Position numbers and translations under genes: made by a program. A DNA stretch of 9,004 nt, taken from NCBI GenBank assembly GCA_046497485.1, contig JAWOFP010000057.1:1-9004 (forward strand). Direction: 5' to 3'. The notes beneath the pieces are model-generated. The model was not told where the DNA came from. It did not search any database and worked only from the letters and a program-made list of their open reading frames with translations. Positions 1-9,004 of this stretch are shown here, in pieces (position 1 is the stretch's first letter; the number at the start of each line of letters is the position of its first letter). Source of the stretch: Candidatus Nanohaloarchaea archaeon (GTDB lineage: Archaea > Nanohalarchaeota > Nanosalinia > Nanosalinales > Nanosalinaceae).

Positions 1-24
1 GATACTCAGGATGGTTATTCCTTA

Positions 25-819
25 ATGGCTCAGAACCGAGAGATTATGTCATCGCATTTCAAGTTCAAGAAAAGCAAGAGCGATCTCGACACACTGGAAG
101 AAATAATTCAGTACTTTGTAACAGATAAAGACGGTTTCAGTGGGCCAGCAAGCATGGAAATGGCATTAGATATCCTTGGATACAGTGTTAAACAGGAAGA
201 GTTTGCTGAAAAGGCCTCAAAGAAAGAAGAGGAAGATTCTGAAGAAGAGGACTCAGAAGACGATTTAGAAGATGAAATAGAGATTACAGAAGAAGATCTA
301 ATGAAGACTGTTGGAGATATAACAGAAGATGAAGTCTTAACAGCTTGGATTGAATCAGAACATATATCAGATGCAGCAAACGAATTCAAGACCTGGTTCA
401 ACGATGGAGGCCTTGTTGTCCCTGCATTTGATAAATCAAAAGTTCTTCCTTCAGAAGATGGCAGCGAGTACGCAGTCGTTGTAGGAGTTGAAGGCACAGA
501 AATCCTGGTAATGGATCCAAGCAGATCTTCAGGAGGCGTATACTATATCAACAAAGATAGGCTGCTGGATGCGATGGAAGATCATGGCTACATTGTTCTT
601 GCTCCGGTAGGCACTCGTTCAGAATGGAGAGTGAAGAATGATCTTATTTACTCGGATAAGAGCTACTATGATGAGCTTTCTAAGAATCTGGAGAATAGGC
701 TGAGAAAGATTGTCAGACAGGGAAGCATCTTGAAGGATGTCATGCCTGAACAAGTTCAGAAGTATACGGAAGAATGGAAATCGGATGAAAAAGTATCCAG
801 AGTATGGAAACCAGAGTGA
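25..819 (+). CDS. Peptidase C39-like (papain-fold) protein, probably catalytically inactive, with an acidic low-complexity insert
   Basis: GFSGPASMEMALDILG matches the C39 'CGPAsLaM.l...G' motif with Cys replaced by Ser. GSEYAVVVGVEGTEILVMDPS matches 'HyvVv.G.d...v.i.DP' with His replaced by Glu. Insert KKEEEDSEEEDSEDDLEDEIE. The ATG overlaps a TAA (TAATG, 23-27), consistent with coupling to an upstream gene. Confidence 0.65.
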   Translation: MAQNREIMSSHFKFKKSKSDLDTLEEIIQYFVTDKDGFSGPASMEMALDILGYSVKQEEFAEKASKKEEEDSEEEDSEDDLEDEIEITEEDLMKTVGDITEDEVLTAWIESEHISDAANEFKTWFNDGGLVVPAFDKSKVLPSEDGSEYAVVVGVEGTEILVMDPSRSSGGVYYINKDRLLDAMEDHGYIVLAPVGTRSEWRVKNDLIYSDKSYYDELSKNLENRLRKIVRQGSILKDVMPEQVQKYTEEWKSDEKVSRVWKPE

Positions 820-829
820 GGCCTAAACC

Positions 830-1642
830 TTGAAACTCCTGAAAATATCCGACAGTGAACTTGAACAGTTCGATCCTTATTTTGATGAGACAGAGAGAGT
901 AGAGATTTCCGCTGTAGCACCAGAAGTTGTTGATGGAAACTTTGATGTAAAGATTGGGGACTCAAGTATAGGCGATTTCGATGTAGTATATGCAGAAATA
1001 CCTGTGAAAAACGCGGTCTTCGGCAGAGTCATGCTTGAAATGATTGAAGAAGCCCAGATCCCGGTAAATTACTCATCTACAGGATTCTTCCTTTCCGCTA
1101 AGAAAAATTATCAGTACTATACTCTTCACGAACAAGACATTCCAGCGCTGAAGACTGCTGTGGTTGCGACAGAAAAATCTGCTAGAAACCTTGATAAGGA
1201 ACTGAAAGGCCCTATAATTGGAAGAAGATTGGAAGACCTAAAAGAAGTAGAAAATAAGAAACTCGACACGGTAGACAGTATAAAGGCCTTTGCAGATGGT
1301 ACTGAATACAGCGATGAACTATTGATTTTCCATGAGTATCGTAAAGGAGAAAAATACAGATGCCTAGTTATAGATGGAAAAATTATACCTGTACAGGATG
1401 ACTCTGAAGACTGGAGATTTACTGAAGATAATCTAAAATACTCCAATATTTCAGATAAACAGACGGAGATAGTGAAGAAAGCCGTAAAGAGGATAGGAAC
1501 ACCTATGGCTGAAGTACTGATTAGGGGAGAACAGGTCTACGATATCAGGCCTAATCCTGATTTGGAGATGTATACTGATGTTTCAGGTAAAAACGCCTTC
1601 GAGTCAGTAGCTGATATGTTGAAGGAGGAGGCCTCTCAATGA
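830..1642 (+). CDS. Degenerate RimK/LysX-like ATP-grasp protein, probable pseudoenzyme
   Basis: TTG start preceded by GTGAGG. Collinear similarity to the next ORF and the RimK fold (DFDVVYAEI, IPVNYS, IPALKT, GPII, YRCLVIDGKII, DWR, PNPD). It lacks the Gly-rich loop and the ExN metal-binding motif. Confidence 0.7.
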   Translation: MKLLKISDSELEQFDPYFDETERVEISAVAPEVVDGNFDVKIGDSSIGDFDVVYAEIPVKNAVFGRVMLEMIEEAQIPVNYSSTGFFLSAKKNYQYYTLHEQDIPALKTAVVATEKSARNLDKELKGPIIGRRLEDLKEVENKKLDTVDSIKAFADGTEYSDELLIFHEYRKGEKYRCLVIDGKIIPVQDDSEDWRFTEDNLKYSNISDKQTEIVKKAVKRIGTPMAEVLIRGEQVYDIRPNPDLEMYTDVSGKNAFESVADMLKEEASQ

Positions 1643-2523
1643 AGTTAGCAGTGGTTTACGGTGAGATCTCCACTAGGCATCAGCAGATTATGGAGAGAGC
1701 CGAAGATATATTTGATTCTGTGCTTGCTGTACCTGTCGATGGATTAAAGTTTGTTCATGGTGAGGAAGATAAAATTCTGTACAAAGATACTGATTTAACA
1801 GACTTTGAGGCAGTCTATATCCGTATTGATGACCGTGACATGATGCTGGCTGAGCACTTAGCTGAAGTATTGAATAACAATGATGTTGTAACTCAGGCTG
1901 CAGATGACACATTCTCATATGACTCAAACAAGTTCTATAACATGAAGGTCTTGGCAGAAAACGGCGTTAAAGTCCCTGACAGCGTATACACATTGTCTCC
2001 TGATGTTGCTGTTTCCGAAGCTAAAAAACTGGGCTATCCAGTAATTATGAAGACGATCAAAGGTGCTGGCGGAGAAGGAGTAATGCGGGCCTCAAGCGAA
2101 AACGAACTGAAGCCTGTTATGGATACGATGAAGTCCTTTGAACAGGAGATCTGCCTTCAGGATTACAAGGAGCATCAGGGAAGCGATACTAGAATGGTGG
2201 TTATAGGAGACTATGTCACAGGTTACGGACGAACAAGCGGTGGAGACGACTGGAGGTCAAATATTTCATCAGGCGGAGAAAGAACAAAGTCTGAACTTTC
2301 AGAGGAGAAAATTGAGACCGCCATTAGGGCAGCCAGAGCTACAGGATTCGACATTTGTGGCTGTGACTTGATTCAGACAGAAGATGGCGAATTCTATATA
2401 CTGGAAGTTAATGCAGCTTTCGCGGTAAGCGATGAAATGAATGAAATAATAGGAGAAGATGTTACTCTAAAACTGGTTGAGAGAATGCATGAAAAAGCCC
2501 AAGAAAAAAGAAGAAAGAACTAG
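1639..2523 (+). CDS. RimK/LysX family ATP-grasp alpha-L-glutamate ligase-like protein
   Basis: Intact motifs: NKF..MKVL..NGVKVPDS, GYPVIMKTIKGAGGEGV, LQDY, DTR, DWRSNISSGG, CGCDL, YILEVN. ATGA overlap with the upstream ORF. Confidence 0.9.
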   Translation: MKLAVVYGEISTRHQQIMERAEDIFDSVLAVPVDGLKFVHGEEDKILYKDTDLTDFEAVYIRIDDRDMMLAEHLAEVLNNNDVVTQAADDTFSYDSNKFYNMKVLAENGVKVPDSVYTLSPDVAVSEAKKLGYPVIMKTIKGAGGEGVMRASSENELKPVMDTMKSFEQEICLQDYKEHQGSDTRMVVIGDYVTGYGRTSGGDDWRSNISSGGERTKSELSEEKIETAIRAARATGFDICGCDLIQTEDGEFYILEVNAAFAVSDEMNEIIGEDVTLKLVERMHEKAQEKRRKN

Positions 2524-3443
2524 ATTTCAGTTATAGCATCCACGATTTTCTTCATCCAAGGCTTCTCCCATTCTTCTTTACGGCCTTCACCATGGTAATA
2601 AACGCCAGGCTGGGAATTTAACTCGACGATCCAAGGCCTTCCATCAGAGTACATGAAATCAACTGTGTAAATACTAGGATTATACTGGTTCAAATTCTTC
2701 CCTACTTCTTCAACTATCTCAAAGATTCTATCCCCCAGTTCATCTAGTTCTACATAGATCTTGCTTCCGCCTAATGCTACATTGCTTAGGAGGCCTTCGT
2801 CAGGAACTCTGAAGTAAGATCCTATAGGTTCGCCGTTCACTACTAAAACTCTGAGGTCGTGAGGACCTTCAATTCCGTACTCAGGCAGATCATCTGACTC
2901 CATAAATCTCTGTACAAGCATATCTTCCGATATAGTTTCAGGCATTTCTTCAATTACCTTGATCCCTTCTCCTGATGAGCCATAACGCGGTTTAAGCACC
3001 ACTCTGTCGTATTTTTCTAGCATTTCCTCTACATTTTCTTTTGAGCCTTTCCGTGTCTCAGGCAGATAATCTGGGAACTTTCTGTAGGTCTCAAGCTTAT
3101 CCTGACAAAGTTCAGCCACCTCAGAATCATTCAGAATACCGACTTCTTCCTTCATCTCTTTTTTTAACTCATATTTTTCCTCATCGTGCCTGAAAAGATC
3201 ATAGACTCCATTAAGCTCAATATCTTCTAATTTCTCCCACTCTTCACCATTCCAGTGGAAGGCCTTCTCCATTTTCCCATCTTGGTAATGACGGTATTCT
3301 CCGCAAAGGACTTCCACATCTTTTTCTTCCAGCATTTCAGTATACTCAGCGTAATCCTTGTTTTTCCATTCTTTATCGCCGAAAGGCCTGTCTTTACTCC
3401 AGTCTACCTCGTCTTCCCACCAGAGAAAAGCGACCGTTTTCAT
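2520..3443 (-). CDS. ATP-grasp amide ligase (RimK/GshB/YheCD-like), paralog B
   Basis: Motifs CQDKLETY, LPET, VVLKPRYGSSGEGI, LVQRF, HDLRVLVVNG, SNVALGG, VDFM, PWIVELNSQPG. The start overlaps the stop of paralog A (ATGA). Confidence 0.88.
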   Translation of the reverse strand: MKTVAFLWWEDEVDWSKDRPFGDKEWKNKDYAEYTEMLEEKDVEVLCGEYRHYQDGKMEKAFHWNGEEWEKLEDIELNGVYDLFRHDEEKYELKKEMKEEVGILNDSEVAELCQDKLETYRKFPDYLPETRKGSKENVEEMLEKYDRVVLKPRYGSSGEGIKVIEEMPETISEDMLVQRFMESDDLPEYGIEGPHDLRVLVVNGEPIGSYFRVPDEGLLSNVALGGSKIYVELDELGDRIFEIVEEVGKNLNQYNPSIYTVDFMYSDGRPWIVELNSQPGVYYHGEGRKEEWEKPWMKKIVDAITEI

Positions 3444-4378
3444 GCAAACCGTTTCTCGAGCATATTCAAGATATTCCTGATTTTAGGCAGTTCTTTTTCC
3501 TCTTCCTTGACTTCGTGATGGTAATATGTGCCTGGCTTCGAATTTAACTCGACAATCCAAGGCCTTCCGTCTTTATCAAGCATAAAGTCTACGGAGAAAA
3601 TGGCGGGCTGAAAACGCTCAAACTCAGACTTCATGTCCTCAATAATTTCAACTATCTCTTCAAGGAGCTCATCTCTATCCACATAAACTTGGTCTCCGCC
3701 TCTTGAAATATTGCTGATTAGGCCTTCATCAGGGACTCTGACATAGTTCCCGTCCTGAATCTCGCCGTCGATAACAATTGTTCTCAAATCATGAGGGCCT
3801 TCAACACCGAGTTCTGGAATACCATCAGTCTCAATAAAGGCTTGTAAAATGAAATGCTCAGAGTTTTCCGGTTCCTCAAATTCTTCAACTGATTCAATTA
3901 TTTCTACTCCTTCCCCCGCAAATCCGTATCGCGGTTTGAAAACTACTTTACCGTACTGTTTCAGCATTTCCTCTATATTTTCTTTTGAGGCCTCTCGGGT
4001 TTCTGGTACATAATCAGGGAAGAGCTGGTAGGTCTTTAGTTTATCCTTGCAGATTTCCTCAAGTTCGGTATCATTTAGAATTCCTACTTCTTCAGAAATC
4101 TTTTGCTTTAATTTTTTGGTCTCAGGATCATATTTGAACTTGTCATAAACTCCGTCAAGCTCGATATTTTCTGATTTTTCCCATTCTTTTCCGTTCCAGT
4201 GAAAGGCTTTGTTGAGGCCTCCATTAGAGTACCACTGATAGTTGGCTATGAAAATATTCAGATTAAGATCTTTTCCCAGTTCAGTGTACTTTGCAAAGTC
4301 TTTGCTTCTTTCTCCTCCGAAAGGATCTTCCCGATCCCATTCAACTTCCTTATCCCAGAGAATCCCTATATTCTTCAT
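3440..4378 (-). CDS. ATP-grasp amide ligase (RimK/GshB/YheCD-like), paralog A
   Basis: Motifs CKDKLKTY, VPET, VVFKPRYGFAGEGV, ILQAF, HDLRTIVIDG, SNISRGG, VDFM, PWIVELNSKPG. Similar over its full length to 2520..3443. Confidence 0.88.
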   Translation of the reverse strand: MKNIGILWDKEVEWDREDPFGGERSKDFAKYTELGKDLNLNIFIANYQWYSNGGLNKAFHWNGKEWEKSENIELDGVYDKFKYDPETKKLKQKISEEVGILNDTELEEICKDKLKTYQLFPDYVPETREASKENIEEMLKQYGKVVFKPRYGFAGEGVEIIESVEEFEEPENSEHFILQAFIETDGIPELGVEGPHDLRTIVIDGEIQDGNYVRVPDEGLISNISRGGDQVYVDRDELLEEIVEIIEDMKSEFERFQPAIFSVDFMLDKDGRPWIVELNSKPGTYYHHEVKEEEKELPKIRNILNMLEKRFA

Positions 4379-4401
4379 AAAAATTATTTTGAACTCAGCA
4401 T

Positions 4402-4411
4402 TCTTAATAGA
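4402..4411. promoter_or_regulatory. Putative TATA box in the divergent intergenic region, possibly bidirectional
   Basis: TTAATA (+) / TATTAA (-) at 4404-4409 lies in the middle of a 54-bp gap, about 24-31 bp from both the ATG at 4378 (-) and the ATG at 4433 (+). That spacing fits leaderless archaeal transcripts. Confidence 0.4.
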
Positions 4412-4432
4412 TTTAGCAGCGAACTAGAAAGT

Positions 4433-5617
4433 ATGAAACCGGAAAATCCTGAAGTAAAGGAAAAAATAGCTTACCAAGAATTAGAGTTAGAGTTCTCGGA
4501 AGAAAATCTATTCGAAGAACTTTACGAAATGATAGAAGTTCTGACGGGAGAGGCTAACTGGGGTCAAAACATTAATATCAAAAACAGAGAAGAGCAGAAA
4601 AAGGCCTTTCAGGAAGCCAGAGAAAATGGAGAAAAATGGGATCCGGATTTTGAGTTCAAAGATACTGGAAAAGATTTCCGGGCTTTGAAGAATAATATTG
4701 ATCAATGCATAGAGGCCTCAAATAATATTTCAGAGGAAAATATGGGTGATGCAGGATTTGAAGTTTTAACTCCTGAAGACTTGCAAGACTTCTTCAAGGA
4801 ATCTTTCCGTGAATTAAGGCTTTATGTAGATTTAGCTGAGAATATTGAAGGCAGAGAGGCCTGGAAAGAAGTTAGTGAGAAAATCTGGCCGATGATTTCC
4901 AAAGGAGAATATCAGAATTCTTTGGAAGAAATAGAAGGCCTAGAAAATAGAGAAAGTGAGAAGGTTCTAGATGCAGAGGATGTCAAGGAAATGTTTGAAG
5001 AAGAGATTGAGAGATTAGGTTTTGGCTACAGTGTGGAGGTCAGAGAGGTTTCGGGCTGCTTTAATGCTCCTGAAGAGAGAACTGTTGTAGTTGCAAAAGG
5101 AACTGATTCAGAGAGATTTTACTCAAAAGAAGAGGCTGAAATGCTTACAAAACACGAAATTTTCCATGTAGTGAGAGGTATCAACGGTAGAAATATCTCG
5201 GATAACTTCCCTGAAGTTCTCGGAATTCATTCTCCATTTTACGATCAGACAGAGGAAGGCGGCGCACTCTACCGCGAGAGAAAGACTAACACGAATTTTG
5301 AGGCAAAAGACTTTGACTACCATCTACGGTTAATCGCTGCTTACAAAATGAGTCAAGGCGAGACCTTCCATGATGTAATCGAGGATTTACTTGAACTAGG
5401 AGGATCATTAGACAGGAGCTTCTACTTAGTTGCGAGAAATAGAGAGGCCTTAAGACATCATATATACCTCTCTGGTATCAAGGACTGGAATGAAAATAAC
5501 ACTGAAAAACTGTTGATTGGAAAACTGAATTCTGAATGGGCGGGAAAATTCTGGGAAGAAGTAGAAAACGGCAGCTTTAACAGGCCTGAAATAGATTCGG
5601 AGGCGCTTTTCCAATGA
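4433..5617 (+). CDS. DUF1704 / MATCAP(TMCP)-like gluzincin metallo-carboxypeptidase, 394 aa
   Basis: LTKHEIFHVVRGING...LG...P....TEEGGALYRE resembles the DUF1704 'HEigtH....NG......(Q/E)EGLA' signature, with IYLSG near the C-terminus. Start moved from 4199 to the in-frame ATG at 4433 to avoid a 180-bp antisense overlap. Confidence 0.75.
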   Translation: MKPENPEVKEKIAYQELELEFSEENLFEELYEMIEVLTGEANWGQNINIKNREEQKKAFQEARENGEKWDPDFEFKDTGKDFRALKNNIDQCIEASNNISEENMGDAGFEVLTPEDLQDFFKESFRELRLYVDLAENIEGREAWKEVSEKIWPMISKGEYQNSLEEIEGLENRESEKVLDAEDVKEMFEEEIERLGFGYSVEVREVSGCFNAPEERTVVVAKGTDSERFYSKEEAEMLTKHEIFHVVRGINGRNISDNFPEVLGIHSPFYDQTEEGGALYRERKTNTNFEAKDFDYHLRLIAAYKMSQGETFHDVIEDLLELGGSLDRSFYLVARNREALRHHIYLSGIKDWNENNTEKLLIGKLNSEWAGKFWEEVENGSFNRPEIDSEALFQ

Positions 5618-5988
5618 GAGATGTGCTTCTTGACACTAACTTTCTGACCGCGCCTTTCCAGATGAATGTCTCTATATTTGAGGAGATAGATGAAAAGTAT
5701 CCGGGAAACAGAGTCTTCACATTGGACCGCGTAATTGAAGAAGCAAAAAGTATTGAAGACGGAAAATATGGAGGCCTGATCGAAAAACTAGTTGAGTCTG
5801 AAGATGTTCAAGTCTTGGAAACAAAGGGTAATGGGTTTGTGGATGACTTGTTAGTTGATTTATCTGATGAATTCTTGATCGCGACAAATGATAGAGAGCT
5901 CAAGAACAGGATTTTGGACAAGGGCAGGCCTGTTATGTATATCAGATCGGAGAGCCATATTGTGGTAGAGAATGAGGATTTGATGTGA
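5614..5988 (+). CDS. PIN-domain protein (Fcf1/Utp24-like) of the rpoE gene cluster
   Basis: VLLDTNFL...E...VDD...IATNDRELK acidic tetrad. Conserved position upstream of rpoE1. ATGA overlap with the upstream gene. Confidence 0.9.
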   Translation: MRDVLLDTNFLTAPFQMNVSIFEEIDEKYPGNRVFTLDRVIEEAKSIEDGKYGGLIEKLVESEDVQVLETKGNGFVDDLLVDLSDEFLIATNDRELKNRILDKGRPVMYIRSESHIVVENEDLM

Positions 5989-5996
5989 CGGAGTCA

Positions 5997-6038
5997 TTTA
6001 AAACTTTCTTCCGATTGGTTATTTAGTTCCGCAGAGGT
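5997..6038 (+). promoter_or_regulatory. Putative TATA box (TTTAAAA, 5997-6003) and Shine-Dalgarno (GAGGT, 6034-6038) for rpoE1
   Basis: Motif matches in the 61-bp gap before the ATG at 6050. Confidence 0.45.
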
Positions 6039-6049
6039 AGAGGCATTAT

Positions 6050-6616
6050 ATGTACAAAAGACTGACAATCGAGGATTCCGTGCGAGTCCCTCCACAGCAT
6101 TTGGGAGACAATGTAGAAGAAAGCGTTGAAAACGGGCTTAAAGAAGAGAAAGAAGGAGTTATCCACCCGGAGATAGGAGTAGTAATGGCGATTGAGTCCG
6201 TCGAAGAGATTGAAGGCGGCGATATTGAACCAGAAGACGCTGGAATTCATTACAATGCAACTTACAAGGCATTAGTTTTTGAGCCTGAGATGCATGAAGT
6301 ACTGAATGGAGAGGTAGTAGATCTTACGGAGTTCGGAGCATTTGTCAGGATTGGGCCGTTTGATGGCCTATGCCACATCTCACAGGTTACAGATGACTAC
6401 ATGAACCTAGATGAAGAGAACATGATGCTTACAAGCGATGAACAGGAGAAAAGCCTAGGAATGAACGATACAGTTACAGCAAGGATAATCGCAGTAAGTC
6501 TAGGCAACCAAGAATCAAATAAGATTAACTTGACGATGAGACAGCCAGGCCTCGGAAAAGAGGAATGGATCGAGCAGTACGAAGAAGAACAGGAAGAAGA
6601 CGAGGAGGAAGAATAA
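6050..6616 (+). CDS. rpoE1: DNA-directed RNA polymerase subunit E' (Rpo7)
   Basis: MYKRLTIEDSVRVPP; S1 domain GEVVDLTEFGAFVRIGPFDGLCHISQVTDD; LTMRQPGLGKEEW. Confidence 0.97.
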   Translation: MYKRLTIEDSVRVPPQHLGDNVEESVENGLKEEKEGVIHPEIGVVMAIESVEEIEGGDIEPEDAGIHYNATYKALVFEPEMHEVLNGEVVDLTEFGAFVRIGPFDGLCHISQVTDDYMNLDEENMMLTSDEQEKSLGMNDTVTARIIAVSLGNQESNKINLTMRQPGLGKEEWIEQYEEEQEEDEEEE

Positions 6617-6619
6617 AAT

Positions 6620-6805
6620 ATGGCGGAGAAGGCCTGTACTGACTGTAATAGAATAGTAGAAGATTCGGATGAATGTCCGGTATGCAAGAATAATGTGCTA
6701 TCAAACTCGTGGAGCGGCCTAGTGGTCGTCTATGATTCAGATAGCGAGATTGCTGAAGAAGTAGGAGTTCAAACCCCTGGAAGATACGCAATCAGAGTCA
6801 AATAA
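6620..6805 (+). CDS. spt4: Transcription elongation factor Spt4 (RpoE'')
   Basis: KACxxC...CPVC zinc ribbon, WSGLVVV.D..SEIA, PGRYAIRV. Directly after rpoE1. Confidence 0.96.
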   Translation: MAEKACTDCNRIVEDSDECPVCKNNVLSNSWSGLVVVYDSDSEIAEEVGVQTPGRYAIRVK

Positions 6806-6823
6806 AAGAGGTAAAGATAATTT

Positions 6824-7282
6824 ATGGAAGTCGAAATTACAACAGTAAAAGAGAATCCTCTCATGGATAGAAGAGAGGTAGAAGCAACAGTAAACCACGA
6901 AAATGAGGCAACACCAAGCAAAGAAGATGTTCTTTCAAGGCTTGCAGCAGACAGAGGCCTCAACAAAGATAATGTCGATGTAAAGCATGTCTACACAGGA
7001 TACGGTAGACAGAAATCAAAGGCAATTATTCAGATAAACGAAGAGTTCGAGTACGACGAAGATCTTGAAGAAGACACAATTGAGCAGGAGACAGAGACAG
7101 AAACTGAAGAAGAAGAAGGCTCAAGTTCTGCAGAGTATGATAACATAGTTGCAGGAACAATCACAGAAGCGAAGGAAGCTCTAAGTGAAATGGAAGAACC
7201 TGACTACGAAGCAGCTAAAGAAGCAGAAGAAGCAAACAAAAACCGTACTACACTTATCGACTGGTTAGAAGACCAGATTTAA
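6824..7282 (+). CDS. rps24e: 30S ribosomal protein S24e with acidic linker and extra C-terminal helical module
   Basis: KENPLMDRREV...H...ATPSKEDV...LAA...V.HVYTGYG. Shine-Dalgarno GAGGT at 6808-6812. Conserved position before rps27ae. Confidence 0.92.
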   Translation: MEVEITTVKENPLMDRREVEATVNHENEATPSKEDVLSRLAADRGLNKDNVDVKHVYTGYGRQKSKAIIQINEEFEYDEDLEEDTIEQETETETEEEEGSSSAEYDNIVAGTITEAKEALSEMEEPDYEAAKEAEEANKNRTTLIDWLEDQI

Positions 7283-7294
7283 GGTGATCCAAGA

Positions 7295-7444
7295 ATGGCA
7301 AAACACGAGAAAGTAGATAGATTCGAGAAATACAACGAAGACGGAAGCTACGACGGAGAGAAATGCCCAAGATGCGGCAGCTTCCTAGGACAGCACGAAG
7401 ACCGCATGAGCTGCGGTAAATGTGGATACACAAAACACCAATAA
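7295..7444 (+). CDS. rps27ae: 30S ribosomal protein S27ae (eS31), 49 aa, not in the ORF track
   Basis: Manual translation: [49 protein letters not shown]. Matches the CPRCG..L..H.DR..CGKCGYT signature. Shine-Dalgarno AGGTGAT at 7282-7288. Confidence 0.95.
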
Positions 7445-7450
7445 ACTAAG

Positions 7451-7465
7451 AGGCCTATCAGGCCT
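7451..7465. repeat. Tandem AGGCCT palindromes (AGGCCT-atc-AGGCCT), possible small hairpin between rps27ae and kae1
   Basis: Read directly from the sequence; can fold as a 6-bp stem with a 3-nt loop. Confidence 0.6.
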
Positions 7466-7487
7466 TACATATCATAATTTAATTTCT

Positions 7488-8435
7488 ATGAGAATTCTCG
7501 GAATTGAATCAACAGCGCACACATTAGCAGCCTCAACTATTGACGAAGATGAGATTTACACTAACGAGAAAGATATGTATGAACCTGAGAAAGGCGGAAT
7601 ACATCCAAGAGAAGCTGCTGAGCATCACTATCAGAAGGCTCAGGAAATTATTTCTAAAGGCCTGAAAGGAGAGATTGATGCAGTTGCATTTTCCCAGGGT
7701 CCTGGAATCCCTCAATGCCTTGACACTGGTGCTGTCGCCGCAAGAACATTGGCACAGAAACATGAAGTTCCTCTAATTGGGGTGAATCACTGCGTGGCGC
7801 ATATTGAGATCGGGAAACGGACGACCGGTGCGGAAAGGCCTACAACACTGTATCTTTCAGGCGGGAATTCCCAGGTAATCGCAGAAAAAAATAATGAATA
7901 CAGGATAATCGGCGAAACATTGGACATCGCTCTAGGAAACGCAGTTGACAAATTAGCAAGGACAATGGGTTATCCTCATCCGGGCGGGCCTGAAATCGAG
8001 AAGTTAGCGGAAGAGACAGATGAAATTTTAGAAATTGCTTACCCTGTGAAGGGTATGGATTTTAGTTTTTCAGGAATCACAACTGAACTTCAAAGAAGAG
8101 TAGGGGATGTTGATGATGCTGTGATTGCGAATACTTTCCAAGAACACGCATACGCAGCGACGGTTGAAGCACTGGAACGAGCGATGAGTCAGACAAACAG
8201 CGATGAGGCCTTGCTCACAGGAGGAGTAGCGATGAACTCCCGGCTCAGAGAGATGGTGGAAACTATGTGCGAGCAACGAGGAGCAGATGCTTACTTCCCT
8301 CCAAAAGAGTACTGCATGGACAACGCAGCAATGATCGCAGAAAGAGGCCTCAAAAAAGCGAAGAGAAAGGAATTCACGGATCTAAAAGATTCTAAAATCA
8401 AGCGTAACTGGAGGCCTGACCGTATAAAGGTGTAA
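7488..8435 (+). CDS. kae1: tRNA N6-adenosine threonylcarbamoyltransferase Kae1 (KEOPS), stand-alone, 315 aa
   Basis: MRILGIESTAHT, GGIHPREAAEHH, AFSQGPG, GVNHCVAHIEIG, LYLSGGNSQ, GETLDIALGNAVDK, GGVAMN, DNAAMIA. Start moved from 7422 to 7488 because 7422 lies inside rps27ae. Confidence 0.97.
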   Translation: MRILGIESTAHTLAASTIDEDEIYTNEKDMYEPEKGGIHPREAAEHHYQKAQEIISKGLKGEIDAVAFSQGPGIPQCLDTGAVAARTLAQKHEVPLIGVNHCVAHIEIGKRTTGAERPTTLYLSGGNSQVIAEKNNEYRIIGETLDIALGNAVDKLARTMGYPHPGGPEIEKLAEETDEILEIAYPVKGMDFSFSGITTELQRRVGDVDDAVIANTFQEHAYAATVEALERAMSQTNSDEALLTGGVAMNSRLREMVETMCEQRGADAYFPPKEYCMDNAAMIAERGLKKAKRKEFTDLKDSKIKRNWRPDRIKV

Positions 8436-8441
8436 AAAATT

Positions 8442-9004
8442 ATGGAAGAAACAGAAGAAGCAAAAGAATTCATCAAAGAGAATAAAGTAATTGTTTATCC
8501 TACAGAGACAGCTTATGGAATAGGAGGCAATGCGCTGAACGAAAAAATTATCGATAGAGTCTATGATGCAAAGCAGAGGCCTAGAAGCAAAGGTCTGACA
8601 GTGATTGTTAATTCTCTTGAGCAAGCTGAGAAATATGCCAAGCTTTCCGATGAGGAGAAGGCCTTAGTCGAAGAATTTATGCCAGGCCCTCTTACACTTG
8701 TTGCAGAGAAAAAAGATATTGTTCCGGATAACTTGAACGACAGCTTTGTGTTCAGGATTTCTTCTTCACCTATCGCACGTGAACTGGCTTCTGAAGGGCC
8801 TATAGTGGCGACCAGCGCTAATATTTCCGGTGAGAAGACGAGTTACTCGGTTGATGATATTTCGGAAGAGTTACTGGATAAAGTTGATTTTGTGTTGGAT
8901 AAAGGACGGCTTCCTAGAGGTCCGACTTCTACTATCGTTGAAATTAGGGACGGTGAGGTTTTTATTCACAGAGATGGACCTATTTCACAGGAAGAGGTAG
9001 AGAA
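8442..9004 (+). CDS. tsaC: L-threonylcarbamoyladenylate synthase (TsaC/YrdC/Sua5 family), truncated at the window edge, not in the ORF track
   Basis: Manual translation: MEETEEAKEFIKENKVIVYPTETAYGIGGNA...KQRPRSK...MPGPLTLV...ATSANISG...PTSTIVEI...HRDGPISQEEVE. No stop before the window end. Confidence 0.93.
   Translation, partial: MEETEEAKEFIKENKVIVYPTETAYGIGGNALNEKIIDRVYDAKQRPRSKGLTVIVNSLEQAEKYAKLSDEEKALVEEFMPGPLTLVAEKKDIVPDNLNDSFVFRISSSPIARELASEGPIVATSANISGEKTSYSVDDISEELLDKVDFVLDKGRLPRGPTSTIVEIRDGEVFIHRDGPISQEEVE

Follow-up and report, generated by a model that had tools for sequence, protein, structure and literature searches.

The window, i.e., the whole stretch of 9,004 nucleotides analysed here, contains six contiguous genes (g1 to g6, Table 1), the neighbouring ends of which form 4-bp overlaps or short gaps (only at 820-829 and 4379-4432), as had been described in an earlier note made from the sequence. 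The cluster is set within a translation-gene array, with S6e and eIF2-gamma upstream and PIN, RpoE, Spt4, S24e, and S27ae downstream; this flanking array represents an archaeal synteny of wide conservation. The host, a tiny symbiotic archaeon of salty habitats, belongs to the Nanohaloarchaeota, in agreement with the guess in the earlier note. Its genome is 97% complete, and the RimK-Pfam matches therein (three in total) are all situated within this cluster. Concerning the beginning of g6, a GTG at 4199 was considered and rejected; ATG 4433 is most likely the start, because an overlap of 180 nt with g5 is thereby avoided and orthologues begin near 4433.

Table 1. Genes and features of the cluster (positions within the window)
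Feature	Position	Strand	Description
g1	1-819	+	C-terminal 272 aa of a MscS-like channel of ~515 aa: papain/C39-like cytoplasmic domain, conserved C-terminal helix, short tail ending WKPE
Catalytic Cys codon, g1 papain-like domain	139-141	+	Ser here (FSGPAS); Cys in 25/46 orthologues (YCGPAS), alignment column tally
Catalytic His codon, g1 papain-like domain	466-468	+	Glu here (SEYAVV); His in 25/46 orthologues (GHY)
Conserved C-terminal helix region of g1 (fragment residues 204-243)	610-729	+	Predicted docking site for the g2/g3 pair
g2	830-1642	+	Putative RimK-fold pseudo-ligase, 270 aa, conserved partner of g3
g3	1639-2523	+	RimK-type ATP-grasp ligase, 294 aa, catalytic residues intact
g4	2520-3443	-	YheCD-like ATP-grasp ligase, 307 aa, paralogue of g5
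g5	3440-4378	-	YheCD-like ATP-grasp ligase, 312 aa
g6	4433-5617	+	Divergent MATCAP/DUF1704-family Zn carboxypeptidase, 394 aa from ATG 4433

The reading frame of g1 is open to base 1, such that the ATG at 25, with which the gene had been assumed to begin, is internal. It continues on another contig of the same genome (C22), the end of which, in reverse complement, shares an exact in-frame overlap of 191 nt with g1, and on which the N-terminal transmembrane part and the beta-domain are located (PF00924 MscS beta-domain, 31.7 bits). The g1 of the window is the C-terminal half of a channel split by the contig end. Both a conserved TM helix and the beta-domain of such channels are present (PF05552, PF00924); among the 46 orthologues, PF00924 is found in 42 and PF13529 in 27. 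This architecture is rare, with only 64 matches among 1.84 billion representatives, nearly all of them 480-530 aa long and matched in their C-terminal half. Two ordinary MscS genes exist in the host genome besides g1, which therefore need not be its osmotic valve.

With the C39 profile, the fragment in the window scores 22.1 bits (under the cut-off of 24), and a Foldseek comparison of its AF2 model yields papain-like folds, i.e., the phytochelatin synthase-like Alr0975 as best match, PeiR, and the C39 domains of ComA and PCAT1 (TMt 0.70-0.78 for the latter two). The dead C39 peptidase postulated earlier is thus correct as to the fold and as to Ser and Glu at the Cys and His positions, but it is no stand-alone enzyme: it constitutes the cytoplasmic domain of the MscS-like channel, and both residues are kept in 22 of the 46 orthologues and degenerate in 24, this window included. 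In the channel of this genome Gln, Cys, and His are all lost; the Asp of DPS (nt 514-516) after the His position is invariant.

The four genes following g1 all exhibit the ATP-grasp fold, as had been proposed, but only three of them look catalytic. While g2 has no Pfam match, its profile matches RimK structures (E 1e-6), and its AF2 model (pLDDT 94.2) superposes on RimK 7qyr/5zk6 with a TM of 0.80-0.87. Throughout 44 g2 sequences, the Gly-rich loop, the Mg-ligand Asp, R198, S207/N208, and G212 of g3 are missing, which marks g2 as a putative conserved pseudo-ligase, degenerate in every locus type. The neighbouring g3 matches PF08443 RimK (4e-32) and, by profile, E. coli RimK 5zct (1e-21); against TIGR00768 it reaches 138 bits, just under the cut-off of 143.4. 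K138, G142/144/145/147, Q169, Q174, D183, R185, R206-S207-N208, D243, E256, and N258 are invariant in 46 g3 sequences. To judge by these residues g3 is catalytically intact, and its family membership suggests specificity for glutamate.

In a three-chain complex prediction, the C-terminal helix of g1 docks on the g2/g3 pair with ipSAE values of 0.86, 0.86, and 0.87 vs 0.00 in three of three controls; the calibration of this approach (116/157 solved complexes, 2/215 mismatched pairs) is only rough for a three-chain job with its own alignments. The runs had at least 89% of their contacts in common, with a partner pLDDT of at least 76. The predicted interface (g1 residues 204-243) coincides with the positions at which conservation is highest in the g1 tail and in g2; W209, R210, L215, Y217, Y223, K228, E231, L234, R239, and G241 are invariant across the 46 g1 sequences. 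The g2/g3 pair is thus predicted to sit on the C-terminal helix of the channel, which would bring an ATP-dependent ligase of the alpha-L-glutamate type to the cytoplasmic opening of a channel that senses tension.

Both g4 and g5 (52% identical) match PF14398 YheCD (2e-14 and 1e-19, respectively), whereas a TTL match is confined to 32 residues in g5 (32.3 bits) and lies below the cut-off in g4. The ATP-grasp catalytic residues are conserved to at least 95% in 35 members of the YheCD-like family, and g4 and g5 are predicted to be intact and active. The identification of g6 as a MATCAP-like zinc peptidase holds: it matches PF08014 with 47.2 bits (cut-off 27) and human MATCAP 7z5g by profile (2.7e-15), while TIGR02421 gives 51.7 bits against a cut-off of 338.65. 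Neither its HExxH (nt 5153-5167) nor the Glu downstream of it varies in any of 25 relatives (H241, E242, H245, R248, N251, Y270, E275, and E282 being invariant throughout), so that the catalytic residues appear intact; the motif GGF(I/L)KDHIY, kept by canonical family members, is lost in the clade of g6.

The view of the six genes as one system applies to the first three of them. Among 61 genomes, g1, g2, and g3 occur in 52, 53, and 54, respectively, and wherever the locus was mapped (50 loci) the three are contiguous. Within the order (Nanohaloarchaea), channel-papain fusion, g2, and g3 lie together in 52-53 of 57 genomes; four genomes of the order, including one that is 93% complete (G040), yielded no match to the trio, which also exists in archaeal records of greater distance (L129, L130, and L133). 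The YheCD-like family (28/61 genomes, always adjoining g3) and MATCAP (34/61), in contrast, are accessory. They belong to a variable slot behind the core, which may contain YheCD-like or extra RimK-like ligases, GCS2, AstE/AspA, or MATCAP. The genome studied is of type III, in which the papain domain is decayed and g4, g5, and g6 fill this slot. No paper describing the gene cassette was found in the literature.

Among genomes whose papain domain is degenerate, 22 of 24 possess a divergent, non-canonical MATCAP, vs none of 22 among those in which the domain is intact (inside the cluster 18/24 vs 0/22); on the g3 tree this complementarity comes down to just two independent changes (sign test, p 0.5). 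In G020 (99% complete) and G032, which belong to the same genus, the papain domain is degenerate and no MATCAP was found; a further genome (G051) possesses a canonical-type MATCAP two genes from g3, its g1 being cut by a contig end such that the papain catalytic residues are not readable. In five type-III-like genomes the g6-clade MATCAP lies outside the cluster, at the L10/AlaRS site (G009, G015, G027) or on another contig (G012, G029), which weakens a strict functional tie. A MATCAP relative seems to have replaced the decayed protease domain of the channel in this lineage.

The reading we prefer, with about even chances of being right, is that of a channel-anchored module which builds and trims acidic peptides and is conserved across Nanohaloarchaea. 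Its core would be the MscS-like channel, equipped at the end facing the cytoplasm with a docking helix and a papain/C39-like domain, followed by the pseudo-ligase g2 and the ligase g3; held on the helix, the pair would perform ligation of the glutamate type at the inner pore mouth. The product may be an acidic peptide, i.e., oligo- or poly-alpha-Glu or a Glu tail. Trimming would be supplied here by g6 and in other lineages by the papain domain of the channel. A reversible build-and-trim system, as first suggested from the sequence, fits the enzymes present.

The same docked pair might instead add Glu to the acidic C-terminal tail of the channel itself, with the papain domain or MATCAP trimming it, so that polyglutamylation would act as a reversible dial for a mechanosensitive channel. 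The predicted docking helix immediately precedes this tail, which after the invariant W269 starts with WxP(E/D) in 33 of 46 sequences; one deep g1 clade ends in a conserved LDEFTxxDE, many members of the other in (S/T)E(D/N)N, and the g1 of the window in WKPE. Furthermore, RimK and LysX/ArgX work on C-terminal Glu tails of bound proteins, and RimK-RpsF (5zk6) and ArgX-LysW (3vpb) are among the fold matches. However, the tail varies in length and sequence, only 15 of 46 tails end in Glu (14 in Asn), and the complex prediction contains no confident contact past residue 243, such that we regard self-modification as rather unlikely.

Also unlikely, and slightly more so, is an action on other proteins, in which the ligases would glutamylate or extend acidic C-termini (e.g., of ribosomal stalk proteins) and MATCAP would remove the addition, as RimK/RimB do on S6 or TTL/MATCAP on tubulin. 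The enzyme families are those of known writers and erasers of protein tails, and MATCAP-family genes outside the cluster adjoin the stalk genes L10/L12 in four of eight loci (with AlaRS within about 5 kb in seven of eight). The embedding of the cluster in a translation-gene array carries little weight, because that synteny is widely conserved in archaea, and bacterial S6 was not found in the 97%-complete host genome. An action on other proteins would also leave unexplained that the ligase pair is always encoded behind a membrane channel and predicted to dock there. The tubulin parallel drawn earlier persists at the level of enzyme families (g6 belongs to the MATCAP family and has ATP-grasp genes beside it), but as to the substrate it is an analogy only: there is no tubulin tail here (the TTL/TTLL vs MATCAP/TMCP and CCP system), g4 and g5 best match YheCD rather than TTL, and the g6 clade departs from the canonical motif.

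An export of small acidic peptides through the MscS-like pore, made by the ligases and processed by the papain domain or MATCAP, would resemble the C39-domain ABC exporters (PCAT) that cleave their cargo during export. As in PCAT and ComA, a papain-like, C39-type domain with active and inactive versions is attached to a membrane transport protein at its cytoplasmic face, HlyB-type exporters having a dead C39-like domain, and the changing make-up of the ligase set (YheCD-like, RimK2, GCS2) points to small products of various kinds. Here, however, the carrier is a MscS-type channel and not an ABC transporter, the best fold match is Alr0975, the papain domain of the window is catalytically dead, and the cluster contains neither a precursor gene, for which its two gaps leave no room, nor a gene for double-glycine leader cargo. 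MscS channels are passive valves that are not known to carry a peptide cargo, and we consider coupled synthesis and export improbable. That the RimK-like genes are simply LysX/ArgX, CofF, MptN, or GshB of a known pathway beside unrelated neighbours is hardly credible: the NCBIfam matches to MptN, LysX, CofF, and GshB are weak and all far under the equivalog cut-offs, searches of the 97%-complete genome found neither LysW nor CofE, MCH, or GCS2 (control genomes gave matches), and the synteny of ligases and channel is order-wide.

Two bacterial systems are among those closest to the preferred module. RimK makes poly-alpha-Glu and glutamylates RpsF, whereas RimB trims (PMC11957051). The RimK-RimB(-RimA) system of Pseudomonas and E. 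coli shares with the cluster the RimK-type g3, the RimK fold of g2, and the pairing of a ligase with a peptidase able in principle to reverse the ligation (PMC11957051). It differs in its substrate S6 and in its retropepsin, the place of which is taken here by a papain-like domain of the channel or a Zn enzyme of the MATCAP family, and the cluster adds an obligatory pseudo-ligase partner, a tie to a membrane channel, and extra YheCD-like ligases. The rloABC genes of P. aeruginosa encode a polyglutamate-cleaving peptidase (RloA, active in vitro), a membrane protein whose papain-superfamily (transglutaminase) domain is inactive, and an ATP-grasp ligase of the cytoplasm, with a phenotype under hypo-osmotic stress (PMC11957051, bioRxiv 2025). 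As to differences, the membrane part of RloABC has seven transmembrane helices and a periplasmic inactive transglutaminase domain, where the present one is a MscS-like channel with a cytoplasmic C39-like domain, and the Rlo peptidase is a secreted retropepsin.

Compared with other channels of the MscS family, g1 shares the TM helix and the beta-domain, whereas the papain-like domain and the predicted ligase-docking helix take the place of the usual C-terminal cytoplasmic domain or extend it; the two ordinary MscS genes are present in the genome in addition. The MscCG of Corynebacterium, a channel of this family, exports glutamate. The channel-anchored module is probably linked to osmotic or glutamate homeostasis, in that free glutamate might be converted into a bound or polymeric form and back in step with membrane tension or the osmotic state. 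Such an interconversion, if true, would matter for an organism that keeps high internal K+.

The window constitutes an entire contig (C58, 9004 bp) of an archaeal genome that comprises 0.97 Mb on 66 contigs (42% G+C, 97% complete). The six-gene cluster (g1 to g6) spans positions 1 to 5617, with neighbouring genes either overlapping by 4 bp or standing 10 or 54 bp apart. Profile matches, AF2 models and superposition uphold the composition proposed in the earlier note: four of the products have the ATP-grasp fold, one is a zinc peptidase and another is C39-like. The cluster is an insertion into a housekeeping gene array: upstream of g1, on the contig of the same genome that holds the N-terminal part of this gene (C22), lie the genes for eIF2-gamma and S6e and then TrkH and TrkA, and PIN, RpoE, Spt4, S24e, S27ae, Kae1 and Sua5 are situated downstream. 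The array of PIN, RpoE, Spt4, S24e, S27ae and Kae1 together with S6e and eIF2-gamma is probably general to archaea.

Positions of the genes and sequence features (C10 and C17 are further contigs of the same genome; L017 to L051 are loci of related genomes)
Feature	Record	Position	Strand	Assignment
g1	window	1-819	+	MscS-like channel end with papain/C39-like domain
g1, acidic insert	window	217-300		within papain-like domain
g1, extreme C-terminus	window	805-819		residues after W269
g2	window	830-1642	+	RimK-fold pseudo-ligase
g3	window	1639-2523	+	RimK-type ATP-grasp
g4	window	2520-3443	-	YheCD-like ATP-grasp
g5	window	3440-4378	-	YheCD-like ATP-grasp
g6	window	4433-5617	+	MATCAP/DUF1704-family Zn peptidase
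Gaps in cluster	window	820-829, 4379-4432
RpoE/Rpb7	window	6050-6616
Spt4-like	window	6620-6805	+	small zinc-ribbon gene
S24e	window	6824-7282
S27ae-like	window	7295-7444	+	small zinc-ribbon gene
Kae1, listed GTG	window	7422
Type-I slot protein	L033	4147-5166		weak MobB-like P-loop
Type-I slot protein	L051	5474-6514		weak MobB-like P-loop
Type-I slot protein	L050	4741-5763		weak MobB-like P-loop
AstE/AspA-like	L136 (C17)	3161-4665		stand-alone deacylase gene
AstE/AspA-like	L135 (C10)	4876-5634		stand-alone deacylase gene
MATCAP outside cluster	L017	9019-10248
MATCAP outside cluster	L025	8277-9509
MATCAP outside cluster	L029	8651-9766
MATCAP outside cluster	L030	7930-9144

The two small zinc-ribbon genes of the array fall below the gene-calling cut-off of 80 aa and are named here from position and motifs. 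The first encodes 61 aa with CxxC...CxxC and is placed like Spt4/RpoE'', the second encodes 49 aa and is placed like ribosomal protein S27ae. Since the latter overlaps the listed GTG of Kae1, the start of Kae1 is probably an internal ATG (MRILGIES...).

The reading frame of g1 is open up to the first base of the window, and the first 191 nt constitute an exact in-frame overlap with the reverse complement of the end of C22, which results in a protein of ~515 aa. The part on C22 matches PF00924 with 31.7 bits (cut-off 20.2) and reaches 21.2 bits for PF05552 (cut-off 22). Orthologues in related genomes have 490-535 aa, and their N-terminal part consists of an MscS-type TM helix and a beta-domain, PF00924 being found in 42 and PF05552 in 27 of 46; judged by its sequence, full-length g1 has the pore-lining TM helix and beta-domain of the MscS family. 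Two ordinary MscS genes exist in the genome in addition, which makes g1 a specialised paralogue. The window part is modelled as a papain-like fold (AF2 pLDDT 76, core >90) that passes into a conserved helical tail, and the best Foldseek matches of this model are the phytochelatin synthase-like Alr0975 (E 8e-7), PeiR and, with TMt 0.70-0.78, the C39 domains of ComA and PCAT1. As a C39-like peptidase (PF13529/PF03412), the window fragment reaches 22.1 bits versus a cut-off of 24; PF13529 matches 27 of the 46 orthologues at E <= 1e-3 (best 9e-10), and a distant orthologue (L129) gives a C39-like score of 49.9 bits. Just 64 proteins among 1.84 billion representatives match the g1 fragment, nearly all of them 480-530 aa long and with the match in the C-terminal half, such that the family is small and its members are, as a rule, fusions.

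Within the papain-like domain, around 27 mostly acidic residues, KKEEEDSEEEDSEDDLEDEIEITEEDL, are inserted at fragment residues ~73-100; this insert exceeds that of the nearest orthologue by 17 residues, and the confidence of the model is low there. L102, a record that bears the label of a marine bacterium, matches g1 with 47% identity (1e-74), its label probably being a binning or labelling error. Another record, labelled Methanosarcinales (L123), contains the channel-papain fusion (PF13529 3e-7, Phytochelatin 1.8e-5), and no g2 or g3 match was found beside it.

Among 61 genomes (57 of the same order and four outgroups), g1 is found in 52, g2 in 53 and g3 in 54, one of the g3 matches being a distant RimK-like protein in an outgroup. 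Co-occurrence in related genomes, as implied by the reading of g1 to g6 as one system, thus holds for the g1-g2-g3 core, but not for the YheCD-like ligases (28/61) and MATCAP (PF08014; 34/61). No trio was found in G030, G037, G040 (93% complete) and G045; three archaeal records of greater distance (L129, L130, L133) also contain it. All 50 mapped loci exhibit the same order of channel, g2, g3, a variable slot, PIN, RpoE, S24e, Kae1 and Sua5, and four types can be distinguished by the slot, the window belonging to type III.

Types of the cluster by the genes situated behind g3
Type	Genes in slot	Genomes
I	~340-aa protein with weak MobB-like P-loop, ± AstE/AspA	15
II	GCS2 carboxylate-amine ligase, ± YheCD-like ligase	9
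III	1-3 YheCD-like ligases and divergent MATCAP	12, and 7 with MATCAP elsewhere or not found
IV	AstE/AspA, second RimK-like ligase, another MATCAP type	7

In a quick IQ-TREE analysis of g3 (50 rows), two deep clades are supported at 100%; type III is placed inside type II, and the neighbour of type I is type IV. Each of four genera contains two cluster types, and g3 of the window is 80% identical to g3 of other genera and 45-48% identical to that of three members of its own genus, from which it follows that whole cluster variants have been exchanged. The ~340-aa slot protein occurs in all 15 type-I clusters. Concerning AstE/AspA, two stand-alone deacylase-like genes are found elsewhere in the genome of the window, one overlapping the end of a GNAT acetyltransferase gene and preceding HisRS, the other situated between a TyrRS/TrpRS-type gene and PGK; no ligase gene adjoins either of them.

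The third gene of the core, g3, matches PF08443 with 111.7 bits (cut-off 21; 4e-32), lies just below the cut-off of TIGR00768 (138 versus 143.4 bits) and aligns with E. coli RimK (5zct, 1e-21). Its ATP-grasp catalytic residues (ATP Lys, Gly-rich loop, RSN and the Mg ligands D/E/N) are invariant in 46/46 orthologues. No Pfam match was found for g2; its profile leads to RimK structures (1e-6), however, and RimK is also the fold on which its AF2 model (pLDDT 94.2) can be superposed (TM 0.80-0.87). The equivalents of the Gly loop, D243 (the first Mg ligand), R198, S207/N208 and G212 of g3 are lost in 44 g2 sequences of all types, yet the protein has stayed conserved (mean column identity 45%), so that g2 is a pseudo-ligase subunit.

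Complex prediction was carried out with three chains (g3, g2 and residues 28-272 of g1, the latter as the scored partner) and yielded docking scores of 0.86, 0.86 and 0.87 versus 0.00 in three controls, with at least 89% of the contacts common to the runs and a partner pLDDT of at least 76. The calibration of the method, which is only roughly applicable to a three-chain job, gave 116 of 157 solved complexes versus 2 of 215 mismatched pairs. The predicted interface places the g1 helix 204-243 against residues 76-102 and 220-224 of g2 and 88-109 and 230-236 of g3, and it coincides with those residues that are invariant in the g1 tail and with the best conserved ones of g2. The g2/g3 pair is hence predicted, with support from these models, to bind the C-terminal helix of the channel. 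The free C-terminus of g1, which would adjoin the docked pair, is conserved by clade in the alignment: one deep clade ends with ...(K/Q)(L/I)DEFTxxDE and many members of the other with ...(S/T)E(D/N)N, the tail of the window sequence (WKPE) being the shortest.

The paralogues g4 and g5 (52% identical) match YheCD (PF14398) with 53.8 and 71.3 bits, respectively. Their assignment to the TTL family was not upheld, as the PF03133 match of g5 (32.3 bits versus a cut-off of 20.1) covers residues 259-290 only, that of g4 (18.4 bits) remains under the cut-off, and YheCD scores higher. The last gene, g6, matches PF08014 (47.2 bits versus a cut-off of 27) and human MATCAP (7z5g, 2.7e-15), and stays far below the equivalog cut-off of the QEGLA-motif protein TIGR02421 (51.7 versus 338.65 bits). 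H241, E242 and H245 of its HExxH motif and the downstream E275 are invariant in 25/25 relatives; by these sequence features, it is a MATCAP/DUF1704-family Zn peptidase and a predicted carboxypeptidase.

The description of the C39-like domain as a dead peptidase is correct in that the window carries Asp in place of Gln, Ser in place of Cys and Glu in place of His and has retained just the Asp of the DPS motif; however, the domain is part of a channel, and Cys (YCGPAS) and His (GHY) are both kept in 22/46 orthologues and, if counted separately, in 25/46 each. The Cys-bearing orthologues have a Gln five residues upstream of the Cys (by eye in the displayed motifs), and the Asp of DPS is invariant in all 46 g1 sequences. 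Ser47 is unlikely as a replacement nucleophile, as orthologues with a decayed domain hold S/T/A/R/Q/P/N at this position and vary at the His position too.

Decay of the domain coincides with types III and IV. MATCAP of a non-canonical kind (g6 clade or type IV) occurs in 22/24 genomes with a decayed papain domain versus 0/22 with an intact one, and lies within the cluster in 18/24 versus 0/22, four loci with incomplete g1 having been left out of this tally. Its location outside the cluster varies among genomes: in G009, G015 and G027 the g6-clade MATCAP occupies the L10/AlaRS site, and in G012 and G029 it is found on another contig. In G020 and G032, which have a decayed domain, MATCAP was not found in either genome, and in G051 a canonical MATCAP is situated two genes away from g3. 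On the g3 tree the papain state changes twice, each time accompanied by MATCAP, and with just two independent pairs the sign test (p 0.5) is unable to reach significance. The complementarity is a pattern, not proof; the trimming function may have been displaced from the papain domain of the channel to MATCAP. Concerning MATCAP-family genes outside the ligase cluster, four of eight loci examined directly adjoin the ribosomal stalk genes L10/L12, and AlaRS lies within ~5 kb in 7/8. This constitutes a second recurrent MATCAP site, and it hints at acidic stalk tails as substrates.

The supposition that the ligases stand apart from LysX/ArgX, CofF, MptN and GshB is borne out, and these pathways can be dismissed. 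The NCBIfam cut-offs of LysX, CofF, MptN, GshB and the S6-Glu ligase are all missed by wide margins (TIGR02144 for LysX/ArgX, 94.4 versus 275.6; CofF, 64.7 versus 300; MptN, 105.9 versus 350; g3 against PRK10446 for the S6-Glu ligase, 87.5 versus 331), and all three RimK-Pfam matches of the genome fall in the cluster. LysW (TIGR01206; matched in four control genomes) was not found in the 97%-complete genome, nor were CofE and MCH of the F420/H4MPT pathways or GCS2 (control genomes matched). Equally, the gaps listed in the table are the only ones in the cluster and leave no room for a RiPP precursor, in agreement with the earlier note as far as the cluster interior is concerned.

A plausible mechanism is that g3, joined by g4 and g5 in the genome of the window, would use glutamate to build alpha-linked acidic chains at the inner channel face, the g2/g3 pair being seated on the C-terminal helix of the channel as predicted. 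The papain domain, or MATCAP in the genome of the window, would shorten the chains again, and the channel part would couple this to membrane tension. The most economical role would be the conversion of osmotically active glutamate into a polymeric or bound form and back, which would suit the organism because of its high internal K+ and its imported amino acids. Such glutamate storage echoes ideas on polyglutamate and osmotic stress discussed for RimK/RimB and RloABC in one study (PMC11957051). In a bolder reading, conceivable if rather unlikely, a mechanosensitive channel would serve as platform for a reversible glutamylation machine and perhaps also as its substrate: the MscS-like part would sense membrane tension and control the docked pair, which would either polymerise cytoplasmic glutamate or extend the acidic tail of the channel, and the papain domain or MATCAP would undo this.

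Alternatively, the acidic tail of the channel might itself be the glutamate acceptor, in favour of which speak the clade-specific conserved endings of g1. The tails of other proteins might also serve as acceptors. RpoE/Rpb7 ends with EEEQEEDEEEE and S24e possesses an acidic C-terminal extension of ~55 aa, and both could be either ordinary halophile features or candidate acceptors; their adjacency is weak evidence, since the cluster is inserted in a housekeeping array, and was set aside as an argument. Bacterial S6 with its C-terminal Glu-Glu is ruled out as acceptor, PF01250 not having been found in the 97%-complete genome (10/14 control genomes matched). Finally, the ligase product might be exported.

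Literature searches found no paper on this channel/ligase/peptidase system and none in which an MscS-type channel is coupled to ATP-grasp ligases and a peptidase domain. Related neighbourhoods of ATP-grasp and peptidase genes may have been predicted before by Iyer et al. 2009 (Mol Biosyst).

Nearly all Nanohaloarchaea sampled possess the trio (52-53 of the 57 genomes of the order), which in genomes of ~1 Mb argues for an important function. Prokaryotic MATCAP/DUF1704 enzymes gain a concrete context, being present where a papain-type peptidase has decayed, and the purpose of prokaryotic polyglutamylation could be addressed in a second system next to Rim and Rlo of Pseudomonas. Whole cluster variants are swapped within genera, and this exchange may help to trace gene flow between these symbionts. 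If the glutamylation machine proposed here exists, it would act as an enzymatic rheostat for osmotic state or glutamate, or would give an ion channel a "tubulin-code-like" dial, within a symbiont unable to make its amino acids, and the coupling of channel, ligase and peptidase would be a new link from membrane tension to amino-acid and peptide chemistry.

Follow-up and report, generated by a model that had tools for sequence, protein, structure and literature searches.

AGGCCT, a highly iterated palindrome of one nanohaloarchaeal family and a possible signal for genome maintenance

AGGCCT is a highly iterated palindrome of one nanohaloarchaeal family, and we consider it quite possible, somewhat short of an even chance, that it serves as a cis signal for a putative symmetric protein involved in genome maintenance. 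In a tiny, salt-loving, symbiotic archaeon the word shows an approximately 20-fold excess, and the force behind it is present or absent among close relatives. No published description of AGGCCT as an iterated word in nanohaloarchaea was found in the literature.

The window, i.e., the whole stretch of 9,004 nt that was analysed, had been described in an earlier note as holding 34 exact copies between 212 and 8664 where about 2 are expected by chance. Both the count and the coordinates were verified, and 200 dinucleotide-preserving shuffles gave a mean of 1.92 copies and a maximum of 7, with 0/200 reaching 34. As the note had counted, 34 of the 46 GGCC tetramers have A..T flanks and most of the others are one-mismatch variants, i.e., 9 of the remaining 12 (GGGCCT 4, AGGCCC 2, CGGCCT 2, TGGCCT 1), the last 3 being mismatched at both flanks. 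Likewise, the three codon phases and genes on both strands are used: AGG-CCT (R-P) 9 times, xAG-GCC-Txx 10 times and xxA-GGC-CTx (G-L) 13 times, with the overlap site at 4215 entered once, as G-L. The 34 AGGCCT sites, with strand entered as "." throughout, are:

212..217 (.), ORF 25-819, K-A-S (xAG-GCC-Txx)
408..413 (.), ORF 25-819, G-G-L (xxA-GGC-CTx)
819..824 (.), first base is the final base of the ORF 25-819 stop; 10-nt spacer before ORF 830-1642
1284..1289 (.), ORF 830-1642, K-A-F
1547..1552 (.), ORF 830-1642, R-P (AGG-CCT)
1629..1634 (.), ORF 830-1642, E-A-S
2634..2639 (.), ATP-grasp gene 2520-3443 (minus strand), R-P
2791..2796 (.), ATP-grasp gene 2520-3443, E-G-L
3260..3265 (.), ATP-grasp gene 2520-3443, K-A-F
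3384..3389 (.), ATP-grasp gene 2520-3443, R-P
3560..3565 (.), ATP-grasp gene 3440-4378 (minus strand), R-P
3720..3725 (.), ATP-grasp gene 3440-4378, E-G-L
3988..3993 (.), ATP-grasp gene 3440-4378, E-A-S
4215..4220 (.), overlap of the longest ORFs 3440-4378 (minus) and 4199-5617 (plus)
4602..4607 (.), MATCAP-like gene 4199-5617, K-A-F
4713..4718 (.), MATCAP-like gene 4199-5617, E-A-S
4857..4862 (.), MATCAP-like gene 4199-5617, E-A-W
4936..4941 (.), MATCAP-like gene 4199-5617, E-G-L
5445..5450 (.), MATCAP-like gene 4199-5617, E-A-L
5582..5587 (.), MATCAP-like gene 4199-5617, R-P
5772..5777 (.), PIN_9 gene 5614-5988, G-G-L
5926..5931 (.), PIN_9 gene 5614-5988, R-P
6547..6552 (.), RpoE/Rpb7-like gene 6050-6616, P-G-L
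6630..6635 (.), gap separating the RpoE-like gene from the S24e gene, outside listed ORFs
6955..6960 (.), S24e gene 6824-7282, R-G-L
7451..7456 (.), first member of a pair 9 nt apart; probable Kae1 leader
7460..7465 (.), second member of this close pair; such pairs are rare genome-wide
7658..7663 (.), Kae1, K-G-L; also in G002 and G003; AGGACT in G004; N/E-A/V-x in other genera
7836..7841 (.), Kae1, R-P; also in G002 and G003; AGCCCT (S-P) in G004
8206..8211 (.), Kae1, E-A-L; also in G002; AAGCCC in G003, AAGCAC in G004
8345..8350 (.), Kae1, R-G-L (Q-G-L in other genera); common to G002, G003, G004 and G010
8412..8417 (.), Kae1, conserved R-P; in 7/7 rich or intermediate alignment rows and some AGGCCT-poor ones
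8577..8582 (.), Sua5/YrdC gene 8442-9002, R-P
8659..8664 (.), Sua5/YrdC gene 8442-9002, K-A-L

Three of these sites had been called intergenic. This holds for 819, which lies outside the listed ORFs, as does the further site at 6630, whereas 7451 and 7460 fall within codons 1-15 of the longest ORF for Kae1; they probably belong to its leader, since the alignment of relatives' Kae1 begins downstream of them, at residues 15-23.

Rather than being confined to the window, the excess is genome-wide, in line with the HIP1-like word that had been proposed: the source genome, G000, has 3249 copies in 0.97 Mb (observed/expected 21.1; rank 1 of 4096 hexamers), distributed over 66/66 contigs at 1.8-5.8 per kb, and the runner-up palindromic hexamer reaches an observed/expected of 2.15. 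Codon bias alone is insufficient, as had been claimed, and the excess persists under amino-acid- and codon-preserving shuffles: crude longest-ORF gene calls of G000 contain 2965 copies, compared with a mean of 421 (sd 13, maximum 446) in 30 synonymous-codon shuffles within genes and 192 in codon-order shuffles. In non-coding DNA, AGGCCT is the top hexamer of G000 (263 copies in 73 kb, observed/expected 35.5), and G010 has 496 non-coding copies (34.5). Its density is equal in non-coding and coding DNA and flat over gene starts and stops. The excess is independent of strand, reading frame and codon usage, and AGGCCT is a word of double-stranded DNA, neither an RNA nor a protein signal. A new finding is that the preference is for the exact hexamer alone, the 18 one-mismatch words pooled having an observed/expected of 1.3 in non-coding DNA against 35 for AGGCCT. 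A maximal-order Markov model gives just 1.09, since the excess is shared by the pentamers AGGCC and GGCCT; such a model cannot see the hexamer signal here.

Places where the protein sequence permits AGGCCT are filled in 2947/4424 cases (67%) in G000, 3913/5313 (74%) in G010, 661/3008 (22%) in G004 and 15/1104 (1.4%) in the first 400 kb of G021, fractions that are approximate because the gene calls are crude longest ORFs. The density of such places is itself higher in rich genomes (4.6-4.75 vs 2.76 per kb), and in Kae1 the changes N-P to R-P, L-G-I to L-G-L and K-P to R-P each yield the word. At 7836..7841 most other genera have N-P or D-P, so the amino-acid change to R-P fits AGGCCT.

The earlier suggestion of a maintained signal is supported by this exact-word excess together with retention in rich relatives, and both support an active force that maintains AGGCCT. 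At the Kae1 locus, G000 sites are retained 10/10 in G002 and 7/10 in G003, and G003 sites 10/11 in G002, compared with 17-21% for other hexamers, i.e., 3.5-5 times the retention, which had not been described previously. Also new is that in G004, of the same genus, retention is no better than for other hexamers (4/15 of the G003 sites at this locus; background 22%) and many copies have decayed. Genome-wide, G004 has 4.8 one-mismatch words per AGGCCT site, compared with 1.15 in rich genomes, and its AGGTCT (801 loci) is commoner than its AGGCCT (760 loci). Among the 1330 sites of G000 that were located in orthologous genes of G004, 188 are retained and 425 survive as single-mismatch relics. The force in G004 may be weakened, not lost.

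Among genomes the word is patchy. AGGCCT-rich genomes number 12 of the 70 covered from the phylum, in 4/32 genera (g1, g2 [2 of 6], g7 and g19), two genera contain both rich and poor genomes, and the rich state requires 3 changes on the Kae1 tree. Sites of G000 and G010 coincide in 44% of cases, approximately the product of the fill rates, as expected for independent filling. The preferred flanks also depend on lineage, being AAGGCCTT in G010 and GAGGCCTC in G000. Foreign DNA is without the word, the AGGCCT-free gaps in G010 being occupied by Cas1, Cas8b, an integrase, a Schlafen-like ATPase, a nickel island and surface proteins. CRISPR spacers of G010 (764 nt) hold AGGCCT twice vs 0.18 expected, a count that rests on 2 sites, so incoming DNA may bear it. 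The long residence that had been claimed for the ATP-grasp cluster stands for 2520-5617 only, which has 15 sites (4.3-4.9 per kb), is syntenic in G010, where it adjoins Kae1, has homologues in the examined part of G021 and is cleanly deleted in G004; the RimK-like gene 1639-2523 falls outside the argument because it has neither a site nor a place where AGGCCT could fit.

Copies shun neighbours within ~50-100 bp in two lineages, a further new observation. Relative to the plateau, pairs occur at 0.22 (6-20 nt), 0.53 (20-50 nt), 0.77 (50-100 nt) and ~1 (from 100 nt) in G000, and at 0.39, 0.67, 0.83 and 0.96 in the same bins in G010. Comparison with 200 permutations within genes put the fill fraction at distances below 50 nt at z of -3.6 to -7.3 (G000) and -3.5 to -5.6 (G010); farther out than 50 nt, copies avoid each other no more strongly than under this null. 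The short-range effect could instead reflect steric exclusion, avoidance of 6-bp hairpins or deletion between close repeats. No long-range periodicity was found, and 10-kb windows of G010 hold a mean of 40 copies (sd 7.3).

Under the reading that we prefer, a DNA-binding or DNA-processing protein that is symmetric (dimeric) would recognise exact AGGCCT with restriction-enzyme-like stringency, and the word would be a cis-acting genome-maintenance signal, most likely for recombination or repair of the cell's own DNA. One copy would benefit a DNA segment and a nearby second would add little; the advantage would fill about two thirds of protein-permitted places and even alter tolerant amino acids. 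The reader would be dispensable, fast-evolving or transferable, which would explain at least three separate lineages and the differences within two genera, and would lie outside the tested DNA methyltransferase, Vsr, MutS and bacterial competence families, none of which is common to the rich genomes, itself a new result. That this maintenance reflects selection for recombination or repair is our inference; a biased-conversion drive without cell benefit fits the same counts, and a hexamer is a poor discriminator as a signal. In a screen that covered ~1/10 of shared genes no reader was found, eight candidates failing as correlates: Cas8b (only in G000 and G010), RadC (35/41 genomes, poor ones included), a 250-aa protein (poor G023 and G024 have it, whereas rich G002, G003 and G005 lack it), a second PolB (missing from rich g19, in many poor genomes), DUF123 (43/50 genomes), NucS (5/5), HhH-GPD (2-4 copies in 5/5 tested genomes) and C5 methyltransferase (1/12 rich genomes).

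It is rather doubtful that, instead, AGGCCT or GGCC carries the mark of an orphan methyltransferase, with mismatch or very-short-patch-type repair restoring, or over-correcting towards, the methylated word and so enriching it, a methylation-coupled repair model that Elhai reportedly advanced for HIP1. Recognition is all-or-none, like that of type II enzymes, and the patchy distribution resembles that of restriction-modification genes. The same family shows GGCC-directed pressure, with GGCC at an observed/expected of 0.15 in G021, which has N4/N6 methyltransferases, and AGGCCT 3.5-7 times rarer than a control word in G020 and G024, which have C5 methyltransferases; furthermore, decay in G004 is mostly C-to-T. 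The mechanism, which the earlier note had listed first, was nevertheless not borne out. Searches for an orphan cytosine methyltransferase and a Vsr-like gene gave C5 (PF00145) in 1/12 rich genomes, namely G000, whose AGGCCT-poorest contig carries it with an McrB-like gene as neighbour, and Vsr in 0/5 genomes, with MutS and PF02086 also in 0/5. PF01555 was above cut-off only in G022 (marginal match in G049), PF02384 was strong only in G005 and G022, and PF07669 is different in each genome, with a stop interrupting it in G010. Deamination products are not depleted in G000 (AGGTCT 1.54, AGGCTT 1.46), the level of AGGTCT is high already in G021, which was never rich, and, allowing for codon constraint, inner-C and outer-C decay in G004 are nearly alike. 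The very-short-patch effects that are known fall well below 20-35 fold. A methylation link is unsupported, although an unrecognised methyltransferase family may be involved. For cyanobacteria, the available text of PMC4390886 describes HIP1 and alternate HIPs as co-occurring with cognate methyltransferases.

An architectural role is unlikely. Here an abundant nucleoid-associated or chromosome-organising protein would bind preferentially at AGGCCT, with selection keeping the array for compaction, segregation or loop formation; a palindrome spread evenly along the chromosome and indifferent to genes fits this, and the exclusion zone of ~50-100 nt suits a footprint or wrapped unit. Yet architectural proteins usually have graded affinity and would enrich near-cognate words, which reach only 1.3. 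The array is also without long-range periodicity, a core function is not expected to toggle within genera, and no small basic protein specific to rich genomes emerged.

With still lower probability AGGCCT is a strict uptake signal (USS/DUS-like), a surface receptor preferring DNA that bears it and biased uptake with recombination enriching it through molecular drive. Its features match the syndrome of uptake sequences: thousands of copies in both orientations, spacing more even than chance, use of tolerant protein positions with amino-acid changes, foreign islands without the word, and lineage-specific dialects. The lineage-dependent flanks and the two spacer copies, few as they are, also speak for it. 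However, ComEC, DprA and ComEA-type HHH_3 were each found in 0/5 complete genomes, the hexamer would give an estimated preference of just ~ten-fold over GC-rich host DNA, and natural competence is undocumented for these organisms in the literature covered.

Slightly less probable again is a reader encoded outside the symbiont, where a host (haloarchaeal) or viral protein reaching symbiont DNA imposes the word, so that the trait would track host association and not gene content. The state flips within genera and zero genes correlate with it in rich genomes despite these contrasts, but this support is purely negative, comes from the same tenth of shared genes and concerns genomes with no known host. 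We know of no mechanism by which a foreign enzyme enriches, rather than depletes, its own site. According to the available text of PMC11001535, a single report, host DNA in co-culture carries methylation at the motif of the symbiont, and proteins may therefore pass between partners. Finally, a bias in composition, codons or amino acids, or an artefact of assembly, has a negligible probability, since its one support, the Markov value, comes from a model blind to the word, bias is refuted by the three kinds of shuffle and the 35-fold non-coding excess, and 12 independent assemblies, one-contig genomes among them, are rich in AGGCCT.

Returning to the maintenance signal, AGGCCT is an archaeal counterpart of cyanobacterial HIP1, a dispersed genome-wide word at the DNA level. 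For HIP1, conservation and selection are reported in the available text of PMC5861425, and that of bioRxiv 10.1101/2024.09.10.611283 reports that it raises transformation efficiency in a homology-dependent manner. AGGCCT would act as a cis signal in the same manner as Chi, uptake sequences and the role newly proposed for HIP1.

AGGCCT is a DNA-level, exact-word palindrome of the HIP type, which is actively maintained, patchily distributed among lineages and avoids its own close neighbourhood. The window is the whole of contig C58 (9004 bp) of the source genome, G000, an assembly of 967,558 bp in 66 contigs with 41.5% G+C, and its gene set is archaeal (an RpoE/Rpb7-like protein, S24e, Kae1 and Sua5), alongside an accessory cluster of ATP-grasp ligases and a MATCAP-like peptidase. 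The earlier note had counted 34 copies in the window; both the count and the coordinates were exact, and 200 dinucleotide-preserving shuffles gave a mean of 1.92 copies and a maximum of 7. A and T flank 34 of the 46 GGCC tetramers, nine of the other 12 are one-mismatch forms, and the copies lie in all three codon phases, on both strands and at two or more intergenic positions, again as described. The excess is not confined to the window, since all 66 contigs carry the word at 1.8–5.8 per kb. Genome-wide there are 3249 copies, one per 298 bp (observed/expected 21.1), placing AGGCCT first of the 4096 hexamers by count and by observed/expected; as in HIPs, the top over-represented word of its length is a palindrome. 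The runner-up palindromic hexamer, CTGCAG, reaches an observed/expected of 2.15, and GGCC outside AGGCCT (1360 copies) is near expectation.

Protein coding does not account for this excess. The earlier note had named two outcomes that would refute it, confinement to the window and disappearance under shuffles preserving codons and amino acids, and neither was obtained. Genes were called crudely as longest ORFs (1129 ORFs, 92.6% of G000 DNA), and the synonymous codons were shuffled within each gene, preserving the proteins and codon usage; this left a mean of 421 copies (sd 13, max 446, n = 30) against 2965 observed, and shuffling codon order left 192. The excess beyond codon and amino-acid usage, and the presence in coding DNA in all frames (536, 1009 and 1420 copies by phase), in non-coding DNA and on every contig are likewise features of HIPs. 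Density is 3.32 per kb in coding and 3.57 per kb in non-coding DNA, although the latter has only 35.6% G+C, and it is flat across gene starts and stops. In the non-coding DNA, too, AGGCCT leads all hexamers (263 copies, observed/expected 35.5), the second having 162. The tRNA genes hold two copies in 2243 nt; in the tRNA-Arg gene at C46:4299–4373 AGGTCT in the 5' acceptor strand faces AGGCCT in the 3' strand, so that the word is present at the cost of a G.U pair.

The force acts on the exact word. In non-coding DNA the 18 one-mismatch words, pooled, have an observed/expected of 1.3 against 35 for AGGCCT in G000, and of 1.28 against 34.5 in G010, a rich one-contig genome of another genus. Since the one-mismatch words are near expectation, recognition is nearly all-or-none at every one of the six letters, a specificity that resembles type II restriction-modification enzymes more closely than typical DNA-binding proteins. 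The sites where a protein sequence permits the word (R-P; [K/E/Q]-A-[F/L/S/Y/C/W]; and x-G-L with an A-ending codon available for x) are here called allowed places, and the fraction of them holding it the fill. Fill is 67% in G000 (2947/4424), the unfilled places differing mostly by single changes in the central CC, and 22% in G004, a relative in the same genus (g1) with an intermediate number of copies. Allowed places are also commoner in rich genomes, at 4.6–4.75 per kb against 2.76 per kb in the poor genome G021, and in the codon alignment of Kae1 the changes N-P to R-P, L-G-I to L-G-L, K-P to R-P and Q-G-L to R-G-L each create the word. We estimate that, overall, the odds favour a full site about 35–80 fold over any non-site; a constant per-site advantage of this estimated size explains the coding and non-coding densities alike, and their equality is therefore not taken as evidence for a control of density. 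Flanking preferences at the level of 8-mers are lineage-specific, with G010 favouring AAGGCCTT (857 copies, observed/expected 51) and G000 favouring GAGGCCTC (267 copies, observed/expected 40).

Retention was measured at the Kae1 locus alone (2.5–2.9 kb aligned, 73–78% nucleotide identity), which is a small sample. Between rich genomes 10/10, 7/10 and 10/11 copies were retained, compared with 17–21% for all other hexamers, so that at this one 2.5–2.9 kb locus conservation between relatives exceeds background, as it does for HIPs. From the rich genome G003 to its sister G004 retention was 4/15, against a background of 22%. Over the whole genome the ratio of one-mismatch words to AGGCCT is 4.8 in G004 and 1.15 in both G000 and G010, and AGGTCT (801 loci, observed/expected 2.31) outnumbers AGGCCT (760) in G004. 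When 1330 sites of G000 were mapped to G004 orthologues, 188 were intact and 425 were one letter off, mostly by C to T. In the simplest interpretation the G004 lineage has lost the force, or has it in weakened form, and its copies are decaying, a weaker steady state being a possible alternative.

Genomes were classed as rich when they held at least 2 copies per kb and at least 4.3 times as many as of the reversed control word. By this definition 12 of the 70 genomes examined from the phylum are rich, namely G000–G003 in g1, all three in each of the genera g7 and g19, and two of six in g2 (G005 and G060, against G059, G061, G062 and G063); G004 is intermediate (762 copies, 0.95 per kb) and the remaining 57 genomes, all poor, reach at most 1.6 times the control word. 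All rich genomes belong to one family, f1 (12/50), with none among the 20 genomes of the other four families. A Kae1 tree, which represents a single gene and has weak backbone support, places g1 as sister to the rest of f1 (100/100), pairs G010 with the rich genome G022 (92/88), and needs three changes of AGGCCT state. Of the 1207 G000 sites mapped in G010, 536 (44%) are also AGGCCT there, approximately the product of the two fill rates, which is as expected from independent filling of conserved allowed places and does not show common descent. Furthermore, 11 sequencing runs contain part of the window, all as assembled contigs and none of them RNA, and four such runs that were compared hold many related populations.

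Some poor genomes avoid the word. G021, of which the first 400 kb were used, has an observed/expected of 0.15 for GGCC and 0.21 for AGGCCT and carries N4/N6 methyltransferases. In G020 and G024 AGGCCT is 3.5–7 times rarer than the control word, and both have C5 methyltransferases (loci L001 and L002), which are 89% identical despite the genomes belonging to different genera; this suggests that a restriction-modification system directed at words of the GGCC type has been transferred. An alternative hyper-abundant palindrome was sought in the first 400 kb of G021 and none was found. Palindromes of the ACGT, GTGCAC and CGCG types are strongly avoided in G000, G010, G004 and the same part of G021, with observed/expected values in G000 of 0.09 for TACGTA, 0.13 for GTGCAC, 0.13 for CACGTG and 0.15 for ACGT, and of 0.16–0.19 for GTGCAC in the other three. 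GTGCAC falls within GDGCHC, which is reported to be methylated in a cultured nanohaloarchaeon. A full-text search, with supplements outside its scope, found no paper pairing nanohaloarchae* with AGGCCT; the word is absent from the text of PMC11001535 and PMC10609329 and from passages of PMC10266531, and passages of these three papers report other motifs only, including GDGCHC methylation.

DNA of foreign character is poor in AGGCCT. G010 holds 40 ± 7 copies per 10-kb window, and Cas1, Cas8b, an integrase accompanied by an HTH gene and a Schlafen/AlbA_2 ATPase are encoded in its lowest window and in the longest stretches free of the word; the same poor tracts also include a nickel-related island of 5.5 kb, an S-layer-like protein and large uncharacterised proteins. 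The two poorest contigs of G000 are C53 (1.83 per kb), with a C5 methyltransferase beside an McrB-like gene, and C45 (2.18 per kb), with a cas operon. The loci concerned, and those of the accessory cluster of the window, are as follows.

Loci in AGGCCT-poor DNA and in the accessory cluster
L005:125–1228, minus strand: C5 methyltransferase on contig C53 of G000
L005:1322–2728, plus strand: adjoining AAA_5 (McrB-like) gene
G010:798757–808399 (L142, L143): type I-B cas operon of G010
Window 1639–2523: RimK-like ATP-grasp gene
Window 2520–5617: further genes of the cluster, 15 sites

The C53 pair looks like an acquired defence cassette; solved methyltransferases match its C5 enzyme in the catalytic core only, and it is 27% identical to that of G020. 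The type I-B cas operon, found only in G000 (C45) and G010 (2/41 genomes), is AGGCCT-poor in both, and its proteins are 73–91% identical between them, against a genome median of 58%. That foreign DNA is poor in the word supports the long residence of the genes at 2520–5617, as the earlier note had argued for the whole ATP-grasp cluster; these genes are also syntenic in G010, have homologues in G021 and are cleanly deleted in G004. The argument does not extend to the RimK-like gene, which has no site and no allowed place between neighbours at 4.3–4.9 per kb. Together with two YheC/D/TTL-like ATP-grasp genes, which lie on the opposite strand, and a MATCAP-like gene (tubulin tyrosine carboxypeptidase family), it makes up the cluster at 1639–5617, whose predicted enzymes would suit the addition and trimming of C-terminal amino-acid tails.

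As to what maintains the word, we tentatively favour a cis-acting signal that the cell would use in maintaining its own DNA by recombination- or repair-type processes. A symmetric protein would read AGGCCT, each copy would give its DNA segment an advantage that saturates locally, and the reader would be dispensable and either transferable or fast-evolving. Our fullest formulation, possible but doubtful as a whole, is that AGGCCT may be a self-DNA tag whose reader belongs to an undescribed protein family with the exactness of a restriction enzyme, neither a methyltransferase nor bacterial competence or mismatch-repair machinery, which would spread horizontally among nanohaloarchaeal lineages and rewrite a megabase genome and its proteins in the time over which a genus diverges; the HIPs of cyanobacteria might then be a second instance of the principle.

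Among the rivals, enrichment by a methyltransferase of an undetected kind together with a repair drive survives best, though we consider it unlikely. The methylation-coupled repair proposed in the earlier note is not supported, as none of the methyltransferase families searched is common to the rich genomes and the T-containing deamination products AGGTCT and AGGCTT are not depleted in G000 (observed/expected 1.54 and 1.46), contrary to the signature of a Vsr-type process. A search for an orphan C5 methyltransferase found PF00145 in one of the 12 rich genomes, G000; PF01555 (N4/N6) was above cut-off in G022 and marginal in G049. In five genomes tested, PF02384 was strong only in G005 and G022, PF02086 was absent from all, and PF07669 matched different proteins in each genome, with an interrupting stop in G010, and was not shared. 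Among the known families searched, the orphan methyltransferase for the word or its core that accompanies HIPs does not co-occur with AGGCCT. Neither the Vsr-like gene suggested in the earlier note nor MutS was found in any of five genomes.

That AGGCCT forms an architectural binding array is a rather improbable alternative.

The copies avoid each other at short range. Only 1.1% of the gaps between copies are of 20 nt or less, against 6.65% under a geometric law, and the density of pairs rises to its plateau over about the same distances in G000 and G010.

Density of AGGCCT pairs relative to the plateau, by distance between copies
6–20 nt: G000 0.22, G010 0.39
20–50 nt: G000 0.53, G010 0.67
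50–100 nt: G000 0.77, G010 0.83
100–150 nt: G000 0.97, G010 0.96

Beyond 150 nt the values are near 1 in both genomes. Fill, too, depends on the distance to the nearest other copy, being 0.28 at 10–20 nt, 0.52 at 20–30 nt and 0.70–0.78 beyond 75 nt. Against 200 permutations with the number of filled places per gene held fixed, the deficit in the four bins below 50 nt gave z of −7.3, −6.6, −3.6 and −3.6 in G000 and −5.6, −5.2, −3.9 and −3.5 in G010, and beyond 50 nt it was not significant. Such short-range avoidance is unlike the prediction for a force acting on each place independently; it fits a saturating benefit per segment, a protein footprint, the cost of a 6-bp hairpin or deletion between close repeats. 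No reproducible long-range period was detected in G000 or G010, the spectral peaks being below 10 times the median and differing between the genomes.

A strict uptake signal is judged less probable still than the architectural array. Uptake sequences are likewise enriched by an advantage to the segment, and the competence genes ComEC, DprA and ComEA-type HHH_3, sought as bacterial-type families, were each absent from all five genomes, so that the machinery of USS/DUS uptake was not found. Least probable of these rivals is a reader encoded by a host or virus. The CRISPR array of G010 (22 repeats, 21 spacers) has AGGCCT in two spacers, and neither the array against GenBank phages nor one spacer against IMG/VR gave a match.

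Gene content was compared using the whole of G004 (814,531 bp) and G010 (1,118,574 bp) and the first 400 kb of G021. There are 135 G000 proteins with a homologue in G010 and none in G004, of which 114 also lack a match in the first 400 kb of G021 and 110 fall within a single locus; Pfam families on 99 of these were mostly those of housekeeping genes absent from G004 through incompleteness, with no DNA methyltransferase among them. Clean deletions in G004 comprise 78 blocks and 107 genes, and a scan for broken genes gave 62 matches, mostly artefacts of ORF ends or of 20-kb cuts. As the responsible factor, Cas8b (2/41 genomes), RadC (35/41), DUF123 (43/50), NucS (5/5) and HhH-GPD (2–4 copies in all five genomes) were rejected on their distribution. 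A 250-aa uncharacterised protein failed as a correlate across genomes, and a second PolB is scattered in f1 regardless of AGGCCT status. Genes that stood out for their similarity in G000 and G010 proved to encode an AAA ATPase, an SPFH protein, NikR and an ABC transporter and were rejected, as were candidates chosen for being basic or absent from G004 (photolyases and the PolB paralogue). This second family-B polymerase paralogue (G010:669133–670995, L136, and homologues) is about 700 aa long and adjoined by small basic ORFs. NucS/EndoMS and RadC are adjacent in all five complete genomes checked (loci C7:14969–16493; G010:1003574–1005068; G005, G014, G021 and G022); G004 has kept NucS, and its RadC is cleanly deleted.

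HIPs have been without explanation in cyanobacteria for three decades, and AGGCCT, from another domain of life, is a second case and independent of theirs. It is also a tractable one, in a genome of about 1 Mb in which no other hexamer is as frequent, and the factor usually suspected, a cognate methyltransferase, is not common to the rich genomes among the families searched. With two within-genus on/off contrasts, in g1 (G004 decaying) and g2 (2/6 rich), and several one-contig genomes, the responsible factor should be findable. In these genomes AGGCCT density distinguishes resident from recently acquired DNA and aids the binning of nanohaloarchaeal contigs, and the amino-acid changes forced by the word introduce a bias to be allowed for when these proteins are used in work on phylogeny or selection. 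The present analysis contributes the finding that recognition is all-or-none, the avoidance at short range, seen in two lineages, a sister genome with decaying copies and the phylum-wide census with its second within-genus contrast, as well as the negative results for methyltransferase, Vsr, MutS and competence families and for eight gene candidates.

Several known systems invite comparison. USS of Pasteurellaceae and DUS of Neisseriaceae are non-palindromic words of 9–12 nt, occurring about once per kb, and rely on competence machinery of the ComEC/DprA type. AGGCCT shares with them genome-wide enrichment, here through a proposed segment-level advantage, spacing more even than random, placement in tolerant protein positions, lineage-specific dialects and absence from foreign DNA; it differs in being a 6-nt palindrome and in that ComEC/DprA-type machinery was not found in five genomes. 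Dcm/Vsr very-short-patch repair shapes CCWGG-related words in Escherichia coli, with a small effect. It is a sequence-specific repair bias able to raise the frequency of a methylated palindrome, but the depletion of T-containing neighbours that it predicts is absent for AGGCCT, and Vsr was found in none of five genomes. Restriction-site avoidance concerns the same GGCC core, which is avoided in G020, G021 and G024, all with methyltransferases; in G000, however, the sign is opposite, with a 21-fold over-representation of the single flanked form A-GGCC-T.

The closest known systems are HIP1, GCGATCGC, and the alternate cyanobacterial HIPs, such as the hexamer GGCGCC in Calothrix PCC 7103 (Elhai 2015, PMC4390886; Xu et al. 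2018, PMC5861425). Like these, AGGCCT is a short palindrome with thousands of copies and a 15- to over 50-fold excess, occurs in spacers and in genes whatever the frame or strand, is conserved beyond background, is scarce in foreign DNA and may differ in its presence among close relatives; among HIPs a hexamer was already known. Unlike them it is a different word in another domain of life, with short-range exclusion and no periodicity detected, and it is denser, at 3.4–4 per kb against the 0.3–2.7 per kb given for HIP1 (PMC4390886). HIP1 is nearly coextensive with CGATCG and GATC methyltransferases, whereas AGGCCT-rich genomes share no cognate methyltransferase of the families searched. With at least four of the features of HIPs and no such association among these families, AGGCCT is a variant of the HIPs rather than a plain member.
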